In this document: piece by piece, positions 1 to 64,000 of the stretch
How positions within the stretch are numbered: position 1 is the first letter of the stretch
Layout: each line of letters begins with the position of its first letter
Assembly (NCBI GenBank): GCA_037447605.1
Contig: CM074816.1
Span: forward strand, 1,950,525-2,014,524
DNA: 64,000 bases
Direction of reading: 5' to 3'
Source of the DNA: Zygnema circumcarinatum SAG 698-1b
Lineage: Eukaryota > Plantae > Zygnematophyceae
Position numbers and translations under genes: made by a program
Notes under the pieces: model-generated
The model's input: the letters and a program-made list of their open reading frames with translations, nothing else
Told to the model about the DNA's origin: nothing
Databases searched by the model: none

Positions 1-263
1 GTAAGAGCCAAAATCCAAACGAACAGTTTTCGAAGTGAAGTAAATCTCGAAAATCAAATGTCAAAATCTGACACTACCTCCTGTTTTGCGCACTTCATCA
101 TGCATCGCAAGGATTGTCAAAGGGAGCCATTTCGCAGATTTCAAGGTGTGCCTTGATACGAAGCGAAATGTACAAACTGCAAACAGCAATCGCTTTTCTT
201 ATTAGTTCTTTTATCTTTGCTTGGGACTATATCCACCTTGAACCGCAGTCATATATTAGAAGT

Positions 264-354
264 GATGTGGCGTTGATCTCACGATGGCGATGCCATCAAA
301 TGTACATGGACAAAATCATCACAGGGAACCACGAGGTACTGGCCGCAAATGACC
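264..354 (+). repeat. Dispersed ~92-bp repeat, copy 1 (copy 2 is inverted at 32377-32470)
   Basis: GATGTGGCGTTGATCTCACGATGGCGATGCCATCAAATGTACATGGA.. aligns to the reverse complement of 32377-32470 with scattered mismatches and one 3-nt indel. Confidence 0.85.
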
Positions 355-860
355 TAGACAAAAGAAAAAACCTAGGAGCTGACAGCCTACAGCTATGCCT
401 AGGCTTAACAACGCAGCCCTCCCTAGAAGCAGCCGCGAAAGTCGCCGATGGAGGACACATCGCGCGGAGGGAGGGAGGGAGGGAGGGAGGGAGGGAGGGA
501 TCGCCGGAAGTCCAAAAAAAACCATAAAAACAAACTAGTCGGCCGCGTCATGGTGGGCATACAGTATGTGCGCTCCTTGCGGAAGGCCGCATCACAAGCA
601 GCGACACCTTCATGGTGCGTTACACGCGACGATAAATCGCAGCAGTCATACTTTTATTCTTACTTGCGCATGTACAAAAACTTATGATCGGTAATAGGAG
701 GCAGTACTTTACGAAACCGATTTGATGTCGTCTCAGAATAGAATCTTTATTTTCCCTATCGGCTAAAACTTCTTCCTTATGCATGCTGGTCTTTTATCAG
801 CCATCATCCTCCAATCCACTCCCTCCTTGAGAAGTAGAAGCGCTTCTGCAGTCCTTCGCT

Positions 861-2103
861 TCACTTCTCCAATCCAAGCCTCTTGTGCCAGTCTGCAATA
901 CTCTCCTTCGGGTACTCGTCAAATTTTTGGTCGTTGGGTCCAAAGCATGGCTCCATCCATACTGGCTTCGAGTTCAACATGATGTGTGTCCTCTCCGGAG
1001 GCACAGGGAGTTCTGTGTCGATTGCCGATGCATGGGGATGCACGAGTTCAGGCCAGCGGGGGTCATAGAGCCAGAGGGGAGAGCCACATAGTTTGCAGAA
1101 GTTGCGCTGTGCCGGACTAACCTGCACATCCAAGTTTTCCATCCTTGAAAGCGTTTACATCATTGTGGTGAAAAAAAGGAGAAAATGGTATACTTGCTCA
1201 TTTTGACGTGTGTGAGGATACCCAAGGGAAGCCCTGAAGACAATTGATTACCGCGGAATTTTAGCCAGACCATCGTAAATAATCAGGTATTCGAGAAAGA
1301 GAGGAAGGGAAAGGGGAAGGAAAATGAATCGAGGACAGGCGGGGAGAGAAAAGGAGAGAGAGCGGGGGAGAGATATAGAGACAAAACAGTGGAAAAGAAC
1401 AGAATCATGTAATACAATCAAAGCTTTACCGTAATTGTTACAGCACGTACCACTTTTGATTTTCCATTTGTGGATTTTTTCAAAACGGCATTATAGACTC
1501 CCAGATTCTCCTTGCCATGGATCGTCATGCTGTTGTAGTCACCTGCAATGTTGATGACAACTCCTCCGGCACCGGCTGTCTTGCGGCAGATGCCGCAGTA
1601 GCAAAGCTGCATGGAACTCCCTAAAAAACTGTCGGCATGCAACACTGGGTCCGTGACTATACAGCTGCCTACATTCTTCCGTCTGCTAGACACTCAAGGA
1701 ATGCGTTTGGTCCAGCAGAAATTGAAATGCTTTTTGTAATTTTTGAATTCAAGAATGCTTTCGTCAACATATCAATATCGATTAGTGCACATATGATTTT
1801 GAACAATAAAGAGCTGACACCTAAAGAAAAATAGTCACTGTTCCCGTTATCTAGGTTAAAATTCGAAACGTCTCCAGCAAACGGAAAGGAAAAAGAAACG
1901 ATTCCATTACTATTATTATTAGTTACAATTGCGCCTTGCGTCTTCCGAAATTCAAAGACGCAGCCACTCTCTGCAAGATTCCAACCACGTCGCATCTTCC
2001 CCAGCGCTCCTCAGTGAGGGAATCTCACCTGGTAAGGGTAGGGGCGCTTGGACTCGAGTTGAAAGGTCACTTCTCCGCAGTGGCAAGAGCCTTTGAGCAT
2101 CAT
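861..2103 (-). CDS. GFA / Mss4-like (CENP-V family) zinc-binding protein, 3 exons (2103-2029, 1606-1451, 1121-861), ~163 aa
   Basis: The spliced frame reads MMLKGSCHCGEVTF..PYPYQ|LCYCGICRKTAG..|..RNFCKLCGSPLWLYDPRWPELVHPHASAID. It has the CxC, CxCxxC and FCxxCGS motifs of the GFA family, and both introns are phase-0 GT-AG. Confidence 0.88.
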
Positions 2104-2788
2104 CTTGTTCCAATTTTTTAGAAAGAGCTTCCAATCGCAGAGCAGGGACTTGCAATAAGCACCGCGGGCAATCTCCGCAGCAACACCCCCAAGAAAGCGA
2201 GCAATGAAATTTGCACGCTCTCTGTATCTGTCTCTCTCTGTACGCAGTAGGGGGAGGGGCTGAAGTAGAAGCGCCAGACGGCAGTTCCGTACATTTCAGA
2301 TGTTTCTTACCGTACGGCCTCGTACGATACCGTACGACGGAATCCACAAACTACGGAACGGGACTGGGTGAGCATGGAACGGGGCGTGCCCATAGCGCGC
2401 GCCTCCCCGGCCCTGTATTTAGGGTTGCGCTGAACGCTTTTCTTCCCACTGCCCGTCCTCCCTCGCGCTTTCCCTCACCTGCTCTGCGCGCCATCTTGGA
2501 GCTCGGCGTAGAGGGCTCTTCTCCCCTGGGTGCCATACGCCTTGTTTTAGCTCTCTATCAGAGGCAGGTTGTAGCTCTCCTCTAGAGCTCGTTTTTGCTC
2601 TACATTAGCCTTTAAGAGTGGGTCTGAGGGCTGTAGCACCCTTGTAGCCTGGCATTTTCTCCAGGCTTTTGGGTCGTTTTGTGCGCCCTTGTGTCTGAAT
2701 ACTTCAATTGTTAGGCAGTTTATTTGGGAACTGAAGGATTTGGTAGCTGCTCACCAGTGCAGGGGGGGTTCTAGTAGAGGCGGCAGGA
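2104..2788. promoter_or_regulatory. Bidirectional promoter region between the GFA gene (-) and TFIIA-gamma (+)
   Basis: Divergent ATGs lie at 2103 and 2789. There is a CGTACG triplet at 2310-2336 and a telo-box-like TTAGGGTT near 2419. Confidence 0.55.
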
Positions 2789-3546
2789 ATGACGAGCTAT
2801 GAAATCTATCGCAAGTCTACCATTGGCATGAGCCTGACAGACGCTCTGGATGAGCTTGTGACCGCTGGGACTCTCCCGCCGCTTTTGGCTGTGAAGATCT
2901 TGGAGCAGTTTGATAAGGTAAGTGGAAGCACGAGAGAGAGAGCAGACTGATTAAGGAGTGAATTTCTTTTGTAAAAGGGAAATGTGGGGTTGGCTTGGTT
3001 TTTCCAATTGAATGAACGATTGCATCGTTTTTATAGTTGAGGTTAGGTTAAGTCTCTCACTCTGTGACTCGAAAAGTGAACACAGACCAACAAGTAGGTG
3101 GTTTTCCAGCAAGCTTCGTTTTTTTTTGTCTCTCTTTACAACTGATGTTCCGTAGAGCACGGTTTTATTTTCCATTGAGGTTACTGCGGAATTGATCTAT
3201 CGGCGCTTTGTGGCCACTTTTGCAGTCAATGAGTGAAGCGCTGCAGTCGAAAGTGAAGACAAAGTGCAGCTTTAAGGTGCGTGAAAAGAACAGGTTTGAT
3301 GATATTTAAACATTTCTTACTTTTCCATTCCATGACCTGTCTTGAATCCTGAAGGTGAAGTCACATCTCTGCTTCCCTTTGTGTTGTCCTCGTGGCCTTG
3401 TCCAGGGCCACTTGCACTTGTACCGTTTTTGCGACAATGTGTGGACCTTCATTTTGAAGGACGCGCAGTTCAAATCCGACGGAGAAATTCGGGAAGTCGA
3501 TAAGGTGAAAATTGTGGCCTGCGACGCAAAGATCATTGCGCGGTAG
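2789..3546 (+). CDS. TFIIA-S: Transcription initiation factor IIA gamma (small) subunit, 3 exons (2789-2917, 3226-3276, 3406-3546)
   Basis: [27 protein letters not shown]|[17 protein letters not shown]|[29 protein letters not shown] matches the TFIIA-gamma consensus. Splice sites are canonical. Confidence 0.96.
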
Positions 3547-4259
3547 TCCATGTGGCACCAACGCAGGTCCGCTCTGCGGAGAGCGGGGCGAAACCCACGT
3601 GCGAAGTCTGTATGGGGGCTTCGTGGTAGCGAGGAAGGCGTCTGACCAAAAGAGCGTCTGTCTGTGTACAGTGTTGGGAGATGAGTTGAGTTTTTTTTTC
3701 CCCCTAGTTTGCATCGCCCTAGTATTCAAGTCTTTTATATTTCCTTAATATTGGAAAGTCAATTCAATTACATCCCTTGATTACAACAGCCTTAAACCTA
3801 CAAAGGAAGGCTTCCTTCTCACTTGTTGGCATACAAAAAAAGCCAGTTTGCCAGTTTTCAGTTTTTTGAGTTTGTCAAAAGACTGGAAGCAATTGAACTG
3901 GTTGATGATAAACATGGGCTGATACAAGTTTTCCGCTGTCCTGAAATCGCTCTACTGCCAACGGCGCTAGAGACGGGACAGAGAAACAACCTGGGCTTTC
4001 GTTTAATCTGCAAATGCCAGCGACTGGGAGCCACGGGTATTTAGGATTCAGAAGGAAACAAAGACTCGGGAAAAACCACTGATTCTGCCACGACTGCCTA
4101 ACAACCCTCCTAGAGCAAAGCTTCACAAAAAAAAAAAAAAAAAAAAAAATTCGCACACCCTCATGTTGTGCCTCTCCTATCCACTGCCACTTTCTCTGCC
4201 CACTCCCACCCATCTGACCCACTCGCTCATGCCTGTCCTGCCCTCTCTCGCCCTCACTT

Positions 4260-7200
4260 TCATTTCAACGCTTCCAAAACGAGCTGTCGAGAATCTCCAC
4301 ACTCAGAGGGGCGGTGCCAGATAAACGTGTAGCTCAGAGGGCGGTCCATCCGGAACTCCCCAACGGACGAATTGCGGACGGGCTCGTAGCCGGGGAACGC
4401 TTCGCTCGCAAAGGGAGCCACCTCTTGAAGAAAGAAGAAAGCATTTCTCGCCATCCTCTCCACCTGCAGCCCCTCGACGTCCTTCAGCACGTTATTTTAC
4501 TACTATGGGGGTTCAGACTGAAAAAAAGCTGAATATGGATATGGAACTTGTTTTGAAGAAAGTATATTTTGAATTCTCTATTTTACTACGTATATTGCGA
4601 GAAAGAGTGTGCTGATTTCGGATTCCGACAGTGCGAACGTTTTTTCTAAAGTTTCAAACCCCGTATATTACGACGAATAAAGTGAGGTCATAAACTTAGG
4701 GCCGGCGAGGAGGCAAGGGATAGATAGACAATATCGGAACCCTCTTGTTATCCGTCACATTTTCGAGGCAAGGTTCGATTTGAGGAGGGAAAACGGTTCA
4801 AAGCTTCGCCAAAGGAGGTAGGCGTCTACAGACACATAGAACAGTAGAAAAAGAAGTACTGGCTGTATGAGGAAAAAAAATTATGTTTGAAGGAGAAGGT
4901 GTGCTGGAAGAGCTGCACTCACCTTCCACCTAGAGAACTGGTCATTGCATAACGTAAGCACAACTTTCGCCTCCGTGAGTCCCATAAGGAACGGAAGACT
5001 GAGGGACCCAAAGAAGTTCGCAAATAGTCCTTGATGGCCTTCAGAATCTTCGTCGCTGCCCAGGAAGGGAAAATTCCACACCACTTTTCCGACCTTTTTC
5101 CACGGAAGAACAGGAGCCTCCCGAGCTCTGAATACCTTGCCATCTCCTTTTCTCCTCTCACCTTTCCCTCTAACACTACCTTCTGCTCTCACTGCCCGGT
5201 CTAAATAGGCGCCCACCTTTGTGGAGTCGATTCCAAAAAAGACGTGTGCTTTACATGTGCTTCTCAAAACGTTCAGTCGCAAACTCACAACAGGAAACTT
5301 TGCTACGGCAGTCGCTTCCGTATCGTACGAGGTAGCAAGAATCCGGTTCGGTTGGTCAATGACTTTAGCGAGGGCCATAGAAAACGAGAAATCTCCTTCT
5401 CCAAGCAGCAAAATTTGGTGATCGGAGTCTGCGGTGCGGTAAAGCTCACGCAGTCGTTCCATGCCTTGTTCCGTTGCTGTCGTTGAAAGGAACTCCAACG
5501 GTCCATCATCGACAGGTAAATTGGTCCGCATTGCATCCTGCCGAGTGTGCAGGAAGACGCACCTATCACCGTTTCGGCAGCCCTGCAAAAGAGGCCCGTT
5601 CAGCATATATATTCAATTTTATTTTTTATTTAATTCCTCCCCGCTTCAAGGAAGGTCAAGGTCTCCTCAACGATTCACGACCTTTTGCCCGCTTAGCTCT
5701 CCACATAAACATAACTTACATTTTGCATAGAACCCACAAAACTGCAATACATAGCATGAGAATCTTCTAATGAAAGATCGAACCCGTACCTGAGGTGATG
5801 TGAAAAATCTGCAAGTAGGAGTCTTCGTATTTGCACTTCTAGCAGGTTCTGAAGGGCCTGTATGCACGAAATGGCAACTTTCCCCACGAAAACATGATCC
5901 ATTTTGATAGAATATGCAGCTTTTTCCATTTTTATGGAGTTGCTTGCTCTCTTCACCATCTTTGGTTTGAAGTTCTGGAAATTCAGAAGTAGAAAGCTCC
6001 TGCAAAGTGGCCCAGTCTGCAGATGTTGTTCGGCTCCGAGATTCGTCCGAAGTCGTGGATTGGACTGAGAAATTGTGAGTGCCAAAACTTCCGATTCGGC
6101 TGCTTGAGTCAGTTCTACAATTCCTCAAATGTCCCTCTCCATAATGACCTTGAGAAAATGCCAAGTCATTGTCAGTTGAGTTCCTGAGTGAGGACGGGTA
6201 GGGAAAGCCTTCTTCTTGAACTCCATGGCCGTTTCTGTACTCGTGACTGAATCCGTTTTTAGCAACTGTTTCCTGTGGGGAATCCCTGTTCCATGTATCC
6301 TCAGGCGACCTTCCATTACTCGATTCATTCCCGTACTGACTTCCGCCAAACCTCTCTTCCTCCGCTTCACTCGCTTGAGCTTGAGATCTATCTGCACTCC
6401 TCTGTCCATTTTCCAGTGAAGAAAGAAAAGCACGGAACAGATAAGAAAACGGAGTCTCGTGTTCAAGAGATTCAATACGAGGTAAAACATCAAGAAACGA
6501 AAGGGATTCAAACTCTTGCCTACCTCCTGTAGAAGAGACTTCAACTTGGTAAGTGTCCCATCCGAGTGAATAGCCCGCGGATGGACAAAGGGAGTTGAGT
6601 TACACTCCTCCGCAGTTCCGCCATGAGGAGACATAATCGCACTCTCTTCTGACAAGACTAAGCCTTCAGGTCCGAGAGGCACAGGAGTTGATGCGGAAGA
6701 AACTTCGCATTCGTGAAAAGAACCGTTTGCCGTAAAGTACGACGGAGGTCCAAGGTTGTCCTCGAGAAATGCGGGCAGGAAAGTGTGCAAATTCTCTAAG
6801 GTGACATTCACTGACGAACACACGCAATAGCCAGGCAAGAACATGGTGTCAAGCAAGAGAAATTGAAAGGGATCTATCTGCATCGAGGTTATCTATATGT
6901 AATACTGAGGGAGATTGACCTCGCTATGCTCATGGAATAACAACCACCTTTACATCTTTATGACACCCCTCCTTCTCCATCAACCCATCTTCTCGCCATT
7001 CCCATCCCTTTCCCTCTGCTTGCTTCCTTTCTCCTTCTCATCACTATACCTCTAGACTCTCTTGTCTATCCTCTCATCCCCTCTTCCCTCCCTTCCCTCT
7101 CCACCTCAACGCCCACCTTCCAACCCCTCTCCCTCTTACCCGTCTCCCTCTCTCACCTGTCTCCCTCCCCCCCCATCTCCCTCTCACCTGTCTCCCGCCA

Positions 7201-10200
7201 CCCCTACTCCCTCTCACCTGCCTCCTTCCCTTACCCTCCCTCTCACCTGTCTCCCTCCAGCCCCTCTCCCTCTCACCTGTCTCCCTCTCACCTGTCTCCC
7301 TCCCCCCCCATCTCCCTCTCACCTGTCTCCCGCCACCCCTACTCCCTCTCACCTGCCTCCTTCCCTTACCCTCCCTCTCACCTGTCTCCCTCCAGCCCCT
7401 CTCCCTCTCACCTGTCTCCCCTCTCCCTCTCAGCTGTCTCCCCTCTCCCTCTCACCTGTCCCCCTGTCCCCCACCTCCCACACACCTGTCGCCCCCCCAA
7501 ACTCCCACTCACCTGTCTCCCCCCCCTCTCCCTCTCGCCTGTCAACGCCCTCCCTCTCCCTCTCACCTGTCTCCCTCGCCTCCCTCTCCCTCTCACCTGT
7601 CTCCCTCGCCTCCCTCTCCCTCTCACCTGTCTCGTCAATGGCATGCAGCGCTGACTGCAGCAGATGGTGCCGTCTGCACCACTCACTCTCCATCTCCGCT
7701 GATGGCCCTTCCACTGTTCCTCCTGCGGGGCAGAAATCGGCTTCCAGGGGGCCCTCTACCTTCACCCTCTCCGCATAATGCACAATAGCATGGAGCCTCT
7801 CCACATCCTGCAGCTTTCAAAGGTACATTGCTCATCAAAAACTGAATTTGGAGACGCAAAGCATGTATCTCCAAACAATCATACATCAGATCAAGCTGCC
7901 ACAAGGATCTGATAGGGCTCTCCATAGCCCCCATCACACCAAACTCTCGCCCCTCCGCTTCTACAAACAAAGGGCCCATTCTGAGTCCACTGCAAGTAAA
8001 AGAAAAAGCTGACGTTCAGCAGAAGCATAGGATTATGTATGCGTAATGGCCAGCATATATGGAAGGAAACGACTTTTGATTGAACAAAGACAATCAACAA
8101 TCTTCACTGCGCTTCGATAATGCGCAACCAGAAACCAAGAAAACAACAAAAACAAACTTAAGAAAATGCCACGGCTTGCATAACATTCGACAATTCTTAA
8201 AAGAGAATCACCTGAAACCAGGTACGAACCTTGAAAGTTCTCTGCCAAAACTCAAAGGCGAAGAGGTTTGCCAGATAGGCCTTGTCCATTGATGGGTGCG
8301 CCGAATACGACTCGGAAGTATCCTCGTCCGGTGGAGAATAGCTCTCTAAAAACTTTTGGTGCTGCCCACCAATACCCCATCCTCACCAAAAATCCGTCAA
8401 GTTGGGGGGCCAACAACTCACAACCTGCCAAGCTTCTTGAAACAAACCTAAAAAGTGGAACCTCAAACAGGAAAGGAGTAAGGGTACTGACCAGAGAAAC
8501 GGCGCCAAATGGTCGATTAATGGGTAAAGGGGCCGCATCCATGAGAGCAAAAAGGATCAAGCCCTCTCTCAATATGCCCAGCTTTCCACCGCGGATGACC
8601 ATAATAGCTGCTTCCAGTGAGAGAGGGAGAGTGACCAGCAGCCGCCCATATGTAGTTGGGGTATAAATTTGTCGATGATTTTTCTCGGATAACGTAATTG
8701 CATTTATTTGCACGAGGTACGACAGTGCCTTAGCCACAGTGGCTGCTTCAGGCGGGTCCATTACTCTAGAGAATAACACTGCAGAGATAGGATGGACAGG
8801 ACACGAGAGGAGAGGAGAGAGAGACGAGAGGGAGGAAAGGAAGAGCGGAAGAGACAGCAGATCGCGATAGTCAGCAAAAGAAAAGGAGAGGAAGAGATCA
8901 AGGAAACCACGATAGGTTTGAAGTTAAATGCTCCATTCCTCATCCTCCAAACAATCGCCTGGTTTCACTTTATTTCGGTAGATAAGCCCTCGTGAGTAAG
9001 CAATTTTTCCGCTTCAAAAAGAAAGATTAATTTTACTCACAAGATATTTTTCGTTAATGATAATTTCTCCCTGTTGCGGTTGATAAAGGGCGGTAACGAG
9101 GTTAATAATAGTGCTTTTACCAAAACCATTTTCTCCTTGTAAATCATTAATTTGGCCACGGACAAAACTCAAATCAATCACTGAACAGGATGTATAAGTT
9201 GTCCGTGAAAACATATGCATACCTTGGGGATCATTAAGGGCCTTATGCGATGCACATGAAAGCATCAAAACTTGCTTCCGTAGTGATAGCAGCTGCACTG
9301 CTGGGGTTTCATATTTGGCAAATTCCGTGTACGATTTCCGTGGAACTAAACGGTACACCACTCCATCGCAAGTACGACCGGTACGGCCCTTCCTCTGGTC
9401 TGCCTGGAGATCTCAGAAAATGGTCAACAATGGAAGGTAAAGACCAATACGAATGCAGCTAAGAGGGACAACTGCTTTCACTCTCCCTCCCCTTTCCTCT
9501 CCTCCCCTACCTTCAACGCACTCTCCTTTTTTCTCCTTTCATGGTCCTGCCCCGTCTTCCCTCGCTCCACACGCTCTACCTTCGTCCCCTCCCTCCTTCT
9601 CCCTCCTTTCCTCCCCCCCTCTTTTCTTTTTATCTTCCCTCCTCCCTCTCTCCCCTTCCTCACTTCAGCCTCAGCCTTTCCTTCTTGTTTCCATCCCCAG
9701 TCAAATCCCACCTCTCTCCTCTCCAATCCCGTCCTCCTTCCCACATTCTCCCCTCCATCCTCTCCTCCATCCTCCCCTTCATCAACATCTCCCTTCTTTA
9801 TGGCCCACCTGTGACTGTGACACCCAAACAATTCGAGGCATGTGGCGGTTCTCTGTCGTCAGCCAACAGAGTTCAAGATTACGGCAGAGGTCCACTACGA
9901 AGCTGACACCTGGCATTGTCACAGATGACTCGGCAATATTTGTCGCCAATACGACCTGCACTCTCCCCCTCCGCCGAAAAATGAAAGGAGCTTCCAACTC
10001 ATCTAAATTACCAACACAGGCAACTTTCTCTCCACTAACATTCTAACAAATCGACATCAAAGAGTTAGAATGCAGAACAATTTTACTCTAGTTTCCGTTC
10101 TTCCTGCTTCAATCAGGTTCACTATAACCCTCCATTCTGCTGAAGAAATGGAGCCCTAAGCCCCTAGAAACCCGAAAAGCCTAACATCCTAATATTCACA

Positions 10201-12499
10201 CCTTTCGATAGCGCGATTCCTGGGCCACCATAGCTTTAAGGCACAAATTCATGTCGATGCTGCTGTGAAGGACGAATATCTGTAGTCGCTGCCTGCACCC
10301 TTGAAGCAGTGTCCATTGATTTTCCAAACATCGATAAGTCGGTAAAAAAATAAGAATGCTCTTGCTTAAATCCGTCTCTGATGAGTGAATATAGAGAACC
10401 AGATCCCGAACAAGTTTGTGTGATTCCTGGTCAATTTTCGCATTGCTCAAAGGAGATGGAGAAGCTTCCTTTCTGTTGAAATTCTCCACAACTTCTATGT
10501 GGCTCCGTTGTTGACCAAGTTCACCAACGGCCTGTCACATGAGTGAAATGAATAAGGACTCTTTGTACAAGCTTCACAGACATCAAAGGAGACACACAGA
10601 GAGAGAGGTAGAGGGAGGCAAGAAGCTCAACAAAGCATAAAGTTCTCAAGGGATCAAGGTTTATCACCTACATTACTTTCTCCCTTCTCACCTGCTCTAT
10701 GTATTTGACTCGTGTGTCGAACAGCTGTTTCCTTAAAAACACGTTCGGGTCCGCAATTGCAATCCGCTGCACTTTTTCGCCCTGCCCGAGCTCACTGAAG
10801 TAAGTTGAATAACGCTGAAAGTCTGCTGTAGCGGACATCAACACCAATCTGCAGGTGAAAGCAGAGATCGCTGCGATGGATATTAGGATGAAGGGAAGAG
10901 AGAGGGATTTGGAAAGAATGGGAGGAGAGATAGAGGGAAATGATGGGAACAGGGTGGGGGAGAATGGACAGTCTGGTTGAGGAAGGGAGCAAAGGGAGGC
11001 GGGTAAGGGGGGAAAGTAGGGAGTAAGAGAAAGGGCGCATAGACAAGATGGAAAGGGAACCCTAACCTTGGACCTGACCTGGCCTTCAATTGCAGCTGAC
11101 ATCCACATTTGTCAAGGAACATTAAGCAATTCGAAAAAAGATAAGATCGACTATGAGCAAAAGGGAGTGACGAGGGAGGTATGAAGGCGGAAAGAAAATA
11201 GGGACAGGGAGAGTCAGAGAGCAAGGGACCATAAAAGAGACGGTGAACGAAAGAGAGAGGGAGAGGGAGAGGCGGAGAGGGAGGGGAAGAGAGAGAGGAG
11301 GGGTGCGGGGATAGGCGAGATACCGTAGGACCTCTGAGCCTGCACATGCCACCTGCTTCCTGTCCTGAATTTTAAACTAAAAATCCAAAAGTAGACTCAC
11401 CGAGCATTGACGGAGCGGAGAAGAAGCTGCTTTGCACAGGCGAGGACCAGGTCGCTCTCAATGCTGCGTTCATGCACTTCGTCGAGCACTATGACTCGGT
11501 ATCGGCTGAACACTTTTTCTCCATTGGCACGCAACTCCTCAAGCAGAATGCCCGCAGTAGCAAACACTATTCTTGACCTGAGTGTCATTCCATTTTGAGT
11601 CCACTCAAATCATTCAGTCCCATAAGCTTATGCATAAGCAATATACAAATAACTAGCCCCTTGAGGGTCAAGAATTTGAGAGTTTGGACGGGCGACCATG
11701 CCGAGAAACACAACTTATCATGTTTAAAAACTGCTTCCCCTAGCAAAACCCCACGCCTGTGGTAGAAAAATCAGACGTAACCCATTTGGCCGAGTTCACA
11801 AGGTTCACCGATATGAATTCCCCTTACGACGAACTAACCGACACAGCTTCTGATTTTCCGTACTCTCATTATCACCTCCTTCATACACATCACTTTGTCC
11901 ATTATCATATTAACATCAAGCTCTGCGGTAGCATAGAATCGTAAGCTGCATTTTCTAAAGAAAACGATACTGATAACAAGAATTTCTAGTGGATTGACAA
12001 CGATTTTCAACGGTGCACGGGAAGCAAGTCGCTCAGATTAAGCATACTTTGACGTCGAGAGATTCTTCTGGCCTATATGGTACCCAACATCTTCCCCCAA
12101 GGTGGTCTGCCTTTCTTGCGCCACTCTCTGAGAGACAGCCACCACAGCAAGTCTTCGGGGTTGCGTGCAAAGAATGGGGCCCAAACCTCCTTCTTCGAGT
12201 ATTTGGGGCACTTGAGAGCTTTTGCCTGCAACAAATCAAGATAAGGACCAGAAAGCAATTACGGAATCAGCACCTGAACAAAGTGTCCCTTCACGCTTCG
12301 TTCCTCTACGTCAAGAGACAGAAAAGAGCATGCCAGGTATGCTCATTAGTAATGAGAGGATTACTCCTATAACAATGTACTTCGGAACCTGTTTTGTACC
12401 TGATCCAGTTTCCCCATATATGAGTGTCACCGGATTTCCTTGAACCTTCTCCAATATTTGATCCTTGAATCTTCGAACCGGCAGAGTCCGGCCATCCAT
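4260..12499 (-). CDS. DExH8: DExH-box RNA helicase DExH8-like with 2 CCCH zinc fingers and a C-terminal DUF2431/BMT5-like Rossmann domain (multi-exon)
   Basis: Motifs in order are GETGSG|KSSQVPQ, CTQPRRLAVVAV, VLDEVHERS, LMSATAD, IFLPTY, LATNIAESSVT, QRKGRTGRTCDG, EWCRRHHLLQS, CIFYQNGSCFRGESCHFVH, CRFF..GCRNGDRCVFLH, ILLLGEGDFSFS and VERMARNAFFFL..RPLSYTF. The layout matches plant DExH8/C3H31 as I recall it. The start codon at 12499 is tentative. Confidence 0.88.
7140..7630. repeat. Intronic minisatellite of ~15-30 bp units with core CTCTCACCTGTCTCCC (~16 copies), including a ~135-bp higher-order duplication
   Basis: The core is directly visible repeated. The segment ~7150-7285 is nearly duplicated at ~7286-7420. 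Confidence 0.9.
8993..9179 (-). pseudogene. Fragment of a bacterial ABC-transporter ATPase domain inserted in a DExH8 intron (8779-9222)
   Basis: The AT-rich stretch reads IDLSFVRGQINDLQGENGFGKSTIINLVTALYQPQQGEIIINEKYLVSKINLSF(TGA)SGKIAYS. It has Walker A GENGFGKST followed by the typical Y-x-P-x-x-G-E-I-x-I-N and KIAY segments. Confidence 0.75.
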
Positions 12500-12787
12500 T
12501 CGGACGAGCTACTGCTGCTTGACGCTCTGCGAGAAATGATGAAAGTTTACCAAATTGAGAGAGAGAGAGAGCGAGAGAGGGAGAGAGGCACAGGGAGAGA
12601 GCGAGAGAGAAACTATTTAGTGAAACAGGTATGGAATTCACCCAAACGAAAGGTTAGAGACGAGAGCAGAATGAAGTGAACAGGACAGCATGGGAGAAGA
12701 GTCTCAAACGACACAGAGCGAGGCTCCATGATGCAGTTTGGCGTCGCGGGCGACGCGATTACGCGTTCCATCATGGCCATTTGGTGG

Positions 12788-13070
12788 TGACGTGGCGATG
12801 ACGTGGATGCCACGTTGTAATTTGTTGGAGAGATTTCACATAACATCTCCAATAGATAAGTGCCACGTGGATAAAACAGGATCAGTCGCGATGCCAAGGG
12901 TGGTGTTGTGGCCACGCTGGCGCCCAGTGGGCGACCGCGGTGACCGCCGGTCGAGGTCGCAGCTTGCAGACGGGCAGACGGCCTACCGCCGCGGCCCTCC
13001 GCCGTCGGCAACGACGGAAACGGTAGCTGGGCTAGACCACGTGGGCCCTTGGAAAAAAGTTCCACGTGAC
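12788..13070. promoter_or_regulatory. G-box/ABRE-like (ACGTG) motif cluster upstream of DExH8
   Basis: GACGTGG occurs twice, with GCCACGTT and with CACGTG near 12864, 13040 and 13063. Confidence 0.45.
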
Positions 13071-13267
13071 GACGGCTGGTTGGAGCGCGGGTCATTAGGG
13101 GGGGGGGGCACGCTCTTTTTTTTCGTAGACTAGAGAGAAAGAGAGGGAGGGCGAGTGTCAAAGAGAGAGAGGGGAAAGAACAAGAGTGCAAGAGAGCAAG
13201 AGAGCGAGAGAGCGATAGAGGGAAGGAGGGAGAGAGAGAGGGGGGGAGAAGGGGGAGGGGGAGGGGG

Positions 13268-13277
13268 NNNNNNNNNN
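13268..13277. other. Assembly gap (10 N) within a GA-rich tract
   Basis: Run of N in the sequence. Confidence 0.99.
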
Positions 13278-13904
13278 GGGAGGGGGCGATGGGGAGGGGG
13301 AGGGGGAGAGGGCGAGGCGGAGGGGGAGGGGGAGAGAGAGTGAGAGTGAGGGAGAAAAAGGGAGAGAGAGGGAGAGGGAGAGGGAGAGGGAGAGGGAGAG
13401 AGAAATGCCGATGAGTGCAGTGTTCAGAGCAGATCGCACACACACGTGCCCTGTGCGAGAGGCTGCGTGTGTTCACGGCTTGAATGATCCAGTGTGCTTT
13501 CGGCAGGTTCAACCCAATGCAGAAAACCGCACAGATGATTCCACATGACTGAAGAATAATTTCCGTTTATGGCGGCTTTATATTGATCCACTTAGACTTG
13601 TTGAGCTGGAGAACAAAACATGAATGTGAAAGAACCAAGCGCTACCAGGTACAACGTAGGGATCATGCTATCCTCGCAGCTTGACAAGAAGACTACCCTG
13701 ATTCTATCCTTCCTAACCTCTAGCTGCAACAAAATTATCGCTGTATGTACATACACCAGCATGAATGCTGTAAAGCCGCTCGTCTACGTGGAAAAAGAAT
13801 GGAACGGAAACATCGCGATTGAAAACCTAGGTTCTTCTAACTCATCTAAAGTCTGCATTACTGGCCACATCACGTGAATGGCTTAAATGACTGTACTGGG
13901 AGCT

Positions 13905-16900
13905 TCACTCGTCAACAGGCTTGGGAGCTACGGGGGGCACAATAAGAAATGGCCGCATCATCTCAAAGTCCTCATGTTCGGCGATGTGGCAGTGCCACAC
14001 ATATCCCGGCTCCGCGGAAGGGTCGAATGGGAAGGGCTGACCGTTCTGCACATGAAGCCGAGAGGACCGAGTCAACAGAATTCCCCAAGAAAAGCGTTGC
14101 TGGATAACAATGAAATGATAAGTTCACTGAAAATTTTGAGTTCCTTTTCAGTAACTTCAACAAATAAGGATGCCCGGAGGAGCTCACCTGACTGGTCAAT
14201 TTGAACATGATCTGGGCGACATCGTTCACTTCAGCTGCAAAAGTGTCCTTCCAGCCGAGCTCGGCGATGTGGGGCCCACGCTTTTCACCCGTATAGCAGC
14301 TCGGCTTCGACGAGTCTGTGAACGAGCAGGTGCCGTTCTGGTACATGCCGATGTCGTACTGCTGGCGGCTGATGACACGGAATTTGACGGCGTGCAGGTG
14401 AATCGTGTGAATCTGTGGCGTCTCGTTGATCAAATACCACACCTCACTGGATTCCTGCATCGAGTCAAGATCACGAACATCTTAAGAGGCAGAACAAAAA
14501 CTGTTCACAAATTGCAGCCACATACAATGAAGCTGATTGACTCCGTGGAGAGGTGTAGACTTAAGCAAGCCATGAGGTCCAGACTATACCCGAGTAACGA
14601 TCTCAGTGGCAGCCTCAGCCCAGTGCCTTCCTCCAAGAAGGTGAACTCGGTCCATGAAGAGTGGCGTTTCAATGAGGGGCAACCAACGCACAATATCAGC
14701 ATTAGCAGGGTCCATTACTGGCAATTCTGCCAGAGTTTCTGGCAAGTCTTCTGAAGGAATGGGAGCCTCCGCCACTCTCAGCTTCATGACCACTCCCAAG
14801 TTGGTGTCGACTGGCAGCCCATACTCGTTCAGTTCCAACTGCCCGAAATTGACAATGTACACATCAGCAGGGCCAACACTCCCCTCCACATCAAAGTCCA
14901 CTACGACTTCAATCCTTTCTGCGGGAGCAATTCCGATGGATGAAAGTGCCACAGGGTGCTCGATGTAGCCGGCATCCGTCGCAATCTGGTAAGCCATCAA
15001 GCGTTCGCCGTTGGGCAGAGAAAAGTTGAGACCAGTCCCCGCGGATGGCACACTCTGGTTGACGTAAAGGAAGGTGAGATTCAAGCGTCGCAGCCCATCG
15101 CTGTTAAGGATTCGGAAACGGTACTTTGTCCTTTGCACGTCAAGATAAGGCCACGCCTGCGCAAATGCAGAACGAGTGTGAGAGTCATTAAGCTTCAAAG
15201 CGGTTTGACTTCACGTCAACAAAGAAAAGGATGATTTTGATCAGAGAGGTACGTACCACATTGTTAGTGGTGGTAACTTCACGGAACGAAGTAACGACGG
15301 AGTCCTCATCCTCGATGACGTGCAGCGATCCATCCTCAAGAAGCACCTTGTTCAAGATGTTGAGGGGGATGTCAAACTCTCCCTGTGGGAGTGCATAGCC
15401 TCCGTTTGGCAGCTTAAAGCGAGCCTCGTCGCCTGCCGGATCCGTGACAAAGTAGAATCCAGCCAAACCTGCACCCCTCCCTCCATGCCTCGCCCTCAGC
15501 CCATGCCCTCCTGCATACTCTGTTGCAACCATGGCCGCCATAGAACATAGAAAGGGAAGGAGGGAGGTGGGGAGTGCGCGCTGACCGAAGTAGGTGCTGA
15601 GCTGCGTGAGGCCCATGGTGTGGTCGTGCAGCCATAGGGTGGCGGGCAGCTGCGCGTTGTGGTATTTGTACAGACTCTTCACGAAGGTGCTGCCCTTCTC
15701 GCCCTTTGCTGTAAACCACGCCTCCGGATGGCCGTCGGATTCCGGCTCCGTCTCCCCTCCATGGAGATGCATCACTGCATACGACGCAACCATGATTTCG
15801 TGAGTAGGCAGGTATTACCTGTTTTCTAAGCGTATTCCACTATTTCAGCAAAGTTTAAGGTAAGCGAAGCTAATGAAGAGTGAAAAACGGACAAGGTCGA
15901 TTGTCCTAGTCTATACGAGGTGCATACGACTTGCTGTTCAAAAACATGAAGCTCGTTTGGAAAACGAATTGGTGCGTACCAACTGGAATGCCGCCATTCA
16001 CTGGCAAGACAGAGACTGGCGTGTAGACGGAGCGCACGTATGACTCGTCTGTGAGATAGTTCTCCCACTGAATGTATGTGGGAGTGCCGCGGGTTGCAAT
16101 CACTGTAGGCCCCGGAGTACTGGCCGTCGCCTCAGTTTCACCATAGCCGTAAAGGACTGTTGCCGGCAAGTCCCGATGAATTTTCTGCAGACGGAAACTT
16201 ACTGAGTGTAAGCTGACGACGAAATGATGTGCAGACCGAACTAAACGGCAGGAGGCACCGATCCCGCATGCATGCACTCAATTACCATGTCTCGCCTCCT
16301 TACAGCTTCATGTAAATTCATGCAAACTTTGGCTCAATTGGCAGCTTGGAGTGAGCGTGTACCCCTACCTCATACACTTTGTAGAATCCCAACGTTATGG
16401 GCTCTCCAGTGGAGCCATCGATGGTAGCCGGAATGAACAAGGGCGTCACGAACTTGCAGAGGTCGGGGAAGACGCTGACGCAGCTGTCGTCAGAGGCGAC
16501 CTCGTCTCCAGCGACATAGCCAGCTGCTGATGCCGAGCCTGCCAGGCAGGAAGGCGGCTCGTGTCAGGTGGACGGACATGTAAGGGGCATTTTCAGTCAG
16601 TCGGCCATGGCTTCAGGGAAGCTTCAGCTTCAAGCAGAGTGAAAGGAGCAGAGGAAAGGGCAGGAGAGCGTACTCGCAATGACGGTTGGCTCATCCATGG
16701 CGACCAGACGGTGGCGGGTGCTTGTGCCTCTGTTTGACAAGGCTGCGAACATCTTCGCGTCCTCGCTCCTTCTTCCGGGATCCCTCGCGGCCACCACCCC
16801 CACGCTGAAGAGCGCAACCAATACGAAGGCGGCGCATGTAACCTGCGGAGAGAGGGTGCGAGCGGTGAGGGAGGGAAGGAAGTAGACGAAGACATGTGCG

Positions 16901-17002
16901 CACCCGCACGCTCACAACGCTTGCGCTTCCTGCAATCGATGCTTCGAGCTCACAGCATTTGAGAAAGGGAGAAGGCAGATGGAAGGCTTCTCTGACCTTC
17001 AT
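13905..17002 (-). CDS. Secreted three-domain multicopper oxidase, CotA/bilirubin oxidase/LPR-like (MCO-a), multi-exon
   Basis: A 6-nt coding first exon (ATGAAG) gives the signal peptide MK|VTCAAFVLVALFSVGVVAA. Family motifs are IHRDLPAT, MHLHGG, WLHDH, AWPYLDVQRTKYRFRILN, HTIHLH, GWKDT and YVWHCHIAEHEDFEMMRP. All copper ligands are present. The stop is TGA at 13905-13907. Confidence 0.92.
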
Positions 17003-18971
17003 AGCGACTCTGTTGAGTCTCACAGTCGCACTGATTGGACGCGTTACGGCCTCCATGGTCACGTTACTCTCACAAGCTTCTGCAATTACACCCGCCAATC
17101 CCACTCGCCCATTAGCCCGGAAACACCCGGCGCAGCTTATCTCCTCGCCAGCTGCTTCGCTCCTTGAACGTGTGCTTGCCAGCACGGGGAAGAGCCCGCA
17201 GCTGTGCTTACCCAGAAGCTGCCTTCACCGCTCCCGCTTGTTGCCCCTCTCCCTGCCTTTGCTCTCTCCCTCTCTCTCCCACTCTCTCTCAATCTCTCAC
17301 TCTCTCTCTCTCTCACTCGCTCTCACTCACACTCTCTCTCTTTCTCTCTTATCACTCTCTCGGTGCGAGGCTCGACACTGCGTATACGCCGCACTGGCCG
17401 GCTCTAATAAAAGCCCAGCGCCCGACGCCACGTCGCCGCCTCCGTGGACAGTGCTCGCCGAATCTTCGGCGGCCGGCCCGCCACGGGGGCGACTTTCTGC
17501 TAGATGATATTGCACATGCGATGGGGCTGTCCCATTGGACCGCCGGCGCCCCACCTCTCTCCGCGCGCCACGCTGCCTCCGACACCCTCCGTCGGCGCAG
17601 CCCGCGGCCGCGCCGTACGGCGAGGACGTGGGACGATCGGGGCGCGCGACCGACAGCGGTGTACGATCTGTACGGTTCGGGCGTGCGTCGACTCGTTTGG
17701 GGACTTGGCCGCAAGTACGGACGGGGCGGCCGATAAGGGCCGGTGTCGTGGTTCACCACGTTGGCTTTTGTCGGCGGCCCTTAGGGCGTGGCAGTTTGCA
17801 GCCAGGGAAGATTTGGCATTGATAGTACGACGACGACGACGACGACGACGACGCCATGAAATAGACATGGGCAAAGACAACACCATGGAGGTCGCGAACC
17901 GCTTAGGGACGCAACTTAGGCCTAGCAACAACAACAACAACAACAACAACAACATGCGGCTCAAGCAGCAGCAGGACGCAGCCCTCCCTCCCTCCCTCCC
18001 TGGCTGGCTGGGCCCGACCGCGGGCCCCGCCGACCTATCTGGCGCTCGGCTCCACGTCTTCGGGCGGGCCCAACCTCGGAGGTTTCGGGACCAATCCTGT
18101 GCTGCCATATAGGCGTACGGCAGAGAGTCGCCGTACGGATGGCCTATCCAAGATTCCAAGCGCAGGTGTCGGCGGCTGCACGGTTCGGAGCTGTTTCGCG
18201 GAAGCTTCCTTGGAACAATTTGACCAGAAGTTGTTGTTCGGAAGATGTGAATGGCGCGGTGAGACCTTGAATGGGCTGTTGTTGAACACGAGGGTGGACC
18301 GATGGATGGCGTGTGCGAACAATAGGGTGGGGGTCGACCGCTCCATGGCGGCCATCACTCGCTGCGAATGCATTGGTTGTGTTGTGTGCCACACTCACCC
18401 AGAGGGCATGGAAGCATTTCAGTGTTGTGCGAGCGCGCTTCCAAAAGCACTGCAGAAAGCGATCCATGCCTTTTTCTTTTTGAAAGAGAAAGTAGCTTTC
18501 TATTTTAAGGATGCTGCAGTTAAAAGTACATCGCCTGTTGCAAACAGGACTTTGAAAAATTGCTATGCGGTTGAACTATCGGAGCTTGCATGCGGTCTGC
18601 TTGAAAAGATTAATGAAGCGTTGACTTTTGCCACGCAGTAACAGACCTCGAGTGAATGCTATGTACGCATCTACCAGCAATGCTACACTTGATGGAAGAA
18701 GGAATTGTCTGCGATCAAAACCGCTGTTCGTTTGCGCATCAGTCAACCACTTCCCATCTCCTCCTTGCTATCATTTACACAATTCGATGGAGCCGACCGA
18801 GTGGACGGGAAATGACAGGCGGAAGCTTAGTCCTTCCACTCCCTCCTTCACCAGGACAATGCAATAGAAGGAGGCTAAGCGGCAGTTCCCGCCGCTCAGA
18901 ACTTTTGCTGATGTTGGGAGCTTCCAGTTCCCCCCCGGCAGATCAAAACAGACTATGGAAGGCTCAGCAGC

Positions 18972-21900
18972 TCATGCGGCTGCCGCATCGCTAGTGGTTC
19001 CCAGTGCGGAAAGTCTCGCCTTTTGGAGGATGGCGCAGCGCGAGTGAAGGTCGACCACAGCAGTTCCGGTGAAGTCCACATTCAGAAATGTTCCAAGCTG
19101 AGACTGGTTGTGCCATTGCGTCCATGGCATCCCGTTCTGCCATCTTGGAACGCCGGTAGCCGCCATGCTCGTCCAAGCCGTAATGCTGTGAGTCGACACT
19201 ATCACCTCCTTCTGCAGAGGGAGGAAAACGGCAACAACAGCAGCTGATCGTGGCATGAGCCCTCACCATCCTTGGCAACAGAGATTTCTTCTAGAACCCT
19301 TTAGGGGGGGCTGTGAAAAGCTGCGGATAACTTGCCTCTGTGAAGTTGCATGTTCCTTCAGGGGGATTGATGTGTGTTACAATGCCGAGAGTGGGCATAA
19401 GGTCGACGGAGTGGTATGCCCCCATGTACTGCCAGTCGGTCGGGCAAGTCGGGGTCACATCCCACTGATAAAGGTACGAGGGAGAGCTTGCCGCATTGCC
19501 GGCTCTGGTTTGCAGCCGTTCGAGGATCGGGCACTTGAAAAAGATGTCCGTCCAAAGGTCACCGAGCTGTGCGGAAAGTGGAGAGGAGAGAACTGGGCAG
19601 AAGAATGCAGCACAGTGAGGGAAGGGTCAAACCGCAGCAATGCATCACACATTGGGTTTTTATCAAGGAAGTGAGGTCCCTTATGCGACATCCCAACCCC
19701 TTAACCTTGAAAAGAGGGAGGGTGCCAAAGGAGGATACCTGAATACTTTTCGATGGGGTACAGGGCTCTGATAGGTGCAGACTGAACTCCCGGGTATATT
19801 TCATCGACCAGGCTGTCGAAGGTGGATTCTTCGATAGTCAGAGACTGCACGAAGAAGTTTCCTTCATTTGTCGAAAATCCGACCATGTAAGGGACTGCAA
19901 ACACCAAACCAGCATGTGAGACTCTACCCAACAGGTCTAATAAAAAACCCACTTCATAGAATCGAGGGCTCCTAGCAATGTGGAAGCCCTCCAGGTCACG
20001 AGCCTTCAGGATAAAGCCTCATTCTGTGCCCTCACATAGAGTACAAGAAAAGGAAAGCACACCTTGCGCGAATTCGCCCTTCTGATGTGCAGCGACTACG
20101 TGTTCCGGCAGCACCTCGCCGTCCACCACCACTTGGAAGGTTGGACTCCAGCTCACGCTTTCACACATCGCGTATTCAAGGCCGATGGCAGCCACCATGT
20201 CTGTGGTCGCTGTGTACAATGTAGACCACGGGAGACTGCGGAGACACTCCAGTTCCGCAGCCGGATAAGAAGAATTGGCGCAGCCGACCAGCTCCAATAG
20301 CGTGGAGGAGACTTTGTATGCCTGCAGGTGAGGAGACGAGGGTGCAGTCAGAATCAGTATGACCAGTGCGCTTCCATTAGCCGACAACTCGTGTTGCACA
20401 ACAAGGACGAGACTTATTGCATTACAAGCACTCTAGGTCCATTTCACGATTGGCTACGCCTTGCTAGGGCAGTAGGAGTGTGATTCGAATCTTGACTTCC
20501 AGCACCCACCTGAGACAGGGTGAGCTGACGGACACAAGGTGGACTCTGACTGATGGCGGAACTGAAGAGACCCCATGAGCCGGGCGCCACCATGTGGAGG
20601 TCCACATATTGCGCGCCTGCATGGAAAGGCGACTTTGCCATAAGGGCTCCATCTCAAGACAAGGGACTTTGTAAAAACAACTTATAGCTGCAACTGCAGC
20701 TGCTTTTAGCAGTTATGTACTTTTCCCGGAATGGCATCCCCCTGTCTGATCTCAAGGAGCTTCATCTTTAGCATCCAGGAGCTACGACAGGTGCGCTCTT
20801 GAAACTGACTTCACGCTAAACAAACAAAAAAATCATGACCAAAGAGCGAAGGCAATCCATGGCTGCTTGAAAGAGCCATGAGCGACTCCAACATTTTGAC
20901 AACGAGGTGCAAAAACTGAGTGATGAAAGTCTAAGGCCGGAGGAACGGAAAGGACGGAAGTATCGTGCCTTGAGAGTGTCCGTTAAGGAGGACTTTGTTG
21001 CGATCTCCTCCAAAGAAGGCGATGTGGTCGCGCACCCATTCGAGTGCGAGCTGCTGGTCGAGGATCGCTGCGGGCAAAGAAGGAAGAACGGAAGAAAGGG
21101 GTCAGCCGGACCTCTCGTGATAAAACGCATCAGACAGCCTGCTAGAAAGAGTTCAGAAAATAACTCACCCCAGTTGCCAGTGGTGTTGGACTCTGACCAC
21201 GTGGCGGGATGAGCGAGCAGCCCAAACGGTCCCTTGCGGTACTGCGAATTACACCCAAAAGTGTGAGATATAATCGCTGAAAGGGGTGGATCGTGGTGGG
21301 AGGAGGGATCCACCGTGGGTAGCCTCAGAAATTGCTGTGCTTACCTGAATGTTCACTTGGATGGCCCCCATCTTTGCAGCATAATCGCAGCCATCAACGA
21401 ACGGGTCCGAAGCGCAGCAGTCGAGATCGTGCCCGCCATGGATGTAAACCCGCACAGGCACTTTAGCGCCCGGCAGGAAGGCCTGGGAGGGGACCCATAG
21501 GTTGAGGTACAGACAGTCCTGCGTAGGGGAGTGCCAAATAACCTCAGCGAGCTGCTTGCTTCCGCTACCTTCAAGTCTCAAAGTTGAACATTTAAGATGC
21601 AAGTCCCCCTACTCAATGAAGGATCTGCATTCCAAGCTGTCAGCATACGGAGGGGAAAATGCCCCGTCGCTCCCTTTTGCTCCCCCCGTCTCCCGTCCCC
21701 CTATATTCCGCTTTCCCTCCGCCTTCCTCCTTCCCCATTCAACTCTCCCACCGCCCATTTTCGTCCCCTCCAACCTTTCCCTTTCTATCCCTCCCTTCCC
21801 TCCAAACCTCCACCCCTCACTCACTTTCCCTTTCCCTCCCCTCCTCCACCCCAGCTTTCCTTTTCCCTTACTATTCACAGATTCCTTTCTTTCCCCCCAC

Positions 21901-22689
21901 CCTCTCCCTCACATTTCTTGCCACCCCCCACCTCTATCCTTCCCACATTCCAGTCACTTATCAGCCTCCCCTCCCCCTCTTCTCCTCCGTGCCCAGCCTC
22001 CGCCCTTCCTGCATCTCCGCGAAACTCCCGCTATCATTGCCCTTCCCTTCCCTCACCCCTTCCCTCCCCTCCCCAACTTCCCTTCCTCCGTTACCCTTCC
22101 TTCTTTCTCTCCCTTTCTACCATCACCTTCCTATCTCTTGCCATTGCTCCCTTTCCTTTCCTCCAACCCCGCCTTCTCCATTCGCCCCTCCCTTCCAATT
22201 CCTTTTCTCTCGTTCCAATTCTCCCCATAACACGGCTAGTTTGATAACTTTATGCCCTCTGATATGAGGGTGAAAACAATTTGAGGACGGAAGTACTCTC
22301 CGCGCAGCACGCACCTCAGAACTGAAGTCGGTCCCAATGTAGTCGCCCACCTTCGCACAGTATGACCCACAGGGAGGAGGGTTGACAGTCGCCTGCAGCG
22401 CAGGGGAAGGGTACGGCTGGTCGTACATCTCAGGCCGCCGGAAACGCGAACTCCCTGTCACGGGCTTTGCAAACGGAACCCCGAGGTAGCGAGTCACCTC
22501 CGGATATAAGTCGCATGAGACCCCATCGATATTCCCCAGCGGAAGAGCGATTCTCCTGGAGGCCGCAGAGCTCGTCTCCTCTGTCGCACTTCCGCGTGGC
22601 GGCAAGACAGCCAGAACCACTGCCGCAAGGCAGAGAAGCAGCAGGCGTGCCGGAGCTTTCCCCTCGTTACGATGGAGTGGTGGCGCCAT
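18972..22689 (-). CDS. Secreted type-B carboxylesterase (COesterase family), CE1, multi-exon
   Basis: There is a signal peptide, then YLGVPFA..RFRRP, SE|DCLYLNLWVP, VYIHGG, NIQ|YRKGPFGLL, GNWG|ILDQQLALEWVRDHIAFFGGD and the elbow GHSQG. The acid is Glu in STNEG and the His is in GAYHSVDL. Confidence 0.92.
21660..22230. repeat. Low-complexity CT-rich intronic tract (CE1 intron 1)
   Basis: Base composition is directly visible. Confidence 0.85.
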
Positions 22690-24955
22690 GGCGGGTGGAT
22701 CAGAGGCCCTCCCCTGCGGAGCTGCGATACGGCGGCGGCCGGAGAGGGAGCGGGAGAGAGACAGGGAGAGGGACAGGGGAGGGAGCGGGATCGGGAGAGG
22801 GAGAGGGAGGGCGCCTCCCTCTCTCGACCGCACGCGCGCGCGCCCGCCGTCGCTCCGGGCGGCCCCGGGCAGCCCAAAACATTTCACTGCCCGCACACAC
22901 GAGCTCACGGGGCGCGCCACGTCGACATTCACGGGCAGAAAGAAACAGTTTTCTGCTGCCAAGCGCGGGCACGGCAGTTCGGATAGGCCGTTTTTGTGTC
23001 CGTACGGTACCCTACCGTCCTCTGTCGGCTTGCGGGGCGGCGGGCAACCAATGAACGCTAAGCAAACAGCAATTATAGGGCCGGGCGTCACGCCGGCCAA
23101 TGAGGATCTGCCACGTGGGCACTCGGCGGGCTGTGCACGCAAGCGTGCGAGGGGAGACAGCCATTGCGCCGCGCGCTGAGGGTGCCCCCCCGGCCGCCAC
23201 GTGGCGAAGTGGTGCGGCAGTTCAACGGCGCCTGTTTTGGCGGACTGAACCGGCGCGGCGAGCATGGAACCGCGTCGGTGCGCGCTTCCGAGTGGTTTCG
23301 GCGGGCGAACCGTACTGCTGCCAGCGGGCGGTGGCCGGCGGCGGGGGACGGACCGACCGGACGCTCGTACCGGTACCGTGTGGCTTAAGTGTGGGGAAAT
23401 TGTAGCACAATGAAATTCTTAGGACTGACTGACTGACTGACTGAATGGCTGACTGAGTCGCTCAGAGGCGGGCGGGCGGGCGGCGCGCGCCGTGGTCGTG
23501 TGCTTGTTTGGTTCTGGATGCATGCAAGAACTCTTGTTGGGTTCGCCATTGGTTGGAGCCCCCCGCTTCAGTACACTCCTCACGGTGCAGAGCTTGGGGC
23601 GAGCAAGGCCAGTCCCAGAAGAAGAAGCATTTCAACATACATTGCAAGCGCCTCCTGAGGTGTACAAAGAGTGGAATGACTGCTAAAAAATACTTTGGCT
23701 GTTATTTCAGATGTTTAGCTGACATTGTTAGCGGTGTCTACCACCAGTGAAGGAGATTCTGATGGGCCACGACGCTATTGACAACCGAAGCCATTTGCGC
23801 TTTGCCTCAATACACCTCCAAACCAGGATTGATCATTAGATCGCGCCAAGAATATAAAATGTAAAATAAATTGAATTGAAGCTATGTACATATGTTCCGG
23901 CGGCAGTGCAAGGACAGTGGCCGGGCCATGGCGCCATGGCAGGGCAGCCATGGCCGCCGCGGAGGGAAGCAGACGCGGCGGCGGCGCCCTCTCGGCGGGC
24001 AGGCGGGCGTGCGGCGGGAGGGACGCAGGGGGGTGCGCGGAGGGCCCGGGGGGCGCTCGGCGCACCTGGCCGTACCGTACGAAATTGTCCACGCGTGCAA
24101 GGGTGCGTGCCAAGTGGGAAGTGGATAGGGGCTCTATTGGCGCACTAGACGACACGGGAATCTCGCGTTGGTACTTGTCCTCATCATTACAGAATCATCT
24201 TCGCACGCTCCGACCAATCAGCACGCAGCGCGCGCAGCCAGTCATCGAGCGCCAGCTCAGCAGCTCAGAACGCGGGCGCGGCGCCTTATTGGTCGCTTTA
24301 TTGCATGTGCAAAGACGGTCATCGATTGGCTTACCGGCCGGGACAATGCGCGGAGCGGCGCCATTAGCCACGTGTCCCTCCCTCGTTGTGCGCCGCCCCG
24401 CCCAGCCCCCGCGCACGGCACGGCACGGCTCGAAGGCGCTCCTTCCCTCCCTCCCTCCCTCCCTCCCTCCCCGCTCTTGTGCGTGTGCTGCCAGTCTGCT
24501 GCTGCGACCGCAGCGCCATCGCCATCTCCACCGCCAGAGGAGAAGAGGAGAGGTGCGATCTCGCCCGCCCGCCCGCCCGCCCGCCCGCCATGACCTGTAG
24601 CTTGTCGGGTGCCAGATGTGCTCAGTAAATGAAAGGAAATTCGGGCTTTGACCGAGCACCGTAGACATTCAGTCATGGATGCTGCGCTTGTCAAAAGTAT
24701 TGCAGCCTGCTGTAACGACGATAGTTTCGCAGTGAAGAAGCAAGTAGTGCCTATACTATGACTAGGTAGAAGCTCGAATGTCTGCAGGAAGGTGATACCA
24801 CTCACGCGCAGATGCGATTCTGGCAGCTGACTGAGCATCCCCGCCCTTGCCTGCCACGTGCGCAGGCAGCTTACACCTTCATTAGCTCCAAACGGAACTC
24901 CCTCGCTCCCCGCCTCCGCTGCCCTACGAGCTCCCTACCTCAGGCTTCACTGACC

Positions 24956-29290
<4,335 letters not shown>

Positions 29291-30432
29291 GGCTCACTCC
29301 CACGGCAGGCCTTCGGAATGCAAAGCGAGGCAAACCCTCTTCGCACAAGCGAAGTGCCAAGGACGGTGCCATTGTAGATAACTTGAGCAGGGCCGATTAG
29401 TACACTTCTGAGTTGTACATAGCCTTTTTTGCAGGGTTCGTTGAATTGGGAGTGACAGACAATTGTTCTGATGTAAGCGATTTGTGAAAAAATTAGCATC
29501 GCTGGCAAATGCGGCACGCGGGTGTATAGCTGTTTAAGATAGGGATTCATGTCTTAGAGAGTTCGTGTGTATTGACCCTTTTGCAGCCAAGGGGTGTAAA
29601 TTCCCCTGGAAAATTGTCAAGCAGTCAAAGCAGGCCAGGAATCCCTTGGCAAACCGATGGTAGGGTACAGTAGGGATAGCTTTACAAACTGAAATTGGTT
29701 TTAGTCAGAATGTGGCTTCATGGCAGGCTGCTGGAATTCCGGCACTGCCCCTCCTTCTGGAGAAACATTTCCAACGCATGAGAGAATTCATGCATGCTTG
29801 CTCCTCATTTTCTGTGTCTTCTGCCGGATTCAACTTGTTTATTTCTTTCCATTTGATTCCATTCCATTTTAATGTAGATGACAGTGACCTGTAAAGCTCG
29901 ATTAGATCGAGGATGAGCCATCTCTCAGAATAACTCATCCGCACATTCTCAACAGCCTGCAGAAAAGTGTGTTTCTGCGCCGCGCTTCATTACCTTGAAC
30001 GCGTCCACAACTTCCATCGTCAAAGTGCGCAGCAGGGATGCTTCCTATTGCCGATAAAAAAGCCGCGAATTCCTGGAGCTTGGCTGATACTAGCGTCTGC
30101 GCGAAAGGCACAGGAAGCAATAGCCATTGATCTCGCGGCAGTGGCGCCGTCCCGCCAGCAGCACGTGGCCAGCAGCAGCACGCGACTTTCCCAGGGAGGA
30201 AGGGGAGGCCGCCTCCGCCTCCGCCTCCGCCTCCCTGCCGCGGATGAAGCTCCGGAGGCGGAGATCGAGGGGCCGTTTCCATGTCCTCCGTCCCGTTCGC
30301 AGTTTCCTTGCAAACCAGCCCGATCAGGTTTCTCACCAAAAACTAGGCGCAGTTCGCACGAGCGGCGCCAGCGTGGAACTGGCGGGGAGGTCATCATTGG
30401 GACGGTGACAAACTGGGCCAATAGGAGTGCGC

Positions 30433-30620
30433 CACGTGCATACCACGCGGACTATAACAAATTATCATTATCCATATTGTTGCCACGTGGCAAATGTATT
30501 TAATTGTCACGTGTTGAGAATCACATCCTAAATCCGATCCACGTGGAAGGGATGGAGTCTGCTGCCACGTGAGTGCAGTTGAACACAGAATATTCGCTGT
30601 GGCTACGTGGCAGCCACGTG
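30433..30620. promoter_or_regulatory. Dense G-box array (6 CACGTG + 1 TACGTG) with one P1BS-consensus GAATATTC (30588-30595)
   Basis: Motifs were read directly at 30433, 30484, 30508, 30540, 30566, 30604 and 30615. Confidence 0.5.
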
Positions 30621-31152
30621 GCGTGTTCGTTATGGAGGAGAGCTTCCTCTTCTTTTTTTTTCTTTCTTTTTTTCAAAAACCGAACGGGTCGGGCCTGTGA
30701 ACTTCAGAAAGAAAACTGGACAAGAAATGGAACTGAGAATATGGAAATGAGCCCTCGCTGGAGGTCAACTGTATTAGTGGAGCATTACGGTAACTGTACA
30801 CATGGCTCGGAGGCGGCCCTCGTCGCCCAGCGCCCGTTGCGTGCCTCCGCCATGGCCATGGCCACTGGCAGGAGGACGCAGAGCAGAGCCTGCTTGCAAA
30901 CGTGCCAGAGCTCCAGGCCTACATCGATCACAAATCCTAACTCAATTTCGACATTACAACGCGTGCGCTTCTTCGCGTAATCCAGGTATGTACAGAGTGC
31001 GATGGAGATGACGGAGCTGTGAGGACGCGCAGGAGAAAGGGAAAGCAGGGAAGCAGCGAAGGGCAACCAGGAAGTTGTCCACGTGACACCGTCCTCCACA
31101 AGCACTCCGATGCTTCCGAAGTCGTGCATGAGAGTCCGGCGGTGTCGAAGAA

Positions 31153-32067
31153 TCATTGAATTGGCACGGAAGCAAATGACCTGAAGTAGCGCAACACTTC
31201 TCCCGTCCAGTCCTCGACAGTGGGGTCTATGTGAAGCATATGGCTCCCATTTCTGAAAAACTTAAAGGAGCCCTGCGTATACGTCCGCAGCGAGTACGCC
31301 GCCACTCGCGGGTTGAGGGCGGACATGAGGAAGTCCGGGCAGTCCGCGGTGAGGTCCCCCATTTGCAGCTCCAGGGGAACCGTGATCCCCTCGATAGCTT
31401 CCGTTATGTCAATGTCCATCTCTGCTAATGTTTGCTCGCAGTCATCGATGTCAAAAGCTCGCTGAGCGGCACTCGAGCTCATGGCCATGGGCAGGATGCC
31501 CACTGCCGCCGTGTCAAAAGCGAGGAACTCGGCATCCGTCATGTTGCGCAGGTCCCTCACCGGTTCGCCGAGGGTCTGCTCCACCAGAAGCGACGACGTG
31601 ACATTCGGGGCAGCGCCAGCTGCGCGCTTCCATGGCGGCTCCTCCAGAATGAGCGCTCGGATGAGGTCCGGGCGAAGCTTGGCGACTCGAGCAGCAGTCG
31701 CGCCGCCCATGGAGTGGCCCATGAGGAAGACGGGCTTCCCTTTGCCGAATTTCTCGATCACCGCCACCGCATCTGCGACAAGGTTCTCCATCATGAAGGA
31801 GCCCTTCGGAATGGGAGACGAATTTCCGTGGCCTCGCGCATCAGGCAGAACCACCTCGAAGTCCCGCGTGAAGCTAGTCGCCGGCGATACGAGTGTTCCG
31901 CCGCTCATGACGAGGCCGTGCAGAAAGACGAGGATGGGCAGCGCAGCAGCGACAGTGAGCGTGCTCAGGTCGCCATGCGGCAGGCTCTGGTAATAGTGGA
32001 TGCTGATGTTGTTGGCGGTGAAGAAGCCGGACTGCCACATGTTGTCTCCGGCGGCCATGACGGCCAT
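31153..32067 (-). CDS. Intronless alpha/beta-fold hydrolase (Abhydrolase_1/6-like), ~304 aa, no signal peptide
   Basis: A single ORF starts at GCCGCCATGG and reads WQSGFFTANNISIHYY, FLHGL, VVLPDARGHGNS, elbow GHSMGG, ALILEEPP and a C-terminal SHMLH. Confidence 0.9.
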   Translation of the reverse strand: MAVMAAGDNMWQSGFFTANNISIHYYQSLPHGDLSTLTVAAALPILVFLHGLVMSGGTLVSPATSFTRDFEVVLPDARGHGNSSPIPKGSFMMENLVADAVAVIEKFGKGKPVFLMGHSMGGATAARVAKLRPDLIRALILEEPPWKRAAGAAPNVTSSLLVEQTLGEPVRDLRNMTDAEFLAFDTAAVGILPMAMSSSAAQRAFDIDDCEQTLAEMDIDITEAIEGITVPLELQMGDLTADCPDFLMSALNPRVAAYSLRTYTQGSFKFFRNGSHMLHIDPTVEDWTGEVLRYFRSFASVPIQ

Positions 32068-32376
32068 GGCGGCTATGGCTCCCTGACTCTGCCCTCCCCG
32101 TCCCGTACCGCCTCCCTCGTCCGCCGCCGCTGCTTTTGCCCTTTTGCTCTCCGTACGCACTTATTCGCGCCGACTGAAATTGTACGGCACGTCCCTCTCT
32201 GATTGGTCCGCGGAGCCAGTCCCCGCCAATGAGGAAAAACGGTGGCGCGCGCGGTGCAGCGACAGCCAATCAGCGACGTCTCGCACACGTGCGGTAGAAC
32301 GCGGAGTCGCCTGTTGGGCTCCGCGGGGCAGCCCCTGCCTGCCGGCCTGCCTGCGGCGAGGCCATGGCCATGGCAT

Positions 32377-32470
32377 GGTCCTTTGGGACCAGTTCCTCGT
32401 GGTTCTTCCCCATGCTGGTTTTATCCATGCACATTTGATGGCCTCGCCATCGTGAGATCAATGCCACATC
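32377..32470 (-). repeat. Dispersed ~92-bp repeat, copy 2
   Basis: GATGTGGCATTGATCTCACGATGGCGAGGCCATCAAATGTGCATGGA..GAACCACGAGGAACTGG matches 264-354. Confidence 0.85.
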
Positions 32471-33372
32471 CATGTACATTCTCATGGCCATGGCCATGGC
32501 CATGGCTGGGCGGAGGGGCGGGCGCTGGAGAACGCGCTCGCGCCGCTGCGGGACAGACAGCTGGCTAGCTGCCGCAAGGGAAGGGGAGGGAGGGGGGGGG
32601 GCGGCCATGGCCGGCCCGCCCCGCCCTTCACTCGGTGAAAGGGCAGGCGGCACCAGAAAGGCGCAGTCGCCCCCGGGTCTTGGAGGTCGCAGCTCGCTCT
32701 GAAGGGCTTTAGAATGTAAGGGGACGCGCCCAGCGCACGCACGTGCCGACATGGCCTCCGCGCAGAGTCGTGGGAGTCTGCAGACCTGCCTGTCCATTAA
32801 TGGTTCATGCCCGCCTTGAACTTTCCCTATGGCGCTTTGCAGGGGACGATAATCGGCTTTTCGTGAACTGTTAAGATAACCTACGGCATGTCAGAACGTT
32901 TTATGTAATTGGGAAAACGCCTTCACGTGTATGGCCCGCCTTTGCATTAGCGGTAACTCGAGTATAGGATTCCATCGCCTTTGCAGAAACAGGGACAAGG
33001 TGAAAGTAGGAATCGGGAAAGCCAGTCAAAACAGTGCCAAGATTCACACACAACAAGTAGTGGCAGTGGCCTGGTTTAGTTTTCTTGATGGTTTTTAGGG
33101 TTTTTAGGGCTACCCATGGAAGCATGGAAGTCGGCTCTGCGGGCTTTATGGCTGCGGCATGCAATCACACTTTACGATGAGACGCCGGCACTCACTGCCG
33201 AAAGAAGCCGAGTTCTGTTAGGGAAGGTCTGAACCCTTTTGCCCAATACTGGCGGTCACATTCCCTTCTGCACCGCTAAGCGCAACTATACATGAAGGAA
33301 GGTACCTGATTGCAAAAAAGTTTACTCTACCGGCCCACTAGCATACTATGTGAAAGATGATGATGCTGCGGG

Positions 33373-33450
33373 TTGTACGGACTGTTGTACGAAAACCATA
33401 CGGATGGTTGTACGGACAGGTGTACGGATACTGTACGGAATATGTACGGG
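33373..33450. promoter_or_regulatory. Homotypic array of SBP/SPL-type sites (6x TGTACG; three match TTGTACGNA exactly)
   Basis: The sites are TTGTACGGA 33373, TTGTACGAA 33385, TTGTACGGA 33408, GTGTACGGA 33420, CTGTACGGA 33431 and ATGTACGGG 33442. TTGTACGNA is the reverse complement of the SBP consensus TNCGTACAA. Confidence 0.55.
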
Positions 33451-34102
33451 CGAAAGAGAGACTGCGCGTGTGAGAGAGTTCAGGAAGGTCTGTGCAGGAA
33501 GAGAAGTGTCAGGCGGAGGAGAAGCGTCTGGCGAAGCGTCGCAAATGTATGGTGCTCAGGAAGGAGGATTCAGAAAGGAGAATTCTGGAAGCTTAGACAT
33601 TGGGTAGAAAAGAAGCGCTGCGCAGATGTAGAAGACAGTGAAGAGAGAACAGGAAGAGAGAAGAGAGGATGAAGTGATCTGTAATGAGGCCTCATATGAA
33701 ATAAAGAAGTGTTTATGAGTTGTGTGTTGATTTTGTGAGAACATGTGTTTTGTATGTCAAGCTTGAATGTGTTCTCTTCTGTCACATACTAACCTCCAGC
33801 GCATGTACAGCTGCCGTCCAGTAATACACGAAGCAACCTGCCTTTCCTATCTCCCAGCTTGCTGAATGCACTATCCTTAAAGAATTGAGAGATAAACTTA
33901 AAGAATTACACTCTCCTGCCACTAACGCACAACACGCTATCTGGCCGTTCAAGAGAAACGACTTGAATTAAGCGTCCCTATGGACCATCCTAACATGCGA
34001 CTCCTTCAATCTACTAAAGTCACGGCTGTTCTAACGAGTGGCAGACCTCCCAATTCTTGCTAGTTAATCCGGCAGACTGTTCCGAGAAGACTACTTACTT
34101 TC

Positions 34103-38503
<4,401 letters not shown>

Positions 38504-39352
38504 GGCGGCGGGAGCTGCTCCTCGCTCGCTCTCTCTCTCTCTGGGAACGGACGAAGGCGGCCGCGAGGGAGAGAAGGCGAGAGAGAAGGGGGGGAGGGGA
38601 GGGAGAAGCCACGTGGTGGTGGCGACTGGCGAGCGCTCTGATTGGCGGAGGAAGGACGTGGAGGTACGCGTGTCGGTGCGATAATGGCGACGTTCGACAC
38701 GTGGCAATATATTATTGGACCGTATTGAGCAGTAGCGACCAAAAAGTACGGAACCCCGCGACGTGGCGACAAAATGTCGGCGACCGGGCGTCGCTGAGCG
38801 GAGGCGCGCACGGAGCGGGCCGTACGACCGTACGGCCGCACGAGGCGCAAGTGGGCGGGCGACGTCGGCCAGTCGCGCGGCGCCGCGCCCGGGAGATGCG
38901 GAAGGGCCGCCACGTCGCCCGGCGGCCGGATAAACGGCCCCGGCGGCCGCCACTATTGCACTCAGCCCCCGCTCGGCCCTCTCGCTCTCACTCTCTCCCT
39001 CTCTCCCTCTCCCTCCTTCTCTTCCTGCTCGTTGGTTGCCTCTCTTGAAGCCGTTAAGCTTTCTCTTTCGGATTCTTTGTGCTGCGCAACGCCGCTCAGC
39101 AGTGGTGGTCGTGCCCGTCGGTGCCATCTGCACAAGGTAAAAGGCACAACCAAAGGTTCAAGCTGAGCCCCAAGTGCAGGACAGAGTGGAACACTTGAGA
39201 ATTTTCAGTTTCCTACGCTAAAGCTAGCTACGTGAGAAGAGGCAGAACTGAGAACTGCAGCATCTGCAGAGCAGTGCAGGTCCCTGACCTCGCCGCCCCC
39301 CCTGGCGCACATGCATGGTGTGCAGGCCCGAGGCACAGGTACAGGCACAGCC
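38504..39352. promoter_or_regulatory. Bidirectional promoter shared by CE2 (-) and MCO-b (+)
   Basis: Divergent ATGs are ~850 bp apart. The region has CCACGTGG, GACACGTGG, ATTGG (CCAAT) boxes and CCGTACGACCGTACGG at ~38820-38835. Confidence 0.6.
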
Positions 39353-42300
39353 ATGGCCATGGCCACGGCCCTGCGCCCCGCCCTCCCCCTCCTCCTCCTC
39401 CTCCTCGTGGCGGCCTCGGCCTCCGCCGCCCGCCCGGTGGGGGACGCCGACGCTGCGCAGGCCAAGCGTCGCCTCGCGGAGGCGGACACCGCCGCAGGTG
39501 CGCCTATCCCTACTACTCCCACGTCTCTCTTTCTGACTCCCTCTCCATCTCTCTCTCCCTATTCTCTCCCAAGCAGACAAATAAACTCCACGTCTTTTTT
39601 CAACCCCAGTGCCTATGTTTCCATGTTTTTCTACCTTCGCTTCTCCATTTTTTTCCTCACCTGCTGATGCTCCTCCGCTCTTTATATGTTTGCTCCTCTC
39701 ATCTCTCATACGATCTCCCTCTATAGCATTGTGAAACAGTTTACTGCCAGGCAGAGTGTGGCAAAAGCGGCATCGCTGGCAACCCAGACTGAGCTGCGGA
39801 GTGCTGCCTCGTGTGCAGGTGACAAGTTCAAGGGCATCCCGGAGGACTTGGAGTGCATGAGCGAGTTTCCGACCATGTGCAAGTTCGTGGACGAGATGCC
39901 CGTGCCCGCGGAGATTGATGTCTCTACGGGGGTTATGCTCACGCTTGGCGCTTACAACATTGAAAATGTACATCCTCCTTGCCTCTTTTCCTCCAGTCTA
40001 GCAAGTGAGAGTCCTCGCTTCCAGGTGCAGACTTTGAATGAAAAAAAAAGTTCATTAGCGAAGAGGCTGCTACATCGACGAAGGAGCTGTTGCGTGTGTG
40101 AGTGCAGACGACCATGTGCCGCCAAGAACAGATGGCCATATGCCATCTATTCGTCGGCCATTGCTCGATGCTTGAACCTTTCGTCACTGAGAACGGACGG
40201 AAGAGTCGCAATCTTAGCTGAAATCAGATCATGTCTCAGATGCTGGCATGGTTTACCGTATAGGAGCTCGGAAATATCACTGCCCCCGCACTTATTTCCG
40301 CGTGCCCTCCCTCCCTCCCTCCCTCCCTCCTCCCTCCTTCCCTCACTACGGGCATTATGTGGAGCAGGTGCTGCACCGCGATCTGCTGCCGGCGAAGATG
40401 TACGGCTACGGCCCTTCAAAAGAGTCCGCTTCCTCTCCCGGGCCCACCCTGGTGGCCCGCCGCCATGTTCAAGCACACGTGAAGTGGGAGAACTACTTGG
40501 TGGATACGGACTACACCTACCCCGACGAGATTGCCAGTCTTGTCACACCAGGCAGCATTCCCATCTGTGAGTTCATATCCTGGGACGAGCTTTCCTTGTC
40601 AAGCGTTTGGAGCCATGGCTTTTTCGTTGAGAACTCGCATGGTTGACCTTCAATGGGAGGAAAAAAAAAAAATCCGGTCGTGAAGTGGGTGCAGCAAAAC
40701 TGACACAAATGAAGCTCGTTCCTACAGCCTTGAAGCTCATACTGCGTTGCTTTTTTCTAACCTGCAGCCATGCACCTCCATGGCGGAGAGACCGAGCCTC
40801 AGTCTGACGGTCACGCCGACGGGTGGTTCACGGTGACCGGCGAGACGGGCAGCAAGCACGTGTCGGATACGCACACATACCACAACTCGCAGCCGCCCGC
40901 CACGCTTTGGTATCACGACCACACCGTCGCCATGACCGCACACAATGTCTACTTTGGTAAGCAGCACACTAAAGACCTTCTTGGCTGGGGGGTGTCTCTC
41001 TCGCCACTCAGCTCAGCTGGCCATTGGGCTTGGGCTGGAAGTGCAACGAATGAGGGAGAGTGTCGGACTGCTCATTCTTTGCTCCGCTTAACTACGGGAG
41101 GGAGGGGGGGTCTCGGAACAGGATTGGCGGGCTTCTACCTCGTGCAAGACCCTGATGGTGATGAGTATGGATTCACTCTTCCCGCCAAGGAGTTCGACAT
41201 TCCGCTGGTCATTCAAAACAAGCAGGTCGAGGGAGACGGCTCGCTGCATTCTTCCGAGCACGTGGAGACCGTGGAAGTCGTGACTACCGGGTTGATGCTT
41301 GTGAATGGAAAGGTGCTTCCTTCCAGCTCAGCGAATGATTGACCCTCTGGTTCCCTTCGAGAGAAACAGCGTAACCTCCAAACCTAAATGTGTGAACCCA
41401 ACTGACGCTATGTTAGCTGTGTTGCTCTTCCAGTCATGGCCTTACTTGAACGTCGAGCGGACCATGTATCGTTTCCGCATCCTCAACGGAGCTAACCTTC
41501 TTCTCCTCAACATCAGCTTCCTTGCTGTCAACTCAACCTCCAAGGCACAGGCCGGAAAGGGCCTCAATTTCACGATCCCTGAGGGTACCTATCTTGAATA
41601 CCAGCAAATTGCATCTGATGGCGGGTATCTCAATCAGCCTGTGCCGATGAATAAGGTCCTGATGGGACCTGCAGAGCGTGTCGAAATCCTTGTGGATTTC
41701 TCCGGTCTCGAACAGACCACTGAACCAACAGAGATTTTCCTTATCAATTCTGGTGATATTGCGACATCTGATAGCGGGATTCCCCAGGATTCGAACATGG
41801 GTGTGTTGGCGAAGTTCATCATAAACCCTAAGTCTAAAAGTATCCCCCCCCCGGCGATTCCGAAGCGTCTCGGGAACGTCCCCAAGCCGTCCGTGGCGAG
41901 CGCCGTACGGACGCGGTGGCTGACGCTGACGGAGATGGCGGGCGAGGACGACCGCATCCATCTGCTCGGCATGCACCGATGGACGGACGAACCCACGGAG
42001 GTTTTGCGCGAGGTAGGGCAGCTTTGACACTTGCTGCTGCCCTTCCACTGCGGTATCTTGTCGAATTTTCCGTGGTCCCTGGTTTAGTGTGAACTCCCTT
42101 CTTCTCCCTTCCTGTTTTAAGGATCTTTTACAGCCGTCGCGAAGAGACTCGGCGCTGAAACAGAGTGCTCGGTTGCTGCGTGCAGGGGAGCACGGAGGTG
42201 TGGGCGCTTGTGAACCTCACGCCGCAGACGCACACGATTCACATCCATGTCACCAAATTTCAGCTCATCAGCCGTCAGGCCTTCGACATTGACGCATATG

Positions 42301-42895
42301 TCGCAAAGAACTGCTCTTTCCTGGACCCTATCACTAAAGGCTCCTGCTTCAACGAGACGCTAGCCATGCCACAACCCGGCAGTGAGGAGGGATGGAAGGA
42401 CACCATTCTCGTGCAAGGCTATGAGGTCACCATGATCATCTTGAGCGCCATGACGCAGGTGGGACGCCTTCGCCAGCAGATAGGCGCTTTTCATCATTAT
42501 ATCGATCTTGACAGAATCATAATAATCTCATAACTAAAACGCCAATAGCATAATTGCTCATACATTCGACGCAATGAGTTCCGTTTCCCTTTCAATCTTT
42601 CCAACCTCACACCATGTTTGCCTGCCAATGCCCTTTGCTCCGCTAACGGCTGGATTGTTTCGTTTCGGATCGGCAACGCTAATCTTTTTTCGTGCCATGT
42701 CGCGTGCAGGACGGGCAGCGTTTCCCCTTCGACCCCTCAGCCTTCCCGGGCTACGTGTGGCACTGCCACATGACGGAGCATGAAGACTACGAGATGATGC
42801 GTCCGCTTATCATTTTGCCGCCGGTGCAGGAGACAACCGCCGACTCGCTTCTCGAGAACAATGACTACCCTTCGCTGGACCTTGTGGAGGACTAA
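39353..42895 (+). CDS. Secreted three-domain multicopper oxidase, CotA/LPR-like (MCO-b), multi-exon
   Basis: The signal peptide MAMATALRPALPLLLLLLVAASASA is followed by CKFVDEMP, LHRDL, MHLHGG, WYHDH, SWPYLNVERTMYRFRILN, HTIHIH, GWKDT and YVWHCHMTEHEDYEMMRP. The stop is TAA at 42893-42895. Confidence 0.93.
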
Positions 42896-44183
42896 GCGTG
42901 ATGCTGGGGGGAGCGTTCGCCGCCTGACAGGCAGGCTGTTGAGAATGGGCCGTTGCATCCACCTATACCACAGCAGCTGTAGTTGATGCTCATTCCAAGT
43001 TTTGCACCGCGGAATTGGGGCTGTCTGAGACACCACCGATGTGTGTTGATGTACACTACTGCAGAGGTCGTGTAGCAGAGAGCAGGTTTTTAGCGCGGTT
43101 GACCCGAACAGAAGTCTTGTTTTCGTGTAGAAGTGTACATTCTGCCAGTGACTCCCGTCTTTCGATGAGTAGGTTAGTGACAGGCTAGCATTGTATAGAG
43201 ACTAAGTAGAAGATTTTAGCCAGGTAGGCTTCATGGCGTGCATAATTTTGACTCTAAGCGAATTATGCAATAACAACTTTGTCAACATTGATTTCTGAGA
43301 TTCTTCTCTTCTCATTCCCGAATCTCTGCTCCATAAAATGAGCTGTATGGGTTTTTAGGGTTTTTCCCCTTCTCTGATCAGTGTCACTTCCTGCAACGCT
43401 TTTTAAGCCCTCGCTATGGAGCTCTTTTCTAAGCCGAAAATCGGATGAACGTTGCAGTTAGAACTGACCTGGGGCACCTTTTCATGCAAGCGAGCAGCAG
43501 GCTTAGGGGTTGCTTCGACTCTGCAGTACATGCAATCTCCCACCATGCCTGAATGTCCCCTTTCCACTCTCCCCCCTCTCTCTTCCCCCCCACTTACCTC
43601 CTCCCCTCTCGCCCTTTCCCTTCCTCTTGTTCCTCTTGTTCCTCTCGTTCCCCTTGTTCCCCCTCTCCCGTCTCCCCCCGTCTCTCGCTCTCATCTCCTC
43701 TGACCCTCCTCCATTCCCCCTCCGTTCCCGCTCTCTTGCAGTCTCTCACGTTGCCCTCCCTTCGTCCCCCCCTCCCTCTTCTCCCTCTCCCTCTCCCTCT
43801 CCCTCTTTGACTCCCACTCCCTCTCCCATCCGAAGGGCGCCTTCAGTTCCGTTCCATGAGCGCGGTCAGGACCGACCGTTCCGTCCACCCCTCCTCCGGA
43901 GGAGTCTTCCGGCCATTCGCGTGCCGTCACGCGCCGACCAATGATCCGCCAGCGTGCGACTGCCATGCTGGCGCTCATCCAATTTTACAACTTTGAAATA
44001 TGTACGGACAAAGCTTGGCTTGCAATGATGTCCACGTGGCGAGCGCTGATTGGAGCTGCCATTTTCTTTTTGCAAAACGACGCGTCCTGCGTGGACCGGT
44101 GCGGACCGGTACGGACCGCACTCATGGACCGCGGCCCTCTATAGAAACCGTGACTCGCGTTTTTCGCACGGTTGACTCCAACA

Positions 44184-44707
44184 TTCCGAACCTGAGGTTC
44201 GGAAAAGCAATCATTAGGGGTTGAAAGACCCATTAACTTGAGCAATTGAACAATTAAATATTTTGGTGGTGGTACCAAAATTATTTTGGTAAAATATTAA
44301 TATATTTTAATATTTTATATTTTTGTTCAAAAAAAACCTATTCGTTTTCGGCGTTTAAAAAAACTGCTTTCGCTTTAGGTTTCTTCTTTTCTTTGGAACG
44401 ACGATCCTTGTTCAGATTCAAATTCAAAACAAAACCAATTAAACATTGAACAATTAAAATTTCGATTGCGATTTGTTATAATCTTGTTGTTGATCGGTGG
44501 ATGCAAAGTAAATCGAAATTGAACGCGACTGCGAGTTAAATGTTCAATGTTCAATTGGATTCGCATTGGATTTCGCATTGATCAAGGACTGATTTCTCAA
44601 AAAAAACCCAGTAACATAAAGCGGAAACTGCTTTTCTTTGGACTGCGGTTTTGAAAGTTTTTTTTTTGAAAAGCCAAAATCTTTAATTTTTGTATGTGTT
44701 CAACCTA
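44184..44707. mobile_element. Possible non-autonomous DNA element (AT-rich ~0.5 kb, imperfect terminal inverted repeats, adjacent perfect hairpin)
   Basis: There is an abrupt AT-rich island bounded by TAGGGGTTGAA (44215) and TTCAACCTA (44707). Internal ATTGAACAATTAAA occurs twice, plus inverted TGTTCAAT. A hairpin TTCCGAACC-tga-GGTTCGGAA lies at 44184-44204. No target-site duplication was found. Confidence 0.35.
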
Positions 44708-45128
44708 CCTGGTGGCAGGGTACTCGTTTTGGTCTCCAGCTGACGGAAGTTGACCTCCGGTCGGGTCACGGAGTCCGCGGGCGCGCGCGCGGCCGCGACC
44801 CGCGCGGGTCATGACGCCCCCCCCCCCGGGGACCCAATCGCGGCGCGCGCCCGCCCACACTTGCGCACACGCGCGCGTCGCCGCTATTGGGCCGCCGGGA
44901 TGCCACGTGGCGCAGCGCACCTACGTGGCCGCCGCGACAAGTAGCGCACCGACGCTCCGCGACAAGGGGCGAGCAGGCCACTCTGTAGGCGCGCGGCGGG
45001 AGAGGCGAGAGGGAGAGAGGGAGAGAGAGTGGGAGAGAGAGGGGGAGGGAGAGGGAGAAAGGGAGAGAGAGAGAGAGAGCGAGAGAGAGAGGAGTCTGAC
45101 AGCAGAGTGCGGGAGGTAAGAGAGAGCA

Positions 45129-48698
<3,570 letters not shown>

Positions 48699-49535
48699 AA
48701 CAGAAAGACTCTTAGTTAGGACGCACGCCAGAGAATCGCATTCTTTGTTAAAGTGACCTCAATTTAGTTGTAGAGCTGCTCGCTTTAGCGAAATTCCACC
48801 GCTTAGAGGGAGAGGGAGAGGGAGAGGGCCGCCGCGGCTCCACCCTAGAATCGTGTACATAGCTCGGTAGCAAATATCTCGATATCTCGGTATAGCTCGG
48901 TATTTTTGTCACTCTGGCTCCTCGCTGTGTCCTTTTATATGTACATTTGTTGGCGCCGCCGTCGCGAGATGAATGCAAGGACAGATTCAACATGGGGAGT
49001 GTCTTGCAGTCAAGGGAGGCGGACTCACGGAGGAGGCCATTTCGAAAGACATCTACTGCACAAACGGAGTAGTCTTTGAAAAAAAAGTCTATTTGCAAAA
49101 CTCCCAAAACTGTTCCTTGTGCCTGAGATAGGGTCTACACTACAATTCTAAAACCGACTGCTATGGCAGGTCCATCCTAAGCCGCCAAAGAAACCGCCTC
49201 TTACGCTTTGGAAAAAAAGAATGTGGCACTCTTCAGTTTGCCATATAAATTCCTACGAGCACTAACGTCGCCTGCTCTCTTCCTCGTTGCCATTACCCCT
49301 CCCTCACCTCTCACCTCTTTCACTTCCCCCTTTTTTCCTTGCCTCTCACCCTCCCTCTCCCTCCCTCTCCCTCTCCCTCCCTCTCCCTCTCCTCCCCCTC
49401 CCTCGCTATCTCTGGCCCCTCGTGGAGCTCCTCAGTTTCGGCTTGGACAAATCTAAAGCCACATCTCGGATAAATATGCGACATAAAATTTGCGTTTCCA
49501 AAAATATGAGGAAACACTGTAAATGCCTCCGCTGC

Positions 49536-52500
49536 CTAGAAGAAAACTGGTCCCTTTACTTCAGACGCCAGCTTATGAATGAGCGCTGGAAGGCCCTCTT
49601 CCGCCTTCACATCTCTAACCTGCCGCGCGTTGGTCTTCACCCGCTCTATGCACTGCTTCACACTGCGCTTCACGGAAGGAACGTCCTTCTTTGTGAAAAA
49701 GGCATCAATCTCCTCCGCTTTCGCATCGTCCACAAACTGCAATGATTGGAAGAGAATCATTCACAAAATAGAATAAAATTATTCAGCAGGAGTCATTACA
49801 AAGAATGTGAGTGGAAAGAGGTTGGATACTACAAGCAAGATGCATGTCTGAAAGGATGCAGGAGAGCTGAAGATGGGCCGTCAAGCAGAAAGAATGGAGA
49901 ACAGTTGATCTTTGAGCCGCTCAATGTTTCCTCTCTCTTTCTCTCCAAGTTTAGCCATTCCTCGGTTCCAACAGTATGTCATTGAGCCAAATCTTTCATG
50001 AGCGAAGAGGGAAAAGGACCACTGCTCCTAAGGCCATAGTATTGTATACAATATTGGCATCACGTCTCAACTGCAGTACAAAGCATCCAACTGTCCACAA
50101 TATAGTAGTTCTCGAACCAAAAGCCCGACGAGAAACATGTAGAAGGGAGGAGTGAGAGATGACTGACATAGCTGCAGGTGGAGACGACAAAGCGGGAGAT
50201 GAGGAATCCCTCTCCCAGGCGTTCAAAGACCTCCTCCCATTTCTCCTGCGACACAGTCCGCAGACGTTCGTGTGATAAAAATAGACTTCGCAACAGAAAG
50301 CAGGCCGCATCCAAGCCCCTCAACAGACGTCTGACTAGGGTTCGGCAATAGTGACATGTGATTTCAACGTGGGCACAGTCTCTTTGTGACTTGGCCTGTC
50401 TTCGCTTCGATCATTCATGTTCCTGTTCCAACGGACACATGCGTTCCATGTAATCTAATGAACTGAATGGAGGTAGGAGACCGTCCGATCCTTTTGGACA
50501 AGCTATTGAGAAACACAAAGCACTACTTATCGACAAGATGATGATGGGTAAGCTTTTGGGAGACCGTCTAACAGAACGTGCACTAAAACACAAAGCCGGC
50601 CCTCACCTGAAGCCAGGTCCATGCAAGGTCCCGCCCTGCGCTTCCAAGTTCAGCGAGCACAAAGATGGAATCCTGACGTCTAACCTGTTTCAACCAAGAA
50701 AAGTTCCAGTGGCGTGTCACATACGGCTGTATCTTAATGCCATTTCGCTGCATTGCTGAGTAGAACCCATAACAGCGCATTTTGTATAACAAAAAAAAAT
50801 GCCAAAGACAAGCTCTAATGATCGTTACTAGCTACTGCAAACAAAGTTGATGCAAAACTCTACACTCGTCAATATTCAACAACGGGAAGCAATGTCCACT
50901 TCCTCCAAGCATCTCCAATGCAGTAAAAAAAATCCATGTGCACCGCCGTAAGCTGTACATCATCTTCCTCACTTCTGAACAAGAAGGGAGCTGAGAAAGG
51001 TCGTAGACCACTTGCCTCGGAGGAGAGAATCAAGTCCAGTGCTCTTCTCACCACAGGCTCTGGCCCAGAACTCAATGCCACTGCAGGAAAGTTGGTCATG
51101 AGAAGAGATTAAATCAGGGAGAGATCACAGATTCCAAATGGCCCGCAAAAAAATAACATTTGAGACTGCCATTGAAAACCGGCGAACAGATGTGCACATT
51201 TCTAAACAGACAAGCAGCTTATCTTAAGCATCTTAACTTAAGTAAGTTTTAGATTGACGCGGTTGGCCATATATTTAGCAGTGACAAGAATGGCTGCCAG
51301 TTCCCTATGGAAGCAGGATGCAGGCTTACCAAGGATACGGACTCGCTCTTCGCTCATATCTGTTTCCCGGTATATTTGAAGAAGAGCACTGTAACCACTG
51401 AGATCCTCCTCAGTGACACCCAGCAGTACAGCACGATAGGCGGCCTGCACATATACATACGTACCCCAACTACTATTCCCTTTCTCAGGAGAGGAAGAAA
51501 AGCCTTGCAAGTTTGAGATGGACACCACCTGAGAGAGAGGGTAGCTTGAGAGAGAAATTAAGCCAGCATGAGTAATGCTTTAGCCGACCTTCCGCAGGTC
51601 CGGCGGCAGGCGGGCGGAGGTTCGGTCGCGGAACAAGTCCTGAAAGCGCTGCCGGCCCTCCACTATGGCGGTGTCGTCACGTAACGTCACGAGCACGTCC
51701 TGCAGAGTGCCGCGAAGCATCGCGTCGAGGTGGCTCTCTCCCTCCGCCGCCTCCCACCCGAGGGCACTGCAAGGTGCGGGTAACTGCGTCAGGAGGTTGG
51801 CCGCACACCACAAGGGTTCGACGGATGAACGCACCATACAAAACATTCCAGAGAGAGATGAAACATTTCGAAACTTAGAGTGTGGCCAAGATTTCGAGGG
51901 CATTATCGTCGAACTCTGTATATCGAAAGAAATGTGCCGAGAGAAATTTCCAATAGTGGAATCAATCCTAGATCTGTTTTGGTTTGCTAGGAACAGACCC
52001 TGACTCCATAACCAAAAAAAATGAATCCCCGCAGGTGACTTAGACAGAAGAAGACATGACGAGAAAAAGTCGAACTATCAAGTGAAGGAGCTAGTTTCAG
52101 CAATCTTACGCGGCCTTGCTTCGAAACAGGCTTGCTGCAAAGGACCGAAAACCAGCAACGCAGTCTGGCAACGAGTCTTCAAGAGTCCGTAAAGTGGCCG
52201 ATGATATCTGCCACAGAGAGTAAGCCGAATGAATACTGCAGAATGTCAGAGACCTGCACCAGTCAGCTGAGTGTCAATCTTCGACAAAATATCAAATGAA
52301 TAAGTGGGATTCCCATTTTTAGATCGTTGGAACATTTTGGGAAAAGAGCAGAGCGACTGACAGAGAGGTTTTTGAGGACCTTGCAGATTCACAACCAAGT
52401 GCTTTACGAGTCCGTTTCAGAGCCCGAATTCTTGACGTGATAAAGATGCCCAAGGACAACCACTCTCAAGATTTTCGCAACCCGCATGCTGACCCACCTC

Positions 52501-55500
52501 ACAGAGGGAGCGTATCATAGTGAAGTCGTTCTCTTCGCGCAGTGCACTCATGAGGCTGAGCAGTACTCCAAGCGGCTGTTTTCCCGCGCGGCATAACGCA
52601 AAGCAATCATCCAAAAGGCCTGCACAGCCTCAACAGACGACGCTGCTTTTAGAAGAAAATCTCACGTGCTAGTGAAGTATCTACAGCCTATCAGCTGCAC
52701 GAAACGCGCCGCTTTGCATTTCTGAACCCAAACTACTCCCACCCATTGTCACGCACAAAAGATTGGAAGCCAAGTCTCAAACCCGCCTGCCTAAGTGGCC
52801 AGCGAGTTTTGAGCTCACCAAATCTGTCAGCCTCCTCCAACTCGCCCATTTTCACAGCTTCCACCAGTCGGCCTGCGAGCTCGCTGTCATATTGTACACG
52901 ATAGAATCCCACCTGCCGGCTATTAAGCTTTACCCACCTCGCCCCCCCAGCAGCAGGCGGTGCTTCCCCTCCTGAAAGGCCATTGGACACCACGTCACTC
53001 CCTGCAAGGAGGGCCCCCCCACATGACCCAACGGAAAATTACACACTCGTTCATCACATTTCCTTGTTCAGGACTGGCATTCACATTACAACATGCTGTA
53101 CAGAGGCAGTTCAATGCCAAAACTACGTGTCAATAGCAATCATGGTTGCAATATTGCCCATTCTCACGTGTACAGCCAGCACCATCGTTAGCATGGAGAT
53201 GTCTTCCATCTGATTGATCATTGGAGGGGGTTCAGTCTTAGCAAAGTGTCATACATCTGACATTCGAAGGCAGTACACGTTTTCCCGCTGAATTGGTAGT
53301 AAAAAGAGTGCTTCACAGAGATCCATTTGGGGAAGATTCCTTGAACTCACCAGGCAGTGAGATTGTTGCAGACTTGCCACGCATGAGTGTGTTCTTTATG
53401 TTGTCGTATCGGCCGTGAACAAGGGTTATAGGGACTACCCATTCTCCTTTTCCTGGCAGACCTAGCACAAGAAATTGCTCCTGCATATCCAAACCCTCAG
53501 CGCCATTTAGAGGCTATATTTTCCAAACATATCCAGCAAATCACACACCAGAAATTCCAAACGTGCACCCAATGGCTGCAACGTCTGGGCCAGAGCCTGC
53601 ACGATGCCCACGTGTCAATGATCATCATGACAGCCTTACTCCCTACAAGCGCGATCTCCCTGCAACAAAACGAACTGTATAATACCCCCTCTTTCTCCAA
53701 TAAGAAAACGTGACATGGTCACAGCGGTCAATAATCGAACTTTTACCCAGATTCTAGCTACACGCGAATTTCATGCCGGCAAAACAAACGGCCCAACTTC
53801 TCACTCACCTGCTCCACCACGAGCCCTTCTTGCGAAAGGCGTACTTTGAGCACGGGGTAGCCCTGTTGGTGTGTCCACGTGTGCATGAGCTCCCCCACCG
53901 GCTCCCCCGCGCTCTCCGCCAGCACCGACCAGAGGTCGTCTGTGGCGGCGTTGCTGTGCGCGTACCGCCGGATGTACTCGCAGAGGCCTTTCTGCACACC
54001 AGAGTGCGACAAGTGAACGGAAGAAGATGGACCGCCTCTCAAGGGCTCTCATCATCATAGCGAGAACGGTATATTGAAAGAGCGAAGTGGAAAACTATGT
54101 TATTCAGAAGTACACTTTGGTGAGGTTCATACAAGTTTGACAAGAAACGTCTTTCGAGAGTAAGCAAATGGCCCACGTGACGAGGACCACTCGTTCACAT
54201 CTCAGCAATAAAACCGCGTTCACTTTAGTCAGTAGGGCAAAGCAAAACCACAGCCTCACGCGACCACCTATTCACCATTAGTAGCCCCTGGAAAAATGCA
54301 GAAACGTACCTGGAAAGTTTCAGCTCCGAGGTAGCTTTGCAGCATCCGGATGACGGAAGCTCCCTTGCTGTAACTAATGGCGTCAAAAATTTCATCAATC
54401 TCCTTCACATGGCCGACTTCCACCTGCCACGTTTCCGATCCTCTCGTCATGGGTGGCCCAACAATCTTATATTCACCTCTGCCATTTCCAGCCGCTAAAC
54501 CGCTCCCTCCCTTCTTCCCCAAATTCACACCGCCCTGCTGCTTGCCTACAGTCCATGCTAGGAATCCCAGACTTTATTATACCTGGCTAGGTACAGAGAA
54601 TGGCACCTACATAGCCCCCACTGCTTAACCAGCAAACGCTCTCAATGCATCAGCTGGCAGCAGCTTGAGCAGACTGTACGGTCAGCACACACCTCGATTG
54701 AGTGCGATTCTTGGAGCCCATCCAGACGAAAAGCGGTCGACATCTCTGTTGTATTGAATTGGGCCCAAATTTTCCACTCAGGGAATAGGTGGTCCACAGC
54801 TAAATAGCTCACCTGTACCGCAGCAGGAATTTCACATTGCCCAGGTTACTAGATTTCCTATCGTCGAACACATAAATCGACACTGAAAGCGTTAAGCGAA
54901 TGAACGTGGCTGGCTAATACTCCAGCCATAGAATTACAGATCAGTTTCTGGAAGTACGACAAACATCTCTGGCCAAATTCCCTTCCATGATTATTTCCTA
55001 GTGCAGCTTCTGGATGTCATTGCTTTTCACTGAATATGCATTCGTTGCCTTCACATACAGTGGCGACATGACTTAATGTGTAAGGAGGTCCACAGGGACA
55101 AGTCCCTTGCACAAGCGGGGCTATGGAAAATAAGGTGCAAGCGGACACTGTTTCCTTTTTTGTTTGATGGGAGGTCATAAGAGCACACATAAGAAGTCTA
55201 CCCAGGAAGCAAAGCCTTCGTTGAGCCACAGGTGCGTCCACCACTCCATGGTCACCAGATTCCCAAACCACTGGTGGGCAAGCTCGTGTGTGACAGTGAT
55301 GGCAACCTGCAATCTCATCACCCAACAGCAAGTAAGTATCCAATACTTTTTTTTGTGGACAAGACATACAAAACTTGAACAATCCGAAAAGGAAATTGCA
55401 TTCATCCAAACCAAGACATGAACGACGAAGGCAGTCATCGTTCGCAAAGAGCCGCTTACCCGCTGGCGACTGGTTGCCGCGCTGCTGACGGGGTCGACGA

Positions 55501-58500
55501 GCAATGCAACCGCACGGTAAGTCACGAGGCCATAGTTCTCCATGGCTCCGGCCGCAAAGTCAGGAATGGCTATCATGTCCAGCTTGGGAAGCGAGTATGC
55601 TGTTCCAAAGTACCTGGAGGAGGAACGACAAGAAAGCCTCTCCGGAAAAGAGTGAGAGGGAGAATGAAGCAACGGACGGGCAAACATCCATTAGCTTCAT
55701 CAACCACATTACCACAATCAACAGAGAAAAGTGAATTCACAAGTGAATTGTTTAGCGAGTTGAAAGAGGGCGACTGCTTACGAGGCGAAAAAAGGCAGTG
55801 TCTTAACCGCCACATCAAGAGCGAATTGACCAAGATTCTGGGACCCCACTTCTGTGTACACACGTACTGGCAAACCTGCAGTCACTTTCACCCAAACTAG
55901 GGTCAGAAAACTTAAAAAAAATCCTCTGTCAAATGTTAGAACATTGACCAGGCTGAAACGAAAAAAACCATTTCTTAACATTAGGTTGATACTTTAATTG
56001 ATTAGTTCTACACCGCACGACGATCAGCGCAAAGACTAGGTTGAACCATTTGACCTTGCTCCTACGACCTAAGGATGTCGTCAGCCTCAGCAGGTCCCAT
56101 TCGACGCTTTCAGGTGGCTCATGGACTGCCGCCCAGAAGTTTACCATCCTCGGTCTTCCCTTCAATGTAATCGAACTCCCCCACCACCACCGCCACAAGG
56201 TAAGTGGACATGCGAGGGGACTCTTTGAACTTGACGATGTTTGTGTCTCCCGCGGCAGTCTCCGTGTCTACCGGCATGTTGGACAGCACCACGCGGCCCT
56301 TGGGAGCCGCCACCGTGATCACATACGTGGCCTGCGCGGGCCACCCAGAAGTCACTCCTGGGAGCAATGGCTGTCCACTGCATCCTTCGCAGGGCTGGAG
56401 GGTTGGGCATAGAGAGGCTAATGCAAACACAAGTTAGGCAGCTTGATTGCTCTTTACAACGCTGTCCCAATTTAATATTGAAATTGTTGCGACACTAAAT
56501 TATTTCTAACATGACCTTTCGCTTTCTGCATCTGGAGACATTACTTTGTTCAACAAGATACGAGCCATTACAACCTCACGTCAACTTTCCTGAATGCCTT
56601 TTGCTTTCATTACTATCACCTGAATCGTTTGCTGCCTTCCAACCTTTAAGGAGCGTTGGAAGGCACTGTTGTCATTGGTCCTACTGAAAATTAATTCGCA
56701 CATTGTGAGTGCAATTGATTGCCACCGTTTATGTAGGCAAATACAGGAATTCATTGTACCTGGTTCATCGCCACAGCTTTTCCTTCAGCGTTTCGCAAGC
56801 TTTCCATGCATTTATGTTTTTTTATCCCTAATCGTTTATGAAAATCTTCCACGTCCCCATAGAAGGCGAATTATCACACATGGCCATGAGGCGGAGTTTT
56901 AGGTGGCAAGCACGTCAGTTGATACATGAGCATTAGAACGATTGTCCGACAGAAAGCATGCGCTTAGTTGACCAACATAATGCTTTTACTAAAACTCAAG
57001 AGTGCTGTTTCAACTCTTGGTTCAATGGTGTGGGACATTAATCAAGCTGTGACCTTGTGGATGCAGATGGTCAACTGATTCAGGGCGTTGTGATTTTTGA
57101 AGTTCCACTCAAAAGGTGAAAGAGAATAAGGCGGCTTGAACAACATTACTATGGTCCTAAGCGTATTCAAAAGGCATTAATATGGGAAATTACAAATCGT
57201 AGGAATATTAGGTCAAACTATGTATTGATTTACATTGACGAAAGCAAGCGACTCCACGCTCAAATGAACCACCAATCCATTAAGTAATCACTGGCGACAA
57301 ACGGTGAAACCAGCGACCGAAGCAACCTTCCGCATAACAAAGTCACAGGCGACCAACGCGACTTGCCAGCCTGACAGCCCTGCAATCACACATTTTGACT
57401 CTGTCTATAGGTCGAGATTATTTCAACCGATTCAACGGTGAAACAAACGAGGTGGCACCCTTTGGTCATCGGTCTGAAGGTTCTTTTGGTCACAAGCATT
57501 TGTACCTATTTGTAACCAGTTCCGCCATACGAATAGCGAACCTGACGTGAACTTGCTTCGCTTCTAAGTCCAAGCGAGATGCTGGACAAACCAGGTGCTA
57601 CAAATTGCATACCAAACGATGTAACAAGGCACGTAGAACTTACCTTAAAAGAAGGTTCATCCCAACAAGGAAAGCATCTCCGCGCATCTGCAGCCTCAAA
57701 TTGCGTAACTGCCATATTCCTCTGCTCGCCCTTCACTGTGTACGTGCTGTTCATAGAAGTAGCAAATACACACTCTTAATCATTGGGGTCACCTACAACA
57801 TCGTCACCTTGGCAAGTTGTGTAAAGTGCATTGTCTACTGACCAAGAATGCAATCAGGGAAGAAAAATATGTAAAGAATACAGTATTGCCAGCTAAACTC
57901 TGAGAAATGCTCTCCCTCAAAATACTGATGATAACGAAAAGCGACGATAAAGCATTCCGCCTGATGCACACAAACAAAATGCAGTGCGTCGTACCTTCTA
58001 TAGAAACCCTTCATCTGATCGTTGAGGGTGCCCTGATACTCGATATGTAGCACCGCTTTACCAAGAGGAATGCTGCTACTGAATTTCAGGATCAGCAGTT
58101 CATCCGCCGAGTCTATCTCCATGGAAGATGGAGTCAGTTCCTGTTAATCGCATTCGACCAGCACTGAGCATGGATTTCAATGCTATTCTGACACAGGTAG
58201 TATGATTTTTCGTTGCATTGGAGGCCAGCGAGTGTGATGCAGGCAATGTCCTAGTAATCCTTGAAACACAATTCTCCTTCCTTTTAGGTTGCCCTCAAGC
58301 TTAAATGTAAACTGAATTTTTTTTTTTTTTTTAGATACGAGTGATTAAAAAACAGAAAACAAAAAAAAAAAAAAAAAAAAAAAAAAANNNNNNNNNNAAA
58401 AAAAAAAAAAAAAAAAAAAAAAAAACAAATGCAGTGCATGAAGGGCAAAAAGTCTGAAAAGACAGACACTAACATGCTTTAAAAGCTGCTCCCAGTCTTC

Positions 58501-58976
58501 AAGGAAAGTGTCCGAGACAGGATTCTGCTGCAGTGCTTTCACACATGTCAAGCTACATTTTGTGAATTGCTTGGAAATGTGAGAGTCGTTGGTGTGCCTG
58601 CTTGCAAAGGTGTTCTGTGCATCATCATTATGTTGGAAGAAATATGTTGACTTGTACTCACCTTCCCCGATTCTTCGAAAGTCAACTTTATTGAATTTTG
58701 AATGATTTCAATGTCGGCAACGTTTAGTATAATGTACTTAGTTTTCGCAGAAACTTCCACGCTTATGTCCACTACTCCGCTAAACTGGCAAGTGTTCAAA
58801 TCCGGCGAAAGGTAAATTGTGTATCTGCTCGGCAGCACACTCCTGGGAAGCCTGGGCGACGCTCCTGGAGGAGCCTCGCCGCCACATTTTGCAGCCCTTC
58901 TGACATGAGAAACAAGCAGAGCAGAGCCCAACAATGCTCCTGCTGCCAATGCTGCTCCTGCCACCCTCCCAGCCAT
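49536..58976 (-). CDS. APM1: M1 family (puromycin-sensitive) aminopeptidase, APM1-like, multi-exon
   Basis: [106 protein letters not shown] and an ERAP1_C-like tail ..SVKQCIERV. Confidence 0.95.
58388..58397. other. Assembly gap (10 N) within a poly-A run
   Basis: Run of N in the sequence. Confidence 0.99.
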
Positions 58977-60193
58977 TCTGCCCCGCAGAGCGGCTGGCAG
59001 CAGAAATCCAACGAGCGATGAAAAGGCCGCCAAAATACGGTAGCGCAAAATGCTGCTGCCGCTTTAGCTCTCCCTCGCGGAGGTCTCGGTCGGCGCGGTA
59101 CTCGCGCGCCCTTGCACGTGCCAAACGGGGCCGGCCCGGGCCAGGCCGCGGCAGGGCAGCCCCCGCCCGCCACCTGCCGGGCCCCTCCCCTCCCCTCCCC
59201 TCCCCGCCTCGCATTGCAGCGCAGACCTCTCCAGACCTTGCATCTACCGTATTCCCCACAACGCAGGCACGGCACGCAGGCCAGAGCGAGAGGGCAACGA
59301 ACGAGACACGGGGCGGGCCAGCGAGAGAACGCTCAGCAGCAGGAGGAGGGATCAGCAGGCACTGGCAGGGAATGGACGCAGGCGCTGGCAGTGCGCCTTG
59401 TGTAGCAGGGAGGGCAGCAAAGCAGCATGATTAGGCCTTCTTATTAAGTGGAAAGGAGGGGGCAGGATTAAAAGTCACAGAGCAGGTTAACCAACACTGG
59501 TACATGGAAGGTGATGACATTTGGAACATTTGCGGAACCACTGTGAATAGCTCAAGCGGGGAATGAGTTGGCGACTGACAGACCACGTTGGTTGGATGGT
59601 AACTGGTCAACATCTATTGAAATGATAAATCGATGAGTCCCTTGCTCTCATATACAAGAGATTCACGTTGTGATAGTCACTGGAACACTTCACGTTGTTT
59701 ACACTAAGTCACTGTAACAAAAAGAATCAAATAAACATGTGCCAAAAGGCTGCCTAATCGTGCTCGTTTGGACGTACGAGTGACCGCTATGTAAAGAGTT
59801 CCGGTGAGACCTGCTATCATCATCGTCTATTCCTCTCCTGGCTACCAGCCTAAACACTAGTGTCTAAGCAAGCTCAGTGCCCTCAGAGCTGAAACTAGAT
59901 TGCACTTCCGAATTTGCAACTTTATTGAGTGTCCACCATGGCAAAGATTGCTGCAAACTTTATTCTTCCCACTAAGTGAAAGAGCAAACAGCCTTGCTAC
60001 ATCTCTGAAAAATGCTAACTAAACTAACATCTGCGAGAAAGAAGGGTTCGGGCCAGGGGCAGTTGGGCTCGCTGCCAGTAGTAGGCCATCGGGACGAGTT
60101 GTTCCCAGCTGATAGAACTCTGTCCGCCCACACGTCTGAATCAAAAACGGGCTGTTGGTAATGTCGCACGAGAGGGTATGCACAGGTGGCAGG

Positions 60194-63100
60194 TCAGCAT
60201 TGGCTGGCGCCGTCTTCAGTTGGAAGAACAGCTGCAGGCAGAGTGGCCACAGAGTGAAACTTGGGGCCAGAATACTTCTTGTGCACTGCAGTGAGGTTGC
60301 CGGTGCCGGCCTTCTGATGCAAGCCGATCATCAAACTCACACACAACCTGCACCGGGAGAGAAGAATATGAAGACAGTCAGCGGCAGGTCCTGGAATCTC
60401 AGTGTATTGGTGCCAGAAAACAGGAAATCTGATTGCGAACAGGACCATCTTTTTGACCAAGAGGAGCGCAAATCAAGAGTTTCAATTATTGCTGTTGTTT
60501 GTGGTGGTTCAATTGCTTACCGCAGATGTTGCTCTGAAAGCCCAGAATGACGCTGCAGTACAGTGGTCCAGCATGGAGTTTTGTTCAACGTCCGCAGAGC
60601 GGTGTACACGGCAGCAGCAGCGATATGGGACGGACTAAATCGGAGCATGGTGTACTCAGGCAGGCAAAGCTCAACGAGGAACCAAGCTACAATTTGAACC
60701 TCTTTGTCGGCTTGAGCTGCTTTCAGATATCGTGACATAAATACATAGGGCGTTGGCACCGTCAGATTAAACTTGAGAGTGTTAAGCATCAGCTTCTCCT
60801 GCATTCAGCAAGACAGGCAAACTACTCGTTACTTCCCAGTTATTATTGCCAAGGAAAGCCAGATCTGTCTGTCAGCCAAAAATGCGAAAATGTAGCAAAC
60901 GGAACCACATCCCTGAAGACCGACAATCAATGGTAGTCTCAGTAAAACCTACCATAGCAAGAATCTGGTCCTTTGTATAGGCATTGTCAGAAATATACAC
61001 GAAGTCTTTGACCTGTACACAAAGCAAACTCATTTCAGAACATTAGAGAAAACATGTCCGTAAAGCAGCTGAATGCCATGTTCCCAAGAATCCTGCACAA
61101 ATGGAGTTATATTGAAAAGAGACGACCAAACAGGATTTGCAGACAGCAGTCCTTCATCAAACATCAAAGCTCACCTCGGGCGCCCAGATCTCCTCGTACT
61201 TGGAGGCAAGGAGCATTGCAGTCACGCCAACCAACTGGAGATTCTTGCGTGACACTGCGTAGACAGCGAGGAATCGGTCGATCAAATTCGTTGTCAAGAA
61301 CAGAGTCTCTGGCATCAGTTTGAACTTGAGATGGACCTGCACAGAACAGAGAAAACAGAAAACTATGCGGTCAGTTCTTCTACGTCACATGTATGTAAAC
61401 AAGCTGAAAGTGAAGGTACACAATGGCAAATTTCAAAATGATGCGAGAAATTTGAACCTTCTCCAGAAAAGTAACAATGAAACTTCCAACTACCAAATTC
61501 CTGTCTCACGAATCCCTATGGCACTGAGAAATTACAAAAAAGAAAAAGCAACTTTGATGGGGCCATCTACAAAAGCGCAGGAAGTTTACCTCTACTAGCC
61601 AATCCAAAAGGATGCCGCGCATTTTGTCGTTTATATCGGTCTGCAATTGCATGTAGTCCGGGCATACAATGCTCTGTGCCTGCTCACAGACAGTGAATGA
61701 TACAATTAGTCCCTTCCACATTATCCCACCTGACACATATAGCTCAAATGCCAAAGAAGCACAAGCAAACGCAGCGAAAGGTAGCCCAAGTCAGAGATAC
61801 TTTAATATCCACTGATGCAGAAGCTGGTAAGACCTGCATTGTGTTTACCTCCGCTTTGCGGTAGAAGGCATACATATCTGCAACATAATCTGATACAGCT
61901 AATGGATCCCCTTTGTCTTGGGAGTCGATATCTGGAAGTGGGTCATCAGCGTCAATCATCTCCGCATCAAAGCCACAGCCGCTTTCCTGCACGCAAATAG
62001 CCAGGAAAATTCAGTTCCTGCTGTCTTAATGAAAAACCAAGACACCAAGATGGGCAGTTCTAATGAAGCAAAATGGGTGCAGATTTCCCTCCTTACCTCA
62101 GCACGAGCTGCCAAAGTAGCAGTCAGGCTCATCTCTTTCTCTTTTGCAGCCTGAAGGGTTGCTGCTTTGGCAGCAGCAGCAGCTGCACGTGCAGCCCGAG
62201 TGACTGCCGCCTTCGCACGGCCGGGAGCTGCATTTGATGCGGTGCTGCCCAGGCCTGACTGCGAGGCGGCTCCGCTCTGAGATGGTGCAGAGACAGCTGG
62301 AGGCTGTGACGTCTCCCGAACACGGGAAGCAGCAGTTCGGTGGCCTTTGTTCCCCCACTTTTCTCCGACTGGTCCAGCAGCCTGGCCCATAAACAAGTCA
62401 CAGTGAGCACAGCCTTCTTGTACACTTTAGCCACGCCACCAAAGGAAAACCAGAAAGGGGCAAGAGTTTTTAGTATGGGATGCTCCAACAAAACCGTTAA
62501 AACGGACATACATTTACTTCAATTATCTGTACTGAGGCAGACTGGTCATAACATATGCCACATCATAGGAAAGGAAAGATTCGAATGAAACAGCTGCTTA
62601 CGTCCTTTAAGACAAACCAGTATATGGAAGGCATCTGTTTACCTTGGTAGGGTTTTTGCTGACCTCATTCGCATTGCTCAAGTTGGTACCAAAAGTCCGC
62701 CTGCACATTTTTCCACCAACGAGTCCACATTGATATCAGCAGTATTCAATTCCCAACTGTCGTGTGACTAAACATTTCTGCCGCCACCTCCAACACTGAC
62801 AATTTCCTTTTCAATCAACACGAGTGTAGGATGCGTAAAATTCACCATAACTTCTTGAACTAGCACACGAGTCTTGCATTCCTGCTAAAAGGATACGGAA
62901 GGGTTGTTACATTCACAACGTAATGCTCCGGCTACCCTCAACAGGGCAACAGCTATCCAACAGCTTTTTTGGAGGGGGAAACGTACTCTTGAGGTTCGGC
63001 CTTCACACTGCAGCCTTTCGACATAGCTCCAGCGAGGTTACCAAGATCTGCAAGAGCGTGCCGCTTGGTCTGAACATTGGTTGTTCCACGACCAGCTGCT

Positions 63101-63714
63101 TCTCCAACCAGCAATCCATTTCAGAAGCAAGCAATGCAAACAAAAGATACCTCACTTAACCACATAACGTCTCATCCTCTAAAACATGAGCCGCTGGTCT
63201 GGGATACCGGATTGCGGTTCCGTGCTTTCTAGACAGTCTGGTTGCCTCAACTATAGCTACTTCCATTCATTTGCTTCTGCCAGTTGGCAAAGAGTGCGCT
63301 TGTACGCTCACCCTTTGCAACAACTTTATTTTCCACTCGCTTGTTTTCGTCGCCAACATTTTCGGACTTCACTGCAGCCTGTTACAAATACAATTGCAAA
63401 GACGGTTTAAAAATATGTCGCTCAATTCGTCAAAAAAAAAAAAAAAGAGGAAAGGGGAAACATGGAACTTGGACAAAGACCAGAGTGAATTTCACACGAT
63501 TTATTAAAACACCGTCCAAAGAAATCATCCATTTGAACCATCGGTAACAGCTCAGCTCATCATAGACTCTCCCCTACACCTTACACGACCCTCGTCGCAC
63601 ACATGCCAGCCAGTTCAGGCTAGTAACTCTCACAGGCATAATAAGATACTGCAAGATGTCATGAGCCTTCGTTCTCGCATGACCACTCACATCACATACC
63701 CGGGTGTTATACAT
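60194..63714 (-). CDS. CYCB1: B1-type mitotic cyclin, multi-exon
   Basis: The proposed start is MYNTR|AAVKSEN, with a D-box-like RHALADLGN. The cyclin box reads [11 protein letters not shown]|[37 protein letters not shown], followed by [20 protein letters not shown] and the C-terminus VHKKYS. Confidence 0.93.
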
Positions 63715-64000
63715 CTTGTCGGCTGTCAGCTGAGAAGAAGCACAGCACTAGAAAGCATACACAACACCCGCGCTCCAGCAGGTCCCTTGGCCTCGCCCCT
63801 CCCTCTTATCCCTCTTATCCCGCAAACAGCAGCACCGAGTTAGGGCCTTGCACTCGAGGTCCGGGAGGCAGAGGAGCAGGAGGAGGGGGCGAGCAGGCGT
63901 TAGGAGGGTACGGAGGAGCAGGCGCAGGCCATGGACGGAGGGAGGGGCCGCGCGGCGGCCCTTTATTCGAACGCCCCCGCCCGCCCGCCCGCCCAACGAC

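Follow-up and report, generated by a model that had tools for sequence, protein, structure and literature searches.

Bmt5 of Saccharomyces cerevisiae (YIL096C) is the 25S rRNA m3U2634 methyltransferase; it has been described as nucleolar, with no helicase or CCCH part mentioned, and it is impaired by mutation of its SAM motif (PMC3950682). The yeast protein is the only member for which it has been shown that SAM is bound and m3U is formed on 25S/28S rRNA (PMC3950682). Arabidopsis thaliana DExH8, or AtC3H31 (AT2G47680; P0201), consists of a helicase, two CCCH fingers and a C-terminal domain. Our literature searches found no paper giving a function for DExH8/C3H31 and none on a fusion of helicase, CCCH and BMT5-like parts.

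The window, that is, the whole stretch of 64,000 nucleotides analysed here, carries at 4260–12499 on its minus strand what is, by homology, a spliced gene of ~14 exons predicted to encode the orthologue of plant DExH8/C3H31, and the source of the gene is an alga of the streptophyte lineage. The exons were colinear with the orthologues of Mesotaenium, Marchantia, a moss, Arabidopsis and other plants, with 10 to 13 ordered minus-strand HSPs running from 12496 to 4275. The order of parts in the protein is that common to DExH8 orthologues, with helicase motifs I–VI followed by two CCCH fingers and the methyltransferase domain. The helicase motifs GETGSGKS, TQPRR, DEVH, SAT, FLPTY, TNIAESS and QRKGRTGR can be read in the exons, and neither a stop codon nor a frameshift was present in the ~14 exon segments. 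The gene was resolved into the following features.

12400–12499, minus strand: exon 1, from the ATG at 12499 to GETGS of helicase motif I; the next Gly codon is split by the intron (donor GT at 12399–12398).
12048–12225, minus strand: exon 2, with the rest of motif I (G-KSSQVPQ) and motif Ia (TQPRRLAVVAV).
11400–11594, minus strand: motif II exon (DEVHERS); HSP ends, approximate; weak Pfam DEAD match.
10692–10850, minus strand: motif III exon (MSATAD); approximate ends, orthologue HSP.
10199–10531, minus strand: exon of the motif IV region (FLPTY); approximate ends, orthologue HSP.
9794–9958, minus strand: motif V exon (TNIAESSVT); approximate ends; weak Pfam Helicase_C match.
9227–9412, minus strand: motif VI exon (QRKGRTGRT); approximate ends, orthologue HSP.
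8504–8779, minus strand: post-helicase exon conserved with orthologues; approximate ends, orthologue HSPs.
8230–8328, minus strand: exon of the ANLFAFEFWQRTFK region, in a frame different from that of the preceding ORF; approximate ends, orthologue HSP.
7610–7696, minus strand: short conserved exon segment; approximate ends, orthologue HSP.
6521–6823, minus strand: exon of the variable middle region; approximate ends, orthologue HSPs.
5790–5933, minus strand: CCCH exon, holding all of finger 1 (C-x7-C-x5-C-x3-H) and, from finger 2, the first Cys; donor GT at 5789–5788.
4923–5582, minus strand: exon A (220 aa), with the remainder of CCCH finger 2 (5547–5582), a linker and BMT5-like strands 1–5.
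4464–4922, minus strand: intron (GTGAGT...CTGCAG) of 459 nt, GT..AG, phase 0, with 42% GC compared with 51% in exon A.
4260–4463, minus strand: exon B, the last (67 aa and stop), with helix E and strands 6–7 of the domain (VERMARNAFFFL, FPGYEPVR) and the C-terminal tail.

Exons 1 and 2 were placed by direct reading of the sequence together with, for exon 1, tblastn with residues 12–65 of Mesotaenium P0003 and, for exon 2, residues 49–103 of moss P0173. The CCCH exon, whose 5' end is approximate, was placed by Torus/zf-CCCH Pfam matches and orthologue HSPs. CCCH finger 2 (C-x8-C-x5-C-x3-H) is complete only across the intron at 5583–5789; given that the finger thus spans the intron that precedes the methyltransferase exon, the helicase and the methyltransferase are, by the gene model, physically fused. 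The tail that follows the methyltransferase domain in exon B is conserved among DExH8 orthologues. The sequence-only reading had assigned the domain to the span 4260–5420. Its motifs do lie inside that span, whereas a single open reading frame over it is ruled out by the intron at 4464–4922, the coding sequence of the span belonging to two exons (4923–5582 and 4260–4463).

Pfam family PF10354 (BMT5-like, formerly DUF2431) matched exon A alone with an E value of 1.5e-21 (score of 77.8 bits, where the cut-off is 24.7; profile positions 1–141), far beyond chance, and exon B continued the profile at positions 137–167. With our own family HMM, built from 70 short BMT5-like ("non-helicase") domains, exons A and B scored 128 and 24 bits, respectively, and algal and bryophyte orthologues scored 110–158 bits. 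The tree placed three of the 70 sequences (P0010, P0014 and P0032) within the fused clade; these are probably pieces of fused proteins, a slight contamination that does not materially change the counts. The exons were searched singly, and exon A was folded by itself; for the count of conserved columns, both aligned exon rows were taken together by script. Among the 33 family columns with at least 75% conservation, the window protein keeps 28, the misses being Y to F, A to S, H to F, L to F and G to A.

All seven motifs quoted in the sequence-only reading were found in the minus-strand translation. The glycine-rich SAM loop of motif I (consensus L..GeGdFSF) reads ILLLGEGDFSFS at 5379–5414, with L16, G19, G21, D22, F23, S24 and F25 all matching. 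Motif II (ATs.D) is ATSYD at 5322–5336, with D45 kept, and motif III (vDAt) is FGIDST at 5220–5237, with D76 kept and A77 replaced by Ser. Motif IV (NFPH.G) is WNFPFLG at 5058–5078, in which N, F, P and G are kept and His is replaced by Phe. Exon A also contains LFANFF at 5010–5027 and LTLCNDQFSRWK, which ends at 4923, the V after QFSRWK being the first codon of exon B; FPGYEPVR is located at 4374–4397 in exon B. The C-terminal half of the domain (hvtl...W...A...F...GY...R) is represented by VVLTLCNDQFSRWK in exon A and by VERMARNAFFFL...FPGYEPVR in exon B, with W146, A152, F165, G172, Y173 and R177 kept.

The match to PF10354 thus bears out the proposal of a DUF2431/BMT5-like domain at the COOH-terminus of DExH8, and the domain is, by its motifs, a genuine member of this family with motifs I–IV essentially intact. 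Like yeast Bmt5, it belongs to PF10354 and has the motifs GxGxFSF, ATS.D, D-A/S-T and N-F-P; unlike yeast Bmt5, it forms the C-terminal module of a helicase protein of ~1000 aa with two CCCH fingers, and its motif IV ends in Phe rather than His. The description "apparently intact" holds for 28 of the 33 columns and requires a qualification at motif IV, whose His is replaced by Phe here and, in almost every member of the fused clade, by either Phe or Tyr. This residue is His in 86% of the non-fused family set, and its replacement is the only non-conservative miss among the conserved columns of the window protein.

To the extent that it can be judged from a model, the fold of exon A is that of a class I Rossmann-type methyltransferase. 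The AlphaFold2 model of exon A had a mean pLDDT of 81 (90–98 in the core), with alternating strands and helices, the last two strands being outside the model; a 33-residue charged loop between motifs III and IV (5103–5201) was predicted with low confidence. Foldseek yielded as best matches the SAM-bound RNA methyltransferases YtqB/MnmM, KsgA/Dim1 and TrmB (probability of ~1, E of ~1e-3). Bacillus subtilis YtqB/MnmM, KsgA/Dim1, TrmB and TrmN/Trm14 share the Rossmann-type SAM-binding fold with the model but, at 10–17% identity, show no recognisable relationship to it in sequence and belong to other families with other substrates, so that the resemblance is one of fold only. VIA alignment gave Z scores of 8–9 with NAD-binding Rossmann folds intermixed and is not decisive for methyltransferase identity. 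The modest level of these structural matches is partly explained by the folding of exon A only. Single-sequence and profile searches of the PDB found no solved relative of the domain and matched the CCCH fingers only, and a word search scored on the Mesotaenium domain returned 3 proteins and added little.

The fused helicase/CCCH/BMT5-like architecture was confirmed by Pfam in Mesotaenium, three chlorophytes and one fern. Precomputed Pfam annotation places PF10354 in liverworts, one moss, ferns and Cryptomeria, and it is absent there from Selaginella and all listed angiosperms. The fusion is thus already machine-annotated in orthologues, and the gene in the window is an ordinary member of a known architecture. 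The same three parts are found in Mesotaenium endlicherianum ME000243S03990, Marchantia paleacea Mapa_005617, Ceratodon purpureus M758_12G048900 and Myrmecia bisecta KAK9817283.1, all uncharacterised hypothetical proteins annotated with PF10354. These share intact motifs (NFPF or NFPY) and the conserved C-terminal tail with the window protein, from which they differ in that their domains are only 35–48% identical to its own and that the 33-residue charged loop is peculiar to it. Liverworts and mosses keep 25–27 of the 33 conserved columns, on a par with algae, and their motifs read GEGDFSF or GEGNFTF, ATS.D, VDAT or VDVT, and NFPF or NFPY. A single clade of the domain tree contained all 30 fused domains, with a topology that mirrors the species tree, and root-to-tip lengths were 0.6–1.4 for algae and bryophytes compared with 1.9–3.1 for vascular plants. 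As judged by its distribution over chlorophytes, Mesotaenium and bryophytes, the fusion is old; given that it is common to chlorophytes, Mesotaenium, liverworts and mosses, the ancestral protein was a fusion of helicase, CCCH fingers and a motif-intact methyltransferase; the sequence-only reading had proposed such a fusion with an active methyltransferase.

The same reading had the protein become a pseudo-enzyme in land plants, which agrees with the vascular plants but not with the liverworts and mosses; loss in all land plants is ruled out by the intact bryophyte motifs, which show that decay did not take place at the origin of land plants. Among the sequences sampled, only those of vascular plants are eroded, namely, Selaginella, ferns, gymnosperms and, to the greatest degree, angiosperms. 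The number of conserved columns kept, out of 33, was 14 in Selaginella, 16–17 in ferns and 14 in Cryptomeria, with a median of 12 for 136 angiosperm-type sequences. The second glycine of motif I is missing from all vascular plants sampled, the Arabidopsis sequence at this position being ILVFDDSDMHFT. In the angiosperm-type set, the first Gly of motif I is replaced by Asp in 118 of 136 sequences and the second by Thr, Ile, Asn or similar residues, the Asp of motif II is mostly Leu, and the Asn of motif IV is mostly deleted. Arabidopsis and other angiosperm DExH8 proteins, unlike the window protein, are without SAM and catalytic motifs, and their domain is missed by Pfam. The Arabidopsis string given as degenerate in the sequence-only reading was indeed so, P0201 (1015 aa) reading ILVFDDSDMHFTSS at the aligned position. 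Homology of the Arabidopsis C-terminal domain nevertheless extends along the whole domain (family HMM positions 9–178, hhalign probability of 100), and its model shows a seven-stranded methyltransferase fold. Such a predicted fold without motifs is consistent with a pseudo-enzyme, and the vascular plant copies, having lost the motifs and kept the fold, look like pseudo-methyltransferases.

The domain might instead bind SAM or SAH without methylating and act as a cofactor-sensing or RNA-clamping regulator of the helicase, the change from His to Phe in motif IV then marking an early catalytic loss in the whole fused clade. We regard this alternative as unlikely. It would account for a motif IV that is NFPF or NFPY in nearly every fused form but NFPH in 86% of the other family members, and the fold kept without motifs in vascular plants indicates that the module has a non-catalytic use. 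However, had the common ancestor of green plants already lost catalysis, one would not expect the N-F-P core, both glycines and the acidic motif II and III residues to be near-invariant in chlorophytes, streptophyte algae and bryophytes. The fused chlorophyte protein of Micractinium retains the motif IV His, and active enzymes among other N-methyltransferases may have Tyr, Phe, His or Trp at the last position of this motif, which also argues against catalytic loss.

That the fusion is an artefact of the gene model, with the methyltransferase exons forming a separate downstream gene outside the helicase protein, is hardly credible. Two short stand-alone entries, P0002 and P0004 (231–246 aa), do contain half a finger and the domain, but they share a cluster with a 1044-aa member and appear to be fragmentary. 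Moreover, finger 2 would be incomplete without splicing of the preceding exon to exon A, and exon order and phase match those of full-length orthologues, including a transcriptome-derived ORF from the fern Pteridium. Decay or silence of this gene copy, with intact motifs that reflect recent history only, is also very unlikely, given the absence of stops and frameshifts from its ~14 exon segments. Every helicase motif and 28 of the 33 methyltransferase columns are kept even though the nearest known orthologues are only ~45% identical to the window protein, a retention that points to long purifying selection.

The interpretation that we favour is therefore that of a DExH8/C3H31 orthologue with a helicase core, tandem CCCH fingers and a C-terminal Bmt5-family methyltransferase, for which SAM-dependent methylation of an RNA base is the likely function. 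Going by its motifs, we infer that the domain is active: it would bind SAM and methylate a ring nitrogen of an RNA base, and the helicase and CCCH fingers would act in cis to open the structured RNA substrate and keep hold of it. By analogy only with yeast Bmt5, the target may be a uridine of large-subunit rRNA, methylated at N3, and it could differ. More tentatively, the fused clade might constitute an undescribed class of green-lineage enzymes in which a base methyltransferase within the protein receives structured RNA from the helicase and CCCH fingers, with a target other than the yeast Bmt5 site.

Recognition of the C-terminal third of DExH8 as a relic methyltransferase provides a hypothesis for its ancestral job, namely, helicase-coupled methylation of RNA bases. 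The timing of decay is corrected to vascular plants rather than all land plants, and algae and the tractable bryophytes have a module that still looks fit for catalysis, which would offer a natural comparison of active enzyme and pseudo-enzyme across land-plant evolution. If the fused clade is indeed such an enzyme class, a specific RNA modification would have been lost, or passed on to another enzyme, when the domain became a pseudo-methyltransferase at the base of vascular plants, with this alga, Marchantia and Physcomitrium carrying the active form and Arabidopsis the relic.

The BMT5-like methyltransferase domain is encoded on the minus strand within a spliced eukaryotic gene, and its own coding sequence is distributed over two exons.

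Exons and intron of the methyltransferase domain
4923–5582, minus strand: exon A, 220 amino acids, preceded by a CTTTTGCAG acceptor and ending ...QFSRWK before a GTGAGT donor (ORF list and direct reading)
4464–4922, minus strand: phase 0 intron between exon A and exon B
4260–4463, minus strand: exon B, the last exon, 67 amino acids plus stop, starting VERMARN after a CTGCAG acceptor

All seven domain motifs quoted in the sequence-only reading were found in the minus-strand translation. The domain recognized there was detected by Pfam in exon A as PF10354 (BMT5-like, formerly DUF2431; E = 1.5e-21, profile positions 1–141 of 168), and exon B carries the profile on (positions 137–167). The earlier observation is thereby confirmed, except that the span given for it includes the intron, which is more AT-rich than exon A (GC content of 42% versus 51%). 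A lineage-specific, Arg/Lys/Gly/Glu-rich loop of 33 residues (window 5103–5201, minus strand) lies between methyltransferase motifs III and IV; it is without counterpart in the aligned orthologues and was modeled with low confidence (block means of about 56).

In tblastn alignments with orthologues, 10 to 13 minus-strand HSPs followed in order along the gene, starting near 12496 and reaching 4275, and the supported exon segments were free of stops and frameshifts. Exon 1 extends from the ATG at 12499 to inside helicase motif I, which reads GETGS in exon 1 and KSSQVPQ in exon 2, its Gly codon being split by the intron. Helicase motifs Ia (TQPRR), II (DEVH), III (SAT), the IV region (FLPTY), V (TNIAESS), and VI (QRKGRTGR) were also readable, and two CCCH fingers are located C-terminal to them. 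Only splicing of exon A to the exon that ends at 5790 gives the second finger the form C-x8-C-x5-C-x3-H; divided over this junction, the finger physically links the methyltransferase exon with the helicase/CCCH part. Searches and folds were performed by single exon, never joined, and exon rows were combined by column only for the count of conserved columns. Within an intron of the helicase gene (window 8993–9179), downstream of the motif VI exon, lies an ABC-ATPase-like fragment, the tail of ORF 9014–9361. The assembly has two gaps, 10-base N runs at window 13268–13277 and 58388–58397, the former in a Pro/Leu/Ser low-complexity repeat upstream of the helicase gene, about 770 bases from its start codon.

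Used as the query of an exhaustive HMMER search, exon A matched 425 proteins at E ≤ 0.001, none of them above 43% identity, indicating that Zygnema's own protein is absent from the proteins searched. Several matches of about 900–1160 amino acids were shown by Pfam to combine DEAD, Helicase_C, zf-CCCH, and BMT5-like domains; this fused architecture was present in Mesotaenium endlicherianum (P0003), the chlorophytes Myrmecia bisecta, Parachlorella kessleri, and Micractinium, metagenome proteins, and the fern Ceratopteris. Named DExH8 proteins and their precomputed Pfam domains were gathered by word searches that used the fern and a moss orthologue as queries. PF10354 was precomputed in the liverworts Marchantia paleacea, M. 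polymorpha, Calypogeia, and Riccia, the moss Ceratodon, the ferns Ceratopteris, Adiantum, and Pteridium, and the gymnosperm Cryptomeria; it was absent from the precomputed Pfam domains of Selaginella and all angiosperms listed, among them Arabidopsis DExH8 (P0201), whose length of 1015 amino acids matches that published for AtC3H31/AT2G47680 (PMC2267713). A metagenome protein from ENA (P0019, 737 amino acids) joins a RING finger, a CCCH finger, and a BMT5-like methyltransferase, so that the CCCH and BMT5-like pair recurs with differing N-terminal partners. Proteins of the parasitic plants Cuscuta campestris, C. australis, and C. epithymum contain five to eight tandem BMT5-like domains per polypeptide, an unusual architecture represented by the multi-repeat methyltransferases P0001 (1921 amino acids) and P0005 (1277 amino acids).

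Domain integrity was compared with a family HMM of 70 short BMT5-like domains from the exhaustive search, to which all helicase-fused C-termini were aligned; a column counted as conserved if a single residue occupied it in 75% or more of the family set (n = 33 columns).

Integrity of the fused methyltransferase domain by clade (family HMM score; conserved columns retained of 33)
Window gene: 128 bits (exon A) + 24 bits (exon B); 28
Mesotaenium: 145 bits; 27
Chlorophytes: 115–158 bits; 23–28
Liverworts: 136–143 bits; 25–26
Mosses: 139–149 bits; 25–27
Selaginella: 37 bits; 14
Ferns: 72–89 bits; 16–17
Cryptomeria: 64 bits; 14
Angiosperm-type sequences (n = 136): median 37.5 bits; median 12

The window domain departs from the conserved residue at five columns (Y54F, A77S, H100F, L127F, and G131A). 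Algae and bryophytes have GEGDFSF or GEGNFTF as motif I; among vascular plants it reads G-R-E in Selaginella, G-E-E or G-D-D in ferns, G-E-S in gymnosperms, and D-D-T/S in angiosperms, with the first glycine changed to Asp in 118 of the 136 angiosperm-type sequences. The Arabidopsis motif I region, given as degenerate in the sequence-only reading, indeed reads ILVFDDSDMHFT in aligned P0201. In algae and bryophytes, motif IV reads NFPF or NFPY; in ferns and seed plants, it has been eroded or is missing. Two transcript-derived DExH8 sequences from Logan/JGI (P0167 and P0168) grouped with Cryptomeria, share its G-E-S motif I and T-I/V-T-S-F-G motif IV, and are probably further gymnosperms; their scores of 99–105 bits indicate less erosion than in Cryptomeria.

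A FastTree phylogeny of the domain placed all 30 of the fused copies in a single clade (support 0.73), which also took in three probable fragments. Branching in this clade mirrors the species tree, the window domain lies at the base of the streptophyte part, and root-to-tip lengths are 0.6–1.4 for algae and bryophytes versus 1.9–3.1 for vascular plants. Summed tblastn scores likewise placed the window gene nearer bryophyte and Mesotaenium orthologues than chlorophyte orthologues, in keeping with a streptophyte alga. The proposal that ancestral DExH8 was a helicase, CCCH, and methyltransferase fusion is supported: the fusion is present in both chlorophytes and streptophytes and is at least as old as their common ancestor. 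The accompanying proposal of a pseudo-enzyme in land plants was too broad: decay is evident in vascular plants, whereas the bryophyte domains are as intact as those of algae. Given that the second motif I glycine is gone from every sampled vascular plant, one loss event on the tracheophyte stem is the parsimonious reading for a sampling that includes one lycophyte and no hornwort.

An AF2 model of exon A (32-row alignment) had a mean pLDDT of 81 and a core of 90–98, with strands alternating with helices. Its top PDB matches by Foldseek were the SAM-bound RNA methyltransferases YtqB/MnmM, KsgA/Dim1, and TrmB (probability about 1, E about 1e-3), and VIA-align gave Z scores of 8–9 with TrmN/Trm14, MnmM, and KsgA, intermixed with NAD-binding Rossmann proteins. 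These matches are consistent with a methyltransferase but fall short of settling the assignment, in part because exon B, which holds the last two strands, was outside the model. Sequence and profile searches of the PDB found no solved structure with sequence kinship to the domain. The model of the Arabidopsis C-terminal domain was a seven-stranded alpha/beta fold (core pLDDT about 90) that matched 241 PDB chains at E ≤ 0.001, and the best 50 listed were, with few exceptions, SAM-dependent methyltransferases or structurally close to them. Mean pairwise identity among angiosperms was 49% and 62% in the two domain halves, compared with 76% in the helicase core and 59% in the middle region. Together with a fold that lacks the cofactor motifs, these identities indicate a module kept under constraint, the signature of a pseudo-enzyme.

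Yeast Bmt5 binds SAM, and mutation of its SAM motif sharply lowers m3U (PMC3950682). Only by analogy with this enzyme is uridine N3 in rRNA suggested as a possible target; the algal domain would bind SAM and catalyze methylation, with helicase and methyltransferase perhaps acting together on one RNA. The main caveat to predicted activity is the Phe in motif IV that replaces the family His; nearly all fused members likewise have Phe or Tyr there. Active N-methyltransferases differ in which aromatic residue they have at the equivalent position. Family membership, motif retention, the fusion, and the phylogenetic pattern are direct observations; activity of the built-in methyltransferase is probable.

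Public databases already carry machine annotation of the fused architecture for orthologues, and a full-text literature search found no papers discussing the DExH8 fusion or its decay. The window gene is a further member of a known, uncharacterized helicase-CCCH-BMT5-like architecture. Most likely, this alga carries an ancestral, motif-intact DExH8 in which an RNA helicase, CCCH fingers, and a Bmt5-type methyltransferase form one protein. The gradient toward a pseudo-enzyme across clades is a modestly interesting, testable evolutionary observation.

What the first reader, a model, noticed from the sequence alone, without database searches (positions are those of the whole stretch)
8993..9179. 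Mollicutes-like ABC-ATPase fragment in a nuclear intron, with TGA at a Trp position
The 444-nt DExH8 intron (8779-9222) contains an AT-rich segment encoding GENGFGKSTIINLVTALYQPQQGEIIINEKYLVSKINLSF-TGA-SGKIAYS. In ABC exporters this stretch is typically ..I(D/N)LxxWRxKIAY, so the TGA falls where Trp is expected and the frame continues through it. That points to a genetic-code-4 donor. The wording resembles ABC proteins of Mollicutes-related endobacteria of Mucoromycota fungi as I remember them (unverified). It would be a molecular fossil of contact between this alga and a wall-less endobacterium.
Basis: partly seen in the sequence, partly recalled or inferred. Interest (0 to 1): 0.8.

Follow-up and report, generated by a model that had tools for sequence, protein, structure and literature searches.

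The report
Mollicute ABC-gene scrap in algal intron
A dead piece about 190-250 letters long of a transporter gene, from the wall-less bacteria otherwise known only as endosymbionts of mycorrhizal and related fungi, sits inside an intron of a green alga's own helicase gene and still carries that bacterium's unusual genetic code, so this bacterial lineage's DNA once reached the algal nucleus.

Summary

- **What is there.** On the minus strand, window 9178-8993 encodes 62 residues of an ABC nucleotide-binding domain with an intact Walker A motif (Pfam ABC_tran, E 2e-10).
- **Which family.** A search of 1.84 billion proteins puts it in one narrow family of about 500-aa exporters. Every named member comes from Mollicutes-related endobacteria (MRE) of Glomeromycotina fungi. 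My family profile scores 83 bits, against 42 for generic Pfam and 38 for the best NCBIfam model.
- **The TGA.** The TGA at 9016-9014 falls in a column that is Trp in 45 of 45 family members. In all five homologues with DNA in hand, that Trp codon is itself TGA. The donor therefore used genetic code 4.
- **Donor signature.** Third-position GC (0.24) and the identity pattern by codon position still look like the donor's.
- **Not an assembly chimera.** A DNA contig spans the region. Three transcript-type runs from three other studies each hold a 502-nt unitig that joins both exons through the insert with no differences. They also hold the splice joint that removes exactly 8779-9222.
- **Function.** Most likely none. 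It is truncated, frameshifted after KIAY and spliced out, although this intron is noticeably retained.
- **What is new.** It is a new donor-recipient pair for a known process, bacterial DNA integrating into a nucleus. Earlier notes of this scan list four other bacterial scraps in introns of this genome.

The parts
8779..9222 (-). Phase-1 GT..AG intron (444 nt) of the host DEAH-box helicase gene; it contains the bacterial scrap.
   Evidence: Splice joint 8778|9223 (skips 444 nt, ends CT..AC on the + strand) in runs X6, X7 and X8. The flanking exon ORFs continue a DEAH helicase.
8993..9178 (-). Core of the insert: 62 codons without indels of an MRE-family ABC exporter nucleotide-binding domain, from IDLSF to KIAYS.
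   Evidence: Family HMM 83.2 bits, E 3e-27, profile positions 370-431. tblastn with code 4 from MRE loci gives 54-61% identity. Identity to 45 members is 46-62%.
9110..9136 (-). Intact Walker A / P-loop motif GENGFGKST.
   Evidence: Translation. All the G, N, G, G, K, S and T columns conserved at 90% or more are kept.
9014..9016 (-). TGA codon at the invariant Trp column. It means Trp in the donor's code 4 and stop in the host's nuclear code.
   Evidence: The column is W in 45/45 members. The codon is TGA in L014, both L015 paralogues, L016 and L017.
8960..8992 (-). Probable decayed continuation of the insert. After a deletion of about 20 nt and a frameshift following KIAY, a remnant of the family's GLST(GQKQ) signature motif lies at 8988-8977. 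A second TGA (8967-8965) is not at a Trp column.
   Evidence: Alternative frame. DNA comparison with L014-L017: GGCTTATCTACCG against GGTTTATCAACCGG. It is too short for the HMM to score, so it is tentative.
9179..9214 (-). Possible 5' remainder of the insert: an AT-rich stretch in the same frame with weak similarity to the family's ..SFxYE..PVL.. stretch. The HMM envelope reaches about 9193. It holds a perfect 9-nt inverted repeat with 9157-9165.
   Evidence: HMM envelope. One paralogue's tblastn alignment runs to 9226. Inverted repeat I8.
9223..9406 (-). Upstream host exon (the QRRGRTGR...ALNDPQ part of the helicase).
   Evidence: ORF 9014-9361. Transcript contigs end at 9406 with a loose end matching the next exon.
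8252..8778 (-). Start of the downstream host exon (VLFSRVMDPPEAATV...); its far end was not mapped.
   Evidence: ORF 8252-8779. Transcript contigs cover 8500-8780.

Best explanation
This is a non-functional nuclear integrant of bacterial DNA. A piece of about 190-250 nt from the nucleotide-binding domain of an ABC exporter gene was captured into a pre-existing intron of the alga's DEAH helicase gene. The donor was a code-4 (UGA = Trp), AT-rich Mollicute of the lineage known as Mollicutes-related endobacteria (MRE, Ca. Moeniiplasma and kin). Capture was most likely by end-joining repair of a chromosome break close to the 5' splice site (inferred). The piece lies in the sense orientation, is transcribed as part of the pre-mRNA and is removed by splicing. 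It cannot make an ABC protein: the transmembrane half, Walker B and most of the signature motif are missing, the Trp codon is a stop in the host's code, and the 3' part carries a deletion and frameshift. Its one visible effect is on the host gene. The intron is about twice as long as it would be without the insert, and it is retained in a sizeable share of transcripts. The retained form reads in frame from the exon into the scrap and ends at the TGA, so it would encode a truncated helicase or be degraded (inferred).
For: Family assignment:
- An exhaustive HMMER search of 1.84e9 proteins gives its best single-domain hits (53-62% identity) to about 500-aa Lys/Asn-rich ABC proteins.
- All of the top 50 per-domain hits belong to that family.
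- Every named member is from MRE or from AMF assemblies.
- The family HMM scores 83 bits, against 41.8 for Pfam and 38 for the best NCBIfam model.
- A 62-column tree puts the fragment inside the family, apart from generic exporters (91/74 support), with no resolved sub-position.

Code 4:
- The stop column is W in 45/45 members.
- That codon is TGA in 5/5 homologues with DNA. The L015 gene has 9 TGA and 0 TGG.
- Several database relatives are cut off exactly before this W, as happens when code-11 gene callers read TGA as stop.

Donor signature and little decay:
- GC3 is 0.24, against 0.23-0.32 in the donors.
- Nucleotide identity by codon position is about 0.6 / 0.8 / 0.45.
- 19 of 22 columns conserved at 90% or more are kept, and one of the three exceptions is the TGA itself.

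Really in the algal chromosome:
- A 4,983-nt DNA contig of X1 spans 8500-9500 with no differences.
- X6, X7 and X8, from three other studies, each hold a 502-nt unitig 8751-9252 through both exon-intron junctions and the insert with no differences, and also the spliced joint.
- The insert alone is held only by runs of the same organism.
Against: - No near-identical donor is known. The best identity is 62% over 61 residues, and the fragment sits on a long terminal branch (0.7, median 0.23), so its place within the family is unresolved.
- The code-4 argument rests on one codon in the fragment itself. The rest comes from relatives.
- The exact insert-host boundaries cannot be set on either side, so no junction signature (microhomology, filler, duplication) supports the proposed end-joining.
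- The pattern-based scans of GTDB genomes and JGI metagenomes returned only generic Walker-A matches from Bacteroidales, Bacillota and others. These scans need exact 8-residue words.
- All runs that hold the insert may be one cultured strain, so its age and spread in the species are unknown.
- Intron-retention levels come from assembler word depths, which are rough.
- I did not verify the host's identity as a streptophyte alga beyond spliced plant-like genes and a BMT5-like domain whose nearest Atlas clusters are mostly Streptophyta. Otherwise it rests on the scan's notes.
Confidence: 0.85

Rival explanations
1. The donor was an ordinary code-11 bacterium or an organelle, and the TGA is a TGG that mutated after the piece became a pseudogene.
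For: TGG to TGA is a single transition. The fragment has only one Trp column, so the code cannot be read from the fragment alone. The GTDB pattern scan returned only code-11 taxa.
Against: The closest family lies about 20-40 bits above anything else and is made of code-4 organisms. The homologous codon is TGA in 5/5 relatives. The GTDB hits cover only 28-46 residues around the universal Walker A motif.
Confidence: 0.05
2. It is an assembly or gap-filling artefact: a read-sized piece of a contaminating mycoplasma was stitched into a low-complexity intron.
For: The size (about 200-250 nt) is close to read length. The genome has several similar bacterial scraps of 180-360 nt in introns according to scan notes. 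Mollicutes are common laboratory contaminants.
Against: Unitigs from three other studies join both exons through the insert without a single difference and coexist with the spliced form. The DNA contig has the same depth as its flanks. No run of any other organism holds the insert.
Confidence: 0.02
3. The integration is real, but it does not record an endobacterium living in the alga. The DNA came from an MRE-bearing Mucoromycota fungus in close contact with the alga, or from a free-living or epibiotic relative of MRE, through the same route as the other bacterial scraps.
For: MRE are described only as obligate intracellular bacteria of Mucoromycota (PMC11423566, PMC10507103). Many family members are unnamed metagenome contigs of unknown host. 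By the scan's notes, other scraps in this genome seem to come from other bacterial groups, which suggests general uptake of foreign DNA.
Against: Nothing here separates these routes. An obligate intracellular donor makes a purely environmental source less likely. No MRE-like organism has been reported with streptophyte algae in the papers searched.
Confidence: 0.5
4. The scrap has been put to use, for example as a regulated retained-intron or poison-sequence switch for the helicase.
For: This intron is retained at about 20-40% of exon depth in three runs, while the neighbouring intron shows no coverage. The retained form stays in frame until the TGA.
Against: No alternative joint uses the scrap. 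The in-frame reading has a 1-in-3 chance of arising by accident. An AT-rich insert 8-30 nt from the 5' splice site could simply impair splicing. No conservation data exist.
Confidence: 0.05

Closest known systems
About 500-aa ABC exporter family (transmembrane domain plus shortened ATPase domain) of Mollicutes-related endobacteria (Ca. Moeniiplasma glomeromycotorum, DhMRE, GvMRE and others)
   Same: The fragment is 46-62% identical over 62 residues. It shares the family-specific wording around Walker A, the ..LYQP..GEI.IN.KY..S.INL..W..KIAY block, TGA for the invariant Trp, and low GC3.
   Different: Only about one eighth of the gene is present. There is no transmembrane part and no Walker B. 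The invariant Gly before LYQP is Ala, and the invariant Arg after the Trp is Ser. There is a deletion and frameshift after KIAY. It lies in a eukaryotic intron, not in a bacterial genome.
Nuclear integrants of endosymbiont DNA (for example Wolbachia-derived segments in insect and nematode chromosomes) and organelle-derived NUMT/NUPT scraps (my own knowledge)
   Same: A non-functional piece of DNA from an intracellular-type bacterium is inserted into nuclear DNA, co-transcribed with a host gene, and keeps the donor's composition.
   Different: The donor lineage is known only from fungi and the recipient is a green alga. The piece is very short, and no living symbiont is known in the recipient.
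Gene exchange between MRE and their fungal hosts (Longley et al. 2023, PMC10507103; Li et al. 2018, PMC5982333)
   Same: It involves the same bacterial lineage and exchange of DNA with a eukaryote.
   Different: Longley et al. report host genes moving into MRE (their abstract). Here a non-functional scrap lies in a nucleus outside the fungi. I did not read Li et al. beyond the title and the first lines of the abstract.
Generic ABC_tran domain (PF00005), ABCB/MsbA-type exporters
   Same: Walker A and the beta-strands around it match (E 2e-10; ABCB1 structures at E about 4e-10).
   Different: The score is half that of the MRE-family profile. The host's own ABCB-type genes would be GC-richer and would use TGG.

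Membership tests
ABC transporter ATPase domain (Pfam PF00005) | Profile match above the gathering score | tested here: met
   41.8 bits against a cut-off of 25, E 2.1e-10, profile positions 4-49 of 137.
ABC transporter ATPase domain (Pfam PF00005) | Walker A GxxGxGK[ST] | tested here: met
   GENGFGKST at 9136-9110.
ABC transporter ATPase domain (Pfam PF00005) | Signature (LSGGQ-type) motif, Walker B and H-loop present, that is, a complete domain | tested here: not met
   Only a possible out-of-frame GLST remnant at 8988-8977. No Walker B anywhere in the intron. It is a fragment, not a domain.
MRE-type ~500-aa ABC exporter family | Scores far better with the family profile than with generic ABC profiles, and nearest neighbours are all family members | tested here: met
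   83.2 bits against 41.8 (Pfam) and 38.4 (NCBIfam). The top 50 per-domain hits are all family members.
MRE-type ~500-aa ABC exporter family | Invariant Trp-Arg after ..INLxx, with the Trp encoded by TGA | tested here: met
   W in 45/45 members, TGA in 5/5 homologues with DNA, and TGA in the window. The following Arg is Ser in the window.
MRE-type ~500-aa ABC exporter family | N-terminal transmembrane region of about 350 aa | tested here: not met
   No match to profile positions 1-369 in any frame of 8700-9300. Only a fragment was integrated.
MRE-type ~500-aa ABC exporter family | Family restricted to the MRE lineage | tested here: inconclusive
   All roughly 20 named hits are MRE, Mycoplasmataceae MAGs or gene models in AMF assemblies. 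No cultivated Mycoplasma, Spiroplasma or Acholeplasma appeared. About two thirds of the members are unnamed metagenome contigs.
Genetic code 4 donor | In-frame TGA at conserved Trp positions | tested here: met
   One such position exists in the fragment and it is TGA. Relatives' genes carry 6-9 in-frame TGA. With only one site in the fragment, this depends on the relatives.
Nuclear integrant of bacterial DNA (lateral DNA transfer) | Physical continuity with host sequence in independent data | tested here: met
   DNA contig of X1, and 502-nt unitigs of X6, X7 and X8 across both junctions, from four studies in all.
Nuclear integrant of bacterial DNA (lateral DNA transfer) | Empty site in relatives, or insertion polymorphism, to date the event | not testable with these tools
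   Only runs labelled as the same organism hold the region. No genomes of related algae are available here.

The most novel reading that the evidence does not exclude
The algal lineage itself once hosted, or still hosts, a wall-less MRE-like endobacterium. That would extend this clade's host range from Mucoromycota fungi to the algal relatives of land plants. The several bacterial scraps in this genome's introns would then be a record of intracellular bacteria. A variant of the same reading is that the scrap marks an intimate alga-Mucoromycota association of the kind proposed for early land plants.
Probability: 0.3. Interest if true: 0.85.

Novelty: new member of a known kind. Interest (0 to 1): 0.62.

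Why it matters
MRE are described as obligate intracellular bacteria of Mucoromycota only, and how they spread between hosts is debated (the "late invasion" view, PMC10507103 and PMC11423566).

A fragment that keeps the donor's code, sits in the nuclear DNA of a green alga close to land plants, and is verified by independent reads shows that DNA of this lineage reached an algal nucleus. That makes three questions directly testable:
- whether such algae carry or carried Mollicute endobacteria;
- whether they had intimate contact with MRE-bearing fungi;
- how often foreign bacterial DNA is captured into their introns.

It also gives a clean marker for this kind of work: TGA at an invariant Trp separates real code-4 donors from decay. 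It is a small natural case of foreign DNA next to a splice site going with intron retention.

On its own it is one short dead fragment, so the biological claim stays modest.

Tried and rejected
- **GTDB species genomes and JGI metagenomes, scanned with the 66-aa piece.** Only generic Walker-A matches came back (Bacteroidales, Paucisalibacillus, Hyphomicrobiales and others, 34-68% over 28-49 residues). These scans need exact 8-residue words, so they say nothing against the MRE assignment.
- **The search for homologous proteins with the 66-aa piece and with the host BMT5-like ORF.** Both were blank because of the word and length limits.
- **Rfam on the whole window.** Nothing.
- **Other AT-rich islands of the window.** No bacterial-looking reading frames.
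- **tblastn (code 4) of 77 ORFs from four MRE loci against the window.** Only the ABC scrap matched.
- **Telomere-type repeats next to the insert, as noted for other scraps.** None within the intron.
- **Target-site duplication or terminal repeats.** None convincing. The 13/16 match between the exon end and 9135-9150, and the 9-nt inverted repeat, are within chance expectation.
- **DNA-level alignment to relatives to fix the boundaries.** Too diverged (about 60-64% nt identity) to give more than the tentative GLST remnant.
- **Sub-placement within the family by tree.** Unresolved with 62 columns.
- **Organelle origin.** Rejected, because the family is specific to Mollicutes contigs.
- **The host's own ABCB gene as source.** Rejected on score, composition and the TGA.
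Full report
**1. What is in the sequence**

The fragment lies on the minus strand. Reading window 9214 down to 8940 in one frame gives a stretch that runs through a Walker A motif (GENGFGKST, 9136-9110). It continues to ...INLSF, then a TGA (9016-9014), then SGKIAYS ending at 8993. The other two frames are full of stops.

- Pfam recognises the 66-residue piece before the TGA as ABC_tran (E 2.1e-10, 41.8 bits, cut-off 25).
- Solved ABCB-type exporters match at E about 4e-10.
- GC is 0.33 over 8993-9178, in the lowest 0.8% of 150-nt windows of a window averaging 0.52.
- The sequence occurs once in the window.

**2. The host gene and the intron**

ORFs on the minus strand around the site carry the motifs of a DEAH-box helicase (GETGSGKT, DEVHERS, SAT, the VVLATNIAESS block). 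Further downstream there is a BMT5-like methyltransferase domain.

Three transcript-type runs show a splice joint from 8778 to 9223 that skips exactly 444 nt. Its ends are CT..AC on the plus strand, which is GT..AG on the gene's strand.

The intron is phase 1. The scrap lies in the same orientation as the gene and begins 8-44 nt after the 5' splice site. The rest of the intron (8780 to about 8940) is purine-rich low-complexity sequence of the kind seen in neighbouring introns.

**3. Is it really in the chromosome?**

- A 4,983-nt contig of DNA run X1 covers 8500-9500 without a difference.
- Runs X6, X7 and X8 come from three other studies. Each holds a 502-nt unitig 8751-9252 that runs from exon through the whole intron into the other exon with no differences.
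- The same three runs also hold a 58-nt unitig with the spliced joint.
- The insert alone (8960-9214) is held only by runs carrying the same organism label.

A chimeric assembly or a gap filled with a contaminant read is therefore excluded for practical purposes.

Word depths are rough. They suggest that the intron is retained in a sizeable share of transcripts: 10-13 for the retained form, 16-28 for the joint and 15-63 for the exons. The next intron shows no coverage in the same runs, although the tool warns that holes prove nothing.

**4. Whose gene was it?**

- An exhaustive HMMER search of 1.84 billion representative proteins gave 3,355 hits. The best single-domain matches (53-62% identity) were Lys/Asn-rich proteins of about 500 aa, or pieces of them.
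- Ranked by best domain, all of the top 50 belong to one family.
- Searching with a full-length member (P0011) showed who they are. Every named hit of the family is one of these: Ca. Moeniiplasma glomeromycotorum, the endosymbionts DhMRE of Dentiscutata heterogama and GvMRE of Glomus versiforme, Mycoplasmataceae bacterium RV_VA103A or RC_NB112A, Mycoplasmataceae MAGs, or a eukaryote-style gene model in assemblies of Entrophospora, Funneliformis, Cetraspora, Racocetra and Ambispora.
- The one such contig I inspected (Entrophospora, L016) has bacterial-type neighbour genes, low GC and in-frame TGA codons, so these models probably sit on bacterial contigs.
- Below the family, scores drop to generic exporters.
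- A profile built from 42 members matches the window frame at 83.2 bits (E 3e-27, profile 370-431, window 9178-8993). That is twice the Pfam score and twice the best NCBIfam score of 38 bits. No NCBIfam model reaches its cut-off even for full-length members.
- Identity to 45 full-length members is 46-62% (median 56%), against a member-to-member median of 63%.
- A tree on the 62 columns puts the fragment inside the family, apart from generic exporters (91/74 support). It sits near P0174, P0176, a Moeniiplasma protein and the GvMRE protein, but on a long branch and without a supported sub-position.

**5. The TGA**

- In the family alignment the stop falls in a column that is Trp in 45 of 45 members.
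- I have the DNA of five homologues: L014, two paralogues in L015, the Entrophospora-assembly contig L016, and GvMRE L017. In all five that Trp is encoded by TGA.
- The L015 gene has nine in-frame TGA and no TGG. The GvMRE gene has six TGA and three TGG.
- Several database relatives (P0002, P0005, P0016, P0017) end exactly one residue before this Trp. That is the mark of code-11 gene callers stopping at a code-4 Trp codon. In L014 the reading frame continues through the TGA to the normal end of the protein.

The simplest reading is that the window's TGA is the donor's own Trp codon, not a decayed TGG.

**6. State of preservation**

- The 62-codon core has no indel and no stop other than the TGA.
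- It agrees with the family at 19 of 22 columns conserved at 90% or more. The exceptions are the TGA itself, Gly to Ala before LYQP, and Arg to Ser after the Trp.
- Nucleotide identity to relatives is about 0.6, 0.8 and 0.45 at codon positions 1, 2 and 3. GC3 is 0.24, like the donors at 0.23-0.32.

Most of the divergence therefore arose while the gene was under selection in bacteria. Little neutral decay or compositional drift towards the host has followed. My rough inference is at most a few per cent.

After KIAY the frame breaks. Only 7 nt separate the Tyr codon from a GGC-TTA-TCT-ACC (GLST) remnant at 8988-8977, where relatives have 27 nt. That implies a deletion of about 20 nt and a frameshift. 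This extension is tentative because the HMM does not score it.

Upstream of 9178 the similarity fades. The HMM envelope reaches about 9193. Donor-like DNA thus spans at least 186 nt and perhaps about 250 nt.

**7. How it got there and what it does**

I found no target-site duplication, terminal repeats or adjacent telomere-type repeats, and no second copy. tblastn with 77 ORFs from four MRE loci hits nothing else in the window.

I infer capture of a stray piece of bacterial DNA during end-joining repair of a break in a pre-existing intron, as for organelle-derived and Wolbachia-derived nuclear inserts. That comparison is from my own knowledge.

The piece cannot encode a working protein. Its only visible consequence is on the host transcript. 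The retained-intron form stays in frame from ...ALNDPQ into the scrap and stops at the TGA (ORF 9014-9361). That would give a truncated helicase or a decay target. No alternative splice joint uses the scrap.

**8. What remains open**

- **Route.** MRE are described as obligate intracellular bacteria of Mucoromycota, with debated horizontal spread (PMC10507103, PMC11423566). I found no paper linking them, or Mollicutes in general, with streptophyte algae. The scrap shows that DNA of this lineage reached the algal nucleus. It does not show whether the bacterium lived in the alga, in a fungus touching the alga, or outside cells.
- **Other scraps.** Earlier notes of this scan list other bacterial scraps of 180-360 nt in introns of the same genome: IF-2, pyrophosphatase, gpmI and lpdA. 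I could not read those windows. All four genes belong to the small gene set typical of Mollicutes (my own knowledge), so a common donor is worth testing.
- **Host identity.** That the host is a green alga close to land plants rests on those notes. My own checks show only a spliced eukaryotic gene and a BMT5-like domain whose nearest Atlas clusters are mostly Streptophyta.

**9. Verdict**

It is a new donor-recipient pair for a known process, non-functional in itself, and of real but moderate interest as a lead on Mollicute-alga or fungus-alga contact.

Noticed in passing
window 8751-9252 compared with 9407-9500: The intron carrying the scrap is retained in three transcript-type runs (unitig depth 10-13, splice joint 16-28). 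The neighbouring intron shows zero depth in the same runs. The insert near the 5' splice site may impair splicing.
   Followed up: partly
window 9157-9165 and 9199-9207: A perfect 9-nt inverted repeat (CACGGACAA / TTGTCCGTG), 33 nt apart, lies at the 5' edge of the insert. It could be a trace of snap-back synthesis at integration, or chance (expected about 0.1 per region of this size).
   Followed up: no
window 9222-9237 and 9135-9150: The exon end plus splice donor (..LNDPQ|G) and the insert's ..INDLQG share 13 of 16 nt. This is probably coincidence.
   Followed up: no
window 44158-44716: The strongest AT-rich island of the window (GC down to 0.23, about 560 nt) has no bacterial-looking reading frame. 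It may be a small mobile element or an intron repeat.
   Followed up: partly
window 58216-58542 and about 13300: Long A/T homopolymer tracts and short runs of N mark assembly gaps in low-complexity sequence.
   Followed up: no
L015:1891-6152: An MRE-like metagenome contig carries three tandem paralogues of this ABC family (392, 492 and 502 aa). All are readable only with code 4.
   Followed up: partly
L016 (Entrophospora sp. SA101 assembly, CAKLDN070000038.1): A 60-kb contig at 33% GC with bacterial-type genes (tRNA synthetases, L36, thymidylate kinase) is annotated with eukaryote-style multi-exon gene models. The models fuse unrelated bacterial genes and skip TGA codons. It is an MRE contig left in a fungal assembly, in line with PMC11423566.
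   Followed up: partly
window 4881-5606 (minus): The downstream ORF on the same strand has a BMT5-like rRNA methyltransferase domain (Pfam, E 1.5e-21).
   Followed up: partly
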